A stretch of 64,000 bases of DNA. It comes from a virus. The stretch covers positions 1 to 64,000 of IMG/VR virus record IMGVR_UViG_3300045957_000047. One strand, written 5' to 3'. The notes under the pieces were generated by a model. That model was not told the origin of the DNA. It searched no databases and saw nothing but the letters and a program-made list of their open reading frames with translations. The translations under genes and the position numbers were made by a program. This document shows, in pieces, positions 1-64,000 of this stretch (position 1 is the stretch's first letter; every line of letters begins with the position of its first letter).

Positions 1-113
1 GGATTTTTTGAGCTGGGATTTTTTGAGCTGGGATTTTTTGAGCTGGGATTTTTTGAGCTGGGATTTTTTGAGCTGGGATTTTTTGAGCTGGGATTTTTTG
101 AGCTGGGATTTTT
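1..113. repeat. Tandem repeat (GGATTTTTTGAGCTG) x7 plus a partial copy
   Basis: 15-nt unit read directly at the window start; the array may continue upstream of the window. Confidence 0.9.
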
Positions 114-271
114 AAAATTGTCGTGTTTGTATTAGGAAGTTGACCATACCAACACATACCCCTACACACAAGATCGAATGGCCCCCTACACCCCCCTGCC
201 CTGCAACTAGACACACATCAACCAGGATACCTGCAAATCCATCAAAAAGAAGTCTAGACAAATCATTGTTA

Positions 272-318
272 TTTCATTCTTTTCATTCTTTTCATTCTTT
301 TCATTCTTTTCATTCTTT
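272..318. repeat. Tandem repeat (TTTCATTCT) x~5
   Basis: 9-nt unit read directly. Confidence 0.9.
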
Positions 319-330
319 TTGAAACCAATT

Positions 331-394
331 ACACGCGATCGATGAAACCAGACACACGCGATCAATGAAACCAGACACACGCGATCAATGAAAC
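331..394. repeat. 23-nt tandem repeat (ACACACGCGATCAATGAAACCAG) x~3
   Basis: Read directly; first and last copies are imperfect. Confidence 0.85.
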
Positions 395-591
395 TAATCA
401 CAGTCAACGTAACTCTTTGATTAGTCGATTATTAAAGTATCTAAACTAGTTACTTATGACTATCACTATTAAAAAGAGTGTAAATAGTTAATCATTGCAG
501 CAATGAAACTAATCACAGTCAACGTAACTCTTTGATTAGTCGATTATTAAAGTATCTAAACTAGTTACTTATGACTATCACTATTAAAAAG
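386..591. repeat. 91-bp direct repeat (386-476 and 501-591)
   Basis: Two identical AT-rich copies, CAATGAAACTAATC...CTATTAAAAAG, 115 bp apart. Confidence 0.9.
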
Positions 592-604
592 TTTTGATCA
601 GATG

Positions 605-633
605 TTGACAATGTATTGTTATGATGTTATCGT
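605..633 (+). promoter_or_regulatory. sigma70-type early promoter
   Basis: TTGACA-17nt-TATCGT with an extended -10 TG. Confidence 0.7.
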
Positions 634-731
634 TTGTTTGCTGTCACTAATTACATAGAGTGTAAATAGTTAAGCTGTTAGTAAAGCGCGTGATTTTTTG
701 ATTAAAAACTAACAATCAACACACAAGCAGC

Positions 732-760
732 TTGACAGACATAATTAGATAGCATATTAT
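732..760 (+). promoter_or_regulatory. sigma70-type early promoter
   Basis: TTGACA-17nt-TATTAT, about 30 nt upstream of the first gene. Confidence 0.8.
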
Positions 761-791
761 CTGATCACATCCTAACTAAGAGTAACTTATT

Positions 792-1172
792 ATGTTGACT
801 CATCAACTTATCGAAGAACATAACGATGACTGTTGTTACCGAACGAATCCGGATTGCTGGAATTGTAAACCGTCATTTATCATCACAAATGACGGTGAAG
901 TGTGCGGCATCGCTGATGATTTGTCGGAGTATATGAGCGCAGCATCATCTACTGACATGGTACAAGATCATCATGTTATTTATAACGTCGATATCGACGA
1001 TGTAGATACAGAAGAGTGGTCGCTAATGAGGGTTATCGAACTAGCGTACGGCACTGATGTACAAGCTTTGCTGTCTGATTGGGTCTCTCAAATCATAGAC
1101 TTACAAGAAAAATCGGCGGTCTGCTTTATCTCTGTAGACTCACGGACAATCAACGTCTACGCTTGCGATTGA
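792..1172 (+). CDS. Acidic early hypothetical protein
   Basis: 126-aa ORF directly after the promoter; Asp/Glu-rich. Confidence 0.8.
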   Translation: MLTHQLIEEHNDDCCYRTNPDCWNCKPSFIITNDGEVCGIADDLSEYMSAASSTDMVQDHHVIYNVDIDDVDTEEWSLMRVIELAYGTDVQALLSDWVSQIIDLQEKSAVCFISVDSRTINVYACD

Positions 1173-1225
1173 TACTAAATGACAGAGTATTGGTGAATTT
1201 TGTCAGTACTCTGCAATGTAGTATC
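1171..1225 (+). promoter_or_regulatory. Intergenic stem-loop, copy 1 (RNase III-site-like)
   Basis: Outer stem GATACTA/TAGTATC and inner stem CAGAGTATTG/CAGTACTCTG; homologous to 2327-2388. Confidence 0.65.
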
Positions 1226-1259
1226 CGTTCAACAACAACAACAAACTGGAGTAATGAAC

Positions 1260-1847
1260 ATGCCTGATTTAACACTCGTAGACGATATTTTTCCGCTTTA
1301 CGACTGGCCTGCGCACGAGTGCACCCCGTGCAATGTCTATATTGTCGTCGATCTCGACGGCGGATTACATGCAGAATACATATATAACCACGAGTTACAA
1401 CATGTCAATTACAAGTACGTACGCGTACCTTGTGATCTGTCAAAAGATCAATACGAGGAAATAATCTCAGAGTATCGAGAAGAATTTCTTGAACTGCTCG
1501 ATGACAATTGCTCTGACAAAGCAGCTCAACTGTTGAGTGAAGAAATCCATCGAGCGTACGCTGCTGAGTATCTTATGATCACTGATCGAGATAATAGTTT
1601 TTTCGAGTCAATGCATCATATTGATTTATCAGACTGCAAGTCTTTCGATGCTTTGTTCGATCTAGTGACTGAAAACTTATGCACAACACACTGTTGGTTA
1701 GATCCGAATCTATGCGACAAAGATTCACTACTCAAAGCTGTAGCTAGTTTTCTAGCGCACAAGCATCGCTATCATTATTGTTGTGATTTCGACGCTGAAT
1801 CAGTGTCGGAGATTGAAAAGCAGTTACTGGAAAAATATGAAGACTAA
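1260..1847 (+). CDS. Acidic Cys/His-rich early hypothetical protein
   Basis: ORF; GGAG RBS at ~1248 favours the ATG at 1260. Confidence 0.8.
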   Translation: MPDLTLVDDIFPLYDWPAHECTPCNVYIVVDLDGGLHAEYIYNHELQHVNYKYVRVPCDLSKDQYEEIISEYREEFLELLDDNCSDKAAQLLSEEIHRAYAAEYLMITDRDNSFFESMHHIDLSDCKSFDALFDLVTENLCTTHCWLDPNLCDKDSLLKAVASFLAHKHRYHYCCDFDAESVSEIEKQLLEKYED

Positions 1848-1861
1848 ACTGGAGCAATAAA

Positions 1862-2107
1862 ATGAGCAAATACATTATAAACGGCATCGATTACTCAGAG
1901 TATGCAGATACTCACGACGTAGATATGCTAGTGAGTGACCACGACAACAACAATATCGTAATAGATCTGGATGACTACCTATTTGAGAACCAAGTTAGGT
2001 TGTCGTTCATTAATGGTCAGTTTAAGCAAGCCAGGCAACAGTGCGATGAATACGGGCTTAATTACGAGCTGGAGCTGTACAAGTTCAAACAAGGTGACCG
2101 AGCATGA
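1862..2107 (+). CDS. Early hypothetical protein
   Basis: 81-aa ORF with GGAG RBS. Confidence 0.8.
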   Translation: MSKYIINGIDYSEYADTHDVDMLVSDHDNNNIVIDLDDYLFENQVRLSFINGQFKQARQQCDEYGLNYELELYKFKQGDRA

Positions 2108-2328
2108 GCGATCAAATAACCGGCACGTACGGCTCACAATATACCTCATGCACAATATTTGTATATGACGGCTGGTATGCAATAGAGGGGAGTTGCAACG
2201 TGAATCGATGTAATCCTGAACTACTAGTCGAAGGTGTGTACGTTGAACAATTACCTGACTATGACCACTTCACAGCTGACAATAGCATTAACTCAATTGA
2301 AGACTTAATACAAGCCATTGAGTCATAA
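2104..2328 (+). CDS. Acidic early hypothetical protein
   Basis: 74-aa ORF coupled to the upstream gene by an ATGA overlap. Confidence 0.8.
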   Translation: MSDQITGTYGSQYTSCTIFVYDGWYAIEGSCNVNRCNPELLVEGVYVEQLPDYDHFTADNSINSIEDLIQAIES

Positions 2329-2388
2329 CTGATATTAGATGACAGGGTATTGTGATTATTTGCAGTACCCTGCAATGTAGTATCAGTT
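2327..2388 (+). promoter_or_regulatory. Intergenic stem-loop, copy 2 (RNase III-site-like)
   Basis: Stems AACTGATATTA/TAGTATCAGTT and CAGGGTATTG/CAGTACCCTG; compensatory change relative to copy 1. Confidence 0.65.
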
Positions 2389-2413
2389 CAACAATAACCT
2401 GGAGTAACGAACA

Positions 2414-2842
2414 ATGATCGAAGTCACTAACTTATCAACGCTAGAAACTCAACACTACTATCACGGCAACGAACTGCACGCCGCCTGCATGGCGTATTGT
2501 TTAGAACATAAACGTTTATACTGGCTCAGTGAGCAGATTATGAACGGTGTAGACTTACGTAGCGCTTTACCCGTTGTAGAAACGGAGAATACTCTAGCCT
2601 GTGGTGACTGGTGTGTCACAAAAGTAGGTTACACGGCAGAGGAATACAACACAGCGCTACATTACGTCAAAGTAGCTAACGACTGCATACGTACAGATTG
2701 CGGCGTGGTTTATCAAAACAAGGAAGGTAAGGTAGCGATTGAGTTATATGTCAATCAACATTTTTCAGACCGCGTACATCCACACGCTTTACATGCGGCG
2801 TTAGAAAACCATACAGTAATTACAGGTAATTTTTTCTCATGA
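2414..2842 (+). CDS. Early hypothetical protein
   Basis: 142-aa ORF with GGAG RBS. Confidence 0.8.
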   Translation: MIEVTNLSTLETQHYYHGNELHAACMAYCLEHKRLYWLSEQIMNGVDLRSALPVVETENTLACGDWCVTKVGYTAEEYNTALHYVKVANDCIRTDCGVVYQNKEGKVAIELYVNQHFSDRVHPHALHAALENHTVITGNFFS

Positions 2843-3180
2843 AAATTAAACCCGAACATTTTCAAGTGCTTTCACAAGAATGTATCCATGATATTGGTGC
2901 GTTTATAACAACACTAAAAGTTGAAACGCCCATGGACATTAACGGTGGTTGTGAGTGCAACGCCAAGTATGAGGACGATTGTGAATGCTTAGCAATGACG
3001 TTAACAGTTAGCTGCAACGACGATGGTACACGATGGACTTACCAAACTGGCGACAACAGTTTCTCAGGCGCATGTTATATGCACCCGCATTGGTCAGTGC
3101 AACAGATCGTTAAAGGTGACGATATTGCAGAGTTACTGCAATCAATTGTTAATGATTTGAACGAACGGTTAGTAGACTAA
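2839..3180 (+). CDS. Early hypothetical protein
   Basis: 113-aa ORF, ATGA overlap with the upstream gene. Confidence 0.8.
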   Translation: MKIKPEHFQVLSQECIHDIGAFITTLKVETPMDINGGCECNAKYEDDCECLAMTLTVSCNDDGTRWTYQTGDNSFSGACYMHPHWSVQQIVKGDDIAELLQSIVNDLNERLVD

Positions 3181-3196
3181 CCTCAAACCATTACCC

Positions 3197-3212
3197 AGCA
3201 CAGGGACGTGCT
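3197..3212 (+). promoter_or_regulatory. CsrA/RsmA-like ANGGA hairpin
   Basis: AGCAC-AGGGAC-GTGCT just upstream of the RBS of the 3228 gene. Confidence 0.5.
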
Positions 3213-3227
3213 CACCAGGATAAAAAC

Positions 3228-3800
3228 ATGACAAGTATAACACTCGACTCAACACTATTAAAGACCGTACAGCCCTTCATTGCTGTTAAAGATGTACGAC
3301 CGTACCTGAATTATGCGTGCATTCGTAAAAACCATCTGTACGCCAACAACGGCGCAATGGGTATAAAGATACCCCTGAATATTGATGTAGATCTACCTGA
3401 GCAGATCCTTATTCCCCCGGTAAAAATCCCTCAATCTATAGAAAACGTCAAACTCACTGTCAGTGAGGATCAGTTGTTAATTGCTCAATATGACAAAAAC
3501 AACATTCAAAAATCAGTCACTCAACATATGTTAGACGACAAAGTAAAAGGTTACAGATACCCAGACTTAGATCGTATTTTCGATTCAAACATGACAGCAA
3601 AGCACACAGATATCGTACCTTTCACACTAGCAGGCAACATCATAAGACAGCTCGGCACGGCTTTCTCCACGACCAAAAGAAAATATCCGGAACCTTTAAC
3701 CATGCTCTGCCCTAAGTCCGACTCTAACAAAGTATACGTATTACCGGGCGATGACTGGCCGGTCGGCACGGTCGCTATCTGCATGAGATTAAAACGATAA
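3228..3800 (+). CDS. DNA polymerase III beta-clamp-like protein (partial clamp fold)
   Basis: Motifs KDVRPYLN, ANNG and GYRYPDLDRI resemble the clamp central domain (RxxLNG, ATDGHR, GxFPDYxRV). Confidence 0.6.
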   Translation: MTSITLDSTLLKTVQPFIAVKDVRPYLNYACIRKNHLYANNGAMGIKIPLNIDVDLPEQILIPPVKIPQSIENVKLTVSEDQLLIAQYDKNNIQKSVTQHMLDDKVKGYRYPDLDRIFDSNMTAKHTDIVPFTLAGNIIRQLGTAFSTTKRKYPEPLTMLCPKSDSNKVYVLPGDDWPVGTVAICMRLKR

Positions 3801-3828
3801 CCGCAACCCAGCACACGGACGTGCTCCA

Positions 3829-3978
3829 GACTTACCGCTAACAGCTGAGTTCTATCTGAACGGTAACACGTATATTAAAAAATCCTCACGAACCGCGTTA
3901 CTCGCTGAGTATGGTCAACGGTTCTATTTTTCACAGTACAGTCTGTGTATCGTCCACAATTATTCGACGATTCAATAA
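3829..3978 (+). pseudogene. 5'-truncated small phage ORF with no start codon
   Basis: Open frame DLPLTAEFYLNGNTYIKKSSRTALLAEYGQRFYFSQ... with no in-frame start back to the stop at 3790. Confidence 0.4.
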
Positions 3979-4031
3979 TTGAAACTCAAGTATACAGCGA
4001 CTAACTCTCCCTCATCCCGGAAGACTCAAAA

Positions 4032-4223
4032 ATGACCGACTCTGAAGTCGACACACGGACGTGTTGCTATTGTCTCTCCAATCCCCCCCCATCAACCTGG
4101 CAACAGCCGGAGTGCGACACTTTCTGTGAGACGTGCGAACAATACGTCTGCAGGCGACACAGTGACGCTATGCGCTGCCCTGAGTGCTCAGACACCCTAC
4201 TCCCTACCCACCACCTCTTTTAA
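4032..4223 (+). CDS. Small Cys-rich Zn-finger-like protein
   Basis: 63 aa containing CCYC, CETC, VCRRH and CPEC. Confidence 0.55.
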   Translation: MTDSEVDTRTCCYCLSNPPPSTWQQPECDTFCETCEQYVCRRHSDAMRCPECSDTLLPTHHLF

Positions 4224-4339
4224 AGCCTCAGAGGCGCTCCAGCGTCTTCGCAGGCGACAGGGGGAGGCGCTCAGCCTCCTGGGGTCAGGTATTGTCTCGG
4301 CTTTTGCTATGGCCCTTCTCACCCCTTGTAGTGTTAATG

Positions 4340-4800
4340 TTGTAAGTCATTGAAAACTAACTATTTTTTCTATCGAGTTAAATGTACGGATTTAACCTTT
4401 AGACAGCAGTGATTTGGATAAAGTAACCTAAGTTATTGATTTATATAATATATAGTTTACTACATACTACAATAATAATAGATATGGACAACATTCCTAT
4501 ACTCTCTCTAATACAGTCTATATTAATATTATTTTATTATTATTATACTAATATACTTATACTGTCTTACAATCTAAAGACTCCCCTGATAATACATATA
4601 TAACTATAGTGAGGCTAAAAATTAATTTTTTATATATTCTCTCTCTCGCACGGGGGGGTGTCCACTGGGTGGGCCAAAAGGCCCATGTCTGCCCTTTTGA
4701 AAAAATCTGAATTTTTCTGAAAAATCAACAACTTATCGAGTTCAGATAGGAAGCTAAAGAAAGTCCGACTTTTTGATAATTTACTACATTACTACCAAAA
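4340..4800. other. AT-rich noncoding block with IHF-like sites (candidate origin or packaging region)
   Basis: WATCAANNNNTTR matches at 4429-4441 (-) and 4723-4735 (+), a near-match at 4343-4355 (-), and a very AT-rich core. Confidence 0.5.
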
Positions 4801-4842
4801 TCAGCCTCAAAAAATAAGGCACAACGAAGGAACACGTTTTTT

Positions 4843-6219
4843 ATGAGCCAAAACAACGAACAAAATTTAGTCCTCTACAGCCACACGGTGCGCTATTTTC
4901 ACGCATACCCGACAGCGCCGAAGGATGGTTTTTTCTTCATCGAGGGATTGCTCCAGATAGGAAAAAGTGCCCCAACAGCCATCCCTGTTGCCTGGATCAA
5001 CAATTTTCGTAACCAGTTACAGCTCGAAGTTTTTCCGCTCAAACACTCTCGCCCTTACAACACCAACCACGTTCTCAAGAGTCTCAACAGCAGTATGGCC
5101 ACCTCTTTCGACTCTTTGGATGAAGCGCTAGAACGGCTACACAAAATTCTCCAAGACAAGGCTGCTCACAAAATGCTGACTCGCGAGAAGTGGATGAGTC
5201 ATCAGAAGCGTCGGTACGAGAAGACTCATTTTGCGTGCATGGATGTGGCTATGGCCAGCAAACCGGAGCCTCCGACCGATCTACTTCTGAACCTGCTGGC
5301 AGATCGCCGCGAATACACGCCAGCACAGCGCTCTTTACTGCTGACCAAGGGCGAGGACTCTGCCTTGCCTCAGACCCGCTCAGATAACAAAGAGAAAGCC
5401 AGGACAACAGGCTCGATCTGGGCTGATATACAAAAGAGAGAACCCACGTACTGGACTACCCGATTAGTCCGGGCGTATGCGATGGAAGCCCCTCTTCTGG
5501 TCACTCACCCAGGCGTTGCTAAGGTGCCGCACTACGAGGTGAACGTGCAAAACAGACTGCATCCAAAGGCGTTGGACAACTTTAAAAAAAGACTTGAAGC
5601 CATGCTGGACTTATCTCACAAAATCCCCTTCGCTCCCCCCAAGTATGCCGCCAGCAATCTAAGACTACCGGTAGGCCATCCGCTGAACGTCTGGCGAGTT
5701 CACAACAACCCCCCTTTGACAAACATGACTATGCACTCTTTAGTAGAGCTGCCTCACGAGAAATTCCTTGAGCTGCTGTGCCTACAGGCAAATTGGATGA
5801 CTGACTGGATGATTTTGTTTCACTCCGCCGTAGGCACAGCAGCTCGCGACCGCATTTTGGCTTACAGTAGCCTGTGGGTGAGCACTGGACAGACGATCTC
5901 GGAGACAAAAGTAGACAATGATTACATACAGACTCTTATAAATGAAGTGCTGAAGTCTCCAGAGTTTCTCGAACAGCATGCCCCTAGCGAGATCGATGTC
6001 TCCACCTTGCCGTCTCTGTCAAAGCAGGTCGTACAGGATCTGCCACCGAGAAAGCCTATAGCTCCCGACATGGAAGAAGATCCCGAAGATCCATTGGGGG
6101 TATACCAGCAGGTAGATGTACAAGACTATGAGCAATTACCTCATAGACAAAACCCAGGAAAGGCTAAACCCATCGACTTGTCAGGAATCGATCTTACCGC
6201 CCCAGTTAATAAAAAGTAA
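4843..6219 (+). CDS. Hypothetical protein (458 aa)
   Basis: Long ORF with AAGGA RBS; no motif recognised. Confidence 0.85.
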   Translation: MSQNNEQNLVLYSHTVRYFHAYPTAPKDGFFFIEGLLQIGKSAPTAIPVAWINNFRNQLQLEVFPLKHSRPYNTNHVLKSLNSSMATSFDSLDEALERLHKILQDKAAHKMLTREKWMSHQKRRYEKTHFACMDVAMASKPEPPTDLLLNLLADRREYTPAQRSLLLTKGEDSALPQTRSDNKEKARTTGSIWADIQKREPTYWTTRLVRAYAMEAPLLVTHPGVAKVPHYEVNVQNRLHPKALDNFKKRLEAMLDLSHKIPFAPPKYAASNLRLPVGHPLNVWRVHNNPPLTNMTMHSLVELPHEKFLELLCLQANWMTDWMILFHSAVGTAARDRILAYSSLWVSTGQTISETKVDNDYIQTLINEVLKSPEFLEQHAPSEIDVSTLPSLSKQVVQDLPPRKPIAPDMEEDPEDPLGVYQQVDVQDYEQLPHRQNPGKAKPIDLSGIDLTAPVNKK

Positions 6220-6238
6220 CATTTTATCTGATAGAAGG

Positions 6239-6267
6239 TTGACATTAATAGAATCTATCACTACTCT
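6239..6267 (+). promoter_or_regulatory. sigma70-type promoter overlapped by an inverted repeat
   Basis: TTGACA-17nt-TACTCT, with TGATAGA (6229-6235) and TCTATCA (6254-6260). Confidence 0.55.
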
Positions 6268-6298
6268 AGTTACCATCCTATCGAGTTCTACGATTGTC

Positions 6299-6859
6299 AT
6301 GAACTACAAACTCAAAAAAGACTTGCTCCTGTGCCGCCTGGCTTGGCCCACTACCCCAGAAAGAAGGTCTCAAGCGCTTGAACACCGGCGTGTAATGACC
6401 CAGGCTAGGCGGAAGGTGTTGGCCTATGCACCCATAGAGTTCCACAGCACCGGGCTTCAACTGATGTCACGCGGCTGTCTGGACGATCTCAAGAGGGAGA
6501 TCATGCGGGTGCTCACTCAGGTCCACTACGAGCAGATGCCCCTACTCAGCGCCTTCCCTGCCCCGTCACAACAGGGGTCTGACGCACTCTACCGTCTGAC
6601 AATCAACCGGGAGCTGGCGTTGATCTCGGAAGACTTCGTGGAGATCCAGGAACGCATACGTCAGGCAGGTACCCCGTGTGCCAGAGCCTTTGACAACCCT
6701 CAGAAGCGTATCGAGCAGGTCGCTGGGATCGCAACCTTACCGATGATGCCCAAAGCCCGTCAGTTCTGTGAGCAGATCGCTAAGCTTACCGACGCACAAA
6801 AACAACACCGCCTGGCTGGCAAGCTCAGCCTTTTTATTCAACAAGAGATGACATTGTAA
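6299..6859 (+). CDS. Hypothetical protein
   Basis: ORF; ATG 6299 avoids overlap with the upstream gene and promoter. Confidence 0.75.
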   Translation: MNYKLKKDLLLCRLAWPTTPERRSQALEHRRVMTQARRKVLAYAPIEFHSTGLQLMSRGCLDDLKREIMRVLTQVHYEQMPLLSAFPAPSQQGSDALYRLTINRELALISEDFVEIQERIRQAGTPCARAFDNPQKRIEQVAGIATLPMMPKARQFCEQIAKLTDAQKQHRLAGKLSLFIQQEMTL

Positions 6860-7146
6860 TGACGACTATTCTGGATCTACGGATCACGACTTATCTGCTT
6901 TCAGGGCCTAAGACTTTGCAAGACCTGTATGAAAAATTCATGGACTCACACAGCGTGACAGTGCGCTCTCGGGTATGCCGACTGTCCGACATGGGGTACC
7001 TGATAAAAGAGTCAAAGAAAAGAAAATCCGGAGAAGTCGGACGGATGCCGACGGTTGTAAAAATAACGACTTTTGGCCGTCAGGCTGCTAAAGAAGAGCT
7101 GAAGTCTCTTGAAAGCCTCAAGAAAAAAGAGGAGGTCAAAAAATGA
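6859..7146 (+). CDS. Winged helix-turn-helix DNA-binding protein (PadR/MarR-like)
   Basis: Pattern LLSGPKTLQDL...VRSRVCRLSDMGYL...GRMPTVVKITTFGR. Confidence 0.75.
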   Translation: MTTILDLRITTYLLSGPKTLQDLYEKFMDSHSVTVRSRVCRLSDMGYLIKESKKRKSGEVGRMPTVVKITTFGRQAAKEELKSLESLKKKEEVKK

Positions 7147-7571
7147 TTGTACAAAGTGGAGATAAAGTGGTGAACATTTTCGAAAAAGCCAGCCGCCAGG
7201 CACTGCGGTTTCAGACCAACAAAGGCGAAATCACCGTCGAGCAACTGTGGAAACTACCACTGACGGGGAGTGCTGATAGTTTCAACTTGGATGACCTGGC
7301 TAAGCTGGTCCACAAGGAGATTAAGGAGTCACAGAAATTTTCGTTTGTCTCCGAAAAGGCGAACCCAGTGGACACCGACAACGAGCTGAGACTGTCAATC
7401 CTTAAGCACATTATTCGTGTGAAGAAAGATTGGAAGAACGAGAAGTCAGAGGCCCTGCGCAAGCAGAAGCTCCGCAAGCAGCTGCTGGATGTACTGGCTG
7501 AAAAAGAAGCCGAGTCTTTACAGAGTCTGACGCCTGAGCAGATCAAACAGAAGCTTGACGAACTCGGATAA
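7143..7571 (+). CDS. Conserved phage coiled-coil protein
   Basis: FEKASRxxLRF...GEITVEQLWKLPL pattern recalled from phage proteins; start may be GTG 7170. Confidence 0.75.
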   Translation: MIVQSGDKVVNIFEKASRQALRFQTNKGEITVEQLWKLPLTGSADSFNLDDLAKLVHKEIKESQKFSFVSEKANPVDTDNELRLSILKHIIRVKKDWKNEKSEALRKQKLRKQLLDVLAEKEAESLQSLTPEQIKQKLDELG

Positions 7572-7578
7572 CTGAACC

Positions 7579-7594
7579 GGCCCCTTCGGGGGCC
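7579..7594 (+). other. cUUCGg tetraloop hairpin
   Basis: GGCCCC-TTCG-GGGGCC in the intergenic space, with no U-tract. Confidence 0.6.
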
Positions 7595-7609
7595 ACCTGG
7601 AGAATAAAC

Positions 7610-7987
7610 ATGAGAATAATCAACATCAACCCCTGTGAGTTTAGGTATCTCGTGCAGAACGCTCGCAGAGGTGAAGGTGTCGAATGGACCGGTCAGCGAG
7701 GCAGTCGCCACCACTTTAAAGTCTACAAACGGTTCACACTTAACACCCCACGCCCCTACTTTTTCGGCGTGTTCATTGAGGCATCACTGCAAGAGTATGC
7801 CAAGACAGCAATCCTGCACAGCGCTATTCCTGACAGCAACGGTGTAGTCTTGTACGACTCTGGCCGTCAGACCTGGACGGATGCGGTGGGTGAATACTCA
7901 CTGCAGGCACTGGTTCACGCTCACTCGGAACTGTTCCGGTTTGACTGTGAGTATGTTAACGAGATGATCCACGGAGAGCTGGCGTGA
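7610..7987 (+). CDS. Hypothetical protein
   Basis: 125-aa ORF with GGAG RBS. Confidence 0.75.
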   Translation: MRIININPCEFRYLVQNARRGEGVEWTGQRGSRHHFKVYKRFTLNTPRPYFFGVFIEASLQEYAKTAILHSAIPDSNGVVLYDSGRQTWTDAVGEYSLQALVHAHSELFRFDCEYVNEMIHGELA

Positions 7988-8676
7988 ACACAGCAGATAA
8001 CTTAAACAAACTGGCTGACTTTATAGAAAAGAACGTCAGTCAAAAGCAGTTGGACATGAGCTACTGCCGATTAGATGAGGAGGGGAACAGGGTTCATTTT
8101 ATAAGCCAAGATGACTGTGGGACATCTGGCTGTGCTTTGGGCTGGGCACCGTTCGTACTTGGTTTAGAGCCGGTTGATAGTGACTTCGTTGAGTCAGAAG
8201 AATGGTTTCAAGTCCCGGAGAGTCGTCGTTTTCTTATTTTTCACGTTTATGGCCGGAGGATATTCCCGGACCTCACGGATAGAGACTGGTACGAGGTTTT
8301 TCACGAAAGGCTCTCCTCAGACAAGGCTGAGGTAATCGCCAGACTTCGTGACATGGCAGAACGATTGAAAAGAAAACAATCAGCTGCAAAGATGCGGTGT
8401 TGGATACGCTTGATCGACAGTGCTGAGTGGACTATCTACGAAATAGGCGAAAGCCTCCCCGACATAAGCAGAGTCGCTCGATTGGTCGGGATCGAGTACA
8501 CCGATGGTAGTCGGGTATGGGAAGACTGTCCTCCCCCGGCAGAGTCAGGTCACTATGCATTCTTAAGAGACGACGGGGAGATGGTTGTCACCACGCTTGA
8601 CGGCTCAGAAACGCAAGACTTTGCTGAAGAGAACTGTTACCCGTACTGGTGTCGCCTGACACCTCCAAGAGAATAA
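7984..8676 (+). CDS. Hypothetical phage protein
   Basis: 230-aa ORF containing CGTSGCALGW. Confidence 0.8.
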   Translation: MNTADNLNKLADFIEKNVSQKQLDMSYCRLDEEGNRVHFISQDDCGTSGCALGWAPFVLGLEPVDSDFVESEEWFQVPESRRFLIFHVYGRRIFPDLTDRDWYEVFHERLSSDKAEVIARLRDMAERLKRKQSAAKMRCWIRLIDSAEWTIYEIGESLPDISRVARLVGIEYTDGSRVWEDCPPPAESGHYAFLRDDGEMVVTTLDGSETQDFAEENCYPYWCRLTPPRE

Positions 8677-8678
8677 AC

Positions 8679-8927
8679 ATGAGAATAATCAACATCAACC
8701 CCTGTGAGTTTAGGTATCTCGTGCAGAACGCTCGCAGAAATGAGTTGTCGAGTCGAGCGATACGTGAGCGCGGTCTTTTCTTTTCAGGCTTTGACCTTCA
8801 GAACTATACAATAAGAGAATGGAGCTGCACCGCGTGTGGTGCCGAGCATGACAGAGATGTTAATGCAGCCAGGAACATTCTCGCGCTCGGGCATGAGCGT
8901 CTAGCGGTAGGAATCCCCCGGCTTTAG
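8679..8927 (+). pseudogene. tnpB: Chimeric ORF: duplicated phage N-terminus fused to a TnpB C-terminal remnant
   Basis: REWSCTACGAEHDRDVNAARNIL...GIPRL is the IS200/IS605 TnpB C-terminus. Confidence 0.8.
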
Positions 8928-8938
8928 CCGTGGGGAGG
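8810..8938 (+). mobile_element. IS200/IS605 remnant (tnpB 3' end and right-end hairpin)
   Basis: Subterminal hairpin GGAATCCCCCGGCTTTAGCCGTGGGGAGG at 8910-8938; terminal TCAA not seen. Confidence 0.75.
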
Positions 8939-8992
8939 GGAACCAGAGCAAGAGAAGAACTTAAAGAACCCGATTTATAACTGGAGAAAAAC

Positions 8993-9205
8993 ATGAAAAT
9001 AACCATCGACGAAACAAGTAAGTCCACCTTCCCTTTTCCAAAGGTCATGACAGGGCCACGCAAAATTATTGTTCTGTTTAAAGAACCGGGTAATGGCACA
9101 ATCCTTGATCCAGGTCGCTCAGGCTTAGAGATGGCCGACCATTTAGATTGTTGGGAGATGGATCAGTTCACTGATTTCGAGAACGCAATAACGCTCAAGA
9201 ACTGA
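8993..9205 (+). CDS. Hypothetical protein
   Basis: 70-aa ORF with GGAG RBS. Confidence 0.8.
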   Translation: MKITIDETSKSTFPFPKVMTGPRKIIVLFKEPGNGTILDPGRSGLEMADHLDCWEMDQFTDFENAITLKN

Positions 9206-9215
9206 GGGGGTCGTT

Positions 9216-9977
9216 GTGAAGGATTTATTTCAAAGGCACCCCATCCTGGCTCCTGTTGCGCTGTTCTCTGGTGCGTGTTGCTTGATCGTGAGTATGTACC
9301 AAGCAGGCCAGTTCCTGCACTCGTTAGGGAGTGTCTGGTCTCGCCCTTCGGTGATGTATCTGATGTCTTTTTGCTTGATAACGTCAGGTGTTGTTATCTC
9401 GATGATCCTAAACTCTGGACGTAAGCAAACCGTTTTTGTTTTTTGCTTCGCAGCGTTAGTGATACTGATGGTCGAGACGTTCTCAATAGGTACATCAGCA
9501 ACAGCTTTACGCGAGACTATTGCCCGTGTCGAGGAGAAACAAAAGTCTGAGTCGCCTGAGTATGTTATCAAGCGAAACCAGCTAATCAGAGCCGAGAATC
9601 GCATTCACACCGTACAGGCAGAGATTGACGCACTGCCTGCGAATTACCATGGGATGAGAGAAAGACGAGCACCTGAGATCGCTGAACTGGAGAAGAAAGT
9701 CGAAAAACTAAGCGATGAGTTAAAAGCGGTTGAAGGCTCAACAGTCGGCACAGCCATCAATGATCTTGAGGAAACAACAGGGATTCACGTGTTCTACTTA
9801 CTCATACTGGCTGCACTTGCACTGTCAGCTATACCGATGGTACTTACGCTGCTGTTGGGAAACCCAAACGGCGGATCGACCGCCAGTACGAAGTTCGGCG
9901 CAAAGACCGGTCCGAAGCCATCCGGTTCCCCCCAGGCACACGGCTCACCTACGCAGTTCTCCAAGCCCAAGGGCTGA
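9216..9977 (+). CDS. Multi-pass membrane protein with a coiled coil; possible -1 frameshift extension to 10054
   Basis: Three N-terminal hydrophobic helices, a coiled coil and a fourth TM; slippery G GGA AAC at 9857-9863. Confidence 0.85.
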   Translation: MKDLFQRHPILAPVALFSGACCLIVSMYQAGQFLHSLGSVWSRPSVMYLMSFCLITSGVVISMILNSGRKQTVFVFCFAALVILMVETFSIGTSATALRETIARVEEKQKSESPEYVIKRNQLIRAENRIHTVQAEIDALPANYHGMRERRAPEIAELEKKVEKLSDELKAVEGSTVGTAINDLEETTGIHVFYLLILAALALSAIPMVLTLLLGNPNGGSTASTKFGAKTGPKPSGSPQAHGSPTQFSKPKG

Positions 9978-10069
9978 ATAAGCGGGATGCGATGAAGTAC
10001 AGGGAGCGGATGCGAGCACAGGGATTGTGCGATGAGAAATATATAACCTATTGAAACGACGGTAGAAAA

Positions 10070-10294
10070 ATGAAAATAGATATAAAGAATATAACGTTAG
10101 AGCAAAAATACTGGCTAGCTGTAACCGGCTGGCTTGTCCTGGGCTGGATACTTACGAGTATGGAACACCCACCGCATCGGTGGGCTTTTATTGCTCTGAC
10201 CCTAGTGTTTTCAGGAGTGATTCTGATGGGGTTAGGCATTGTTAACTACTCGGAAGGGGTTTTTAGTCGCGACAAGAGACAACGAAAACAATGA
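10070..10294 (+). CDS. Small 2-TM membrane protein
   Basis: Two hydrophobic segments and a basic tail. Confidence 0.7.
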   Translation: MKIDIKNITLEQKYWLAVTGWLVLGWILTSMEHPPHRWAFIALTLVFSGVILMGLGIVNYSEGVFSRDKRQRKQ

Positions 10295-10728
10295 AAATAA
10301 TCAATAAATTGAAAAAACTATTCACAAAAAAGAAGAAGTTCCAGGTACAGGAACACTCGCAGCACTGGGTCATTGTCTTCACTAATCAAGATGAACTTGC
10401 GTACTACCTTCAAGGCATCCAGACACGCTTTAGACAGGGAGGTAAGTTGCTACTCAACGTTGCGACTAAACAAATCCGGATGAACTTATGGGACAGTGCC
10501 GATTATGTAGTCACACTGACGACTGAAAGCAGTAACAAGCGGTTCGAAGGGCATGAACTGACCGGCGTTGTCCTCAGATGTGCCGTCGGTCAAGAGTATT
10601 ACGGGCACCTGGCGAGCAAAGTAAGGGTACCGAGTGAACTCAGCTACAGTGAGTTTTGTCAGGTCGCATCAATCGGTCAACAGATGATCAACGGGTTGGA
10701 AATTAACATTGAGGAGAAGGAATTATGA
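10291..10728 (+). CDS. Hypothetical protein
   Basis: 145-aa ORF with ATGA overlaps at both ends. Confidence 0.75.
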   Translation: MKIINKLKKLFTKKKKFQVQEHSQHWVIVFTNQDELAYYLQGIQTRFRQGGKLLLNVATKQIRMNLWDSADYVVTLTTESSNKRFEGHELTGVVLRCAVGQEYYGHLASKVRVPSELSYSEFCQVASIGQQMINGLEINIEEKEL

Positions 10729-10955
10729 ACATTCTGGAGAAAGTAAAGGCTATCCAAGAACAATTGGACGAACATTTGGACATTGTCCGCCAGGTCAATG
10801 AGGAGAACAATAACTGGAAACCGGATTGGGAAAACACCCCAAACAGCAAAACGTTTTTAAGTTTGAACAACAGCACAGAAGAAGTAACTTTCAGGACTTA
10901 TTTCCATTGCCAAGCATTCCCTAAAGTTCTTGACTACTTTGTAGAAACCGTTTAA
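10725..10955 (+). CDS. Hypothetical protein
   Basis: 76-aa ORF with strong RBS. Confidence 0.75.
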   Translation: MNILEKVKAIQEQLDEHLDIVRQVNEENNNWKPDWENTPNSKTFLSLNNSTEEVTFRTYFHCQAFPKVLDYFVETV

Positions 10956-10983
10956 TTTATTAAGTCACAAGCAGTGCAACGCT

Positions 10984-11123
10984 GCAGGGTTTTAGCAGAC
11001 CCGACAAGAAACAGGTACAGTCAGTTTGTCAGTGAGAGTTTAGGGAGGGGGAACCCTGCCGTCTTCTTATTCTGCTTTCTTGTACGGTCTGCTAACCCTA
11101 GGCTTTCACTGACAAACCGATTG
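10984..11123 (+). ncRNA. Structured intergenic RNA element with three interleaved inverted-repeat pairs
   Basis: Pairs 10984-10991/11052-11059, 10992-11014/11072-11095 and 11018-11045/11096-11123; G-U wobbles favour the + strand RNA. Confidence 0.6.
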
Positions 11124-11132
11124 AGATAAGCG

Positions 11133-11420
11133 ATGAAACAATTCCCCAATCCGTTAATGGTCGCGTACCTTACCAAGACCAGTGCTACTAACAAGAAAGT
11201 ACAGGTTCGCATGTTTGTCCAGAGCCTGTACAAAGGCAGACCTGCTACCTATACCCACCGTATTGATCATGCACTAAAGCTGCCTAGAAACGAGTGGCCC
11301 CGACTGCCTGAGCATACGTTGATGCGCCACGGTTTAGCACATCACAAGCAAAAGATTCACTTAGGATGTGGGAAATACATCACCGAGGTAACCGCACAAG
11401 ACGTGAGTGCCGTGACATGA
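11133..11420 (+). CDS. Basic hypothetical protein
   Basis: 95-aa ORF. Confidence 0.65.
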   Translation: MKQFPNPLMVAYLTKTSATNKKVQVRMFVQSLYKGRPATYTHRIDHALKLPRNEWPRLPEHTLMRHGLAHHKQKIHLGCGKYITEVTAQDVSAVT

Positions 11421-11590
11421 CTGACCAGGACATACTGGATCAGTTCATCAAGATCCTGGAAGAGGCCTGTGAAACAGATGAGCCTTGTCACACGCTTGAA
11501 CTGGGATACAGCAGCTTCATCGACGACTATTTCGACACGCAAGTACTGGTTAACGGATTGCGTCAACTGATAGAGAGGGTAGGTTTCTGA
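11417..11590 (+). CDS. Small acidic hypothetical protein
   Basis: MTDQDILDQF..., translationally coupled at both ends. Confidence 0.7.
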   Translation: MTDQDILDQFIKILEEACETDEPCHTLELGYSSFIDDYFDTQVLVNGLRQLIERVGF

Positions 11591-13551
11591 TGAAAAAAGA
11601 ACTCTATTCTTTTGATTTGGAGACCTTTTTAATTCACACAGATTACCCGGAACCGTATGGGTACCAGGGGCTGTCACCTATCCCAGTGTGCATGTCTCAC
11701 TTGAGTTCAAAGGATTATAGGCCTCAGGTTATAGAAACGTTCTATGACAAGAAGCTCATTACAGACATTCTTATCAAGAAGCTTGAAGACGACAATGTTC
11801 TCTTTGCAAACCAATACATAGCGTTTGATTTCCTGGTTTCTGTCCGCCACCTGGATGTACCTATCGAACTGGTGTTTGCAAAGTATGACAAGGGATTGGT
11901 CCGAGATACTGCGGTGCGGGAAAGGCTCTTAACGCTGGCTAATGGAGACGCAGTAAAGAACCCTGGTATACGCTATGGTCTGGCGAATCTTGTACAGAAG
12001 TATCTGGACAAGGACATATCGTCTTCAAAGAAAGGTCCTGATGCTTGGCGATTAAAATACTCAGAACTGTACGGAGTACCCTTAAAACAATGGCCACAGG
12101 AAGCCATAGATTACCCTTTGGATGATGTCTCTCATGTCTTTCAGGTGATGGCTAAGCAACATAGAATGCGGCATCTGTTTGAGGCAAATGAGAAGGAGCA
12201 GACCCGTGCCGAGTTTGACTTGATTTTGTTGGCTGAGAAGTGTCCGAGGGTAGACCCCAAAGCAGTCCAAGCTCTTGAGGATCAACATAAGGAAAATGTA
12301 GAGAGAGCCCGACAGCCGTTCATCGACGCAAAGATGATGAAGTGGAATAAGAACAGGTACACCAAGTTTCCGAAAGGGGATAGTCGCAGAGAAGGCTGGA
12401 CTATGGATACCAAGAAACTGCAGAAGGCTATTGACAAGGACTATGCGAAGCAGGGTCGAGTGGTCCCTACAACAGAGGCTGGCTGCATTAAGAAAGATGC
12501 TGAGACCTTGTTGGGCTGCAAGAACAAAGCGCTACGTCAGTATGGGGAGACGGCAGGTGCTATAAAAGTGCTGGACGGTTTCTTGCCGGGTATGAAAACG
12601 GCACTCGACAGGCCAACCCAGAGGATCACAACGCAGTACACAACTATCCTGGTGACGGGCAGAACCTCGTCTCGTAAAGTCAACCTGCAGAACGTTGGCA
12701 AGGCTCCCGGTGCCCGTGAGTGCTTTATGGCAGAGGATGGCCATGTCATTGTATCGATAGACTATGAGGCGCTAGAGATGTTCACCCTGGCGCAGGCTGC
12801 TTATACGTGGCACGGAGCTACAGCACTCCTCAATGCTCTGAACGAAGGATTAGACGCTCACCTGTTGATCGTCGAGACGATTACCGGACGGGCCTATGAG
12901 GAGCTGAATGATGCTAAGAAAGCAGGGGACAAAGAGGTGCTGTCTTATCGAGCGTTGGCGAAGGTGTTTAACTTTGGAGCAGGGGCGTTCTGTGGACCGG
13001 ATACTCTGATCGGTAATATGAACACAGAACAACAGGAGACCCTACAGGGCTTGGAGCCCGATAGTGACCTACAGCAAATTGTTAGACGCATACTCAACCA
13101 GTGGACAGATAAGTGGGAGTTAAGACCTTTTTTAAGCTATTCCCAGAAAGCCTGTAGTAACGGCAGACGGCCCAGCTACACATGCCCCATCACAGGCAGA
13201 ACCAAGGCGCTCAATACCTTTTGTGGCCTCAATAACCTACGCTTTCAGGGACTAGGGGCTGATGCCATGAAGGAAGGTCTGGCACGGGTGCAGAGAGATG
13301 CTCATATTCCAGGGCGTACCCTGCACAGGCACGGGGTGATACCTATGATCGAAGTTCACGATGAGATTATATTCAGTGGACCTGTGGAGGGTCTGGAGGA
13401 GTGGGTGAAGCGAGCTCAGTATCTGATGGAGTCAGGAGCTGAAAGAATGTTACCCGACTGTAGTATGAGAACCGAAGCAGGGGTGTGTGGAACCCATTGG
13501 AGTAAAGAGGATGTCCCTGTCAGCGTGTATTTAGAGAGCCTGGAGAGTTGA
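11590..13551 (+). CDS. polA: Family A DNA polymerase with 3'-5' exonuclease domain
   Basis: ExoI FDLET, ExoII NxxxxFD, ExoIII YPLDD, TGRTSS, motif A DYEALE, motif B RALAKVFNFG, motif C VHDE. Confidence 0.95.
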   Translation: MKKELYSFDLETFLIHTDYPEPYGYQGLSPIPVCMSHLSSKDYRPQVIETFYDKKLITDILIKKLEDDNVLFANQYIAFDFLVSVRHLDVPIELVFAKYDKGLVRDTAVRERLLTLANGDAVKNPGIRYGLANLVQKYLDKDISSSKKGPDAWRLKYSELYGVPLKQWPQEAIDYPLDDVSHVFQVMAKQHRMRHLFEANEKEQTRAEFDLILLAEKCPRVDPKAVQALEDQHKENVERARQPFIDAKMMKWNKNRYTKFPKGDSRREGWTMDTKKLQKAIDKDYAKQGRVVPTTEAGCIKKDAETLLGCKNKALRQYGETAGAIKVLDGFLPGMKTALDRPTQRITTQYTTILVTGRTSSRKVNLQNVGKAPGARECFMAEDGHVIVSIDYEALEMFTLAQAAYTWHGATALLNALNEGLDAHLLIVETITGRAYEELNDAKKAGDKEVLSYRALAKVFNFGAGAFCGPDTLIGNMNTEQQETLQGLEPDSDLQQIVRRILNQWTDKWELRPFLSYSQKACSNGRRPSYTCPITGRTKALNTFCGLNNLRFQGLGADAMKEGLARVQRDAHIPGRTLHRHGVIPMIEVHDEIIFSGPVEGLEEWVKRAQYLMESGAERMLPDCSMRTEAGVCGTHWSKEDVPVSVYLESLES

Positions 13552-13552
13552 G

Positions 13553-13804
13553 ATGAAAAACAATAACCCGCTGATTCCAGAGGAGCCTCTCAAGGCAAAG
13601 CACATGGAGGATTTTGTTTCGGATGCCTTATACGAATGGTGACTGAGACAAAAGAAACCTTTCTTTGTGCAAGGTGACAGGATACATGTGGAGGTCACAG
13701 AGGATCAAATGTTTAGAGTGACCTCTTTATTGAAGGCCATGATCCATCAGAATGCTAATGTTATTGAATCTAAGCTGAACGCTAAACAACCGTTGGAGAA
13801 TTAA
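13553..13804 (+). pseudogene. Paralogue of 15285-15512 interrupted by an in-frame TGA (13640-13642)
   Basis: DALYEW*LRQKKPFFVQG...VEVT aligns with EAFYEWYMKQDKPMYVDG.VEVT. Confidence 0.7.
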
Positions 13805-13808
13805 AATT

Positions 13809-14273
13809 ATGAATGAAGACTTGTACCACCACTACGCCGATGAAACTAACTACTGCCAAGAATGTGGGGAGGAGATGCCAGGGTCATGGTCAAGGCTCCT
13901 GTGTGAGGATTGTGATCCCCTTCCGACAGTCCTCCTAATTTTCCCTACTGAAGAGCTGCTTCGGCAAGCACGTCAACCTCTGCTAGCAAATATAGAAAGC
14001 TACTTAGGAGAACCGTGTAGTGTCGTTAGCACTCATCGAATTTTGACGAAGAGGTTTCAGCTACTACTAAAGTCGGGATTGAATGAGCGAAGTTACAAAG
14101 GATTGGTGTTTGAAGCCTTTGTATTTTGGGAGTCTCTTCATTCTTTTAATAGTGATAAGGTTAGACGGTTGTGGGATTACTTATGTCTGTCTAAAAGGAG
14201 GACCACTACTATAGAGGCTAGCAGGGTAGTTGCGGAGGCTGGCAGGGTAGTTGCGGAGTCTCTAACAGAGTAA
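13809..14273 (+). CDS. Hypothetical protein with N-terminal Zn ribbon
   Basis: CQECG...CEDC; 21-nt tandem duplication near the 3' end. Confidence 0.75.
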   Translation: MNEDLYHHYADETNYCQECGEEMPGSWSRLLCEDCDPLPTVLLIFPTEELLRQARQPLLANIESYLGEPCSVVSTHRILTKRFQLLLKSGLNERSYKGLVFEAFVFWESLHSFNSDKVRRLWDYLCLSKRRTTTIEASRVVAEAGRVVAESLTE

Positions 14274-14296
14274 ACGGGAACTAAAAAGAGACGACA

Positions 14297-14659
14297 ATGA
14301 AAACTAAACTAACACTACTGACAGCCTTATTACTAGCTGCGTGTGATCACAAACAAACCGATACACAGCTGGATGTACACCAACCTACTCAGGTGGAGCT
14401 GAGTTACTACTACACCCAAGGTTACCAACAAGCAGGCCCTGTTATGGAGCCTGTGATCATTTTCATTGGGGAGATGTTTGTCGATGGCTGGACGGACTAT
14501 GAGATCGTAATCAATGGGGAGACCCTACGAAGACCTTTCACTTGGCATCAGCACGGGACTATCGGTGAGGTGACTATCGTGCTACCAGAAATACAAGTGT
14601 GTCAGTATACTACCTGTGCCTATGTAGACAGATATATTGATAGAGGTGTTAAGCATTGA
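14297..14659 (+). CDS. Putative lipoprotein (paralogue 1)
   Basis: Signal peptide with lipobox LAAC. Confidence 0.75.
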   Translation: MKTKLTLLTALLLAACDHKQTDTQLDVHQPTQVELSYYYTQGYQQAGPVMEPVIIFIGEMFVDGWTDYEIVINGETLRRPFTWHQHGTIGEVTIVLPEIQVCQYTTCAYVDRYIDRGVKH

Positions 14660-14931
14660 CTTGGGATAGGGTTATAAGTAGTGGCACCCGTGTCGCTAGA
14701 AAAGACTACCACTGTGAAGCCTGTGACTGGCTTGATAACTCATGCATCGAAGGAGAAATGGAACCAGAAGATGAGTTTCTGTGGCAGAAGATACAACAAG
14801 AAGGGTGTAAGATAAGTAAAGGCGAAGAGTACTACTTTGTCACTGGCAGCATTGGAGGTGAAATTAGTACATTCAAAGCACGGATAGATGCTAACAATCT
14901 GTGTAACAAATATGATTTATATCAGGAGTAA
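14656..14931 (+). CDS. Zn-binding phage hypothetical protein
   Basis: ARKDYHCEAC...ISKGEEY motif. Confidence 0.75.
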   Translation: MTWDRVISSGTRVARKDYHCEACDWLDNSCIEGEMEPEDEFLWQKIQQEGCKISKGEEYYFVTGSIGGEISTFKARIDANNLCNKYDLYQE

Positions 14932-14943
14932 AGGAGAGAAGCC

Positions 14944-15264
14944 ATGAAAAAGAAACTAACAATGCTTGGAGTAGCATTAGTACTGACTGCATGTTCGGAA
15001 GGAGAGATACCTGAGAGTTTCAACGTTACGATAGATGCTGAAGCCATCTCGGAACTCATTCAAGCAACACCTGTGCAGCCTGTTAATCAACAGATAAAAG
15101 ACCCTGAGATCACGGTGTACTATGCTGTTGCTCAAGAGTGGAGGTTCCTTTCAGGAGTACCGTTTCCGATAATGGTGTACTCAGGAACAGTCCAGACACC
15201 TTCCTTAGAGGACTATCAGATTGTGCTCAATGGTGAGGTTGTTGCTGATGTTGCTTTGACCTAA
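14944..15264 (+). CDS. Putative lipoprotein (paralogue 2, shorter C-terminus)
   Basis: Lipobox LTAC followed by SEGEIP. Confidence 0.75.
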   Translation: MKKKLTMLGVALVLTACSEGEIPESFNVTIDAEAISELIQATPVQPVNQQIKDPEITVYYAVAQEWRFLSGVPFPIMVYSGTVQTPSLEDYQIVLNGEVVADVALT

Positions 15265-15284
15265 GACGGTGGAGGCTTTTATAG

Positions 15285-15512
15285 ATGAACAGTAATCCAC
15301 TACGTAAAAAGCCAAGCTTGACACATCACAGTCTAATAAGAATTTTGGATGAAGCTTTTTATGAGTGGTATATGAAGCAAGACAAACCGATGTATGTTGA
15401 TGGCGTAGAGGTTACGCCAGAAGATGCCAGAGTAATAAGCACTATTGTCCGAACGCTTGTAGAGAAAGAAGCAGAAACGATTGATAAATTATTTAGAAGG
15501 AATGACTCATGA
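15285..15512 (+). CDS. Hypothetical protein
   Basis: 75-aa ORF with GGAGG RBS. Confidence 0.75.
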   Translation: MNSNPLRKKPSLTHHSLIRILDEAFYEWYMKQDKPMYVDGVEVTPEDARVISTIVRTLVEKEAETIDKLFRRNDS

Positions 15513-15928
15513 AAAACAAAGTATTGGCAATATTCGCAGCAGGTTTTCTTACTGCGTGTGCAGAGGGTGAGATACCCAGCACATTTACTGTAGACATTGA
15601 AGATGATTTTCTATCGTTTTTGAACGACAATGTACAAGTCAGCGAAGGACAGGCAGCTCAGGCACAGCCAGAAGTATTGGCTTTTTATACAAGAAGTCAG
15701 TCGTTCCCTGTTGTATCAGGATCTCCAATAGCGGTGGTCACGCATACAGCCCGACTGGCTGTAACAGGTTTGGATGAATATGAGTTGCTGGTCGACGGGG
15801 ATGTGTCTTTACCCCCTTTCCAGTGGCAAACAGTGGGCGAGCTTGACTACGCGCCACTGAACTTACCCATCGTCCAGCTGTGCAAAGCGGAAAACTGCTA
15901 TGACGTTGACCAATGGATTGAGGAGTAG
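15509..15928 (+). CDS. Putative lipoprotein (paralogue 3)
   Basis: Lipobox LTAC followed by AEGEIP. Confidence 0.75.
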   Translation: MKNKVLAIFAAGFLTACAEGEIPSTFTVDIEDDFLSFLNDNVQVSEGQAAQAQPEVLAFYTRSQSFPVVSGSPIAVVTHTARLAVTGLDEYELLVDGDVSLPPFQWQTVGELDYAPLNLPIVQLCKAENCYDVDQWIEE

Positions 15929-15930
15929 AG

Positions 15931-16701
15931 ATGTCTGAACGTACTCCTCAATTTTCTTACTCTAATACGGATGCCTACAATACCTGTGCCTTACAATGGC
16001 AGGAAGTGGTGTGGTTGAAGAAACACCCCAGTGGTACCAATGAGGCTGCTGAGCGTGGGACCATGATGCACCAGTGGTTAGAGGACTGCATTAAGGACGG
16101 TAGCGCATACCCCGAAGATAAGTATCAGTGGATACTTGATGACGTGAGATCGGAAGTCGGTTTAGTAATGCCCGAGATGAAGCTTGCCATCAATGATGAA
16201 TGGGAGCCGACGACTTTCTTTGCAGACGATGTGTTCTATCGAGCCATTATCGATGTCACTATCTTGAACGGGCACACTGCCAAAGTTCGAGATCTCAAGA
16301 CAGGCAAGCGCAGGTTCAAAAAGCCTGATGTCAAGGATAGATGGTTGATCAAACAACACGATACAGGAGTAAGGTATGCTCCTGATATGCTGACAAATGC
16401 AAGACAGGCCAATGATTATGCGCTGATGATATTTTTGCATTATCACTACATCAAAGAAATTGAGTTCTCGTTTGTGTGGTCAGACGCGGATGAGCAGTAT
16501 GATCATTATTACTTTGATCGTGAGACTCACGAGAAACAGATGTTGGCGACATTACTGAATACACCAAGAAAAATTATAGAGTCCTTGGAAACCGATAACT
16601 TTCCACCCAACCCCAGCGGTTTGTGTTATGCGCATTGCCCTGTGAAAGACTGTGACTATAACGGCAAGCGCTGGGCTGAGATCAAGAAGGTGTTAGCGTA
16701 A
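15931..16701 (+). CDS. PD-(D/E)XK exonuclease (RecB/Cas4-like)
   Basis: FSYS...C, GTMMH, RAIIDV, DLKTGK and C-terminal CxxxCPVKDC cluster. Confidence 0.85.
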   Translation: MSERTPQFSYSNTDAYNTCALQWQEVVWLKKHPSGTNEAAERGTMMHQWLEDCIKDGSAYPEDKYQWILDDVRSEVGLVMPEMKLAINDEWEPTTFFADDVFYRAIIDVTILNGHTAKVRDLKTGKRRFKKPDVKDRWLIKQHDTGVRYAPDMLTNARQANDYALMIFLHYHYIKEIEFSFVWSDADEQYDHYYFDRETHEKQMLATLLNTPRKIIESLETDNFPPNPSGLCYAHCPVKDCDYNGKRWAEIKKVLA

Positions 16702-16865
16702 TGGCAAGACTAAAGATAAAAGGGGGATCTCTTTCTTATGAGATTCGCCACTACAACAAAACAAAGCAGGTTATGACTCTAGTGCATCCACATACCGGGC
16801 ATTCTTTCAAAGTCTTTGAGATCAAAGAGTTGTTAAAAACGACGGGCTATTATTTAGTCAAGTGA
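16701..16865 (+). CDS. Small basic hypothetical protein (54 aa)
   Basis: TAATG-coupled ORF that fills the gap; not in the ORF track. Confidence 0.55.
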   Translation: MARLKIKGGSLSYEIRHYNKTKQVMTLVHPHTGHSFKVFEIKELLKTTGYYLVK

Positions 16866-17077
16866 AAGTAAAACGCAGAATGCCCAGGTGGGAGTATCTT
16901 AGTGTTGATGAAAAGAGGGCTTGGCGTTCCATGGGTGTACTTAAAGAAGAGTACAACGGGTGTAGGAGAAAACTAACGTTTGCTAATGCCTATCAAGCAA
17001 GAAAGTTCGACAGAGGCAAAGTTCCTTATCGATGTCTCTATTGTGGGCATACTCATTTGGCAACAAGAAAGGCATGA
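16862..17077 (+). CDS. Small Zn-finger protein
   Basis: C..K..F...YRCLYCGHTHL motif. Confidence 0.7.
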   Translation: MKVKRRMPRWEYLSVDEKRAWRSMGVLKEEYNGCRRKLTFANAYQARKFDRGKVPYRCLYCGHTHLATRKA

Positions 17078-17502
17078 TTAAAAAGAAATATCGATCAGAA
17101 CCCAGGGTTATAAGATTCGCATTTATTGAAGCTTGCCTTATTGCCTTTGGGCAATTTAGAAGAGAGATGTTACAAAGGACGATTAACATCACTAATCAGT
17201 CGGGAGTCTCAACGGTACGATTGTTTCTTGCTATCAATCCAGGAGCTATGGAGTACAGTACGATAGCCCGTGCTTATTTTGTATCTGAGAATTTCAAGAG
17301 AGAGATCCTGAAAGCCGATACAGACCCGGCACACTTTCTTAATTTGGTCTGTGTTATTCATGGGACAGAGGTAGATTTTGATGAGATTAATAGCCGGATT
17401 GAGGTCATTCTTCGTAGCCGTGTTGGGGTCGATAGCCCTCGGTACATCAAGGAGCTTGACCAGAGAGAACGAAGACCTAAGAGAAGCAAGAAGAATCTCT
17501 GA
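17074..17502 (+). CDS. Hypothetical protein
   Basis: ATGA-coupled ORF. Confidence 0.7.
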   Translation: MIKKKYRSEPRVIRFAFIEACLIAFGQFRREMLQRTINITNQSGVSTVRLFLAINPGAMEYSTIARAYFVSENFKREILKADTDPAHFLNLVCVIHGTEVDFDEINSRIEVILRSRVGVDSPRYIKELDQRERRPKRSKKNL

Positions 17503-17542
17503 AACACCCGAGCCTCAGAGGGTTCCAGATCTGTGGGATAAG

Positions 17543-17974
17543 ATGATGTCTCACGATGATGTCTCCCGAGAAGAACAAGAAGTATTGTTTGGGGAAGATG
17601 AAGAAGCGAGAAGACAAGCTGAGCTGGCTGTTATGAAAAGGCAGATAGAATTTAATAACATGTGGAATGATACAGAGTTTCGTCGCAAAGCTTTTCAACA
17701 AGCCTACTTAAAAGATGCAGACTTCTCCAAACCTCAAACCGCTACAGAGTTGTTCGATGCACAAGAAGTCGATGAGACGTTTGTAGGAGTGAATGAACAA
17801 GGAGATTTAGTTGAAACCAAATATGAGGACTGTGAAGAATGGCGACACCAGAGACAAGAATTAAGCAACGGCTTAACACCCGCGATGATACGATTACAAG
17901 CAGGCTTGACCAGAAATATAGGCGGCTTACCTTCGGCCCCTACTCGACAGCAGGACTCCCAGACAGATTCGTAA
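17543..17974 (+). CDS. Acidic hypothetical protein
   Basis: ORF with uncertain start (up to 17378); overlaps the VRR-NUC gene. Confidence 0.55.
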   Translation: MMSHDDVSREEQEVLFGEDEEARRQAELAVMKRQIEFNNMWNDTEFRRKAFQQAYLKDADFSKPQTATELFDAQEVDETFVGVNEQGDLVETKYEDCEEWRHQRQELSNGLTPAMIRLQAGLTRNIGGLPSAPTRQQDSQTDS

Positions 17975-18231
17975 ACTTTGGATCAGTACAAGTAGCGATT
18001 GAAGTCAAAAGAGAAGGCAAGGAACCTACTGCCTTGCAAAAGAAAAAAATAAGAGACTGTATTGAATTTGGAACACCCGCTTTTGCTGTTGCTGGAGATC
18101 AAGGAGTAGAAAATTACTATGCAGATCTTATCGAGTGGTTTAGTGATGAGAAAATTGAGGGCAGACTAGAGAAGCTAAGACAAGACAGCTACGCATTGCA
18201 GGCTGTATTAAATGAGTTGACAACAGATTGA
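17839..18231 (+). CDS. VRR-NUC domain nuclease
   Basis: TPE..IK, GLPD, AIEVK, PTALQ motifs; upstream of an SNF2 helicase. Confidence 0.85.
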   Translation: MATPETRIKQRLNTRDDTITSRLDQKYRRLTFGPYSTAGLPDRFVNFGSVQVAIEVKREGKEPTALQKKKIRDCIEFGTPAFAVAGDQGVENYYADLIEWFSDEKIEGRLEKLRQDSYALQAVLNELTTD

Positions 18232-19814
18232 CCATGAAAGCGAAATTCTATCTCAAAAACAATGTTGTACTCATGATCTGGAAGGGAGAAGATTTTGGGT
18301 TTGGTAAGCCCATAAAGATAGGGGTCTATGCAGCGAAGTATTCTGATGTTAAGTACAGACATTTATTAGAACAAGGTGTTACATTTATTAACCGTTTTGT
18401 TGATGTATATCCTTTCCCAGGACATTATAAAAAACCTCGATCTGCACAGGTCGAGATGTTAGATTTCCAGATCCACCACCATCGCCGATACAATCTGTCT
18501 GAAATGCGTACGGGCAAGTCAGGGCCTGTGTGTTGGAATATTGACATAAACATGACGTACAACGGCATCAAACGATCTGTGATTTTTGCACCTCGATCTA
18601 CGATGCTTGATACGTGGAAGACCGAACTGTTTGGTATCTGCATGAAGCGCAGGGTTTTCTATTCGGTCCATAAGACCGACGCTATCAAAAAACTCAAGCG
18701 GGCATTACTTCGAAAAGAGAATCCGTTCGAAGTATTCGTGATCAACGTGGACAAGATCTGGCGTGTGATCGAAGAATTGTTGACGTATGATCCTCAGGAT
18801 GTGTACATTGATGAGGCCAGTGACTATACCGACAGCTCTACTTCTCGGTACCGGGCATTGGCTGAACTGATGAGCAATCCTAAAAGAAGTTTACTGGCGC
18901 TTACTGGCACGCCCATGCCTAACAGGGCACCGGATGTCTGGTGTATTGCCCGGTTGATTAATCCGGAGACTCCTTCGAGTAAGACCATACTCAGGCAGAA
19001 GACTCAAACACAGGTTTTCCTTAAGGGAGGTCGAGCTGTTTGGGAAAACAAACCCACTGCTTCAAGAACTGTGGCCGAGCTGATGCAGCCGAGTATTCGA
19101 TTCCGAACTGATGATGTTGACGATATGCCAGAGCATGAGGGTTTCATGGTCTCTTGTGACCTGACAGCTCAGCAGCAGAAAATGTATGATCAGATGCGCA
19201 AAGATCTGTACACTGAATTAAATGGCAAAGAGATCACTGCCGTGCATGCAGGTGCCAAATTGTGGAAGCTTCTTCAGATCGCCAGTGGTGTCTGTCGGGG
19301 AGAGGAGGGAGAGATTGTCCTGATCGGTGCTGAGCACAAGATGGCTGAGACTAAGCGACTCATTAAAGAGACACCACGCAAGACCGTTATCATGTCAGCC
19401 TTTACAGCTGTTCAGGATTACATCATATCTGAGCTTGAAGGAATGTACCGAGTAGGCCGTATCAATGGTTCGGTCAATGATCGTAATCGTAAGAAGATGT
19501 TAGATGGCTTTCAAGGTGACAAGCTTGACATACTGGTGTGCCACCCTCGTACTACACGCTATGGTTTGAAAATGCACGCAGCCAGTCAGATGTTGTGGTT
19601 TGGTCCTGTTTACTCTGCGTTAGATTTCGAGCAAGGATCATTTCGTATCCGTGGACCTGGTACAGGCAAGACAATGTATGGTAAGCTTGCTGCCACTCCA
19701 TTAGAGAGACAAGTGTTCGATCTGATTGACCGTCGGATGTCAGATCAACAAGAAATGCTGTCGATGACTCAGGTCATTGAACAGACTATACAGCAGTTCA
19801 AAGTAGCTGCATAA
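18228..19814 (+). CDS. SNF2-family helicase
   Basis: EMRTGKS, IDEA, LTGTP and C-terminal motifs V/VI. Confidence 0.9.
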   Translation: MTMKAKFYLKNNVVLMIWKGEDFGFGKPIKIGVYAAKYSDVKYRHLLEQGVTFINRFVDVYPFPGHYKKPRSAQVEMLDFQIHHHRRYNLSEMRTGKSGPVCWNIDINMTYNGIKRSVIFAPRSTMLDTWKTELFGICMKRRVFYSVHKTDAIKKLKRALLRKENPFEVFVINVDKIWRVIEELLTYDPQDVYIDEASDYTDSSTSRYRALAELMSNPKRSLLALTGTPMPNRAPDVWCIARLINPETPSSKTILRQKTQTQVFLKGGRAVWENKPTASRTVAELMQPSIRFRTDDVDDMPEHEGFMVSCDLTAQQQKMYDQMRKDLYTELNGKEITAVHAGAKLWKLLQIASGVCRGEEGEIVLIGAEHKMAETKRLIKETPRKTVIMSAFTAVQDYIISELEGMYRVGRINGSVNDRNRKKMLDGFQGDKLDILVCHPRTTRYGLKMHAASQMLWFGPVYSALDFEQGSFRIRGPGTGKTMYGKLAATPLERQVFDLIDRRMSDQQEMLSMTQVIEQTIQQFKVAA

Positions 19815-19826
19815 TCATCGGGGAAA

Positions 19827-20294
19827 ATGATGGAAGTAAGAAAGATGCACGGGTTGATCCGCCATTGGCGAGATCGACATCTAGCTATTAAAGAGAAGGA
19901 AGATCAGCTGGCGGAGGACACGGCTACAGCTCGATCTGAAATAAAAAGGATTAAAGAGGCTCTCAAGGAGGTAGTATCGAAGAAAGAAGGGGCACAGAAA
20001 AAAGTCCCACTCAACGACAAGTCAGCCACAGTCAGTGCAGTGTGGACCGACAAGTACAACATTGTCGACCGGGATGAGTTGGAAGACTGGATTATGGAGG
20101 GTGTGCCTCAGAAGTATCAGAAGAAACTGCGATCTAGATTGCAAGTTTTTGGTAAGGGTCTTAACGGGGACTACTGCAGGCAGCACCGGGCGGACTCGGG
20201 AGCAGAGGAGATCAACGAGCACTTGCAAGGGGGTACAAACGTACCGGGTACCGGTGTGTACACAAACAAAGACGTGCGTCTTTGGACTAAATAG
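19827..20294 (+). CDS. Replication-module coiled-coil protein
   Basis: 155-aa ORF between helicase and SSB-like gene. Confidence 0.75.
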   Translation: MMEVRKMHGLIRHWRDRHLAIKEKEDQLAEDTATARSEIKRIKEALKEVVSKKEGAQKKVPLNDKSATVSAVWTDKYNIVDRDELEDWIMEGVPQKYQKKLRSRLQVFGKGLNGDYCRQHRADSGAEEINEHLQGGTNVPGTGVYTNKDVRLWTK

Positions 20295-20318
20295 AAATTT
20301 AACTTTCGGGGAAATACA

Positions 20319-21518
20319 ATGACAGAAGATAATCAAGAAATCGTAGTTATATCAAATAAAGCCGTGGAACCCAAGAGGAACTTTGCAGCGTTGGCCAAGA
20401 AGGTCAAGGGACTTGCTGAGGACAGTCCTCTTCGAAAGATTCAGGGAAGTGCCCCCTATCGTCTTACGCTGAACGGTAGTACCTTTCAGGTCAAGCAGGG
20501 AAGTAAAGTTCTTCAAGAGTTGACCACAATCGAAAAACGAGGTACACGGAAAGTCAAAGTTCCGATTAAGGAGTTGGACATTGTCATACACGCAGTAAGC
20601 CCGGTAATTCAACAACAGCTGTTGAAGAAATACGATCCAACTAATCCAACTTTTGAGCCACTGGGTTGCTGGTCTAATGGGGATGAATGGGGTAAACCCG
20701 ATCCTGAGTCCTGGAACATGCAGTCAGAGTCTTGTGATACTTGTGCCTATGGACCGAACGGTACCTCTGAAGAGGCAAATTGCTCGCTCACTAGATCGGC
20801 GGTAGTGAGCATCTACTCAGAGAGTGTGGTACCTGAGCATAGGCTTTTGATGAACTTCAACTGGTCATCTAACAAGGTAAAAGGGAATCTTGGTGAAGAC
20901 CCGGATGAGAATGTGTTTGGTCTGATTAACTACTTAAATACTTTGGCAACATTAGAAGTAGAGACGCACCGGGTCAGGACTCGGCTGATTGTTGATGACT
21001 ACAGTCACGAGAAAAACAACAGCAAGTTGCTATTCCAACCTATAGACATACTGGAAGATGATGATGCGCCGAACATGGTTGCTCACAATAAGTGGTCGAC
21101 TGAAGATGATCTCCAGAAATTGTGCAGGATCACTCAGCGCCGACCGGCATCTGAAGAAGGTCTGCCTGCTACTGGCTTAGAGGATAAACCAGCCGCAAAG
21201 CCCAAGCCCAAGCCCAAGTTTTCCCCCGAACAGGAATTGGAGGATGAGTGGGACGAGGCTCTGGAGGAAGATGAAGTAGAAGAAACACCTCCCGTCCGAA
21301 AGAAGAAGGTGGCGGCCAAGAAGAAAGCAGCAGCCAAGAAGAAACGCGCCCCAGCTCCTGAGCCGGAAGATGAAGAGGAAGATGAGGATGAGGAGCTGTC
21401 ACTCGATGAGCTGGAAAGCTTCGGCGAAGAGGTCGTAGATGAAGAGGACGAAGAAGATCTGGAAGCCGAAGATGAAGATGACTACGGAGGTCTTGAAGAG
21501 CTGTTAGAAGACGACTGA
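20319..21518 (+). CDS. Putative ssDNA-binding protein with Zn site and acidic tail
   Basis: CWS...CDTC...C pattern, long Asp/Glu-rich C-terminus, replication context. Confidence 0.6.
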   Translation: MTEDNQEIVVISNKAVEPKRNFAALAKKVKGLAEDSPLRKIQGSAPYRLTLNGSTFQVKQGSKVLQELTTIEKRGTRKVKVPIKELDIVIHAVSPVIQQQLLKKYDPTNPTFEPLGCWSNGDEWGKPDPESWNMQSESCDTCAYGPNGTSEEANCSLTRSAVVSIYSESVVPEHRLLMNFNWSSNKVKGNLGEDPDENVFGLINYLNTLATLEVETHRVRTRLIVDDYSHEKNNSKLLFQPIDILEDDDAPNMVAHNKWSTEDDLQKLCRITQRRPASEEGLPATGLEDKPAAKPKPKPKFSPEQELEDEWDEALEEDEVEETPPVRKKKVAAKKKAAAKKKRAPAPEPEDEEEDEDEELSLDELESFGEEVVDEEDEEDLEAEDEDDYGGLEELLEDD

Positions 21519-21526
21519 TTTTCCCC

Positions 21527-21542
21527 AGGCCAAGGACGGCCT
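21527..21542 (+). promoter_or_regulatory. CsrA/RsmA-like ANGGA hairpin
   Basis: AGGCC-AAGGAC-GGCCT upstream of the primase-helicase RBS. Confidence 0.5.
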
Positions 21543-21565
21543 ATTACTTTGGAGAGAGTAGATAA

Positions 21566-24532
21566 ATGATCGAAGCTTTTTACCAGGACATCTCTGTCCC
21601 CGGCCAGAAAGTGGTTGCCACAATAGATGACTATAAAGTAATCACGCATTATGTTCTTGGAACGACCGAAGAAATCATTCCCTTCCTTTCTCAGTTCGAA
21701 GAGTTAAACACTTACCATTCAGTAGGGGGATATCAAGGTCTGCCTACCGGGAAGCAATTCGAAAAGAAAGGCTCTTTGAAGAACCTCACGGGCTGCGTAG
21801 GGGCTTCCTCTTTCGTTTTTGATTTGGATGTCGGGGATAAGGATGGGCAGTATGATTCTCTCGAAGAAGCGTTTGACGATATTTCTGCAGCCGTAGAGCA
21901 GGGTAATCTTCCAGAGCCTCGCTGGATCTTGTATTCAGGCGGAGGTCTTCAGATCTATTATGTGGTCGATGAGATACTGGATGAAGTCATCTGGACTCCC
22001 CGATTCCAGCAGCTCAAGCGACATGTCGCACGTTTTTTAAAAGTAGACCCCACGGTAGGCAGTAAGCCCTATCGTTTGGTGAGAAGCCCCTGTACTGCCA
22101 ATTGGAAGTATGAGGAGCCGGTCATGCCTCAGATCATCACGGAGGTACCAGGAGACTATCTGAGTCTGGACTGGCTCGATCAAGTAGCTCCTCAAGGAGT
22201 AAAGCCTAAGGCATCTAAGGTAGCCATAGACCCCACGGAGAGTGAGCTGAAAGTCGACAGCCCCATCTCGGCCAAGCGGATTATAAAAGCTTGTAAGTTT
22301 TTCCAGAACCTGTACCAGCACCGAGGTAGTAATGCCACCTACCCTGTGTGGTTTTCTTCTCTCAATGTAGCCGCGCACACCAAAGAGTTTCGTACCTTTG
22401 CACATATACTGTCTAAGGGTCATTCAGGGTACAGTCGGGAAGAGACAGATCTTCGCTTTGATGAGGTGATTCAAAACGCGAGTGCCGGTCCGCACGGTTG
22501 TCACCACTTTGGTGATACAGATAATCCCGATTCCCCATGTCATGGGTGTTGGGCAGCTAAGGCCGGTCTTAAGAATCCGGTCTCGGCGGCCAGGCATTTC
22601 AATCCGATCGCGCATAACAACACAACTCTGCGGGACATGTTGGGCAAATCGTCTAAGAAAAAACCGGCACCGGTATTGGTCAACTTGGACGAGCCAGAGA
22701 TAGAGACCTCTGTTCCCCTGGTGTCGCTTGACGATATTGCAGTCGATGACGATGATGAAACGCTTGGCCTTAAGAAGAAAGTCGAATATGAATATTTTTT
22801 ACCCGACGGGTGGGAAGTGGTAGAGGGGATCATACAAGACTCTGAACAGAATCCGGTTTGCCAAGACTTATGTATCGGCAGCAAACAGAGATCGTTGACA
22901 CGTAATGATGCCTGTATTCCGATCTCTGCTGACTACGGAGAGAACTGGACAACGATACCGGCGGGAGCTGTTGGCAGTATTGGAGCTGTCGTCACTAACT
23001 TGGCTAATGCAGGTATCTATATTATTAATACAAAGAAAACTCACTTCCTTTTAATGCAGGCGATGAGTCAAAAGTTACACTACCAGATTACCTCGTATGG
23101 GTTCTCTGAAGACCTCAAGCGAATTGTAATCCCTAAACACCAACTGGGCCACATGCCAGATAACGTTTGTCTCTCTCCTCGAATGAGACCTTTGGAAGCC
23201 AAGTGGGGTGGTCAAAGAGGTACGATGAAGAAGTGGCTTAAGGCTGTACAGATTTACGAGAGACCTGGGCAAGAGCCTTACTTGATGGCGTTGTTAGCAA
23301 GCCTGGCAAGCCCTCTTTTGAAGTATCACGATCTTGAAAAAGGGGTACTGCTGTCTCTCATCGGAGCAGGAGGGGCAGGTAAAACTACATCGATGTTGGC
23401 AGCTACTTCAGTGTGGGGTAAGCCTCTGGGTACACTGGCTGTGGCTAACAGTACGTACAACGCTATACGTCATACAATGACTCAGTGCGGGAATCTGCCA
23501 TTTATTCTTGATGACGTGTCACAAACCAAGTCCCAGATCTTGAAAAATCTTGCACTCGATATCAGCCAAGGAGAGAACAAGGCACGGTTAGATCGAAATT
23601 CAGAACGGATGGATGATGAGAACTGGCAATTGATTTGTCTGACGACCAGTAACGTCAGCGTTTTGAAAAGATTGGCAGAGGAAGTCGATCAAGGTGTGGC
23701 TGACATGGACCGGGTATTTGAAGTTCCTGTTACGTTGTCTACATCGGTCTCTATTGAAGAAGGCCGTATGACAGCAACGCTTCTGAAACAAAACTTTGGG
23801 CACATAGGGCCTAAGTGGATGGAGGCTTTAATGGATGCTGACATGGAAGAAGAGCGTAAAAGTTTCAAAGCGTTCAGTGATGGTTTCTGGAGAGAGCATG
23901 GGTTAGAGGGTCGCAACCGGTTCTATGCTTCACTGATTACCAGCTGTTACTGGGCACACAGAAGGATCAAAGAAATGTACCCTGACTTTCCCGGTGATCC
24001 ATTGATGACGCTGCGTTGGATGTCAGGAAAAATCTATACGAATGCCAGCTATGTATCTGATGTACTGAATAGTCGAGTACCGTCTATTGACGATTTTGTT
24101 ACAGAGTTCTCGATAGAGGGTTGTGTGTTGTCACCTACTATCAGCCCCAAAGGGGATCAGACAGCCAGAACGTACATCGGTATGGGCCAAAACATGAAGG
24201 GTTATATATTCGAGTATGGCCAGTATTATGCGATTCCTACGCAAACATTCGACAAGTGGTGTACACGCAATGCGCTCAAGACAAACACAGTGCTAGACTA
24301 CTGGCAAGGATCAGGCCGGGTAGTCAATCATGATAAGAAAGACGGCCACTTCAGAGCGCGAGTCAGGCTTCAGAAGGGATTGATTATTGATGGTGTAAGA
24401 CAAAAACCTACAGTCATTTTAGTCTATCGGGGAGATACTATTGAAAGCGAATCAAGTCCAAAGGGAGCTACGGCAGGTAGCCAGCATCAGAAAGAAACTT
24501 CAAATCCTTACGCATCCGTTGAGGATTACTGA
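21566..24532 (+). CDS. Primase-helicase (AEP-type primase, PriCT-like region, DUF927 helicase)
   Basis: FDLD, YSGGGLQIYY, Cys cluster, Walker A GAGGAGKTT, Walker B ILDD. Confidence 0.85.
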   Translation: MIEAFYQDISVPGQKVVATIDDYKVITHYVLGTTEEIIPFLSQFEELNTYHSVGGYQGLPTGKQFEKKGSLKNLTGCVGASSFVFDLDVGDKDGQYDSLEEAFDDISAAVEQGNLPEPRWILYSGGGLQIYYVVDEILDEVIWTPRFQQLKRHVARFLKVDPTVGSKPYRLVRSPCTANWKYEEPVMPQIITEVPGDYLSLDWLDQVAPQGVKPKASKVAIDPTESELKVDSPISAKRIIKACKFFQNLYQHRGSNATYPVWFSSLNVAAHTKEFRTFAHILSKGHSGYSREETDLRFDEVIQNASAGPHGCHHFGDTDNPDSPCHGCWAAKAGLKNPVSAARHFNPIAHNNTTLRDMLGKSSKKKPAPVLVNLDEPEIETSVPLVSLDDIAVDDDDETLGLKKKVEYEYFLPDGWEVVEGIIQDSEQNPVCQDLCIGSKQRSLTRNDACIPISADYGENWTTIPAGAVGSIGAVVTNLANAGIYIINTKKTHFLLMQAMSQKLHYQITSYGFSEDLKRIVIPKHQLGHMPDNVCLSPRMRPLEAKWGGQRGTMKKWLKAVQIYERPGQEPYLMALLASLASPLLKYHDLEKGVLLSLIGAGGAGKTTSMLAATSVWGKPLGTLAVANSTYNAIRHTMTQCGNLPFILDDVSQTKSQILKNLALDISQGENKARLDRNSERMDDENWQLICLTTSNVSVLKRLAEEVDQGVADMDRVFEVPVTLSTSVSIEEGRMTATLLKQNFGHIGPKWMEALMDADMEEERKSFKAFSDGFWREHGLEGRNRFYASLITSCYWAHRRIKEMYPDFPGDPLMTLRWMSGKIYTNASYVSDVLNSRVPSIDDFVTEFSIEGCVLSPTISPKGDQTARTYIGMGQNMKGYIFEYGQYYAIPTQTFDKWCTRNALKTNTVLDYWQGSGRVVNHDKKDGHFRARVRLQKGLIIDGVRQKPTVILVYRGDTIESESSPKGATAGSQHQKETSNPYASVEDY

Positions 24533-25028
24533 TCATGTATGGGAGAAGAAATCTGACCCACTGCAAGCCTGTAGGTTGAATAAGCGATACAATAAACTAC
24601 AAAACTGGAAGTCAAATGTCGTCGCTGAGCTTCGCAGAAACTTCGAACATCACACAGAGTTTGGACGTTGGGAAGCCTGGAGGCAGGATCGGTGGGGTGC
24701 CTTGACTGAGGAAGCACAACTTGTTTCAAAGGCCTGGAACCTTAAGTACGGCAAGGACATTCATGTCGCCATCCTGGCAATAGAGGCCAATTTGATGTTT
24801 GCCCATACCAAAGGGAATCGCTTCTTGCTTCGTGAGCCGTTACATGGTTTTCCTTGTATGAGTTATGTGACAGCAGAGGGTCCCAAATTGTTCGACTCTT
24901 ATGAGCAGTTTGGACTTGAGGATTACCACTGCATATTACAGGGAGACGGAGGTCAGTTGTTTTACTTCGAGCCGGAGAAGTACGGGCTGGACCAAGCGTA
25001 TTTCATAGAGCAGGTGGGTAGACCATGA
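24441..25028 (+). CDS. Hypothetical protein
   Basis: ORF with uncertain start. Confidence 0.65.
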   Translation: MKANQVQRELRQVASIRKKLQILTHPLRITDHVWEKKSDPLQACRLNKRYNKLQNWKSNVVAELRRNFEHHTEFGRWEAWRQDRWGALTEEAQLVSKAWNLKYGKDIHVAILAIEANLMFAHTKGNRFLLREPLHGFPCMSYVTAEGPKLFDSYEQFGLEDYHCILQGDGGQLFYFEPEKYGLDQAYFIEQVGRP

Positions 25029-25258
25029 GTCAAATACCGGGTGTTTTACTGATAGTCGGTATTTGGTTTTTTTGCATACTGTATAAAATGGGTATGCTTT
25101 GTATGTCCGTTGTTGAGGACTATAAAAAAGCCCTTCTTGAGCAGAGAAGTGATAAAGATGAGAAATTTAGAAGAGTCACTTCCACGTTTTTAACCAGTGG
25201 AATAACTCTGCTGGTAGCGACTTCGTACCTTATCTATTTAGCGGATACCTACTTTTGA
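25025..25258 (+). CDS. Small 2-TM membrane protein
   Basis: Two hydrophobic segments. Confidence 0.65.
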   Translation: MSQIPGVLLIVGIWFFCILYKMGMLCMSVVEDYKKALLEQRSDKDEKFRRVTSTFLTSGITLLVATSYLIYLADTYF

Positions 25259-25464
25259 CTGCTTTGGGTTTATTAGTAGTGCCCATGGTGTGGCTTCTTT
25301 GTCTGGCTCTGATTATGTTCTTGGAAGGAATCAGAGCCAGACAAGTCTATCGAAAGAGAAAAAATAAAGGTCACTTTAAATACTGGGTATTGGTAAACGT
25401 ATTCAGTACAATAACCTTTCTGTGTGCATTACTGCTCAGTATCTTAATTCCTCACTTGGTCTAA
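25255..25464 (+). CDS. Small 2-TM membrane protein
   Basis: Two hydrophobic segments with a basic loop. Confidence 0.6.
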   Translation: MTALGLLVVPMVWLLCLALIMFLEGIRARQVYRKRKNKGHFKYWVLVNVFSTITFLCALLLSILIPHLV

Positions 25465-28400
25465 GTACAAGTGATACACCTGCATCCTTTCCCGGTCTCT
25501 TACTTCCTGTAAGTTTCTCTTTTGTGCTTTGGTCGTGTTGTCGTTGATAAACTGGGGTCTGTGTCTTCTGTTTATCGCAACCATCTGTCTCTGCGCTCTC
25601 TCAAAAGAACCTTTGTGTTGCCTGTAGAAGTCACTTTGTTCGATAGCCTGTGCTCCTGCAGTATCTCCGACTTGTTTTAAGGCATTAACCCGTTGACTGA
25701 GTTCCTGCATGCGGTTGAAGTGTCTATAGAAATCGGTACTGACTTGGTTGAAGTCAGAGGCTACAAAGTTTCGAGCAAAGTACAGCCCAGCTTTCTGGTT
25801 GTATGCATAGTCTTCATCTCGGGTAGCGTATTTAATATTCTCAAACGCTGATTCGACCAAATAAGTAATGCTGCCACCAAAAGATCTCATCAAATGCCTG
25901 AGTTTATCCGGGTTCATTTCTGCATACCCATTTCTGGATAGATGTTGAGTGATCTGGTCATACATTTCTTGTTGGCTGTTGTAGCGCACACCAAAAGATT
26001 CTGTCATGTCCCCCTGACCTGCTCCCACCACATCGGTGTACACCGGGATACCCAGGCCATTGAGATTCACGGCAACTTCGTAAAAGGGTTTAGTCACAGA
26101 GGGCAGGGCGGTACCTATTAAGGCAAGCGTAGGGTCGGCAGCAAAGAGACCAGCTACAGGGAATGGCGACACGTTGAGCGTAGGTTCGGAAGCTGCAATC
26201 ATATTCTCAAACGTATTGTTCAAGCCCTGGTGGCCCAGAGCGTAGCGCATGGCTTGGACACCGGCACTAAACGCAGAAGCGGGTGCTCCGAAACCCAAAC
26301 CAAATTGCAATTTTTGATCACCAAATTGCATGACAAAGTTTGTGGTGTAAAGCTTACCTTCTACTTTAGCCAGCTCATCGATGCCTTCCTCTTCATCGTA
26401 ACCGGCAATCATGTTGGCCATGAGATATAGCCCAGCGCCTGCACCAAACGTAATGGCCAGGGTCTCTCCAGCGTAGTCACCCGTCAGTACTGAGTTGATC
26501 AAAGCGGAGGTACCTACACCTGCTGAGCGTGCGAACGCATAGAAGACAGACAAGGGGCCTGTGATACTGCCGCGTTGCTCGAAGTTGGCCACACTCTTGG
26601 CAAGACCTGCCGCCACATCTTTGGGCTGGCCTTGGGCTTGCAGGGCTTTGTAGTAGGCAAAACGTGACAGGGTATCGGCTACCGAGTTCATGACAGCAAA
26701 GGTTTGATCCAACTGCTGTAGCCTTTTGGTAGCTGAACCGCGTCCAGGATTGACTTGAGACAGATCAGCGAAGCTGTTGGGTTGGCTGTCTTTAAGTGCT
26801 GCCACAAGGGATGTAGGGCCACCCAGTTTGAAAAACTCGTTGAGTTCTGCAATGGTAGATCCTGGTCCTTCCGAAGCCACCACCTCTGCTAAGCGATCAA
26901 ACTGGTTGGTCTGCCACAGAGTGATGAAACGTGACACGTCTTTACCGTAATTCAAGCCCCCTTCTGTAAAGGTGTTCATATACTGCCTGAAACCTTGGCC
27001 CCCTTCCTGAACACTGATGTTGTATCCCAGGGTCAGGATATTCCTGATGGCGTCGTAGGGGATAAAAGCCGGGTTACGCCATGTTTTCAGAGAGGCAATA
27101 AAAGAGGTGAAATCTCCCAGTCCCTGCCCTGCGGAAGTCGTTAGGGTCTCTCGGAATAGCCGGTCGACGGCATCGGCTGTAGCGTTACGCACACCGGTAA
27201 TCACATCAGCCCCTTCAGGAGTAGACAGCTGACCCACAATAGCTTGGTCTTGCCCTGGGATATAATAAATCACAGTGCCTTTTGTTCGCCGGGCCATAGC
27301 CCTTTTGAACTCACGACTGTTGGTATCGAACAGCTCAATACCGCCTTTGAACAAGTCTCCACCAAAGCCGTCATCAGCCATGCCATCTCGGTATTCAGAG
27401 GACGCTTTGTTTGCGGCCATGTGGGTGAGTAGGGCCAAGGCATAGTCCCCGGACGTGGACTGTTCAAGAGATCCCATGGCCAGCTGCTGTAGCCCACCGA
27501 ACACATCTTGTGCCAGACTCTCCCGGCCTTCAAAGGCTTTGAAGCTTGAGCTGAATACATCGTTACCATAAAACACACTCAAGGCCTCGTCCTCGTTGTC
27601 GGGGTTGAACCCTTTACCGCGCAAAGGCACGTAGTTCTGCCACCCGTAGGCAGCAATCCGATCTTTCAAACTCTGGCTGAACGCACCTTGCCGTTCTCGT
27701 AACGTGTTACTGGCTGCAACTACTTTCTGAGAAGAGGCTGCAATAGCCTCATAGAACTGCAGGTCATTACCTTGGAACTTGCTGAGTACTTGGTCGGCCT
27801 CAGCATCAGTCAGACCCGAACCTTTCCATGACGCCCTTTGCTGGGTGTCGGTGTGGGTGTAGACAATATCCCGGATATCCTGCATGTTCTGAGGAGTCAG
27901 ATTCTCCGCCAAAGCATCCCGTTGACTATTGAGGGCAGAGTCATTGAGTTTGACCTGGAGTAAGAACGAGGTCTCGTTACGCTCTTTGGCATGCTTGGCT
28001 GTCATGTACAAACCGGCACTGGTTTTGGCAGCATCGATACTGACACCCAGAGCATTGGCCAAGTCTGCCACAGAGCTGTTCAGCTCCGCCATGACTTCGA
28101 AAAAGGTCATGTCATTACCTTGAGCATCCTGGCCCACGACTACCATGTCAGCATCTTTATTCTTGGCCAGGGCTTCCGCTCGGGAGGCATATAACGCGCC
28201 CAGCGAGTGAACAGAGAAACGCGACTTGAGTTGCTCTACATGCCCTGTGATCAGATCTCGGAGTTCTTGAGGTATTTGCTCGTTGCTCTGAATCTCGTTG
28301 ACGACTGCCTGGATACGGTTGTCATCAAAGCGTTTGCGAAACAAAGTCTCAACGACCTGAGTTGTGAATTTAGAATCGGCGATAGCCTGCTGCACAGCTC

Positions 28401-31400
28401 TCCAGGTTTTGCTTTTAAAGAACTGCTCTCGTTTGTTGGGGGATCGAGAGAAGTCTAATGCTGCCTGTGCCTGCCTCTGTGCGAAGTCTCGGAAGTCTTC
28501 GAGTGGAGAGTTTACGGAGCTGACAACCTCACTGCTGCCTACTACGATACGTTCTTGCACGGTGTTTCCAGAGCCATCTCGATAGACGATAGCATCAGGC
28601 TGAGGCCTGGCTGCCCGGACTCGTACAGGTTGGTCCAGTGCTCCTGACTCTCTACCCTGTCGGTTTGCCTCGGAGATCATGGCCATCAAGTCAGCATCCG
28701 ATACTTTGTCAAACCATTGAGCAGGTAAGAATCGCTTCAGGTACTTCTTAAACTTGTTGACAATCTGCTTGAGGGTCTTGGCAATGCCTTTGTCTATAAA
28801 AGGACTTTGAGCAAGTTGAGCCAATACCTCATCAGTGAGTTCAATCTGAGAATCGCGATCACCACTCTGGGCTTGAGCAATCAGATTCTGGTAACGAGTT
28901 TCGAAGGTGTTGGTAGGCACATTTTCTCGTAGCAACTCAAGAAGCCCGGTAACACCTCCGCGTGTGCGGAACGTCCGTTGTAGCGTGAGATCGTAGTTGC
29001 CGCCCAGGGATCGTGACAAGCCTCGGTGGAAGAGTTCCTCTGTTAGAACATTACCCACCTCAAAAGCACTCTGAATCTGATCGGCTACCAGGTAGGCGAC
29101 ATTGCCGTCTGTGAAACCAGATACAGGAATATCAGGCCTGATGTCAGAAGGTAGGTCACTGGTCGTTTGGACAATTACAACACCGTCCGTTGCTTTCTTG
29201 GGCCACGAGGCTGTGAAGTCGCGTAATGCCTGGTCTACGTCGGCTGTTGAAAACTGTTGGGGCGCAGGTAACCCGTTAAGATCCGCATCGGGGAGAGTAC
29301 GTGTTCCGTCCGGTATGGCCTGCGCCCCAACAGAGCGGGTTAGAACAGGACGAGCTGCCCGTGTTCGTGCTGGGTTGCCGGTATTATTGCCCCCGGCTTC
29401 AGGGGCGTCGAGCTTTTTTGCATTATCAATAGCTTTGAGGTAAGTAGCAACACCTTTGCGAATCGTATTCGCCTCTTTTTCAGTATACGGACCGTCCGGT
29501 TTTTCTTTTAGAATTTTCCGGTAATCCGTAACTGCTTGTAATTTAGAAATACGAGTACGTTTTTTTCTGGGTATCAGCGTAGCATCAGGGTCTTTGTTTT
29601 TACCTGTGTTAGCAAACGTTCGAAACCTCTTGACCGTGTCGGGATCACTGACGACAAACTGACCTTCACTATCTGTATCGGGTGTAAACAGTTCCTCAAG
29701 AGAAATGATGTTGTCTACAGTGGTCTCTTCCTCTTGCAACGGAGGGGCGTCAAAGTCTACTTCGCCTTGTATTTCCGACTCGATTTCTTCTTCGACTTGT
29801 TCTTGGACATTTTCTTCTTGCTGCGTTGAGGCATTAGGGATCTCGGCAAACGGGTTATAGACAGACGCTACTGTATCTTGAAACTCTCTAGGTGTCATGT
29901 CCTCATTGATTTGAGCAGTCACTTGCTGAGAGAAACTTTGAGCATCTTCAAGAGACAGCCCAGAGTTTAAGGCCATCTGCTCCAGTTCGGAGCCTACAGA
30001 TGTGCGGCGTCCCTGAGTCAAGGATGTGGCTTTCTCCAGATAGTCAGCAATGGCTTTCTTTTGAGGTGCTGCCAGTTGATCAAACTCTAAATCAAGCCTG
30101 AAACTATTGACAACACTGGCAGCAGCCGCTCTTCGACGTTGTGCAGGAGTGATCTCGGCAACATCCACCGCAGGGGAGGCACCCAATAAAGGCTTGAACG
30201 CCGCCCGGATGGATTTGTTGAGGGGCACACTCTCGGGTCGGAACTCTGAAAACTGGTTATCCGCTTCCTGTTGAACTTGAGACAGCAAGTCAGAAGAGGC
30301 TTGCTCGCTAAGCTGTCTTTGGAACTCTATCTCTTGGGCTTGAGCCAGGTTACCCGAACGGACAGCCTCGCTCATCTGACTAAACAGCTCTGCATCTGTC
30401 TGCTGAGAACGAGCCTCTCTACTCTCTAAGGTCGCTTGTCGAGCCACCTGAGCAGACTCTCTACCCTGCTGTACCCTCTCTATCTCATCTCGGATGCTGT
30501 CAGCCAAAGCTTGTCGCTCTTGGGCTTGAGCCAGGTTACCCGAACGGACAGCCTCGGCCATACTCTGAGCTGCTTGCTCAAATTCCAGTTCCTGTTGTCT
30601 TTCTTGTTCTTGTCTTTGCTGGAGCCTTTCTTGTTCTTGTCGCGTCAACTCATCAGAAGCCAGTTGCTGATCCCTACGAGCATCCCTAAATGCTCTCTCT
30701 GAAATACGTGTTCGCAACTGCTCAGTTTGTTCTGCCTGAGTCAGAGGCCTATTAAAATCCAAAGGGTCAGGAGACTGAGGCTCAACTGGAGCGATGTCAG
30801 CACTGGGATTATCCGGGTTGTTGATATCCAGCTCTCTTGATATTCTGCTTTGCTCTCTTTCAGAGCGTACTCTTGCGATCTCAGAAATCAGACTGTTCTG
30901 CTCTTGGGCCAAGCGTTGTAGCCGAGCTTCCCCTCTGGATATAAGATCCTCTTCTGTGTCTCCCGCCTGGCTTCCAGGCAAAGACTGCAGTAAGTTCTGT
31001 TGTTGTTCCTGAGTTCGAGCCTGTGATAGTGCTTCTCTTTGAGCACCTATCTGATCAGCCAATCGAGCGTTGGAAGCGCCTTGCCGAGCATCTAAAGCAA
31101 CACTGCCTGCACCCAATGCCCCTCCCAAACCGGCCCCCAAGGGAGCACCTACGGCCCCACTGGCCAAAGCCTGGCGTTGTGCTTCCTGGTTGGTTAATAC
31201 CTGCCCTACGCTCAGATTGGGATTCTGCTGTGCGAATTGACCTAAAGCCTCACCACCACCTTCAACAAATTCTTGTGCAGCCTCGCCCGTGGCTGACACT
31301 CCCACACGACCAGCTGCCTGCCCAATAGAGGGCGCTGACGATACAACGGGATTCGCACCCGGCTGGATACGGGCAGGCAATACTTGACCGGCCCTTCGAC

Positions 31401-32568
31401 CCAGGTTACCCAAGGCCTGTTCAGCCACCTGCCCACCCAGAGCACCCGTAAGACCGGCAATGGGTGCTGATATGGCCCCTGCTCCAGCCAGAATCCGGGC
31501 TTGTTCAGTGGTCAGATTTTCATCGACTCCTGAGCCCAAGCCAACCCCTATGGCAGGAGTTGCAGCTGCTGTCCCTTGGATAACACCACCTGTAGGAGCG
31601 GCACGGGTACCCAGGTTTGTCAGTGCCTGACCGGTTCCGGTAGCACCTGCCCGACCTGCCACAGACCCTGCCAAGCGAGCACCTGCACGGGCTGCTCCGG
31701 TGACAGCACCGCCACCCAATGCTGCCCCGGCTGTATTGGCCAAGAGATCTGCTGCGAAGTCTCCATCAGTTAATGTCAATGAGCCTACTTGTCGGGCAGC
31801 ATCAAGGAGAGAAATTTTATCGGGATCGTTGTCAGCTAAGCCTGCCCGGCGAATAATTTCAGACGCTTGGAGACTTGCCGCCTCCGAGCCAATATCGGTA
31901 GGGGCTGCGCTTCGAATATCTGAGGCCAATCCGCCTAGTGATTGACCTAAATCTTCAGCCCCGGCGGCACTGGCTGCAATACCGGCAAGTCCTGGAATCC
32001 CGGCAAGTCCGGTAGCGGCTGCTTTTTTTACACCGTCAAAGAAGGTATCGGCACTCGCTAAGTCTTGTCTTCGATCCGTAGGTACGCTGGTATAGGGTTG
32101 AGCATCGGGGTTTTGCTGTAAGAAATCAGCCTCCTCGGCTGCCAGCACCTGTTTAGCCTGCCGAATGATGTTTCTTTCGAACTCTGTATCTGGATCACGC
32201 CCGGCTCTTGAGAGTCTTTGCAGCTCCTCATCGAGTTTGAAATCAATAGTTGCCCCCAAGTCACCGGATAACCTGGACAAGTAAGCTTCGTTGTTGTCCA
32301 GTCCCAGATCTGAGTAGATGGAGCTGACTCGTTCGACGGCTAACTGTTGGATTTGTTGCTGCTCAAGCGCCTGTTCATTGGCCTGCCTGATCTGAGAAGC
32401 ACTGGGTTGATTGGCCTGTTGAAGTCTCAGGGCTTCGTTCTGTTGAGCAAGGGCCTCGGCAATATCATCCAAGCGTTGATCTTGCCGGATTTGCTGGACG
32501 GTATTGTCGGTGGCTCCGAAGTCGATAAGTAGTTTGATCTGTTCTGTTGCGTCGTTCGCATTTGCCAT
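25444..32568 (-). CDS. Giant internal virion/ejection protein (polyvalent type; LPD38-like C-terminus, degenerate metallopeptidase domain)
   Basis: 2374 aa; Gly/Ala-rich N-terminal segment, EELFHRGL, NYVPLRG, NPAF, NFEQRG, NPDKLRHL; last gene of the structural operon. Confidence 0.75.
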   Translation of the reverse strand: MANANDATEQIKLLIDFGATDNTVQQIRQDQRLDDIAEALAQQNEALRLQQANQPSASQIRQANEQALEQQQIQQLAVERVSSIYSDLGLDNNEAYLSRLSGDLGATIDFKLDEELQRLSRAGRDPDTEFERNIIRQAKQVLAAEEADFLQQNPDAQPYTSVPTDRRQDLASADTFFDGVKKAAATGLAGIPGLAGIAASAAGAEDLGQSLGGLASDIRSAAPTDIGSEAASLQASEIIRRAGLADNDPDKISLLDAARQVGSLTLTDGDFAADLLANTAGAALGGGAVTGAARAGARLAGSVAGRAGATGTGQALTNLGTRAAPTGGVIQGTAAATPAIGVGLGSGVDENLTTEQARILAGAGAISAPIAGLTGALGGQVAEQALGNLGRRAGQVLPARIQPGANPVVSSAPSIGQAAGRVGVSATGEAAQEFVEGGGEALGQFAQQNPNLSVGQVLTNQEAQRQALASGAVGAPLGAGLGGALGAGSVALDARQGASNARLADQIGAQREALSQARTQEQQQNLLQSLPGSQAGDTEEDLISRGEARLQRLAQEQNSLISEIARVRSEREQSRISRELDINNPDNPSADIAPVEPQSPDPLDFNRPLTQAEQTEQLRTRISERAFRDARRDQQLASDELTRQEQERLQQRQEQERQQELEFEQAAQSMAEAVRSGNLAQAQERQALADSIRDEIERVQQGRESAQVARQATLESREARSQQTDAELFSQMSEAVRSGNLAQAQEIEFQRQLSEQASSDLLSQVQQEADNQFSEFRPESVPLNKSIRAAFKPLLGASPAVDVAEITPAQRRRAAAASVVNSFRLDLEFDQLAAPQKKAIADYLEKATSLTQGRRTSVGSELEQMALNSGLSLEDAQSFSQQVTAQINEDMTPREFQDTVASVYNPFAEIPNASTQQEENVQEQVEEEIESEIQGEVDFDAPPLQEEETTVDNIISLEELFTPDTDSEGQFVVSDPDTVKRFRTFANTGKNKDPDATLIPRKKRTRISKLQAVTDYRKILKEKPDGPYTEKEANTIRKGVATYLKAIDNAKKLDAPEAGGNNTGNPARTRAARPVLTRSVGAQAIPDGTRTLPDADLNGLPAPQQFSTADVDQALRDFTASWPKKATDGVVIVQTTSDLPSDIRPDIPVSGFTDGNVAYLVADQIQSAFEVGNVLTEELFHRGLSRSLGGNYDLTLQRTFRTRGGVTGLLELLRENVPTNTFETRYQNLIAQAQSGDRDSQIELTDEVLAQLAQSPFIDKGIAKTLKQIVNKFKKYLKRFLPAQWFDKVSDADLMAMISEANRQGRESGALDQPVRVRAARPQPDAIVYRDGSGNTVQERIVVGSSEVVSSVNSPLEDFRDFAQRQAQAALDFSRSPNKREQFFKSKTWRAVQQAIADSKFTTQVVETLFRKRFDDNRIQAVVNEIQSNEQIPQELRDLITGHVEQLKSRFSVHSLGALYASRAEALAKNKDADMVVVGQDAQGNDMTFFEVMAELNSSVADLANALGVSIDAAKTSAGLYMTAKHAKERNETSFLLQVKLNDSALNSQRDALAENLTPQNMQDIRDIVYTHTDTQQRASWKGSGLTDAEADQVLSKFQGNDLQFYEAIAASSQKVVAASNTLRERQGAFSQSLKDRIAAYGWQNYVPLRGKGFNPDNEDEALSVFYGNDVFSSSFKAFEGRESLAQDVFGGLQQLAMGSLEQSTSGDYALALLTHMAANKASSEYRDGMADDGFGGDLFKGGIELFDTNSREFKRAMARRTKGTVIYYIPGQDQAIVGQLSTPEGADVITGVRNATADAVDRLFRETLTTSAGQGLGDFTSFIASLKTWRNPAFIPYDAIRNILTLGYNISVQEGGQGFRQYMNTFTEGGLNYGKDVSRFITLWQTNQFDRLAEVVASEGPGSTIAELNEFFKLGGPTSLVAALKDSQPNSFADLSQVNPGRGSATKRLQQLDQTFAVMNSVADTLSRFAYYKALQAQGQPKDVAAGLAKSVANFEQRGSITGPLSVFYAFARSAGVGTSALINSVLTGDYAGETLAITFGAGAGLYLMANMIAGYDEEEGIDELAKVEGKLYTTNFVMQFGDQKLQFGLGFGAPASAFSAGVQAMRYALGHQGLNNTFENMIAASEPTLNVSPFPVAGLFAADPTLALIGTALPSVTKPFYEVAVNLNGLGIPVYTDVVGAGQGDMTESFGVRYNSQQEMYDQITQHLSRNGYAEMNPDKLRHLMRSFGGSITYLVESAFENIKYATRDEDYAYNQKAGLYFARNFVASDFNQVSTDFYRHFNRMQELSQRVNALKQVGDTAGAQAIEQSDFYRQHKGSFERAQRQMVAINRRHRPQFINDNTTKAQKRNLQEVRDRERMQVYHLYLDQVRN

Positions 32569-33704
32569 TATGATCGCCGGTCTTGTAAGATAGGTCTCAC
32601 CGTGTCTCGGGTAAATGCTTGCAAAGCCAACTGTAGAGATTCAAGCTCAGCTTGCCGTAGTCGTCCATCAACACGCTCTTGTGCGTTACTGGTTTGTATA
32701 CGCTGGTTGATGTTAGCACGAGCTGTAGGAACTAAACTGGGCACCTCGGCAGATTGTCCCAACTGTGCCAGCGTAGCAATGTTTTGTTGAATGTTTGCCG
32801 GGTTCACAGAAGCCTGTGCTTGCTGAGCGAATTGGGAAGCCAGTGCCAGGTTATCGTCTACCTGCACAGGGACTTGTAGTTGGATCTGGTCGTTAAGTCT
32901 TCTCAGCTGTAACTGGTCTTGCATCAATTGACCTTGGGCAGCTGATTGAGCGATAACCGCTTGTTGGATCTGTTGGTTGAACGCATCAAGCTGTTGTTGT
33001 CTTTGAGCGTCAGAGGCAATCTGATTGGCTTGAGCGGTGCCTTGAACCTGAGCGGCCAGAGAACTTGGAGGCAGTCCAGCAGGCACGTTCAGAGACTGCA
33101 GTGCCTGGATTTGAGCCTGTTGATCACTGGCAGGCGGTGTGTTCACAAATTGTTGGGGTTGAGCCTGCTCAGCCAGTGCTTGCTGTTCTCTTTGAAAGGC
33201 AGCCTCTCGTTGCCGCGCCTCTATAAAACCCCGCGTCGCGGCATCTTGTGCTTGCTGATTCAGTTGTCTTTGAACAAACCCTTGAGGATCGATGAAACTG
33301 AAAACATCGTTGGCCTCATCAACTATGTTTCGAGGAGCTTCAGTGGGTTGTTGGAAGCCTGCAAACTCATCAACCGGATTAATATTGTTGCGCTGTCCAA
33401 GAGGTTGGTTGATGTTTAGAGCCGATGGTTGCGGTTGTTGGAAGCCTGCAAACTCATCAACCGGATTGATATTGCCGGTACCATCAGCTTGCCATAAGAG
33501 ACTGCGGGCATTCTCTACTCCACGTACTAAACCTTCTCGGGCTTGAACAATACGCAAAAGCCTCTGACCTTCAGCAACACCGTTCTGTCTCTGGTATTCC
33601 TCAAAGGCTTGCCGGGCCAGCTCTTGTTCTTGAGGATCTCCAGACGCTGCTAAGATAGACAGACTGCGAGAGATCTGTTTCTGCTCTTCGGTAAGTTCTG
33701 CCAT
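32568..33704 (-). CDS. Gln-rich internal virion protein
   Basis: 378 aa; duplicated NINPVDEFAGFQQP; position in the ejection-protein cluster. Confidence 0.65.
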   Translation of the reverse strand: MAELTEEQKQISRSLSILAASGDPQEQELARQAFEEYQRQNGVAEGQRLLRIVQAREGLVRGVENARSLLWQADGTGNINPVDEFAGFQQPQPSALNINQPLGQRNNINPVDEFAGFQQPTEAPRNIVDEANDVFSFIDPQGFVQRQLNQQAQDAATRGFIEARQREAAFQREQQALAEQAQPQQFVNTPPASDQQAQIQALQSLNVPAGLPPSSLAAQVQGTAQANQIASDAQRQQQLDAFNQQIQQAVIAQSAAQGQLMQDQLQLRRLNDQIQLQVPVQVDDNLALASQFAQQAQASVNPANIQQNIATLAQLGQSAEVPSLVPTARANINQRIQTSNAQERVDGRLRQAELESLQLALQAFTRDTVRPILQDRRS

Positions 33705-34411
33705 TAGTCAATAGTATAGGTAGGTAGGGTGGAGCGGGTAGGCGCTTGAATAGGCTTTCCAGCCGTACTGCCTACTGTAGGCGTTTGGTTTTGCTGAGCT
33801 TGTAGAGCCTGTTGGCTTTGCTGAGTCACCAATCGTTCCAACTCTTTGATTCTGTTCTGGTAATCTATCTCACGCTGTTGTTGGGCAGCCTCGGCTTGAT
33901 TGCCGAACTCTTGTGCAGTAGCGGATGCAGCTGTGCCTGCAAAGGTACCGGGAGCCAGTTGTGGATTGTTTAATGCCAGTGCTTGCTGGATCTGTAGATT
34001 AGCCTGCTGTTGCAAATAGGGGTTGATTCCGAACCCCAGGCTGTTGATAGCCGGGTTGACTGTAGTGGCCAAGCCTTGTTGTGCTCCAAAGGCCGGGTTA
34101 TTTATCGCTGCCGCAGAGACCAGAGGTGTGATGGCAGCACGTTGAGCCACTGCTTGAGTCAAAGCAAACGGATTACTGGTCGCTCCGGCAAAGTTGTCCA
34201 GCCGATCAAGAATGCTGGTACCTTGAGGCTGGTTCTGGAACCCTTGTCGGAACTCCAGGTTGTCAGACGTGTTGAGACCGGTGTTGAATGCATTGAGAAT
34301 GTCTACAAAAGACCGGGCTCGATTGCTGTCGGCAACGGCTGTATTGTTGAGCTGGTTAATGGCAGAATCTCTGCCAGTGCTGAAATCAAAAAGTCCTGGT
34401 AATACGGCCAC
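33704..34411 (-). CDS. Internal virion protein
   Basis: 235 aa, Ala/Gln/Asn-rich; position. Confidence 0.65.
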   Translation of the reverse strand: MAVLPGLFDFSTGRDSAINQLNNTAVADSNRARSFVDILNAFNTGLNTSDNLEFRQGFQNQPQGTSILDRLDNFAGATSNPFALTQAVAQRAAITPLVSAAAINNPAFGAQQGLATTVNPAINSLGFGINPYLQQQANLQIQQALALNNPQLAPGTFAGTAASATAQEFGNQAEAAQQQREIDYQNRIKELERLVTQQSQQALQAQQNQTPTVGSTAGKPIQAPTRSTLPTYTID

Positions 34412-34412
34412 G

Positions 34413-37400
34413 TTAGAAACCTCCTCCGGCGAAAGACAGACCTGTGCCTAATCCTACACCACCTTGCCCAAACCCACCCGTTGGAAATGGCGCTGGTTGA
34501 TTGTTTTGAATAGCCCCTTGTACAGAGTTTCCGAGCAGACCAAAAGAACTGCCGACGGCATTCTCTGCATTGCCCTGCAACAAACGACTGTTGTCTAATA
34601 CATCCTGTCCATGGATAGCTTGGAGGTAGGACAAATGGTTTTTCTGTAGGAAGTTCTTGGCATACGACAGCATTTCGAAATTCATAGAGTAACTGGCTTC
34701 GTTGGCTTGCATTCCAAAAATCCCTTGATCCAGTCCATGACGAAATAGTCCTCGCATCTCTTGTGCTGCGCCCAGTCCATAACTACCAGCGAGCTGATAG
34801 CTGTTTCGCCCTTCTCTCATCAGCTCAACGCCGACACCCATGGAACTGATTCCAGCTTTCAGGTGCTCCAAGCCGTTTAACGTCATGCGATTCTCGTATT
34901 CCAGAGCCTGCTGCAGTTTCTGGTTACCCACCTCTGCTGCCCCTAATCCCATTTGGCTGGCTTGTACGGATGACCCTAAAGCCCCTTGGGTACGATCTCC
35001 GGCAATACGGTTCAGGTTGTGACCTGTCTGAGCAAACTGGTTACCCAATTGGCCGGCACCACTGGCAATAGAGGCGACCTGTGCGTTACTCGATTGAGCC
35101 TGTGCCAAGTAGAACTGACCGAGTTGCGACAATCTTAAGCCGACATCGAAAGCCTGCTGCATGACATCGACCCCTCGATCTTTATTACGCTGAGCATGCT
35201 CTGGCCAGAATCGACCGAGTTGTAACAGGTTCTGACTATCATCCAGAACGTTCTGTACCTGAGCGTTGAACTCACCAGATTCTCGCAATGCCAGCTCCGG
35301 CCAGAAGTGCCACAACTGAACAGTCTGTAACAGGTTATTGATTTGATTCTGTTGCATGTTGGCGGTTAGTCCACCTGAGTTCTGGAACGCATCAATGTAC
35401 ACCCGGCCTCGTTCAACTGACTGATTCAACCGATCGAGGAGGGCCGCAGAGGAACTGCTTTCAGCCTGAGTTAGTTCCAAATGCCGGGTCAAAAGTCCAT
35501 CGACGACCTGTAGGCCACCTGATTGCTCCTCGACCATCCTGCGACGAAGGGCTTCGTTGGCTACAAAGCGCCATCTTTGAGAGGCTTCAAATGCGGCCCC
35601 TTCAGACCTGGCTCCCTGATTTTTCAATTGCATACTGGCGGCAAGGAGATGTCCTGACGCATACCGGGATGTACACCGTTCCAGCTCTTCTTGCGCAGCA
35701 TCAATGCGATCTCTGACGTGAAGAGCCGCAGGCACCTCTAAGGCATAATCAAAAAGATCAGCCTCCTGAAACACTTTGTCCAGGTATGTCTGAGCATGCT
35801 GTATCCCGGACTCAACGACGGGCAGTACCGTAGCGGCCTGCTTGCCTAAGTCTTCAATGTTTCGTTCCAAGACTTGAAGAGGGTCCATACGGTCCCAGAC
35901 CTTTTCATGGTGCAGCAGGTTGTTGATGTCTGCCGGTAACCAGTTATGGTTATACACCTCGTGAAAGTCTCTGGACTTTTGCTCGAACCACTGCCCAAAT
36001 TTAGTCATGTCTTCGGCAGCAGTCTTACCGGTGAACACCAGCTCTTGGGTGGCCTCAACCTCCCGGCTTCTAAAATGGTCGTCATAAAGACTTCTGTCCG
36101 CATTGGACCACTTGTCAATTTTCTCTAACGACTTATTCAGCCCGTCCAAAAGAGTGCATGCATGCCTAAAATGTTGCATGACCAGGTCACATTCTGAGTC
36201 TCGGTAGATACGTTCAAAAAAATCCTGGTCTTTAACCGCTTGATTCTTGAACCACTCGAAACATCGACCAACTTCCGGGGCCAGATTTTCTGCCTGTTGA
36301 AAAAGGGCAGGGTTCAGAGTCGCCTGCGGATCTCCGTAGCAGCTTTTGAAGATACTCTCGACATGTCGGGTGTTGTCTTCGAACCAACGTACTCGGTCAG
36401 CAATCTTCGGGATCAGCTCTGCAGCAGAGGCCATGGCAGCACGGGCTTGTGGCCCTTCTGAAGATCCGTAGTATTCTCGGTATGTGCTGTCGTCACACTG
36501 AGCCTTCTGGTGTAACCAGTCACGAAGCTCGCACACGCGGCTGACCATGCACTCAGTCATATTCATCAGCAGAGGAATCATGGACGCTTCCCCAGGCAGG
36601 TGGTGCTGATCAACGTGGTTGTATACACGCTGGGTTTTATCCCTGACCTCTTGTCGCCAGCCGTTGAGATTGTTGGCAGCACAGTTGGCACTGTCAACGA
36701 AGGCGTTGTAATCCTTTTTGATTGACGGCAGTACGGTTTCTTGCAAGGTGTCGTCGAGGTTCCTTGCCCAGCTCATGGTGTACTCGGAGGTGAACTTGCC
36801 GTTGTCGAGCATCGTGTGTAGCCGGTCAGCCAAGTGTGGAGCTTCTTGGTGCTGGATACCTCTCCAAAGCTGGTAGTACGCATCAAACTCATCGGTTGCA
36901 ACTTGACAAGCGTATTGCCCTCGACAGTTGATCATACCAATACGGTCGTTGTGTCCCTCCAGTAACGCAGTCTCGCACTGCTTAACCAAGCCAGGAGAGT
37001 CTTCAGTACCGATCAACGCATCAGAACAGGCTGCCATCAAATTGAAGTTATCGTTCGATGTACAGATCCTGTCCAGGTTCTTGTCTAAGAGCTTATTGTA
37101 CAAGTCCAGAGACTCAATCAGGCCATAGATAGCCAACGGAATCTGAGCTTGGTACACCCTCTGCTGCAAACATTTGGCTTTTTTCTCTGTCTTCCACCAG
37201 TCTTCCCAGAGCATGTAGTATTGCTCTTGAGGTGTCTTGCCTTTCAGCTCCAGGTGGGTGACGTTATCGCAGGTGATGTAATCGATTAAGTCACTGACCC
37301 CCAGAAAGTTCAGAGCTGTGTCGATAAACCCTTCTTTGGGTACCGCATCACTGGCCTCAGCACCATCCCAAGCAGGACAGTATGCGCCCAGTGCGGTGAA

Positions 37401-38393
37401 AGCCCCCCGAGGGAGGATGCCGTCAATGACCAGTTTCCTGCGCATCGAGATCTGCAGAGGGTGGAAGGCGTCGTCCCCGGCGGGGCAGAACAACGTACTG
37501 CCATCAGCATTGATCGCTCTGTTGGTGGAGTTAATCTGGGTAGGATTGCTTACCGTGTGAGCGGCTACAACAGTACTGTCATTGGTCAAGGCCAGAGTAG
37601 GGAAGCAGAAAAAGTCATCCCCAGCACCATCAGCACCTATCGGTAACGTAGCGTCAGGTTGAGGCAAGACAGTAACATTGCCTTCGTCATCCTCCTCGTA
37701 AGTAATCGTCCCACAAGAATACAAGCGACCGCCTACCTCCGCACGAATAGAGCCTCCAGCAGGTGTGATAAACGGATCATTAAGCTCTGCCAAGCGGTCT
37801 TCGTTATCAGTAATCCATTGTATGAAGCTTTTTGAATCCACCCCTCCCCACGCAAAAGCGTAAGCGTATCCAGGCATACAGAATATGGGATTACCAAAAT
37901 CAGAAACCAGTGGAATGTAGTGTTCTCGGTAAGGCTGGCCAGGTGTGCGCGGTGGGCACGTCGCGTTCGGGTCACCGGTGACAACACAAAGGTTATTGTT
38001 TTCGTCAAAAATGACAGTAGATGCTGTCGGGTCTGCATTGGCGACAATCTTTGTACAGGTGTCCCCGCTGGCATAAGTGATAAAATCAGTGACCTGACCG
38101 TCGTCACAGGTGGTACGCTCTGTTGTATCTCCCGCTTCGGGGGTGTCTACCAGAGTCTCAGTCTGACAACAAACGGGTTGGTTGTTTATCGACGCCAAAG
38201 CCTCTTGCTCTTCTTCACTCGCTCCACACAAGGGAGTTTGTGCAATGTTCTGAAGAGCCTGACCTTGGCAAGCAGCCAAAGCTTCCATAGCTGCTGTCTG
38301 AGCTTCTATCGCTTCGGTAGTCGCATCTACTGACTTGGTGACAGGATCAGCCAGATCCGGTTTGAGGTTACTAACTGTAGTGCTGCCACCCAT
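34413..38393 (-). CDS. Large repeat-containing virion protein (putative ejection-tube component)
   Basis: 1326 aa; MGGS N-terminus, Cys-rich domain, 44-aa and 32-aa helical repeats, Gly-rich C-terminus. Confidence 0.6.
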   Translation of the reverse strand: MGGSTTVSNLKPDLADPVTKSVDATTEAIEAQTAAMEALAACQGQALQNIAQTPLCGASEEEQEALASINNQPVCCQTETLVDTPEAGDTTERTTCDDGQVTDFITYASGDTCTKIVANADPTASTVIFDENNNLCVVTGDPNATCPPRTPGQPYREHYIPLVSDFGNPIFCMPGYAYAFAWGGVDSKSFIQWITDNEDRLAELNDPFITPAGGSIRAEVGGRLYSCGTITYEEDDEGNVTVLPQPDATLPIGADGAGDDFFCFPTLALTNDSTVVAAHTVSNPTQINSTNRAINADGSTLFCPAGDDAFHPLQISMRRKLVIDGILPRGAFTALGAYCPAWDGAEASDAVPKEGFIDTALNFLGVSDLIDYITCDNVTHLELKGKTPQEQYYMLWEDWWKTEKKAKCLQQRVYQAQIPLAIYGLIESLDLYNKLLDKNLDRICTSNDNFNLMAACSDALIGTEDSPGLVKQCETALLEGHNDRIGMINCRGQYACQVATDEFDAYYQLWRGIQHQEAPHLADRLHTMLDNGKFTSEYTMSWARNLDDTLQETVLPSIKKDYNAFVDSANCAANNLNGWRQEVRDKTQRVYNHVDQHHLPGEASMIPLLMNMTECMVSRVCELRDWLHQKAQCDDSTYREYYGSSEGPQARAAMASAAELIPKIADRVRWFEDNTRHVESIFKSCYGDPQATLNPALFQQAENLAPEVGRCFEWFKNQAVKDQDFFERIYRDSECDLVMQHFRHACTLLDGLNKSLEKIDKWSNADRSLYDDHFRSREVEATQELVFTGKTAAEDMTKFGQWFEQKSRDFHEVYNHNWLPADINNLLHHEKVWDRMDPLQVLERNIEDLGKQAATVLPVVESGIQHAQTYLDKVFQEADLFDYALEVPAALHVRDRIDAAQEELERCTSRYASGHLLAASMQLKNQGARSEGAAFEASQRWRFVANEALRRRMVEEQSGGLQVVDGLLTRHLELTQAESSSSAALLDRLNQSVERGRVYIDAFQNSGGLTANMQQNQINNLLQTVQLWHFWPELALRESGEFNAQVQNVLDDSQNLLQLGRFWPEHAQRNKDRGVDVMQQAFDVGLRLSQLGQFYLAQAQSSNAQVASIASGAGQLGNQFAQTGHNLNRIAGDRTQGALGSSVQASQMGLGAAEVGNQKLQQALEYENRMTLNGLEHLKAGISSMGVGVELMREGRNSYQLAGSYGLGAAQEMRGLFRHGLDQGIFGMQANEASYSMNFEMLSYAKNFLQKNHLSYLQAIHGQDVLDNSRLLQGNAENAVGSSFGLLGNSVQGAIQNNQPAPFPTGGFGQGGVGLGTGLSFAGGGF

Positions 38394-38397
38394 GTGA

Positions 38398-38922
38398 TTA
38401 ATCCCAGTCTAAAACATAGACTATCTTATTGTTTCTGGTTTCTTGACGCCAGCCCAACGTGTCGAGGGACTGGTATTTGTCCCGGATCTCCGGGTTTTCT
38501 CCGGCATAATAAGCCACTAACCTCAGTAAACCTCTCTCAGTCAGAGTGTCTTTGAGCCTATTGTTCAACGATCCATGAATCATCAAGCGATAGATCCGAC
38601 GCATGGCCGCAGGGTAATAACTGGAGGATGTCTTGTTGTTGTGATTGGTTATGGCATCAATGTAACTACTGCCGGTAGCCAGTGCCAAGTTGGCCTCTTT
38701 GGTGTGATCAAACAGATCGTTGAAGGGCGTGCAGTGGTGCTGGAAGAACAGCAACCCACAACTGTCGTCAGCTACCTTGGCACAAAAGACTCGAATCCAG
38801 TCAAACTCCTGCTTGTAGTCAATAGTAGTAAAGCCTTGGTCAGTAATCATCGTATTTTCCGCGAGATACCCCGTACTTAGGGAGGGGAGGATGTCAAAAC
38901 TGCTGATATGTTCGAGGATCAC
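38398..38922 (-). CDS. Hypothetical protein (possibly GNAT-like assembly factor)
   Basis: 174-aa ORF; function inferred only from its position before the ejection genes. Confidence 0.55.
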   Translation of the reverse strand: MILEHISSFDILPSLSTGYLAENTMITDQGFTTIDYKQEFDWIRVFCAKVADDSCGLLFFQHHCTPFNDLFDHTKEANLALATGSSYIDAITNHNNKTSSSYYPAAMRRIYRLMIHGSLNNRLKDTLTERGLLRLVAYYAGENPEIRDKYQSLDTLGWRQETRNNKIVYVLDWD

Positions 38923-39406
38923 TAATCAAATCAGCGACGCTACGGGCATGCTCCCAGCCCTGTGACGTGTTGGCCAGAATAGGTGCAATCTTTTTTATAA
39001 GAAGTTCAGGTAGCCGGTTCTGTACTTGGTACCCTCGACCCATCAAATGCCAGCTGAAATACTCGGCATGGATGATTTTGGCCAGGTTGTTACTGTATGT
39101 GGCCTCCCACAAATAGGCATTGCCAAACCCGACAAAGGGCGCTTGCATGGCGGCATAGGCCTCGTCGGTCCATTCAATCGGTTTACGCTCCAAGAGGTTT
39201 TGACACAGCACAGACCAGTGAATTACGGAGATAAAGGTGTTGAAAGCATTGGTTGTCATGTGCTTTGCAAACTCATTCAGACCCAGGTTATTTAGAGCGG
39301 GATTCTGATGAGCTGTATCCTGGCTTGCCGGAGTAGGTGTTTGCAAAGTCTCTTGCAGAGCAGTGTCGTCTCCCGCCATCTGTCTCATGTAATCTGCTTT
39401 CTCCAT
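38894..39406 (-). CDS. Hypothetical protein
   Basis: 170-aa ORF coupled to the nozzle gene. Confidence 0.7.
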   Translation of the reverse strand: MEKADYMRQMAGDDTALQETLQTPTPASQDTAHQNPALNNLGLNEFAKHMTTNAFNTFISVIHWSVLCQNLLERKPIEWTDEAYAAMQAPFVGFGNAYLWEATYSNNLAKIIHAEYFSWHLMGRGYQVQNRLPELLIKKIAPILANTSQGWEHARSVADLISDPRTYQQF

Positions 39407-41043
39407 CAGCTGTCCCCTTTAATGTTAGCGTAACCTTGGCCATAGTATAAAGCACACATAGGACTGTCTCCGAAAACCTGTAACTGGTAGCACGGCAGTA
39501 ACCTACTTCGGATCTTTACAAATCCCTCTTTGAGCTGTTTACTCTGACTCTCACAACCTTCTTTTAACACCGTGATCCTGTTGCCTGGCTGCACTTCTTT
39601 GTCTACATACTCCACACCCAACGTACTGATCTTGTTCAGCACTGAGTCTCTTTGCTCACCTTGCCTCCAACACATGGTCATGTAAGAATCGGCAGCATCA
39701 AACTGATAGACACCTCCATGGACTACAAAGAAAAGGTCATCACAATGATCAACAAACCAGCAATTGACCTCAAAAGTTAAACTGGTTACATCTGGAGGTA
39801 ACAGACCTGAGTCATCAAATCGATAGTCCCAGACCACAATATCTGAGTAACTGCTGACAAATAACCGGCTACGCCACAGGATCAGTTGACTGACTTGTCC
39901 TAACTGCTGCCAGGTATCATCGTCGAAAGCCGCCGTTGAGATAGTTCGGTAATTACCCTGCCTATCAATAGAGACCAGCCCAGTCTCTGAGGCATACAGT
40001 AGCCCGGATGAGGTGTTGACTACGGCAGTACAGTACTGAGGAGAGGGTATTTCTTTAAGTTCCCGAACAGGTCTTTCACTGCTGTTCTTGCAGTCAATGT
40101 CGTCATCAAGCAGGTATATCCCACCTTTTGTGAATACAAAGACACTGTTGTCACAGACTGCCACATTCTCCACAGACTCTGGGAAATCGTGGTAAGTCTT
40201 CAGGGGGAATCCCCAAGGTTTGTTACGTTCCGAGAAGGCAATAGAGTTCTCCCAGAACACAACCACCGAACCTTTGAAAGTCTCGCCAGCTACACAGGCA
40301 CCCATAGCAGGAGGCAGCAGTTCATCGGTCAGTAATGCATTCTGAGGTTCCTGGCACGGAAGTAGTATGATTTGTCTTTCGCATACGTATCCTCGAAACA
40401 CCAGGAACCATTGCTGCTCTTGTAATAGGGGTGTATACCCTTCCTGTACCTGACCCTGGAAGTCAGTCAGTCCTTGACTGCTGTCCCACAAAGATCGAGA
40501 CTCATAGATGTTCACCTCTGTCACACCCCACTTATCTTCCGGTGGGGGAGGTAAGTACAAAGACACTGAGGTCTTCGGGTCTACACACACGGATGCGGAC
40601 ACACAACTCGCTGGTCCCTCTTCGCAGTCAGTACCATAAGTAATCCGGTACGTTCTCTGCTCTGTGTCAGGTCCGTAGCTGGGTGTGTAGCCAGGGTCTA
40701 CCAGCACCTCAGGAGGCTCAGGTACCGGGTATCCCAGATTCTTCCAGTCACCAGAGGATTCAAGACGCTGAACTCTGCCTTGAGCGTTCGAGCGCAAGAG
40801 ACTCTTTGGCAGCTGAGTTTTAAAGAATCGGGTCTGGCTACTCGCATGGCCGTACCACTGACCTTCAAACTGTGTGAACGATCTCGTACTGTCTGGTAAT
40901 TTGTGCTTCAATACAGGCCGATGCCAGGGCTCAAAACGACCACTGGCTAAATTCATATTGACTGCTTCGGCAGCAAACTCTATGGGCAGATTACACGATT
41001 TTGACCGAGGGACCCTACCACGAGGGCGACGAATGGCTACCAC
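39406..41043 (-). CDS. Tail nozzle/tubular protein (podovirus type)
   Basis: N-terminal GxxPR...LP...A..A.N..L.SG.FEP, FSE..PWGFP, beta-rich 545 aa; synteny. Confidence 0.65.
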   Translation of the reverse strand: MVAIRRPRGRVPRSKSCNLPIEFAAEAVNMNLASGRFEPWHRPVLKHKLPDSTRSFTQFEGQWYGHASSQTRFFKTQLPKSLLRSNAQGRVQRLESSGDWKNLGYPVPEPPEVLVDPGYTPSYGPDTEQRTYRITYGTDCEEGPASCVSASVCVDPKTSVSLYLPPPPEDKWGVTEVNIYESRSLWDSSQGLTDFQGQVQEGYTPLLQEQQWFLVFRGYVCERQIILLPCQEPQNALLTDELLPPAMGACVAGETFKGSVVVFWENSIAFSERNKPWGFPLKTYHDFPESVENVAVCDNSVFVFTKGGIYLLDDDIDCKNSSERPVRELKEIPSPQYCTAVVNTSSGLLYASETGLVSIDRQGNYRTISTAAFDDDTWQQLGQVSQLILWRSRLFVSSYSDIVVWDYRFDDSGLLPPDVTSLTFEVNCWFVDHCDDLFFVVHGGVYQFDAADSYMTMCWRQGEQRDSVLNKISTLGVEYVDKEVQPGNRITVLKEGCESQSKQLKEGFVKIRSRLLPCYQLQVFGDSPMCALYYGQGYANIKGDS

Positions 41044-41609
41044 TCGAAAGGCCCTTTATCAGTTTTGATCTCGGAGCTACGAGTCATGGAACGTTCGGTA
41101 ATCTCAACAATGTGACCGTCCCTTACAACGACACTGTCCACTTCATAGCGCCCATCTGGAATATAGCCTTTACCGAGAGTTCTCTGGATGGCTACCCCAT
41201 CAGTAAATTCGATCAAACAATTGCCTGATTTAAGGGTACCAGTGAACGTCTGCGTAGGACAGGTCTCTTCCTCTGGATCTACAGGCTTATCTGAGCTGCA
41301 TGATTGGATCGCTTTCTTAGTCCAGCCCCACCGGATATCAGTACCACAGACCCAGTGAGTGGGGATCGTGTTCTCAATCCCTCTTTCAAGAAGCAGGTAG
41401 CCCCCTTTTTGATAGACTTTGACCACCTCAAAGCAAGTACCGTCAGTCAAGGTCAGATACGTGTACCCGGTGTCAGACAGCAGGTGACACAGTTTAGTGC
41501 CTACCTGATGGGGAATAGCGAGCTGACAACTGTCTATTGCCAAGTCTTCGGTCAGAAAAGAACACCAACCGTAGAGGGGGGTGTACTCAGTTGCATGGGC
41601 CATGGTCAT
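41037..41609 (-). CDS. Structural protein (Cys-rich)
   Basis: LTLTDG..FEVVKV...ERGIENT motif resembling virion proteins. Confidence 0.65.
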   Translation of the reverse strand: MTMAHATEYTPLYGWCSFLTEDLAIDSCQLAIPHQVGTKLCHLLSDTGYTYLTLTDGTCFEVVKVYQKGGYLLLERGIENTIPTHWVCGTDIRWGWTKKAIQSCSSDKPVDPEEETCPTQTFTGTLKSGNCLIEFTDGVAIQRTLGKGYIPDGRYEVDSVVVRDGHIVEITERSMTRSSEIKTDKGPFEW

Positions 41610-41934
41610 AGGAGTCCTGTTTCACTGTTGCTTGAGCGATGATACATGGCTGACTGTCTAGCATCACCTCATGCCGACACAGCTCATTGCATTGCTCGTC
41701 GGTGAGCACCACTTCATAGCGGCCAGGACCACACTCGGCTATCTCAGGAGGCAACAATACTGTCAGATGTAGCGAATTACGCGCTGTCTGAGATAGGCCA
41801 CACAGTCGCTCTTCACAATTGAGTTGATGCCAGTCAGATCGGACTTCTACGCTGGGATGGATAGGATGACAGAACTCCAGAGTCAGCCTGGCAGGTAGTT
41901 CCGTGATGACGGTATGGCAAGTCTCCAATCTCAA
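41587..41934 (-). CDS. Cys-rich hypothetical structural protein
   Basis: 115 aa with 9 Cys. Confidence 0.65.
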   Translation of the reverse strand: MRLETCHTVITELPARLTLEFCHPIHPSVEVRSDWHQLNCEERLCGLSQTARNSLHLTVLLPPEIAECGPGRYEVVLTDEQCNELCRHEVMLDSQPCIIAQATVKQDSYDHGPCN

Positions 41935-42578
41935 AATAGACTCCCGGTACAGCGCCCTTTCTTTCTGCCTAACAGAAGCTCAGGCTCTATTCGGTTGTCT
42001 TTGGGATCTACATCAAAGCCATTGCCTATCAGTACCTTGGCAGAAGCCATGCCTCCTTGGAACTGGTTTTCATAGAACTCACCCAATTGTAAGTTGGTCC
42101 AAGGTTTGCCTCCCATCAATAGAAGTTGCGCCATGACGCCATGCCGGAATTCTGTCTCAAACCGTTCCACCAATTCACAGGGATACTCACAAGCCTCAGA
42201 AGTCATTCGCAAAGTGACCTCAACTTCCAAGCTATCTTCATTACACGGGTAATACCCATGCAGTCGAATCGTGTGTAACCCCTCTACTTCATACCCTTGA
42301 GGGCAAGGGTGGCATTTATCCTTGACCTGTTGAAGGCAACACTGGTTGTACCTGACGTTGTGAACATACTGAGTGGTAAAACCTTTTGGCATGAATCGCT
42401 TAAAGGGATAGTGGTGGACTTTCTCTTGAGTCGGTATGGATATCCAGACCCGGTAAGGCTGGGCGCAGCTGAACTCTTGCACCACGCGGGTCAAAGCTCG
42501 TCGAATCAATATCGTGGGAATATTGTCATACTCTGCAGCGATATCGGTAATGATCCACGTTGCATCACACAGTCTCAA
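41931..42578 (-). CDS. Head-tail adaptor protein
   Basis: ALTRVVQEFS...W and GVMAQLLLMGGKPWTN pattern; synteny. Confidence 0.6.
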   Translation of the reverse strand: MRLCDATWIITDIAAEYDNIPTILIRRALTRVVQEFSCAQPYRVWISIPTQEKVHHYPFKRFMPKGFTTQYVHNVRYNQCCLQQVKDKCHPCPQGYEVEGLHTIRLHGYYPCNEDSLEVEVTLRMTSEACEYPCELVERFETEFRHGVMAQLLLMGGKPWTNLQLGEFYENQFQGGMASAKVLIGNGFDVDPKDNRIEPELLLGRKKGRCTGSLF

Positions 42579-43246
42579 GAGGTCTGCTCCTGTCGTCGGG
42601 CAACAGGGGCCAAGTCAAAGAAGGAAGATCGGTGTCGGTCAGCTGTTGTTTGAGTGACCCCATTCACGGTGTCCATACTCTGAGCCTGGTACATCACATA
42701 TTCGATGACTGTGTTCACCCACTTCAGAACTTCGCAGTCCAGCTCTTTGGTAGGGTCATCAAAGAAACGTTTCATGTTGGAGCAGTTGATCATGAGATGG
42801 ACCTCTTTGCCTACATTGACCAAAGGTGTCAGTAGTAACCGTTGGGAATCCCCTGGCAGCATGGCGTAGTGGTATAGACCCGAACCACTACAGTCATTAA
42901 TCAACGAGTTGTACAAGAAGCTTGCTTTGAGCGAAGCATAATCTGATTCAAAGACGGGCAGTGGCTTACCGTCAACAGAGACACTGAGAACTTCTAATAG
43001 CCTCTCACACTCTGGGGGTAAGGTGTAAGCCATACCATCCCAAGTTAAAGACACCTCGGTCACATGGCCAAACAGACTAGGTCGTCTGCCCTGTAGCCAC
43101 TTAAAGGTATCGAATAGTCGAGCAGTAATCCATTTCAGAGGGTACTGGGAATAAGGATCTAACGGATCGTCATCCCCCAACTGGAATGCAATACGTTCAG
43201 CAATCCCTTGGATGCTGTTGGCATACTCGTGCTCTTCGATACCCAT
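42575..43246 (-). CDS. Head-tail adaptor protein
   Basis: QLGD...RRPSLF...TLPPECERLLEV...EYVMYQAQSMD pattern; synteny. Confidence 0.6.
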   Translation of the reverse strand: MGIEEHEYANSIQGIAERIAFQLGDDDPLDPYSQYPLKWITARLFDTFKWLQGRRPSLFGHVTEVSLTWDGMAYTLPPECERLLEVLSVSVDGKPLPVFESDYASLKASFLYNSLINDCSGSGLYHYAMLPGDSQRLLLTPLVNVGKEVHLMINCSNMKRFFDDPTKELDCEVLKWVNTVIEYVMYQAQSMDTVNGVTQTTADRHRSSFFDLAPVARRQEQTS

Positions 43247-43293
43247 TAACCATTACTCAGAAGCCAGGAGGTCTAGCGATTGCCCTAACCAAA

Positions 43294-43884
43294 TTATTCT
43301 CCTACTACCAAGTCATCAGGACTGGTACGAGCACCTTGAAGCTCCAGAACCTGTGCTCGAAGGGCAAGAAGCTCAGTTTTGTATTCATCAAGCTGTGCCT
43401 GGTACTGGCCAGGTACCTCTCCTTCAAGATCGGGATTACGTGGATTGTCTCCAGCCCCTCCTACCCCATCAAAGTTATGAGGTCCCCCAGAGTGAGTATC
43501 TCGGGCATAAGCGGGTGGCTTGTAATCGAACGGTGGAGGCTGAGCTGCTGGATGATCATCAAACAGAGCACGTTTCTCCCCTTGACTGTTGCCAATAAAG
43601 TACTCAGGAGGCACAGGCGCATCAGGAGCATGTTGCCATATAGGCATGTTGTCCTTGTCCAGAGCCACACACACTTCTCGGACAATGCCTTCTGGAATGT
43701 ACCAAGAAGTAAACAAAAACTCTGGCAGCACTACCTTTACGCCATCCTCTTCCGTCTGAGTGTATCGAAAACGACCGACCCAATACTCCGTCAGTTGCTC
43801 TCGAATACGGCTTTTCTCTATGGCAGTGAGTTTCTTACCTCGCTGTCGGGCTTCAATCTTTTCGTTAAAGGCACTCATAGTCAA
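43294..43884 (-). CDS. Hypothetical protein
   Basis: 196-aa ORF with GGGGAG RBS. Confidence 0.7.
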   Translation of the reverse strand: MTMSAFNEKIEARQRGKKLTAIEKSRIREQLTEYWVGRFRYTQTEEDGVKVVLPEFLFTSWYIPEGIVREVCVALDKDNMPIWQHAPDAPVPPEYFIGNSQGEKRALFDDHPAAQPPPFDYKPPAYARDTHSGGPHNFDGVGGAGDNPRNPDLEGEVPGQYQAQLDEYKTELLALRAQVLELQGARTSPDDLVVGE

Positions 43885-43901
43885 TCTCCCCGAATGTTAA
43901 A

Positions 43902-44648
43902 TTACTTGCCTGTCTTGACAGTCATGGTATTGACTGTAGCCGTCAGCACAAAATTATCCAATCGACCTGAAGCCGGGCGACAATCTTCCGCAGGGATATC
44001 ATCAGGCATGGCTTCAATCTCAAACAGGATAACATCATAGCCATCACACAGGCTACTGAACTGAAGATCGGGGTCAATGTCTTTGATGTCTACACACTGC
44101 ATCTTCTCAGTAGTTTGGCCAAAGTCAATACTGCCCGTCAGATCTGTGTTGGCTGCCATCAATTTGAACTTACCCATAACCCCAGGAGTCGGTTTGGTTA
44201 CTGACCAGACGAAGTCAGTAAACTTCTCTTTGGCTGGCACCAAGTGCGTGGCAATACAGTCGCCCACCTTTAACTTGGGTCGCATCGTCTTGCAGTAGTA
44301 GTAATTCAGTCCTACTTGGTTTGGGTGACCCTGGATGTCTTCAATGAACACCGGACAGTTCTTGTCTTCAGGAAGGCAAGATCGAGGGCGCTCGGTCAGA
44401 CATAGAGGTCGACAGTACACAATGTCCTTTGGATCTCTAAAGTCCAAGATACGTTCATTGGCAAAAACGCCGTGTCCTCGGTGTCCTGTAGTAGGACCGT
44501 TCCAAGGCACTCCTTCTTCCACATTGTAACCATATGATTCCGCAGCTGATGGTGGGATCATGGGGTGGGAAGGCCACTGACATAGGCCTTGGTCATCGTT
44601 GACTACTGGCATGCCGCCCAACTGCAACCAGTAAATAGTTCCGCTCAT
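43902..44648 (-). CDS. Putative capsid decoration protein (Cys-rich)
   Basis: Immediately downstream of the major capsid gene; strong RBS; 10 Cys. Confidence 0.55.
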   Translation of the reverse strand: MSGTIYWLQLGGMPVVNDDQGLCQWPSHPMIPPSAAESYGYNVEEGVPWNGPTTGHRGHGVFANERILDFRDPKDIVYCRPLCLTERPRSCLPEDKNCPVFIEDIQGHPNQVGLNYYYCKTMRPKLKVGDCIATHLVPAKEKFTDFVWSVTKPTPGVMGKFKLMAANTDLTGSIDFGQTTEKMQCVDIKDIDPDLQFSSLCDGYDVILFEIEAMPDDIPAEDCRPASGRLDNFVLTATVNTMTVKTGK

Positions 44649-44669
44649 TTTGTGTTCCTCTGTTACTGG

Positions 44670-45686
44670 TTATTTAAGGGAAGTGCTTACGAAAGTCACC
44701 CAAGCCAAACCGAGACCTTGACGAGTAATGACCGACTGTCCATAAACAAAAAGACCTTGCATAAAAGACGCGAAATAATCTGGATGATCATTAACTTCCC
44801 GACTTTTATCCAGCGTCACTACAGCTCCAGTAGCGTCTTTGCGACCAAAGATAATGGGGTAGACAATCTCACCAGTAGGCAACTCGTGAGCAAATTCATC
44901 AAGCATTGAACTGGTCCACATATCGAAGTTGCCTAGATCCAATCGAATACTGCCGTCTTCCAAAGCAGAACGCTCCACTGCCGGGCAACATCCTTTTGCT
45001 TGTGATTCTTGCCACACTTCCCAATAACAATCAGGAACCAACATGAATGGATCAGTTCCTGGGTTATTGCTGGTTTGCCCCCGACGTTGAGCCACTACAG
45101 ACGCTGAAGTCAGAACACCATGAGCATGCTGATTGAATTTGGCTATACGGTCACAATCAATACGCAGAGGATCATCACACTCCCCCAGGCAGTATTTCTT
45201 TTTCTTGTGTCCTGCACAGTTACCTCGATTCTTGGGGTGTGCTCCCAAAATCATTTCACGGATAGTAGCAGCTGTCAGTATATCGGCTTTCTGACGCATG
45301 AGATCTGCCATGACCTCATTGAAGATATCTCGACTGTCACACATCATCTGCATGTCAACATCGTCAATCTTCATGTTGTAATACTTAGCATGCCCGATGG
45401 TGACTTCGTTCTTGGACCATTCTGGAAAATCATTCTCCAGCCGCATGTTGATGTAGTAATCTCGGATGACTCCGTGCGGCTGGGTACGCCATTCAATAGT
45501 CTGACCACACCGGCGTAGAGGTTCTAACGTCTGATTTGTCGCCAGCTGAGAGATATCCGTGATGTTGTAAAACTCATCCTCAAACTGTTCCCGGAACAGT
45601 TTTTCCATCGGATATTGGTTATGACCCGCCGCCGTAGGGACACCCCGAGGCTTTGAGTCGTAGTTTAAATCATTTCGTCCTGCCAT
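44670..45686 (-). CDS. Major capsid protein (HK97 fold, P22-coat-like)
   Basis: GQTIEWR..P..IRDY, TI.HAKYYNMKIDDVD, QGLFVYG; follows the scaffold gene. Confidence 0.8.
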   Translation of the reverse strand: MAGRNDLNYDSKPRGVPTAAGHNQYPMEKLFREQFEDEFYNITDISQLATNQTLEPLRRCGQTIEWRTQPHGVIRDYYINMRLENDFPEWSKNEVTIGHAKYYNMKIDDVDMQMMCDSRDIFNEVMADLMRQKADILTAATIREMILGAHPKNRGNCAGHKKKKYCLGECDDPLRIDCDRIAKFNQHAHGVLTSASVVAQRRGQTSNNPGTDPFMLVPDCYWEVWQESQAKGCCPAVERSALEDGSIRLDLGNFDMWTSSMLDEFAHELPTGEIVYPIIFGRKDATGAVVTLDKSREVNDHPDYFASFMQGLFVYGQSVITRQGLGLAWVTFVSTSLK

Positions 45687-45707
45687 CAGGGTAAAATCCT
45701 ATGGTGG

Positions 45708-46745
45708 TTATGCGCCCGCTTGGGCTTGTAGAAGGTTGATCTTGGTTTGAATTTCCGCTTGATACTTACGGTACTCAGGTCGAGTCATCGTCTGACCGTT
45801 AGCCTTTTTTGGGAAGTATCCTTGATTAGCGTTGGACATATTCTCACGGTACTTCTCTGTCCAGGCACGAGCCTCTGCCAACTTGGATTGTGCCTCTGAA
45901 CTAAGATCTTGTGCTTGAGGCATACTGCCGGTTGGCACAACAGAGGTATCCGACTGAGACTGCTGGCCTAAATCAGTGTGCTGGTCACGAAAGTCTTGGA
46001 GCATACCAATAGCTGACTGAAAGTCTGCTGGTGTTTTTCCTTTAACGTGTGCTGTCAACTGGTCTCCCCAAGCAATCGTACTGCCAGGATAGAGAGGCTG
46101 ATTGTACCGCTGTTTAAATGCAGGCATATCCACCAGTTTAGCCATAGAGCCTAAGCCCATCTGGGACATCCGATTTAGAAGCTCAGTATCGAAACTGGCA
46201 CGCTGTTGCTGTTGCTGGGATTCCAGGATTGCTTGGGTTTGCTGGAGCTGTTGCTGAAGAGGGCCTGTAGCTTCTTGCTGCCACTTTACCTTCTCTTGCT
46301 CCAGACGCTCTTGGAACATACGCTCCATATCACTCTGAGTTTTAGCAACGGCTTTATTGATAATAGGCAGTACGTCACCATGCTGCTCGATCTCATCATC
46401 TGTGAAGGCAAACTGAGTATCTACCTGTGCTTGACGTTGTGCCTGAGCCTGTGCCTGTTGCATGGCATCAAGTTGTCCAGACAGATGAGAAAAGTTATTC
46501 TGAACTTGATTCAACTGATTAGTAGTCTGACCCAGCTGGGCTTGAAGAGCAGCATTCTGTTGCTCCATTTTCTGTAGTTGATAATTTTCTTCAACACTAC
46601 GTTCCCGGATATCCTGCTCTTGAAAATCAGACAAAATGTCCGTAGGTGGTTGTGTGCCGTCATCCAAGTATTTCTGCTCTTGTGCAGTCAAACCCAGATT
46701 TCGAACATTAACAGGTGGAATGGATGGATCTGTAAGAACGCTCAT
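45708..46745 (-). CDS. Capsid scaffolding protein
   Basis: Gln-rich coiled coil directly upstream of the capsid gene. Confidence 0.65.
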   Translation of the reverse strand: MSVLTDPSIPPVNVRNLGLTAQEQKYLDDGTQPPTDILSDFQEQDIRERSVEENYQLQKMEQQNAALQAQLGQTTNQLNQVQNNFSHLSGQLDAMQQAQAQAQRQAQVDTQFAFTDDEIEQHGDVLPIINKAVAKTQSDMERMFQERLEQEKVKWQQEATGPLQQQLQQTQAILESQQQQQRASFDTELLNRMSQMGLGSMAKLVDMPAFKQRYNQPLYPGSTIAWGDQLTAHVKGKTPADFQSAIGMLQDFRDQHTDLGQQSQSDTSVVPTGSMPQAQDLSSEAQSKLAEARAWTEKYRENMSNANQGYFPKKANGQTMTRPEYRKYQAEIQTKINLLQAQAGA

Positions 46746-46770
46746 GATATTTCAATCTCCCCGATTGTAT

Positions 46771-46932
46771 TTAGCGAACGCGATTCTGACGGCATTTGGC
46801 ACAGCCTCGATTACCATTGTTCGAAAGAACACGACGTTGAGTAGGCTGCCGAACAGGAGGCTTGGTTTTACTGTGATCAACAACACGAGAAACACCTGAG
46901 ATCACAGTGTGGTTTGGATTTTCTGTTGTCAT
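46771..46932 (-). CDS. Small basic protein (53 aa, CxxC)
   Basis: MTTENPNHTV...GCAKCRQNRVR; fills the gap; AAGG RBS. Confidence 0.5.
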   Translation of the reverse strand: MTTENPNHTVISGVSRVVDHSKTKPPVRQPTQRRVLSNNGNRGCAKCRQNRVR

Positions 46933-46972
46933 AATAAGACCTTAGATACGTGAAACTGGTTACATTGTCAAG

Positions 46973-47722
46973 TCAGAATATTCTTCCGACTTTAAATCCC
47001 AACACATTATCTTCATGAAAATGTACCCCCAAAAAGGTACGGCCTTGTGCAAAACACCAGCATGCATGTAGCACTTCCTGGTACAAATCAGGACTCAGGT
47101 CGAAGTGATCTTTGACAACATTGGCAGTCACTCCAGATACTGCTCCATGGCCAGCACCATAAGACCAGTGCCCCGGTGCCGGGTACCCATTCACGGTAAA
47201 GATAGTGCCGTGAACTTGGAAGAAATCTTCAGGCCTGGGCTGTTTCCAATAATACTTGATATCAAACATCCGATCCAAAGCTTCAGGCCATCGTCTATTC
47301 AGGTCTCCCATAAAGGCAGCCATCGAGCCATCTTTATCGCAAAACTGAATCGTTCCCGGTTTGTCTACCTTGTAAGGGACATTCAAGCGGCGCAGCTCAT
47401 CGTGTAAGAACTCCCCTAGATGCCAGGGTTTGTCCATGCTTACAGCCTGAGCCAAGGCAACAGGTCTTGGGTTTTTATTGGTACCCAACCGAAGCTTCTG
47501 GGCCAACAGTCGAGGTACTTGACCTTCAAGCTCAGACGGGTTTTGTTTGCTCAGAAAATCACCCGACCACTCACCTGCCTGAGTACGGGCAACAGTCTGC
47601 TCTACTTCTCGCAACGAATCTGCGAACTCAGGAGTCCCCGGAATTAGAGGTGCTGGCGTATTCCAACGCTTGCCTTCCCTTGGAGAGACAACATCACGAG
47701 GTGTTTGAATAAAAGCTTCCAT
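46973..47722 (-). CDS. Vanadium-dependent haloperoxidase-like / PAP2 superfamily enzyme
   Basis: All three motifs present: KYYWKQPRP (KX6RP), HWSYGAGH, GRTFLGVHFHED. Confidence 0.8.
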   Translation of the reverse strand: MEAFIQTPRDVVSPREGKRWNTPAPLIPGTPEFADSLREVEQTVARTQAGEWSGDFLSKQNPSELEGQVPRLLAQKLRLGTNKNPRPVALAQAVSMDKPWHLGEFLHDELRRLNVPYKVDKPGTIQFCDKDGSMAAFMGDLNRRWPEALDRMFDIKYYWKQPRPEDFFQVHGTIFTVNGYPAPGHWSYGAGHGAVSGVTANVVKDHFDLSPDLYQEVLHACWCFAQGRTFLGVHFHEDNVLGFKVGRIF

Positions 47723-47723
47723 A

Positions 47724-48422
47724 TCAAGCAGGTCTGTTTTTAGGGTAACGAATCAGAAGTTGTTCAATATCTTCAGGCTGCCAAGATCTTAAGGCAATAA
47801 GCTCAGGATAGAGTAAAGAGTCCCGGTTTCGAGAGTGCGACAACCCTAAAGCATGTCCGATCTCGTGATCCGTTACCGTCTCGAAGAATTGATCGTTGGT
47901 CCAAGTCTCTGAGGTATCGAAGATCATATCTCCGCACAAGGGTCCACAGGCTGACATACGATCCCCGGTACCTGGCACATACGTCACTCCCAGAGTACCT
48001 CCCGCACCATCCAATTCAGCCCACTTAATATGGATGTCCGCATTTCGAAAACCCGTTTGTCGAAACTCAATACCACAAAGGTTCTGAACAATGGCAAACC
48101 GTTCTTGTAAAATTATACCCGCTCTGGAAGTACCTTGATTGATAGGATTATGAGACCAGGTTACCGGCTGTCCTTGGTCTACCTTGTGCCATCGACGCTC
48201 TCGGGGCTCCGGGCAATTACAGACTGGACTCTTTGGCTCTTCATTGTTTTTGAAAAACGTAATCAGCTCATCAATCGCTTCTCGTTCTGTCTTAAAAGAA
48301 ACTCCCAAAAGCATGCGGGCAATGTCGATGCTTTCAGACCACAGAAACATACGCCGAAGACGCAAAGGCGACAAGTTTTTGAAGAGAGAACGAAGATCAT
48401 CAATGTCTTTGTAGCTGTTCAT
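47724..48422 (-). CDS. Matrixin (M10) zinc metallopeptidase
   Basis: ADIHI, DGAGGTLG, GDMIFD..ETW, HEIGHALGLSHS, SLLYP turn. Confidence 0.9.
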   Translation of the reverse strand: MNSYKDIDDLRSLFKNLSPLRLRRMFLWSESIDIARMLLGVSFKTEREAIDELITFFKNNEEPKSPVCNCPEPRERRWHKVDQGQPVTWSHNPINQGTSRAGIILQERFAIVQNLCGIEFRQTGFRNADIHIKWAELDGAGGTLGVTYVPGTGDRMSACGPLCGDMIFDTSETWTNDQFFETVTDHEIGHALGLSHSRNRDSLLYPELIALRSWQPEDIEQLLIRYPKNRPA

Positions 48423-49591
48423 TAAACTGTTCTCGTTTGCCCTTCAGGGTGTAAATAGATTCGAGCATAGGCCACTTCTAAAGAGGCGGGATAATCATTG
48501 ACATCCGCAAAGTTTTCCAGTGCTCCTCCTGGAAGTGCTGCCATAGGATAATTACCTCCGGCGGCGAAGTTGATGATCAGGTACATAAACTGGTCACTGA
48601 TCAAGTCAGAAGAGCCGTTGATGCAGTTGACAATCTGGCCATTCAGATAGAAGTGAATGTAGTCAGGTGCCCAATCAACAGCCACGGTATGCAACTCGTT
48701 ACAAGTAGTGCCCGCCGTATCCAGGAATGTCTTGTCGTTCCCATCGCAATCTTTATATAGCCCGGCATTGGGTTGGCCATCGACCTTGAAGGCTTGGCCG
48801 TCGATAGTCCACCGATTCAAAGTGCCCAGCGCATCCCCGGTAAAATAGTGGTAAGCATTGGTCAGAATAGAGTCACAACCATAGTTGTCAACGTTCTCTT
48901 TGAAATCGATCTCGTGGTTGAACTTATCGGTACCATTGCCGTCGTTCTCTTCTGCATTCTTGTCAAATGCATTATTGTAATATAAGCAATTGAGTAGCCA
49001 AGCAGCTGTCCACATACCTCCGGGACAACACGGATCGCGAAGACAAACTTCTGCATACCCGTATTTGAAACAGGCCGTGTCTCTGGTATTAATCATTCCG
49101 GAGCTGAGAAGAGGGGGTTTGGGCATAGGCTGTAACCCAGAACCGTTGTCAAAAAAAGTATCCGGTGCAGGGCCTTCAATAGGGGCAGCAGTAATCAGAA
49201 GATTACCCTGAGCATTTCGACTGAAGGGGTTTGCGCCTTGCCAGCCTTGTCCACCCAGTGTATCTACGTAATACTGATCTTCGTTGTTGATAACCTGAGT
49301 AGGCCCCCAGATGAATGACGTACTCCACTTGTTGGGGTCTACAGGAGTAGACGGATTGTTAAACAAGTCTTCAAAAATCAGCGTGTAGTTTGACAACACA
49401 TGGGCAGGAGCATCGTTTTTTGTCTGTGGTACGACATTATTGCAATCACTAATCACAGGGTTTCTTCCCAAGGTATCTAAAATGGGATATAGCCGATCCA
49501 GCTGTTTTTTAAGATCAGCTATCAATTCATACCCCTCTTGCTGTAACTCGTTACGAGCATCCATCACAGGATTTATAACTGACTTGTCCAC
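48422..49591 (-). CDS. GH16 glycoside hydrolase (laminarinase-like)
   Basis: NNEDQYY, SSGMINT, FKYGYAE, WTAAWLL, catalytic EIDFKE, MYLIIN. Confidence 0.85.
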   Translation of the reverse strand: MDKSVINPVMDARNELQQEGYELIADLKKQLDRLYPILDTLGRNPVISDCNNVVPQTKNDAPAHVLSNYTLIFEDLFNNPSTPVDPNKWSTSFIWGPTQVINNEDQYYVDTLGGQGWQGANPFSRNAQGNLLITAAPIEGPAPDTFFDNGSGLQPMPKPPLLSSGMINTRDTACFKYGYAEVCLRDPCCPGGMWTAAWLLNCLYYNNAFDKNAEENDGNGTDKFNHEIDFKENVDNYGCDSILTNAYHYFTGDALGTLNRWTIDGQAFKVDGQPNAGLYKDCDGNDKTFLDTAGTTCNELHTVAVDWAPDYIHFYLNGQIVNCINGSSDLISDQFMYLIINFAAGGNYPMAALPGGALENFADVNDYPASLEVAYARIYLHPEGQTRTV

Positions 49592-51101
49592 CTACAATAT
49601 CCCAATCTGAAAGCGTGTCACAGGAATCGACAAGACAGAGACTGATTTCATAAACACCTGCCGTAACGTAATTATAGATAGCCGTCTGGCCTGTTTGTAC
49701 CGTGTCTTGCTGATTATTTTCACCCCACGATACTACAAAACCGCTGTTACTGTCTCCGTAAACCTGCACCTCTGTGTTTTCCGACACGGTAATGCAAGCA
49801 CACTTACAACAAGTGGGTGACTCATAGGGAACCACCGACACTTCGTCAACAGTTGCACCTGTGGAGTCCAAAACACGAATGACTGTTTGAGTTGAACAAG
49901 CTGCCGCAGGATCAGCAATGGTCTGTAGAGAGACTGTTTGACTGTTAGTGCCTCCTGTTCCTGGCTCTCCTTGCGGACCTTGTGGTCCTACTTCACCTTG
50001 TGGTCCTTGAGGACCTACTTCCCCTTGTGGACCTACTTCACCTTGTGGACCTGCTGGCCCTTGTGGACCTACAGTACCTCCACCAGTACTTGGAAGAATA
50101 ATAGATGAACTGGTTACAGGATCACAATTTTCCTGAGTCGCACTGACTGACAGTTCATTGCCATTGAGGTTTAAAGACAACGTCTGTAAACACTGACTAA
50201 CCATCTGAGGAATGTTCAAGTAAGGCTCCAAGAAGGGAGCCATAGCTTCCCAGGTAACCAACTGACTGGTCAACTGCGATCCGTCTTCCAAACTCAGTTG
50301 AGTTCGCCAACCTTGATCTGTTGTCAGAACAGCCGTACCAGTGACTCGGGTCGAACTGTTTTGTGCAGCCGCTGTCGAGATTGTTTTGCTGACAGTGCCA
50401 GAATCATCCGAGATATTAAACGTGACGGCAGTATATGGATTGGCTTCTGTACCATCTCCACCGATTCCAGAGCAAGCAACACTGGGGCTGGTACCTGCAA
50501 CACCATTGGTACCGTCAACACCGTCACGACCTGCGGGGCCTTGTGGGCCTACCTCACCTCTGTCACCTTTGTCCCCTTGAGGGCCTTGAGGACCTTGCGA
50601 CCCTATAGCACCTGTAGGGCCTACATCTCCTCGATCACCTTTGACCCCTTGAGGACCTTGAGGACCTTGAGGGCCTGTCTCTCCGCGCTCACCTTTTTCT
50701 CCTTGAGGGCCTTGTGGGCCAGCGCTACCTTCGTCACCACAGCACCCATCTTTGCCGTCTTTACCATTTTGACCCGATTGACCCATCGGACCCATTGGGC
50801 CAATCGGACCTTGTCGACCATCACAGCCGTCTTTACCATGCTGTCCGTCCTGGCCGTCTCGACCGTCTGCGCCGCGCTCTCCCCGAGGGCCTTCTTGACC
50901 CCGTTCACCCCGAGGACCAATATCTCCACGCTCGCCTTTTTGACCTGTCGCACCGCGCTCCCCTTGCTTACCCGTGTCACCTTTCTCGCCAGGCTTACCT
51001 TGAGGGCCTTCTTCGCCTTGAGGACCGGGAGGACAGCGAAGCGTGTCAAGAGTACACTTCAGTTCTTCTCGTGTTACATAATCGTGATGGTGGTTGCTCA
51101 T
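49551..51101 (-). CDS. Collagen-like fibre protein with Cys-rich C-terminal domain
   Basis: Two Gly-X-Y tracts; CC and TCCKCAC clusters. Confidence 0.85.
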   Translation of the reverse strand: MSNHHHDYVTREELKCTLDTLRCPPGPQGEEGPQGKPGEKGDTGKQGERGATGQKGERGDIGPRGERGQEGPRGERGADGRDGQDGQHGKDGCDGRQGPIGPMGPMGQSGQNGKDGKDGCCGDEGSAGPQGPQGEKGERGETGPQGPQGPQGVKGDRGDVGPTGAIGSQGPQGPQGDKGDRGEVGPQGPAGRDGVDGTNGVAGTSPSVACSGIGGDGTEANPYTAVTFNISDDSGTVSKTISTAAAQNSSTRVTGTAVLTTDQGWRTQLSLEDGSQLTSQLVTWEAMAPFLEPYLNIPQMVSQCLQTLSLNLNGNELSVSATQENCDPVTSSSIILPSTGGGTVGPQGPAGPQGEVGPQGEVGPQGPQGEVGPQGPQGEPGTGGTNSQTVSLQTIADPAAACSTQTVIRVLDSTGATVDEVSVVPYESPTCCKCACITVSENTEVQVYGDSNSGFVVSWGENNQQDTVQTGQTAIYNYVTAGVYEISLCLVDSCDTLSDWDIVGGQVSYKSCDGCS

Positions 51102-51700
51102 CAGGGATTCTCGATATAGCTAATAGATTGCAGAGGAACTAAAGGATCTTCGCAGACAGCATCTGCTATTTTAGTCAGCAACTCGTTGTTAAGGGTTGTC
51201 AGTGTAACCAGTTCTGTCTGTTGAACCAGCTGTTGTTGTAAGACCTCTTTCTCAGAAGCGATCTCAAGTAATTTAGTGCAGACCGCATCAAGCTGTTCCA
51301 CGATCTTGGCAGTGGCGACAACATCACTGCTGCCTCCTAATAACGTTTTTACTTCCGTCAAACATTCAAGGACTTCTAAATTCCCTACAGTCCCTGTCAC
51401 GCACTCGTAAGAGAAACTGATTTCTTCACCTTCCGTGGGTGTTCTGCCTCCATAGTCAGCACAGTCAATACCAAACCGGTAACTCCCTGGAGTGAACAGG
51501 TACTGCACTCCAGAGCCTTCAATGCTGGCAGGTTCTGCAGGTATCCAAACATCACTATCTACTTGGTACTCAATGGTTGTCAAAGGTAGGTTGGCAAATT
51601 TTAACAACCCTCTACATTTCGGGCCTACCCACAGTTGATCGACCGTGCAGATGTACGTGTTGTTGTAATCAGAAACTCGAATCTGAGGCAAGCAACTCAT
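51101..51700 (-). CDS. Cys-rich structural protein with C-terminal coiled coil
   Basis: 199-aa ORF coupled at both ends. Confidence 0.7.
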   Translation of the reverse strand: MSCLPQIRVSDYNNTYICTVDQLWVGPKCRGLLKFANLPLTTIEYQVDSDVWIPAEPASIEGSGVQYLFTPGSYRFGIDCADYGGRTPTEGEEISFSYECVTGTVGNLEVLECLTEVKTLLGGSSDVVATAKIVEQLDAVCTKLLEIASEKEVLQQQLVQQTELVTLTTLNNELLTKIADAVCEDPLVPLQSISYIENP

Positions 51701-52359
51701 TACACCAACTCCGCATCAACGACAACAGTTCGAGGATAATCCACAGATACCGACCAAGCATTATTCGCAGGATTGTCCGGAGCAGTTCCGTTATCATCTG
51801 TAGTCACCATCAACTGGAATCCGTTGGCTGACTTGGTTGCTTGAACAACGGTGATCTTAGGGTTATCTCGATTGTTAATATCTTCATGACCCCCGACAGT
51901 AATTGAGTAGTCATCTCCATCAGGATGGGGTACATCGAACACAATGGTATAACGCCAAATGTTTCCACCTGAAGGGCCAAAGGGTGTCACGCTTGCTCGA
52001 CGAGCCCATAGCTCGGAACCATTCAAACCATTGGCTCCTACCGCTACAAACCCTTCATAGATCTGCTCTGTTTCCAAGTTTAGCGTCTGAGCAGAAGACC
52101 CTGCACACTTGAACATACCAATCTTCTCAAGAGGTATGGGTCCCCACACAAGACTGCCATCACAAGGATCTACTCCGGCATACACCGGGTTTCCTTCCTC
52201 ATCACAACCTTCAATAACGGCTGCTTTGACTTTCTCACAATGAGCCTCCAGTGCCGTTTCAATAGCTGAGATTTCAGCAGGATCAGTAATACGCTGACTG
52301 TTGGCATCAAAGTAAACAGCCTCCCCGGTTGTCGGGTCTATAAACTTGTTAGCGTACAT
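51700..52359 (-). CDS. Fibre-associated protein
   Basis: 219 aa; N-terminus KFIDPTTG shared with the 52392 gene (KFLDPNTG); beta-rich C-domain. Confidence 0.7.
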   Translation of the reverse strand: MYANKFIDPTTGEAVYFDANSQRITDPAEISAIETALEAHCEKVKAAVIEGCDEEGNPVYAGVDPCDGSLVWGPIPLEKIGMFKCAGSSAQTLNLETEQIYEGFVAVGANGLNGSELWARRASVTPFGPSGGNIWRYTIVFDVPHPDGDDYSITVGGHEDINNRDNPKITVVQATKSANGFQLMVTTDDNGTAPDNPANNAWSVSVDYPRTVVVDAELV

Positions 52360-52391
52360 GCGTACTCCTGATCCTGTTAATAGTTACCTAC

Positions 52392-52754
52392 TTAAGCGTA
52401 ACAGATCTCGCCTACAGGCAAGAGGCCAACAGGACATGCTGTCTTCTCGTGAGTCGCTGTGATGTCAGTACCATCTGCAGAGTAGAGTGTTGTACTAACC
52501 AAAATCGTTTCATTGACTGTATTATCGGTGTTATAAGAGATCTCAAAAGTAGAGACTTCTTTGGCACCTTGCTCAATCAAAGTTGGGTCAGTGTTACCTA
52601 CAGTTTGTACACAGACATCTGCTGTCTCTACCGAAGTTGTAGGACAAGGAACTGCTGCGGCAATCTGAGCCGCTGTCAAATCAGCACCGCTGACACAGTC
52701 TTTGGCAACAATAAGGCCTGTATTAGGGTCGAGGAATTTAATCGCTTTTGGCAT
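52392..52754 (-). CDS. Fibre-associated protein
   Basis: 120 aa, Thr/Cys-rich. Confidence 0.7.
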   Translation of the reverse strand: MPKAIKFLDPNTGLIVAKDCVSGADLTAAQIAAAVPCPTTSVETADVCVQTVGNTDPTLIEQGAKEVSTFEISYNTDNTVNETILVSTTLYSADGTDITATHEKTACPVGLLPVGEICYA

Positions 52755-52769
52755 CGTAATATCTCAAAG

Positions 52770-53273
52770 TTAAGGTGACTCAGATGAGTCGGTTAGATTA
52801 TCTTCAGGGCAGCAAGGTGTATTTGGATCTACCTTGTAGCACTCGTCTTGCGTATATACCGGCAGCATTACCGTCACACAGCCACCATCATCTTTAATCA
52901 GACTTACCAAGACAACCGGCATGCCTTGATAATGCGTCGTATCAACAGAAGACACACGACCGTCTCCAATAGGCCCCTGTTCGCCCTTGGGACCTTGCGG
53001 ACCCAGTTGTCCTTCTGGACCTCTTGGACCGATTGGGCCTCTATCTCCAGGAATGCCCGCAGGTCCCATAAGACCTTGTTCTCCTTTAGGGCCTCGATCT
53101 CCCTGAATACCTTGCTCACCACGAGGGCCTCTATCGCCACGAGGACCTGGTTCTCCTGGACATCCTTTAGGGCCTTGCTCTCCTGGAGGACCTTGGACAA
53201 CCATGGATGTAGGTGTTGGCTCTTCGCAGTGCTGATCTTTAACTGGAGCAGGCCACGGGTTAAGCATTTGCAT
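52770..53273 (-). CDS. Short collagen-like protein
   Basis: Gly-X-Y tract of about 25 triplets flanked by Cys-containing termini (PCCP). Confidence 0.85.
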
Positions 53274-53397
53274 TGCGAACTCTCCGGGTAAAAGGTGTTG
53301 GAGAAGTGATCAAAATAGAACGGGGAGTAAATTTCAAAAAGTTCTTCTTCTTAATCAATCTCGCTGTGGAATTACGAATCCTGTACTGTCTCCTCAT
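53260..53397 (-). CDS. Small Arg/Lys-rich ORF (45 aa)
   Basis: ATGA-coupled to the upstream stop; fills the gap. Confidence 0.35.
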
Positions 53398-54866
53398 AGC
53401 AAAGTCACCGGAGTATTGACAGGAATAGAACCACCTGGATCACACAGCTCTTGGATTGATCCGCTCACTGTAGTCACCGCCGCTACCGGAGTCAAATACC
53501 GGTGCTCGTAGCACACTTTAATCCGACCGGTGCCAATAAAATCAGCAGAGAAAGTGCCTCCTTGAACATACTGTTCAAAGTTTTGCAGCAAATCAGGTGC
53601 CGGGTACTGCTCTACATATACAGACCCATCGGACTCTGTACCCCCCTGCCAAGCATTAGCCACTGGAGATCCCCCAACCTTTCGATTCAAGAAAACCCCT
53701 GCAGGTGCCTCTAAACGAAGAATAGGCTGGATAGGCGGATAGCAGGTCAAATCATCTTTTTGAGCAATGGGAAGACCTGTCGTATCGACCAAGATATTGA
53801 ACGTGAAAGTTCCATCCAGGTCGAAGGCCACACAGGAGAAGTTACCTTCAACGCTGGCTGTGATATTACTGACCGTACCCGACTGACCTGGTGTTGACTG
53901 CAAGACCATACGAGCTGAGTCTACAGGATGTACAAAGTCAATCTGTGTTTCCCCCGATGTTGCTTGAGGAACAGGCGTACCGGTAGGTGTGACTGTAATT
54001 GGGTTACCGGTGTACCCGCAGCCTAAAAGAGAGACACACCCCTGAACTGTTACCAGTTCTTCTCCATTGGGCGTATTGAACAGCAGGTCCATACAACTGG
54101 GATCTACTGCCGACTGGCTTACAGAGATCAGAGAATCTCGACCGGCAGCCCCATCTGCTCCTTGTATTCCTTGTGGTCCCATCTCACCCTGAATACCTTG
54201 AGGGCCTTGAGGCCCAACATCACCTCGATCTCCTTGAGCACCTCTCTCGCCTTGCGGGCCTACTTCGCCTTGTACACCTTGTGGACCGACTTGCCCTTGC
54301 GGGCCTACCTCTCCTTGAGGACCTTGTGGACCTGTGGCACCCGTGGCTCCTGTCTGACCTCGCACACCTTGCTGGCCTTGCGCACCTGTCTCACCTCGGG
54401 GGCCTTGCTGACCTTGAATACCTTGTGGGCCTTGCGAACCTTCTGAACCTTTGACTCCATCCAGACCTCTGGGACCTGTAGGGCCTGTGTCTCCACGCTC
54501 ACCCCGAGGGCCTTGGGGTCCTGTGTGACCTTGAATACCTTGAGGTCCAGGAGGGCCTTCACAACCCCGAGGTCCTTCATCTCCACGAGGGCCTACAATA
54601 CCTTGAGTACTGCATCCGCTATCGGCAGGTGGCTGAACATTCACTACAGGTGCCGGAGCAGCCGGAGCAGCCGGGGGAGTCACCATAATCACAGGAGGAT
54701 TGATATGACCGTGCCCATGACCGTGACCGTGACCATGACCATGACCATGACCATGACCGTGCCCATGACAATCCTGCTTGTGGTTGTCAGGTGGTGGCAT
54801 GATATACGCCACTTTGGGGTCACAACAATCTTCATGAGGATCGTCGCTTTTCAAATAATTAGTCAC
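53394..54866 (-). CDS. Collagen-like protein with N-terminal CC and His-Gly tract
   Basis: EDCCDP, 11 His alternating with Gly, Pro/Ala linker, long Gly-X-Y tract, globular C-domain. Confidence 0.85.
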   Translation of the reverse strand: MTNYLKSDDPHEDCCDPKVAYIMPPPDNHKQDCHGHGHGHGHGHGHGHGHGHGHINPPVIMVTPPAAPAAPAPVVNVQPPADSGCSTQGIVGPRGDEGPRGCEGPPGPQGIQGHTGPQGPRGERGDTGPTGPRGLDGVKGSEGSQGPQGIQGQQGPRGETGAQGQQGVRGQTGATGATGPQGPQGEVGPQGQVGPQGVQGEVGPQGERGAQGDRGDVGPQGPQGIQGEMGPQGIQGADGAAGRDSLISVSQSAVDPSCMDLLFNTPNGEELVTVQGCVSLLGCGYTGNPITVTPTGTPVPQATSGETQIDFVHPVDSARMVLQSTPGQSGTVSNITASVEGNFSCVAFDLDGTFTFNILVDTTGLPIAQKDDLTCYPPIQPILRLEAPAGVFLNRKVGGSPVANAWQGGTESDGSVYVEQYPAPDLLQNFEQYVQGGTFSADFIGTGRIKVCYEHRYLTPVAAVTTVSGSIQELCDPGGSIPVNTPVTLL

Positions 54867-54875
54867 TCTTTTCTC

Positions 54876-55298
54876 CTAGCAACAACATGGATTCTGCATC
54901 AACCACAATTGGGCATAGTCAGCACTTACCGGGGTTGCTTGATACGCAAAATCCCCATCGAAATCTAAAGACTCATAGTCTGCCAAATGAAAGTGATACT
55001 TGCCTGGCATCGTCAAAACAATATCAGACCTGATATTGGTTAGGAATGCACAATGACTACAAACCATCAACGGAGTAAACAAAGGATCACAATCGTCGTC
55101 GTACACTTTGTCGATATAAAGCTCTTTTCCAGGAGGCAAACCCCATATACTGACATATACAGGAAGCGCTCCAGTACGACTTCTATTCTCTACAGTTACG
55201 TCAAACGAAGACGTATTGGTAACGCACAGAGGGTAGTCTGTAGGGCACTTGGGCTGGTTTACTTTTTTAGTTCTAATTGGAACAGAATGATATGTCAT
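54876..55298 (-). CDS. Cys-rich structural protein
   Basis: 140 aa ending in NPCCC. Confidence 0.7.
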   Translation of the reverse strand: MTYHSVPIRTKKVNQPKCPTDYPLCVTNTSSFDVTVENRSRTGALPVYVSIWGLPPGKELYIDKVYDDDCDPLFTPLMVCSHCAFLTNIRSDIVLTMPGKYHFHLADYESLDFDGDFAYQATPVSADYAQLWLMQNPCCC

Positions 55299-55299
55299 T

Positions 55300-55473
55300 T
55301 CAATTTAACCAGTAATAGCAGAGTGCAAAACCAAGCCCAAACCCCAGTAGCCCATGACACATGCAACCAAACAAAAACCAACAAATATCACAAAAACGAT
55401 TCCAACGATTGCTGAAAAGATTGACGTACCATTCCAACGCTTTTCCAAAAGGTTTTTCTGTATCAATAGACAT
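55300..55473 (-). CDS. Small membrane protein (57 aa)
   Basis: TAATG-coupled; MSIDTEKPFG...FCDICWFLFGCMCHGLLGFGLGFALCYYWLN. Confidence 0.55.
   Translation of the reverse strand: MSIDTEKPFGKALEWYVNLFSNRWNRFCDICWFLFGCMCHGLLGFGLGFALCYYWLN

Positions 55474-64000: not shown

Follow-up and report, generated by a model that had tools for sequence, protein, structure and literature searches.

A candidate programmed -1 frameshift in a viral gene from an undescribed family of inner-membrane proteins

To our knowledge, programmed -1 frameshifting in phages and bacteria has been established for only a few classes of genes, such as those encoding tail assembly chaperones, some capsid proteins, the dnaX products and the transposases of insertion sequences. 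The signal of the E. coli dnaX gene (tau/gamma) consists of a Shine-Dalgarno-like (SD-like) element, the heptamer A_AAA_AAG and a downstream stem-loop, an arrangement that recurs in three loci (L002, L005 and L007) encoding homologues of the protein described here, with the SD-like element 7-10 nt upstream and the stem-loop 6-7 nt downstream of the heptamer. In both cases two products have a common N-terminal body; the shifted frame of dnaX, however, stops almost at once and the frameshift product is the shorter one, whereas here the shift appears to add a whole domain and it is the 0 frame that stops early. The G/GT tail assembly chaperones of lambda and most long-tailed phages provide a second parallel, in that a -1 slip near the 3' end of a gene produces, at a fixed ratio, a minor isoform with a longer C-terminus. 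The gene considered here differs from these in encoding a membrane protein of the early region near replication genes, in lacking homology to G/GT and in the DNA-binding type of its predicted extension. OrfA-OrfB of IS3 and IS911 also has A_AAA_AAG with flanking stimulators on mobile DNA and joins two modules, one of them a helix-turn-helix (HTH), but in the insertion sequences the HTH is upstream and a catalytic domain is added, whereas here the HTH-type part would be added to a membrane protein and there is no transposase. In the alphaviruses, a small viral membrane protein, 6K, gains an alternative C-terminal tail (TF) by -1 frameshifting, and membrane insertion of the upstream transmembrane (TM) helix is thought to stimulate slipping; these are eukaryotic RNA viruses, however, with a U-rich heptamer and a TF tail that is not DNA-binding. 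Finally, in the way it might work and in that respect only, the predicted long isoform resembles ToxR and CadC, since its winged helix would be held on the cytoplasmic side of the inner membrane by TM segments, and it would have a periplasmic domain. ToxR and CadC differ in having their DNA-binding domain at the N-terminus, in being read in one frame and in having no sequence relation to the present protein, for which DNA binding is a prediction only.

The gene in question lies in the first 64,000 nucleotides of the IMG/VR virus record IMGVR_UViG_3300045957_000047 (hereafter the window, in which all positions are counted), within the early region and adjoining replication genes. A preliminary description of this DNA proposed that a -1 frameshift adds an HTH-type domain to a membrane protein. 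It appears that this concept is sound for the protein family, where A_AAA_AAG and a GntR-like extension are found, but that it is less so for the window copy, in which the canonical slip site is mutated, whose candidate slip site has no SD-like element, whose hairpin is weak and whose -1 peptide has no detectable similarity to the family extension or to any family or structure library. The features of the locus are listed in Table 1.

Table 1. Coordinates of features at the membrane-protein locus in the window
Feature	Position	Strand	Basis or remark
Membrane-protein gene (0-frame product, 253 aa)	9216-9977	+	GTG start; four TM helices and coiled-coil domain
Three overlapping in-phase heptamers, G_GGA_AAC, A_AAC_CCA (9860) and C_CCA_AAC (9863)	9857-9869	+	Candidate -1 slip site
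GC hairpin GGCGG-ATCGA-CCGCC, 6 nt past the first heptamer	9870-9884	+	Candidate stimulator
Proposed -1 extension, 63 codons and TGA (10052-10054)	9863-10054	+	Translation; frame open from 9770
ACC GGT CCG AAG CCA (T-G-P-K-P), aligned to the family G-K-K-P/S motif	9906-9920	+	Alignment A1, profile
0-frame stop codon TGA	9975-9977	+	Sequence
Small hairpin of the 92-nt intergenic gap, within the proposed extension	10015-10030	+	Fold, -6.7 kcal/mol
Next gene, 74-aa protein with two hydrophobic stretches	10070-10294	+	ORF list

An undescribed family of inner-membrane proteins

Judged from its sequence, the gene is a member of an inner-membrane protein family of phages and mobile elements that is undescribed and has no name; a literature search returned no description of it. 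HMMER searches of 1.84 billion representatives yielded 53 homologues of the 253-aa protein at 25-32% identity, the family being counted here as 53 clusters at 50% identity, and all 53 are 4-TM proteins with a coiled coil. Members begin with three TM helices, which are followed by ~100 aa of coiled-coil domain, by a fourth TM helix (TM4) and by a short, basic, disordered tail, and the predicted membrane topology would place this tail in the cytoplasm. When the query is left out, the profile of the 53 members aligns to residues 12-237 of the window protein (194.5 bits; profile positions 14-241 of 248), a full-length match that includes the FSxxTS, SPEY, P-x-x-[WY] and VS-x-x-G motifs as well as TM4. 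The AlphaFold model of the 253-aa protein (pLDDT 84.8) has helices at residues 11-37, 44-66, 73-112, 114-139, 145-171, 176-188 and 192-214, the last of which is the last predicted TM helix, followed by a disordered tail (residues 215-253). The recorded gene call for 9216-9977 is too short, giving a product of 169 aa that begins at M85. A fold search with the 253-aa protein found no match in the PDB, and its weak matches in BFVD were to uncharacterized phage proteins of 269-408 aa. Weak NCBIfam matches to conjugal TraP (E 0.009-0.03) were also observed.

Disordered tails rich in G, S, T, K and P are the norm for this family, and the profile aligns to residue 237; the low complexity of the window's 0-frame tail, originally taken as an anomaly that spoke for the other frame, is therefore no anomaly at all. 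The family tail is marked instead by a KK dipeptide, which lies within the last 30 residues in 47 of the 53 homologues. Most of these (38 of the 47) end 8-12 residues later; the tail pattern used here as a family criterion also includes an L-[RK]-A-V-type terminus. The residue that precedes KK in the homologues is always one having an A-ending codon, and K234 is nearly invariant in alignment A1.

Among 50,697 phage records, blastn and tblastn searches with the locus, with the 253-aa protein and the -1 peptide, and with the homologues P0005 and P0016 found no relatives. When plasmids were searched by tblastn with P0003 and with the -1 peptide, a sole match was returned, at chance level (E 0.4). 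Related loci were likewise absent from the viral, metagenome and genome contigs searched with the protein, the DNA polymerase, P0005, P0011, P0026 and alignment A3. In a word-indexed protein search the 253-aa protein retrieved itself only, and profile A1 retrieved the window protein and P0034 but nothing else. Within 400 genomes sampled across the phylum, there was no family member other than G001.

The frameshift cassette in homologous loci

The DNA of homologues was examined at six loci in gammaproteobacterial genomes. In four of the six (L002, L005, L006 and L007), an in-phase A_AAA_AAG falls exactly at the near-invariant KK motif of the family, where the DNA reads GGA, GAA or GCA followed by AAA AAG. 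In these four loci the slip site is 31-37 nt from the 0-frame stop and the -1 frame runs for 76-125 codons beyond that stop; in three of them it opens only 1-2 codons ahead of the slip site. An SD-like element is present 7-13 nt upstream of A_AAA_AAG in all four. Stem-loops of -15 to -21 kcal/mol begin 6-7 nt downstream in L002, L005 and L007, with stem sequences that are unrelated to one another, while L006 combines the heptamer with an SD-like element 13 nt upstream and has no stem-loop. In L005 and L006 the -1 frame contains no ATG, GTG or TTG before codon 59, which is well inside the conserved domain.

The -1 extension of these four loci encodes a GntR-like winged-helix domain. Its profile, A4, matches regulators that are Pfam-confirmed as PF00392 (E ~1e-5 to 1e-8), and Pfam's own GntR model does not reach the homologue extensions. 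In L013, which encodes a distant family member (hhalign 95.7%), the same winged-helix domain is encoded downstream by a gene of its own that has an ATG start. The neighboring genes in the homologue loci gave no clue to function.

Together, the A_AAA_AAG cassette, the GntR-like extension and the absence of an early start in L005 and L006 mean that the frameshift concept holds for the family. That members of the family use a dnaX-type -1 frameshift to add a winged-helix domain to the tail is strongly supported, the basis of this claim being four genomes of one bacterial order and protein-level signatures in the 53 clusters. A -1 shift in the tail would give rise to two proteins. The short one would be the bare membrane protein, ending ~10 codons past the slip site, and in the long one the tail would lead into a GntR-like winged-helix DNA-binding domain of ~60 aa that is tethered to the membrane. 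Conservation in homologues, which had been put forward as a check on the window's signal, has a mixed outcome, in that a -1 extension recurs in four distant loci but the heptamer is a different one (A_AAA_AAG at KK) and the window peptide is not detectably similar.

The candidate slip site and the -1 frame in the window

The elements first noticed in the window are present. With codon starts at positions divisible by 3, 9852-9869 reads CTG TTG GGA AAC CCA AAC, which makes G_GGA_AAC (9857-9863) a correctly phased X_XXY_YYZ heptamer. It begins at the last base of the codon for residue 214, where the last predicted TM helix ends. This heptamer and its two overlapping neighbors are the only in-phase X_XXY_YYZ sequences in the region over which frames 0 and -1 are both open. 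The A-site codon of G_GGA_AAC is AAC, not the AAG of heptamers known to be efficient in bacteria, such as A_AAA_AAG, G_GGA_AAG and C_CCA_AAG. A review (PMC5009743) reports that in E. coli heptamers ending in AAC shift far less readily than AAG-ending ones, and that G_GGA_AAC serves as the slip site for g-t in HCTV-1, an archaeal virus.

The hairpin that follows after a 6-nt spacer, in agreement with the 6-7 nt in L002, L005 and L007, has 5 bp and a predicted stability of -9.3 kcal/mol (z -2.1). This was equalled by 8 of 200 dinucleotide shuffles, and a fold as stable in the following 27 nt occurs at 1.0-1.5% of the genic positions of this genome. It is weak in comparison with the homologue stem-loops. 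The 100 nt downstream of the heptamer are not unusually structured (z +1.4), no pseudoknot partner for the hairpin was seen, the 30 nt upstream of 9857 contain no SD-like element (GGAG, GAGG or AGGA), and an Rfam search of the locus returned nothing relevant. A terminator-like call in a promoter/terminator scan proved to be a minus-strand reading of the same hairpin and was judged a by-product.

Other ways of producing or favoring a slip were considered and set aside. There is no homopolymer of more than 3 nt at the site, and transcriptional slippage was rejected because it would need a long one. Stimulation of slipping by the membrane insertion of TM4 was rejected as well, since the ribosome would slip before TM4 had left the exit tunnel. 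The location of the slip site directly after a TM helix, initially counted in its favor, confers no known mechanistic advantage and no longer serves as an argument.

The shortness of homopolymers at the site also bears on the reading that the two frames are an assembly or sequencing artifact, with one base missing near 9857-9870 from a continuous ORF that fuses the membrane protein to a 63-aa domain. The modest depth (~11.5) in the one DNA run that contains the stretch, and a -1 peptide that resembles a folded protein more closely than the 0-frame tail, would be in keeping with such an error. No RNA run is listed as containing the stretch, and the single contig of the DNA run placed on it begins at 10018. 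Against it, 99% of the sampled 31-mers of 9216-10300 are present in Logan's independent contigs (the run is possibly the source sample), the two-frame layout is the family norm in four independent genomes, and the family profile follows the 0-frame tail, along which it gains 6 bits as compared to 2 bits for the trans-frame reading. We consider an indel highly improbable.

The window copy also departs from its relatives at the KK motif. The aligned T-G-P-K-P stretch has P-K (CCG AAG) in place of KK, which destroys the A_AAA_AAG heptamer, and it is followed by 18 more residues with no L-R-A-V end. By this comparison the phage copy has lost the canonical family signal and has a weaker substitute only, and none of the three dnaX-type elements appears in it in canonical form. 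KK is absent as well from the nearest subfamily of the window protein (P0004, P0006 and P0022), whose members end 10-14 residues after TM4, and the whole branch may therefore have lost the frameshift.

The -1 frame remains open for 63 codons, as first described and as confirmed by translation. It overlaps the 0-frame tail to 9977, reaches 25 codons beyond the 0-frame stop (as compared to 76-125 in the homologues) and ends 15 nt short of the next gene; the isoform lengths of 253 and 279 aa are those calculated from the frames. The +1 frame is likewise open (9730-9981) because this stretch is 65% G+C, and base composition accordingly accounts for part of the openness of the -1 frame. The case of L013 raises the possibility that the -1 ORF is an independent small gene with its own initiation. 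From 9770 onward, however, the first ATG, GTG or TTG in the frame is the ATG at 9992, a start that leaves 20 codons, and none of the candidate non-canonical starts has an SD-like element ahead of it, which makes this the least probable of the readings considered.

The peptide encoded by the -1 frame is without recognizable relatives. No match was found in Pfam, PHROGs, NCBIfam, PDB sequences, phages or longer proteins, nor with a profile of the family extensions and GntR domains, and SLBB at 0.1 was the only Pfam entry up to E = 10. The profile comparison that had been proposed as a check (hhalign, HMMER and libraries) matched the peptide to no family and no structure library. Direct comparison with the family extension gave a BLASTP E of 11, an HMMER score of -0.8 bits and an hhalign probability of 0.4%, and position-specific scans ranked it at 29 and 184, which offers no support. 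A by-eye alignment to the family extension (R-L-T-Y-A shared with L006; G-L ... G-L spacing) was dropped for want of support from searches. The single-sequence AlphaFold model (pLDDT 70.3, pTM 0.50) is of moderate confidence. Its best VIA matches (Z 2.7-4.0) are at noise level by the tool's calibration, and almost all of these noise-level matches are winged-helix chains, including the GntR-type 6z74, 3sxy, 3edp and 3ihu. In size the extension corresponds to a single winged-helix domain together with a basic linker of 7 aa, and the 63-aa peptide may be a divergent DNA-binding domain.

The codons of the overlap are unusual in both frames. When the same 0-frame peptide was re-encoded with the codon usage of the genome, the -1 frame was open in 1.6% of trials, as compared to 43% when the actual codons were shuffled in order. 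Codons that end in T are scarce (4 of 37, as in 1.5% of genome windows), a depletion that keeps the -1 frame open, and GC3, at 73%, falls in the top 0.45%. Synonymous codon choice is atypical in the -1 frame (z -2.7 to -4.1), where CGG makes up 8 of the 12 Arg codons, and equally so in the 0-frame tail (z -3.1 to -3.5), which is not what one expects of an ordinary singly coding region. Under an early-gene codon model the 25 codons past the 0-frame stop score as coding. Within the overlap, neither frame 0 nor frame -1 scores far from zero. These statistics fit dual coding, drift and foreign origin equally well.

A possibly relocated or lost frameshift in the phage copy

Chance coincidence has to be considered in interpreting the window signal. 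In-phase heptamers number 80 among 19,921 codons, as compared to ~78 expected, runs of four homotriplets are at chance frequency, and a -1 frame that is open for at least 63 codons and runs past the stop is found at 1.7% of codon positions. The combination of a heptamer, a long -1 frame and an equally stable hairpin is expected ~0.02-0.07 times per genome of this size, and thus on the order of 0.001 per gene. Taken alone, the signal in the window is suggestive and within chance for a large scan.

A far-reaching reading, with a probability of about 0.45, is that the family maintains a set ratio of a bare 4-TM isoform to a winged-helix isoform, and that in this phage the slip site has been re-invented ~20 codons upstream, as G_GGA_AAC and its hairpin, with the domain squeezed into 114 nt of dual-coding sequence that overlap the old tail. 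A ribosome would slip back one base on G_GGA_AAC, or on one of the two heptamers that overlap it, the hairpin would assist, and 63 codons would then be read in the -1 frame across the 0-frame tail to give the 279-aa product. As to the narrower question of whether the window copy still frameshifts and makes both the 253-aa and the 279-aa isoform, which is the reading we think likeliest, we would put the odds at about even.

The alternative, to which we assign somewhat short of an even chance, is that the frameshift has been lost and that the gene encodes the 253-aa protein only. A_AAA_AAG would have decayed to T_CCG_AAG and most of the extension would have been deleted; the heptamer, the hairpin and the open -1 frame would be coincidental, helped by the local G+C content and possibly including a relic of the old extension, and 9978-10069 would be ordinary intergenic DNA. 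Much of what distinguishes the window copy is consistent with this, namely the mutated KK site and the missing SD-like element, a -1 peptide unlike the family extension in sequence, Foldseek matches of the model of this peptide with an E of 3 or more, and the P0004, P0006 and P0022 proteins that also lack KK. The chance-level frequencies of heptamers and homotriplet runs, all three forward frames being open at 65% G+C and the 43% of codon shuffles that keep the -1 frame open point the same way, as do the CGG-rich codons of that frame, which are expected from off-frame reading of a Gly-rich sequence. The small hairpin in the gap also resembles the recurrent intergenic hairpins whose copies between early genes, at 3197, 3810, 4049 and 21527, it was compared with; its first 10 nt are identical to 3197-3206 (BLAST), a 10-nt match that by itself is at chance level. 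A lost frameshift would nevertheless require that a heptamer, a hairpin and a long -1 frame came together by chance in a tail where the family demonstrably frameshifts. It would also leave the rare depletion of T-ending codons and the high GC3 otherwise unexplained, along with the codon choice of the 0-frame tail, and it sits uneasily with a -1 peptide that is predicted to fold with moderate confidence in a winged-helix-like manner without the aid of an alignment.

If frameshifting operates in this family as proposed, recoding would decide whether a membrane protein bears a DNA-binding domain, which would be a new use of -1 frameshifting, and the cell or phage would keep a constant share of a putative regulator membrane-bound. 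The near-invariant KK, ~10 residues short of the C-terminus, would reflect a signal in the RNA and not a function of the protein. The annotation of the family would then need to be corrected, since gene callers report the short form only, and the atypical copy in the window would amount to a natural experiment on how such signals move or decay.

The membrane protein and its family

The virus record that supplies the window (its first 64 kb) is complete, 74,198 bp long with direct terminal repeats, and originated from a sediment metagenome; this phage is far removed from those already known, its DNA polymerase showing at most 26% identity to any phage record. The membrane-protein gene is called on record from M85, as a 169-aa product without the first three transmembrane (TM) helices (residues 11-95). 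GAGGGGG stands before the GTG at 9216, and since residue 12 is where the alignment to the family profile begins, we take this GTG to be the real start and the recorded call to be too short. An AlphaFold model of the 253-aa protein, made with an alignment (pLDDT 84.8), has three TM helices followed by a long helical domain, then a fourth TM helix (TM4, 192-214) and a disordered tail. On the positive-inside rule, the K/R-rich loop (67-72) together with the basic tails would place this tail in the cytoplasm. The structure has no match in the PDB, in BFVD it is matched by uncharacterized phage proteins alone, and the family is absent from Pfam, PHROGs and NCBIfam.

Word-indexed protein searches returned solely the gene itself, as the 169-aa call; when 1.84 billion representatives were scanned in full with HMMER, 53 homologues emerged (25-32% identity; most are 220-265 aa long). 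None of the homologues whose sources were looked up is named, the majority being from metagenome assemblies and three also having NCBI records; for several, the contig is 40-83 kb long. The profile made from these 53, with the query left out, aligns to residues 12-237 of the window 0 frame with 194.5 bits and matches nothing anywhere in the window -1 frame. The family tails are short and G/S/T/K/P-rich, with a nearly invariant Lys-Lys motif (KK, in G-K-K-P/S) and L-[RK]-A-V-A as their usual end. KK lies within the final 30 residues of 47 of the 53 homologues, with the C-terminus 8-12 residues farther on in 38 of these 47, and the residue preceding KK is always one having an A-ending codon.

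Probable frameshift cassettes and winged-helix extensions in homologue loci

Homologue P0016 lies in a Granulosicoccaceae MAG among the GTDB genomes (locus L002), and five further loci came from a profile search across the 85 genomes of that order. At L002, L005, L006 and L007, KK and the preceding codon read GAA, GGA, GGA and GCA, respectively, followed by AAA AAG, i.e., an in-phase A_AAA_AAG, 31-37 nt upstream of the 0-frame stop. All four have an SD-like element 7-13 nt 5' of the heptamer and a -1 frame that extends 76-125 codons past the 0-frame stop; in three of them this frame opens merely 1-2 codons 5' of the heptamer. At three of the four, a stem-loop with a folding energy of -15 to -21 kcal/mol begins 6-7 nt 3' of the heptamer, and since the stem sequences of these three are unrelated, it is the position and not the sequence that is conserved. 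Independent initiation cannot make the extension domain at L005 and L006, because no -1-frame ATG, GTG or TTG occurs there before codon 59, a point 32-33 codons inside the conserved region.

The -1 peptides of L002, L005, L006 and L009 can be aligned with one another (alignment A4), and L007 and L008 have a second, related-looking extension type. The A4 profile matches the N-terminal domains of regulators (E about 1e-5 to 1e-8 per genome) in which Pfam confirms GntR (PF00392) plus FCD. Weak matches to the C-terminal domain of translation initiation factor IF-3 (L020, L022 and others; E about 1e-3 to 1e-5) were treated as spurious and left out of the profiles. The family member at L013 (1486-2681, minus strand; 272 aa, hhalign probability 95.7%) is more distant, and 20 nt after it comes a separate gene that has an ATG of its own; the 117-aa product is a coiled coil with the same winged-helix domain at its end. 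This arrangement implies that the link between membrane protein and winged helix is older than the frameshift arrangement. It is highly probable that the family appends a GntR-like winged-helix domain to the membrane-protein tail by a dnaX-type programmed -1 frameshift. A literature search found no description of such frameshifting in this family, and the genes neighbouring the homologue loci gave no functional clue.

L009 (G452 contig 173) is a second family copy in the genome of L005, with its body, its canonical tail GKKQSRRLHAV and its extension in three different frames and a TAG within the profile match; either the copy is disrupted or the MAG is misassembled here. At L008 (1396-2399) the profile match stops at position 185, without TM4 or KK, and the second-type extension domain is kept in the -1 frame, so that this locus looks like a deletion variant.

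The candidate signal in the window

The preliminary description had proposed that a -1 frameshift adds an HTH-like domain to this membrane protein, and every detail of the signal, i.e., the phased heptamer, 6-nt spacer, GC hairpin and 63-codon -1 frame, is present in the window sequence. The ORF reads CTG TTG GGA AAC CCA AAC GGC GGA at 9852-9875, a phase that makes G_GGA_AAC a correct X_XXY_YYZ heptamer; two further overlapping heptamers of this form come after it. A slip on G_GGA_AAC would give a product of 216 + 63 = 279 aa.

Coordinates of the membrane-protein gene, its candidate frameshift signal and the recurrent hairpins of the window
Feature	Position	Strand	Details
Membrane-protein ORF	9216-9977	+	GTG start, 253 aa
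Heptamer G_GGA_AAC	9857-9863	+	
Hairpin GGCGG-ATCGA-CCGCC	9870-9884	+	6 nt 3' of G_GGA_AAC; -9.3 kcal/mol
-1 frame	open 9770 to TGA 10052-10054	+	first ATG/GTG/TTG at 9992
Recurrent hairpins AGCAC-ANGGAC-GTGCT	3197, 3810, 4049, 21527		

In-phase heptamers occur in the genome at the random rate (80 among 19,921 codons), as do runs of four homotriplets. A -1 frame open for at least 63 codons and extending beyond the 0-frame stop is found at 1.7% of all codon positions, and a fold as stable as the window hairpin within the next 27 nt at 1.0%-1.5% of positions; their joint rate, multiplied by 1/256 for the heptamer, means that a genome of this size is expected to contain about 0.02-0.07 look-alikes. 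The wider region 3' of the slip site has no marked structure. All three forward frames are open across 9864-9974 (65% G+C), and codon statistics favour no frame, 0 and -1 both scoring near zero with atypical synonymous usage (z about -3); CGG accounts for 8 of the 12 Arg codons of the -1 frame. The 0-frame tail has a GC3 of 73%, which places it among the top 0.45% of windows, and T-ending codons are depleted. The -1 frame stayed open in 1.6% of trials when the 0-frame peptide was re-encoded with genome codon usage, and in 43% when the actual codons were shuffled in order. Judged without the family, the signal makes a weak case, and a frameshift would be improbable.

An assembly indel is a very improbable source of the apparent frame change: the slip site is without a homopolymer, and Logan's contigs contain 99% of the 31-mers that were sampled, although the placed contig does not span the slip site itself. 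Independent initiation of the -1 ORF, for which the first candidate start codon is the one tabulated, is likewise very improbable.

Read on the minus strand, the same GC hairpin (9869-9885) is followed by TTTGGGTTTC and scores terminator-like, probably as a by-product, since the neighbouring genes are all on the plus strand. A small hairpin at 10015-10030 (AGCACAGGGATTGTGC; -6.7 kcal/mol), 40 nt 5' of the next gene's ATG, has its first 10 nt in common with the recurrent-hairpin copy at 3197-3206 and may represent a degenerate fifth copy. Twenty identical residues (MRIININPCEFRYLVQNARR) are encoded at the start of ORF 7610-7987 (7610-7669) and inside ORF 8649-8927 (8679-8738), whose tail resembles the zinc-ribbon terminus of TnpB-type proteins; this suggests a direct repeat flanking gene 7984-8676, as an insertion or rearrangement scar. 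ORF 6859-7146 (95 aa), 2 kb upstream of the membrane-protein gene, resembles by eye a small winged-helix protein, and the family-extension profile does not match it.

Possible frameshifting by the window copy

That relatives frameshift in the same tail sharply changes the prior for the window, where a heptamer, hairpin and long -1 frame arising by chance would be the coincidence needed. We put the probability that the window copy still frameshifts at about 0.5. In its favour, the signal shares the family geometry of a 6-nt spacer and then a GC stem, the length of the extension fits a 7-aa basic linker and then a single winged-helix domain, and the avoidance of T-ending codons that keeps the -1 frame open is rare. 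It is also quite conceivable, at somewhat short of even odds, that the signal has been lost and that what remains is a relic plus coincidence. The canonical slip site is destroyed, with ACC GGT CCG AAG CCA (9906-9920), or T-G-P-K-P, at the family KK place; the window heptamer has no SD-like element 5' of it and its hairpin is small, and heptamers that end in AAC work poorly in E. coli (PMC5009743). The 0-frame tail adds 6 bits to the family-profile score as compared to 2 bits for the trans-frame reading, and the nearest subfamily (homologues P0004, P0006 and P0022) likewise is without KK and has its C-terminus 10-14 residues after TM4. The 92-nt gap after the 0-frame stop, with a small hairpin resembling the recurrent intergenic hairpins of the phage, fits ordinary intergenic DNA, weakly.

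BLASTP, HMMER, hhalign and position-specific scans detected no similarity between the 63-aa peptide and GntR domains or the two extension types; a by-eye resemblance to the family extension was not upheld by these searches. A single-sequence AlphaFold model of the peptide (pLDDT 70, pTM 0.5) has structural matches that are nearly all winged-helix chains, including GntR-type ones, but with Z of 4.0 or less, which is noise level, and Foldseek found nothing. The proposal of an HTH-type domain added by frameshifting is partly supported, being right in kind for the family and unproven for the window copy. If frameshifting does persist there, most ribosomes would terminate and yield the bare 4-TM protein, and a minority would slip to produce a 4-TM protein with a putative DNA-binding-type domain held at the membrane.

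Follow-up and report, generated by a model that had tools for sequence, protein, structure and literature searches.

Our results indicate that the intergenic stretch at positions 10984 to 11123 (+ strand) of this viral DNA is, with good probability, a compact and diverged antisense-RNA switch of the C4/CI kind, as known from the immI locus of phages P1 and P7, the immunity region of P4, and isrK of Gifsy-1, and that it heads the operon for the viral DNA polymerase. The kind of regulator is known, only its form and location being unusual, and the topology of the RNA is not new. The window, by which we mean the whole 64,000-nucleotide (nt) stretch of DNA that was analyzed, derives from a complete viral contig of 74,198 bp with direct terminal repeats. 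In a search of sequencing runs, the stretch was found in one DNA run from sediment, from which it may originate, and in 0 RNA runs.

RESULTS

Three crossed inverted repeats precede the polymerase operon

The initial annotation had described three complementarities that cross one another in this region, and all three were found again. Segment C (10984 to 10991) pairs with 11052 to 11059 at 8 of 8 positions. Segment A (10992 to 11011) pairs with 11076 to 11095 at 18 of 20 positions (10 + 8), and 3 bp more are added by 11012 to 11014 with 11072 to 11074, past a bulged C at 11075. Segment B (11018 to 11045) pairs with 11096 to 11123 over 28 positions, made up of 23 Watson-Crick pairs, 4 G-U pairs, and 1 mismatch. 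As the segments follow one another in the order C-A-B-C'-A'-B', each pair crosses all the others. The complementarity of A:A' and of B:B' is far above chance expectation. Given linkers of 3 and 0 nt, A:A' and B:B' are mutually exclusive as full-length helices, as had been noted before, and B' ends 10 nt before the ATG at 11133, also in agreement with the earlier description.

The region matches the C4 antisense RNA family

No known RNA family had been recognized in this region. When all 4227 Rfam families were searched against 1.2 kb, the only relevant match was to RF01695 (C4 antisense RNA), at 11029 to 11113 on the + strand, with 29.3 bits and an E value of 0.0033; with this family alone against the genome, the E value was 4.7e-5. 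The score does not reach the gathering cutoff of 45 bits. The match is strand specific, and in a clan-aware Rfam search no family matched the window better than C4 itself. At an E value of ≤0.001, RF01695 matched 0 of 14 control genomes, and the best score on five distantly related viral records was 14.3 bits. The match is thus below threshold yet specific, and together with the same crossing layout in P1, described below, it overturns the view that the region belongs to no known family.

The features of RF01695 that are present include the GCCGU...ACGGU arms of hairpin 2, the junction CUGCUAA, the closing CCC/GGG, and the tetraloop of hairpin 1, and the match takes in the conserved unpaired nucleotides of the family. 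Both the alignment and the MFE fold consist of a basal stem around hairpin 1, hairpin 2 (GCCGN...NCGGU), and a 7-nt junction (YUGCYAA) followed by CCC. For the isolated RNA from 11018 to 11123, the C4-like fold is the MFE structure, at -50 kcal/mol. The elements of the RNA body are as follows.

11018 to 11123, + strand: C4-like antisense RNA (RF01695 match and MFE fold)
11018 to 11045 with 11096 to 11123, + strand: basal stem, identical with B:B', 27 bp by MFE count and 27 to 28 bp overall
11046 to 11057, + strand: hairpin 1, AGGG-GGAA-CCCU (RF01695 alignment)
11058 to 11088, + strand: hairpin 2, GCCGU...ACGGU, with a 21-nt loop in which b' is 11073 to 11083 (RF01695 alignment)
11089 to 11095, + strand: 7-nt junction a', CUGCUAA, followed by the conserved CCC (RF01695 alignment)

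Canonical loci against which these elements could be measured were collected by scanning viral contigs with a pattern for the conserved core, which gave 138 matches and about 50 loci with an exact a1. An exact a1 7-mer lies upstream of 64 of the 138 pattern matches, compared with an expectation of 1.7%, and 62 have an exact a2 on the downstream side. RF01695 recognized 10 of 10 canonical loci sampled, at 58.7 to 83.6 bits. The genes downstream of canonical loci are small open reading frames (ORFs) or antirepressor-type genes (KilA-N, Rha, ORF6N, Bro-N, and P22_AR_N), with antirepressor-type domains in 8 of 10 longer downstream ORFs that were sampled. A single locus in the pattern scan, L170, has a polA-like gene beside it; it was rejected as a chance pattern match and is not a C4 RNA.

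CUGCUAA is also the junction sequence found most often among the viral-contig loci. The basal stem is 27 to 28 bp long, compared with 16 to 19 bp in canonical loci, and the tRNA-like ends associated with RNase P (5' AUGG and 3' CCACC) are absent, the sequence reading UCAGUGA at one end and UCACUGAC at the other. Of 56 loci, counting the row of the window itself, 41 have a C[AC]CC tail. Because the stem spans 28 bp and lacks ends of the RNase P type, RNase III is plausibly the more likely enzyme to process it.

The leader carries a candidate promoter, a1, and b1 in the order of the family

Upstream of the RNA body, the following elements were found.

10930 to 10958, + strand: candidate sigma-70-type promoter proposed from its spacing, with -35 TTGACT (10930 to 10935), a 17-nt spacer, and -10 TAATTT (10953 to 10958)
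10971 to 10986, + strand: leader hairpin GCAGUG-CAA-CGCUGC (MFE folds; aligned to helix 1 of the leader model R1 described below)
10987 to 11002, + strand: a1 hairpin GGGUUU-UAGC-AGACCC (MFE and family consensus)
10992 to 10998, + strand: box a1, UUAGCAG, the exact complement of the junction 11089 to 11095, with complementarity continuing to 11001 (UUAGCAG(ACC))
11004 to 11014, + strand: box b1, ACAAGAAA (11004 to 11011) plus CAG, forming 8 bp + 3 bp with 11072 to 11083 in the hairpin 2 loop

The junction a' and the loop b' are therefore complementary to a1 and b1 over 10 + 8 (+3) bp, in the same alignment columns as in P1, and the upstream boxes would arise together by chance with a probability below 0.002. 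TTAGCAG occurs nowhere else on the + strand of the 74-kb genome. The canonical consensus of the a1 hairpin is CGGGU-UUAGCAG-CCCG, with compensatory changes among the canonical loci, and our locus keeps this hairpin with one extra U-A pair. Box b1 is 8 nt long, within the canonical range of 5 to 10, and the gap between a1 and b1 is 5 nt, where canonical loci have 4 to 11 nt and one has 14.

TTGAC lies 62 nt before a1; the distance is 59 to 63 nt in 30 of 49 canonical leaders, with a mode of 61. A generic promoter scan flagged no promoter, which can be attributed to the -10 element matching at 3 of 6 positions only, and the terminator scan reported hairpin 1 alone, as a weak terminator-like site. 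No Rho-independent terminator and no T-run follow b1, and 3 to 6 nt separate b1 from the base of the stem, whereas a terminator is present after b1 in canonical loci. The distance from a1 to hairpin 2 is 66 nt, versus 81 to 140 nt in canonical loci.

We also built a covariance model of the leader (R1) from 45 canonical leaders, with the window excluded. The first leader helix covaries among these 45 sequences, and the leader hairpin at 10971 to 10986, which aligns with this helix of the model, is its equivalent. The best match of R1 in the whole 64 kb, on both strands, is at 10961 to 11008, directly upstream of the C4 match; the score (11.4 bits, E of 0.37 window-wide) is weak on that scale and the position is exact. 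The locus thus has a hairpin, a1 within a GGG/CCC hairpin, b1, and the TTGAC spacing of the canonical leader. Neither RF03163 (c4-a1b1) nor RF01394 (isrK) matched the leader at an E value of ≤10. This is a test of low power, since the same models fail on most canonical leaders: 2 of 10 reach the isrK cutoff, 0 of 10 reach that of c4-a1b1, and 8 of 10 are missed by both.

A downstream box lies before a small ORF coupled to the polymerase gene

The region from the RNA body to the polymerase gene contains the following elements.

11170 to 11180, + strand: possible degenerate a2, UUACCAAGACC, compared with UUAGCAGACC for a1; a weak candidate in which only AGACC pairs cleanly, with GGUCU at 11086 to 11090
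11191 to 11201, + strand: box b2, ACAAGAAAG (11191 to 11199) plus UA, an exact 9-mer complement of the loop at 11075 to 11083
11211 to 11420, + strand: ORF1, a small orphan of 69 amino acids from the ATG at 11211, in a frame open from the ATG at 11133 (95 amino acids)
11417 to 11590, + strand: ORF2, small and acidic, 57 amino acids from the ATG at 11417, read from the sequence
11590 to 13551, + strand: family A DNA polymerase, the first large gene of the replication operon (PHROG 17 at 5e-38; PF00476 homologs at 40 to 56% identity)

Pairing of b2 with the loop extends to 11 bp, at -13 kcal/mol; a match of 9 nt or more in a stretch of 100 nt would arise by chance with a probability of about 0.008. 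The box ends 11 nt before the ATG at 11211, within the canonical b2-to-ATG distance of 5 to 12 nt, and starts 92 nt after the CCC, versus 44 to 58 nt in canonical loci. No exact or wobble match to an a2 box was found, where canonical a2 boxes lie 18 to 27 nt after the CCC, and a direct-repeat local alignment of a1b1 with the downstream region gave a P value of about 0.06, which is not significant. A genome-wide RNAduplex search for targets had a noisy background (-30.3 for a1b1, with many sites at -25 to -28), and the targets considered here were taken from the box searches instead.

Judging from this arrangement, ORF1 is likely the regulated cistron, and the ATG at 11211 is more likely to be the regulated start than the ATG at 11133, since b2 lies 11 nt upstream of the former. 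A weak GAG precedes the ATG at 11133, and the base of the stem abuts this GAG. If the ATG at 11133 were the true start, b2 would fall inside the coding region and any effect would need cleavage or a roadblock. Searches of 5.8 billion clustered proteins and of 1.8 billion cluster representatives yielded no relative of ORF1, which also belongs to no Pfam, NCBIfam, or PHROG family. The start of ORF2 overlaps the stop of ORF1 (ATGA, 11417 to 11420), and its stop overlaps the start of the polymerase gene (TGATG, 11588 to 11592). Exonuclease, helicase, and primase genes follow that of the polymerase, a context that resembles the replication operon of P4 type.

A search for close relatives by blastn against a phage collection gave no match, nor did single-protein scans of viral contigs. 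Scans of viral and metagenome contigs with an alignment of polymerase homologs gave only relatives at 23 to 37% identity, none of which has a C4-like core detectable by regular expression or by RF01695. Closer polymerase homologs (P0002 to P0011) are at 46 to 56% identity. Integrase, resolvase, ParA, and ParB were not detected in the complete genome, and a role in immunity like that in P1 or P4 is therefore doubtful.

Predicted folds favor two states formed in succession

The + strand RNA from 10960 to 11140 folds at -66.3 kcal/mol (z = -4.40), a value equaled by 0 of 200 shuffled sequences, whereas the z value of the - strand is -2.05. The earlier argument that the G-U pairs point to an RNA of the + strand holds, because this strand folds far better than its shuffles and the other does not. 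In folds of the growing transcript, A:A' is the MFE structure until about 11115, and B:B', in the C4 fold, wins from 11124 onward; nascent A:A' is lengthened by GGG at 10987 to 10989 pairing with CCC at 11096 to 11098. The final energies are -83.1 kcal/mol for the C4 fold (MFE) and -76.6 kcal/mol with A:A' enforced, a gap of 6.5 kcal/mol. A:A' is thus predicted to form first and B:B' once it is complete.

The third complementarity behaves differently. C' can be placed as follows.

11052 to 11059, + strand: C', AACCCUGC, which consists of the 3' arm of hairpin 1 and the first 2 nt of hairpin 2

Its partner C consists of the 3' end of the leader hairpin and the 5' arm of the conserved a1 hairpin. 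By an arithmetic estimate, about 0.15 perfect 8-mers like C:C' are expected per 140 nt, the equivalent complementarity in 55 canonical loci of the C4 family measures only 3 to 6 nt, and enforcing C:C' in folding costs about 30 kcal/mol. For these three reasons, C:C' is probably a chance match and not the functional third helix for which it had been taken. The initial annotation had also suggested a cotranscriptional switch that passes through C, A, and B; the succession of A:A' and B:B' is retained in our folds, but C:C' is favored at no stage and is absent from all growing-transcript folds.

DISCUSSION

The locus shares its architecture with P1, P4, and Gifsy-1

According to the account of Citron and Schuster (1990) given in PMC12197685, the immI locus of P1 and P7 has the order promoter P51, a1 and b1, c4 antisense RNA, a2 and b2, icd, and ant1/2. 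In the annotation of P1 (NC_005856), these are a1 (48255 to 48261), b1 (48269 to 48276), c4 RNA (48343 to 48419), a2 (48423 to 48429), b2 (48452 to 48459), and the icd ATG (48470). In a repeat search of P1, the junction CUGUCAA was the partner of both a1 and a2, and the loop of hairpin 2 that of b1 and b2. The A-B-A'-B' crossing follows from this layout, since boxes outside the stem pair with elements inside it. In our locus, A:A' accordingly corresponds to a1b1 paired with a'b', and B:B' to the C4 stem. The two loci share the basal stem, the two hairpins, the 7-nt junction as a', the hairpin 2 loop as b', the position of a1 and b1 upstream so that their pairing crosses the basal stem, and a b2 that ends 10 nt (11 nt in our locus) before a small first ORF coupled to the next gene. 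They differ in score, with 68.8 bits to RF01695 in P1 versus 29.3 bits, and in spacing, P1 having about 65 nt between b1 and c4 and a clear a2, whereas b1 of our locus lies 6 nt from the stem and a2 is missing. Furthermore, the P1 stem has 17 bp with GG...CCACC ends and is an RNase P substrate, in contrast to the 27 to 28 bp found here, and P1 is temperate with an antirepressor downstream, where our phage has orphan ORFs and a DNA polymerase.

The immunity region of P4 has the order PLE, seqA, CI RNA (seqB), seqC, and replication (alpha) operon, and it acts in the lysogen by terminating transcription prematurely (PMC4825925). In the P4 genome (NC_001609), RF01695 scores 74.9 bits, and the leader scores 60.8 bits with isrK and nearly qualifies for c4-a1b1 at 44.1 bits. 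As in our locus, an RNA of the C4 family with complementary boxes upstream precedes a replication operon, which in P4 ends in the alpha primase gene, and the antisense RNA and its targets come from one transcript. The replication gene is a primase-helicase in P4 and a family A polymerase in our phage, in which lysogeny genes were not detected. P4 is thus an earlier example of a replication operon controlled by a C4-type RNA.

In Gifsy-1 of Salmonella, alternative conformers of isrK-orf45 (STnc1160)-anrP have been shown experimentally (Hershko-Shalev et al., 2016; PMC4825925). Here too, the leader RNA has its complement farther downstream in the transcript to which it belongs, two alternative conformers exist, one of them translationally silent (the conformers of our locus being predicted), and translation of the regulated gene is coupled to that of a small ORF preceding it. 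IsrK, however, has its own Rho-independent terminator and is a short trans-acting RNA, whereas our locus has no such terminator, and the output in Gifsy-1 is an antirepressor. The c4-2 motif (RF02944), which is likely a distant homolog of c4 (Weinberg et al., 2017; PMC5737381), resembles our locus in being another diverged branch of the same kind of RNA.

A proposed mechanism

A single transcript would start near 10965 from the TTGACT/TAATTT promoter and would contain, in this order, the leader hairpin, a1 in its GGG/CCC hairpin, b1, a folded RNA of about 85 to 106 nt, and b2. In the nascent chain, A:A' would form first and keep the antisense RNA inactive, and completion of B' would flip the RNA to the C4 fold. 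After closure of the stem, or after excision of the RNA, the loop could pair with b2 and block ribosome entry at the ATG at 11211, and the overlapping stop and start codons (ATGA and TGATG) would carry repression on to ORF2 and the polymerase gene, possibly aided by polarity. The a1/b1 leader would compete for the same elements as an anti-antisense RNA, and the net effect would be a delayed negative feedback on the replication operon. The proposed logic mirrors that of c4 and icd-ant in P1 (PMC12197685) and that of isrK-orf45-anrP, with its two conformers and coupled ORFs (PMC4825925).

Alternative explanations

The ancestry may be that of C4 and the action may nevertheless be purely in cis, with A:A' and B:B' forming a bistable leader that gates the ATG at 11133 or at 11211, or the stability of the transcript, without any RNA acting in trans. 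The 3 to 6 nt between b1 and the stem contain no terminator, so that no separate IsrK-like short RNA would arise by termination; this, the dominance of A:A' in each growing transcript up to 11115, the gap of only 6.5 kcal/mol between the final states, and the contact of the stem base with the weak GAG before the ATG at 11133 all speak for such a leader. It leaves b2 and its family-typical distance to the ATG without a role, however, and all members of the C4 family that have been studied act in trans (PMC12197685, PMC4825925). We therefore regard an action confined to cis as unlikely, although it is the strongest of the competing explanations.

The resemblance to C4 could instead be coincidental, and the region a generic hairpin, placed between the early genes and those for replication, that serves RNase III processing or RNA stability, as in T7-like phages. 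A stem of 28 positions with few defects between two blocks of genes and a subthreshold Rfam score are what such a hairpin might present. The match nonetheless covers conserved unpaired nucleotides, the leader, promoter spacing, a1 hairpin, b1, and b2 fit the geometry of the family independently of the Rfam model, and the joint probability given above for the upstream boxes argues against coincidence, making this explanation highly improbable.

Still less credence is due to an element acting at the level of DNA, such as a replication origin, a cruciform, or inverted repeats bound by a protein. Dense inverted repeats do lie beside replication genes, but the four G-U pairs of B:B' are A-C mismatches on the other strand, where folding is weak (z of -2.05 versus -4.40), the match to the RNA family is strand specific, and the sequence has no iterons or AT-rich tracts. 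The idea that all three helices coexist in a knotted RNA, or that the RNA multimerizes by domain swapping, is suggested by the crossed arms and very short linkers and is the least probable of all, as linkers of 3 and 0 nt could not, on geometric grounds, span helices of 21 and 28 bp, C:C' is neither conserved in the family nor energetically favored, domain swapping lacks support, and the C4 layout explains the full pattern.

Implications for the C4 family and its phage

If the region is a C4-type switch, as we consider probable, crossed inverted repeats can be read as a signature of C4/CI-type switches, in which outer boxes pair with inner loops, and the C4 family reaches beyond what is annotated at the Rfam cutoff. 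There is also a lesson for annotation, in that the a1b1 and isrK models of Rfam miss most leaders, even beside canonical C4 RNAs. The kind of regulator is well known; what is of interest here is the variant itself and its location ahead of a polymerase operon, in a sediment phage that has almost no recognizable genes and no lysogeny module. Lacking a terminator, and having an extended stem and only one clear box downstream, this compact variant could serve as a convenient minimal system for studying the choice between self-pairing and target pairing.

This also raises the possibility, which we put forward tentatively and hold to be well short of an even prospect, that in this apparently nontemperate phage the switch is a self-contained RNA timer, an immunity device of temperate elements reused for temporal control of replication genes in the lytic cycle. 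With a1b1 fused directly to the antisense RNA, the nascent transcript would be locked in A:A' and the operon would be translated; the flip, or an RNase III cut in the 28-bp stem, would then free the antisense RNA, which would shut off later transcripts of the polymerase operon.

Genes downstream of the C4-like RNA

The two small genes that follow the C4-like RNA, the orphan ORF1 (11211-11420, +) and ORF2 (11417-11590, +), which encodes an acidic product of 57 aa, are linked to each other and to the family A DNA polymerase gene (11590-13551, +) by the following stop/start overlaps in the window.

11417-11420, ATGA overlap of ORF1 and ORF2
11588-11592, TGATG overlap of ORF2 and the DNA polymerase gene

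Through these overlaps, the three genes are predicted to form one translationally coupled chain. The polymerase, a protein of 653 aa, lacks the PF14890 insert, which we take to be an intein-type domain, present in several proteins of 927 aa (P0004, P0007, and P0009) that are among its closest homologues (50-56% identity). The majority of this phage's early genes lack any family assignment, and the only recognisable domain in a 2374-aa protein (25444-32568, -) is large polyvalent protein-associated domain 38 (LPD38), located close to the C-terminus.

Further copies of the box sequences

The b-type box ACAAGAAAG, the complement of the hairpin-2 loop, recurs without mismatch in the window segment 17063-17076, which also takes in ATG 17074, an alternative start of the ORF at 17032-17502; the box ends 2 nt 5' of this ATG. 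The a-like site upstream of this copy is weak (6 Watson-Crick and 2 G-U pairs of 10). The C4-like RNA may act on this copy in trans, or the copy may have arisen by chance, as the 9-mer occurs four times genome-wide outside the module. An exact a-type box, TTAGCAG, complementary to the RNA junction, is present outside the window at genome position 65081 (minus strand), with a partial b box, ACAAG, beginning 4 nt after it; the 63 nt downstream of this a-type box contain no start codon.

Canonical C4 modules in other viral contigs

Two contigs with canonical C4 modules, L057 and L066, also harbor an Rfam int-alpA RNA (RF02996), 1.2-1.6 kb 5' of the C4 modules, and are read as putative P4-like elements.

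L057 6267-6332, int-alpA RNA
L066 2112-2180, int-alpA RNA

A third contig, L089 (IMGVR_UViG_2806310672_000003), harbors two complete C4 modules (~2353-2413 and ~4909-4958) separated by ~2.5 kb. As their junctions are identical, their loop/b-box sequences differ, and a Rha-like ORF lies downstream of each, the two modules are stacked switches with separate specificities.
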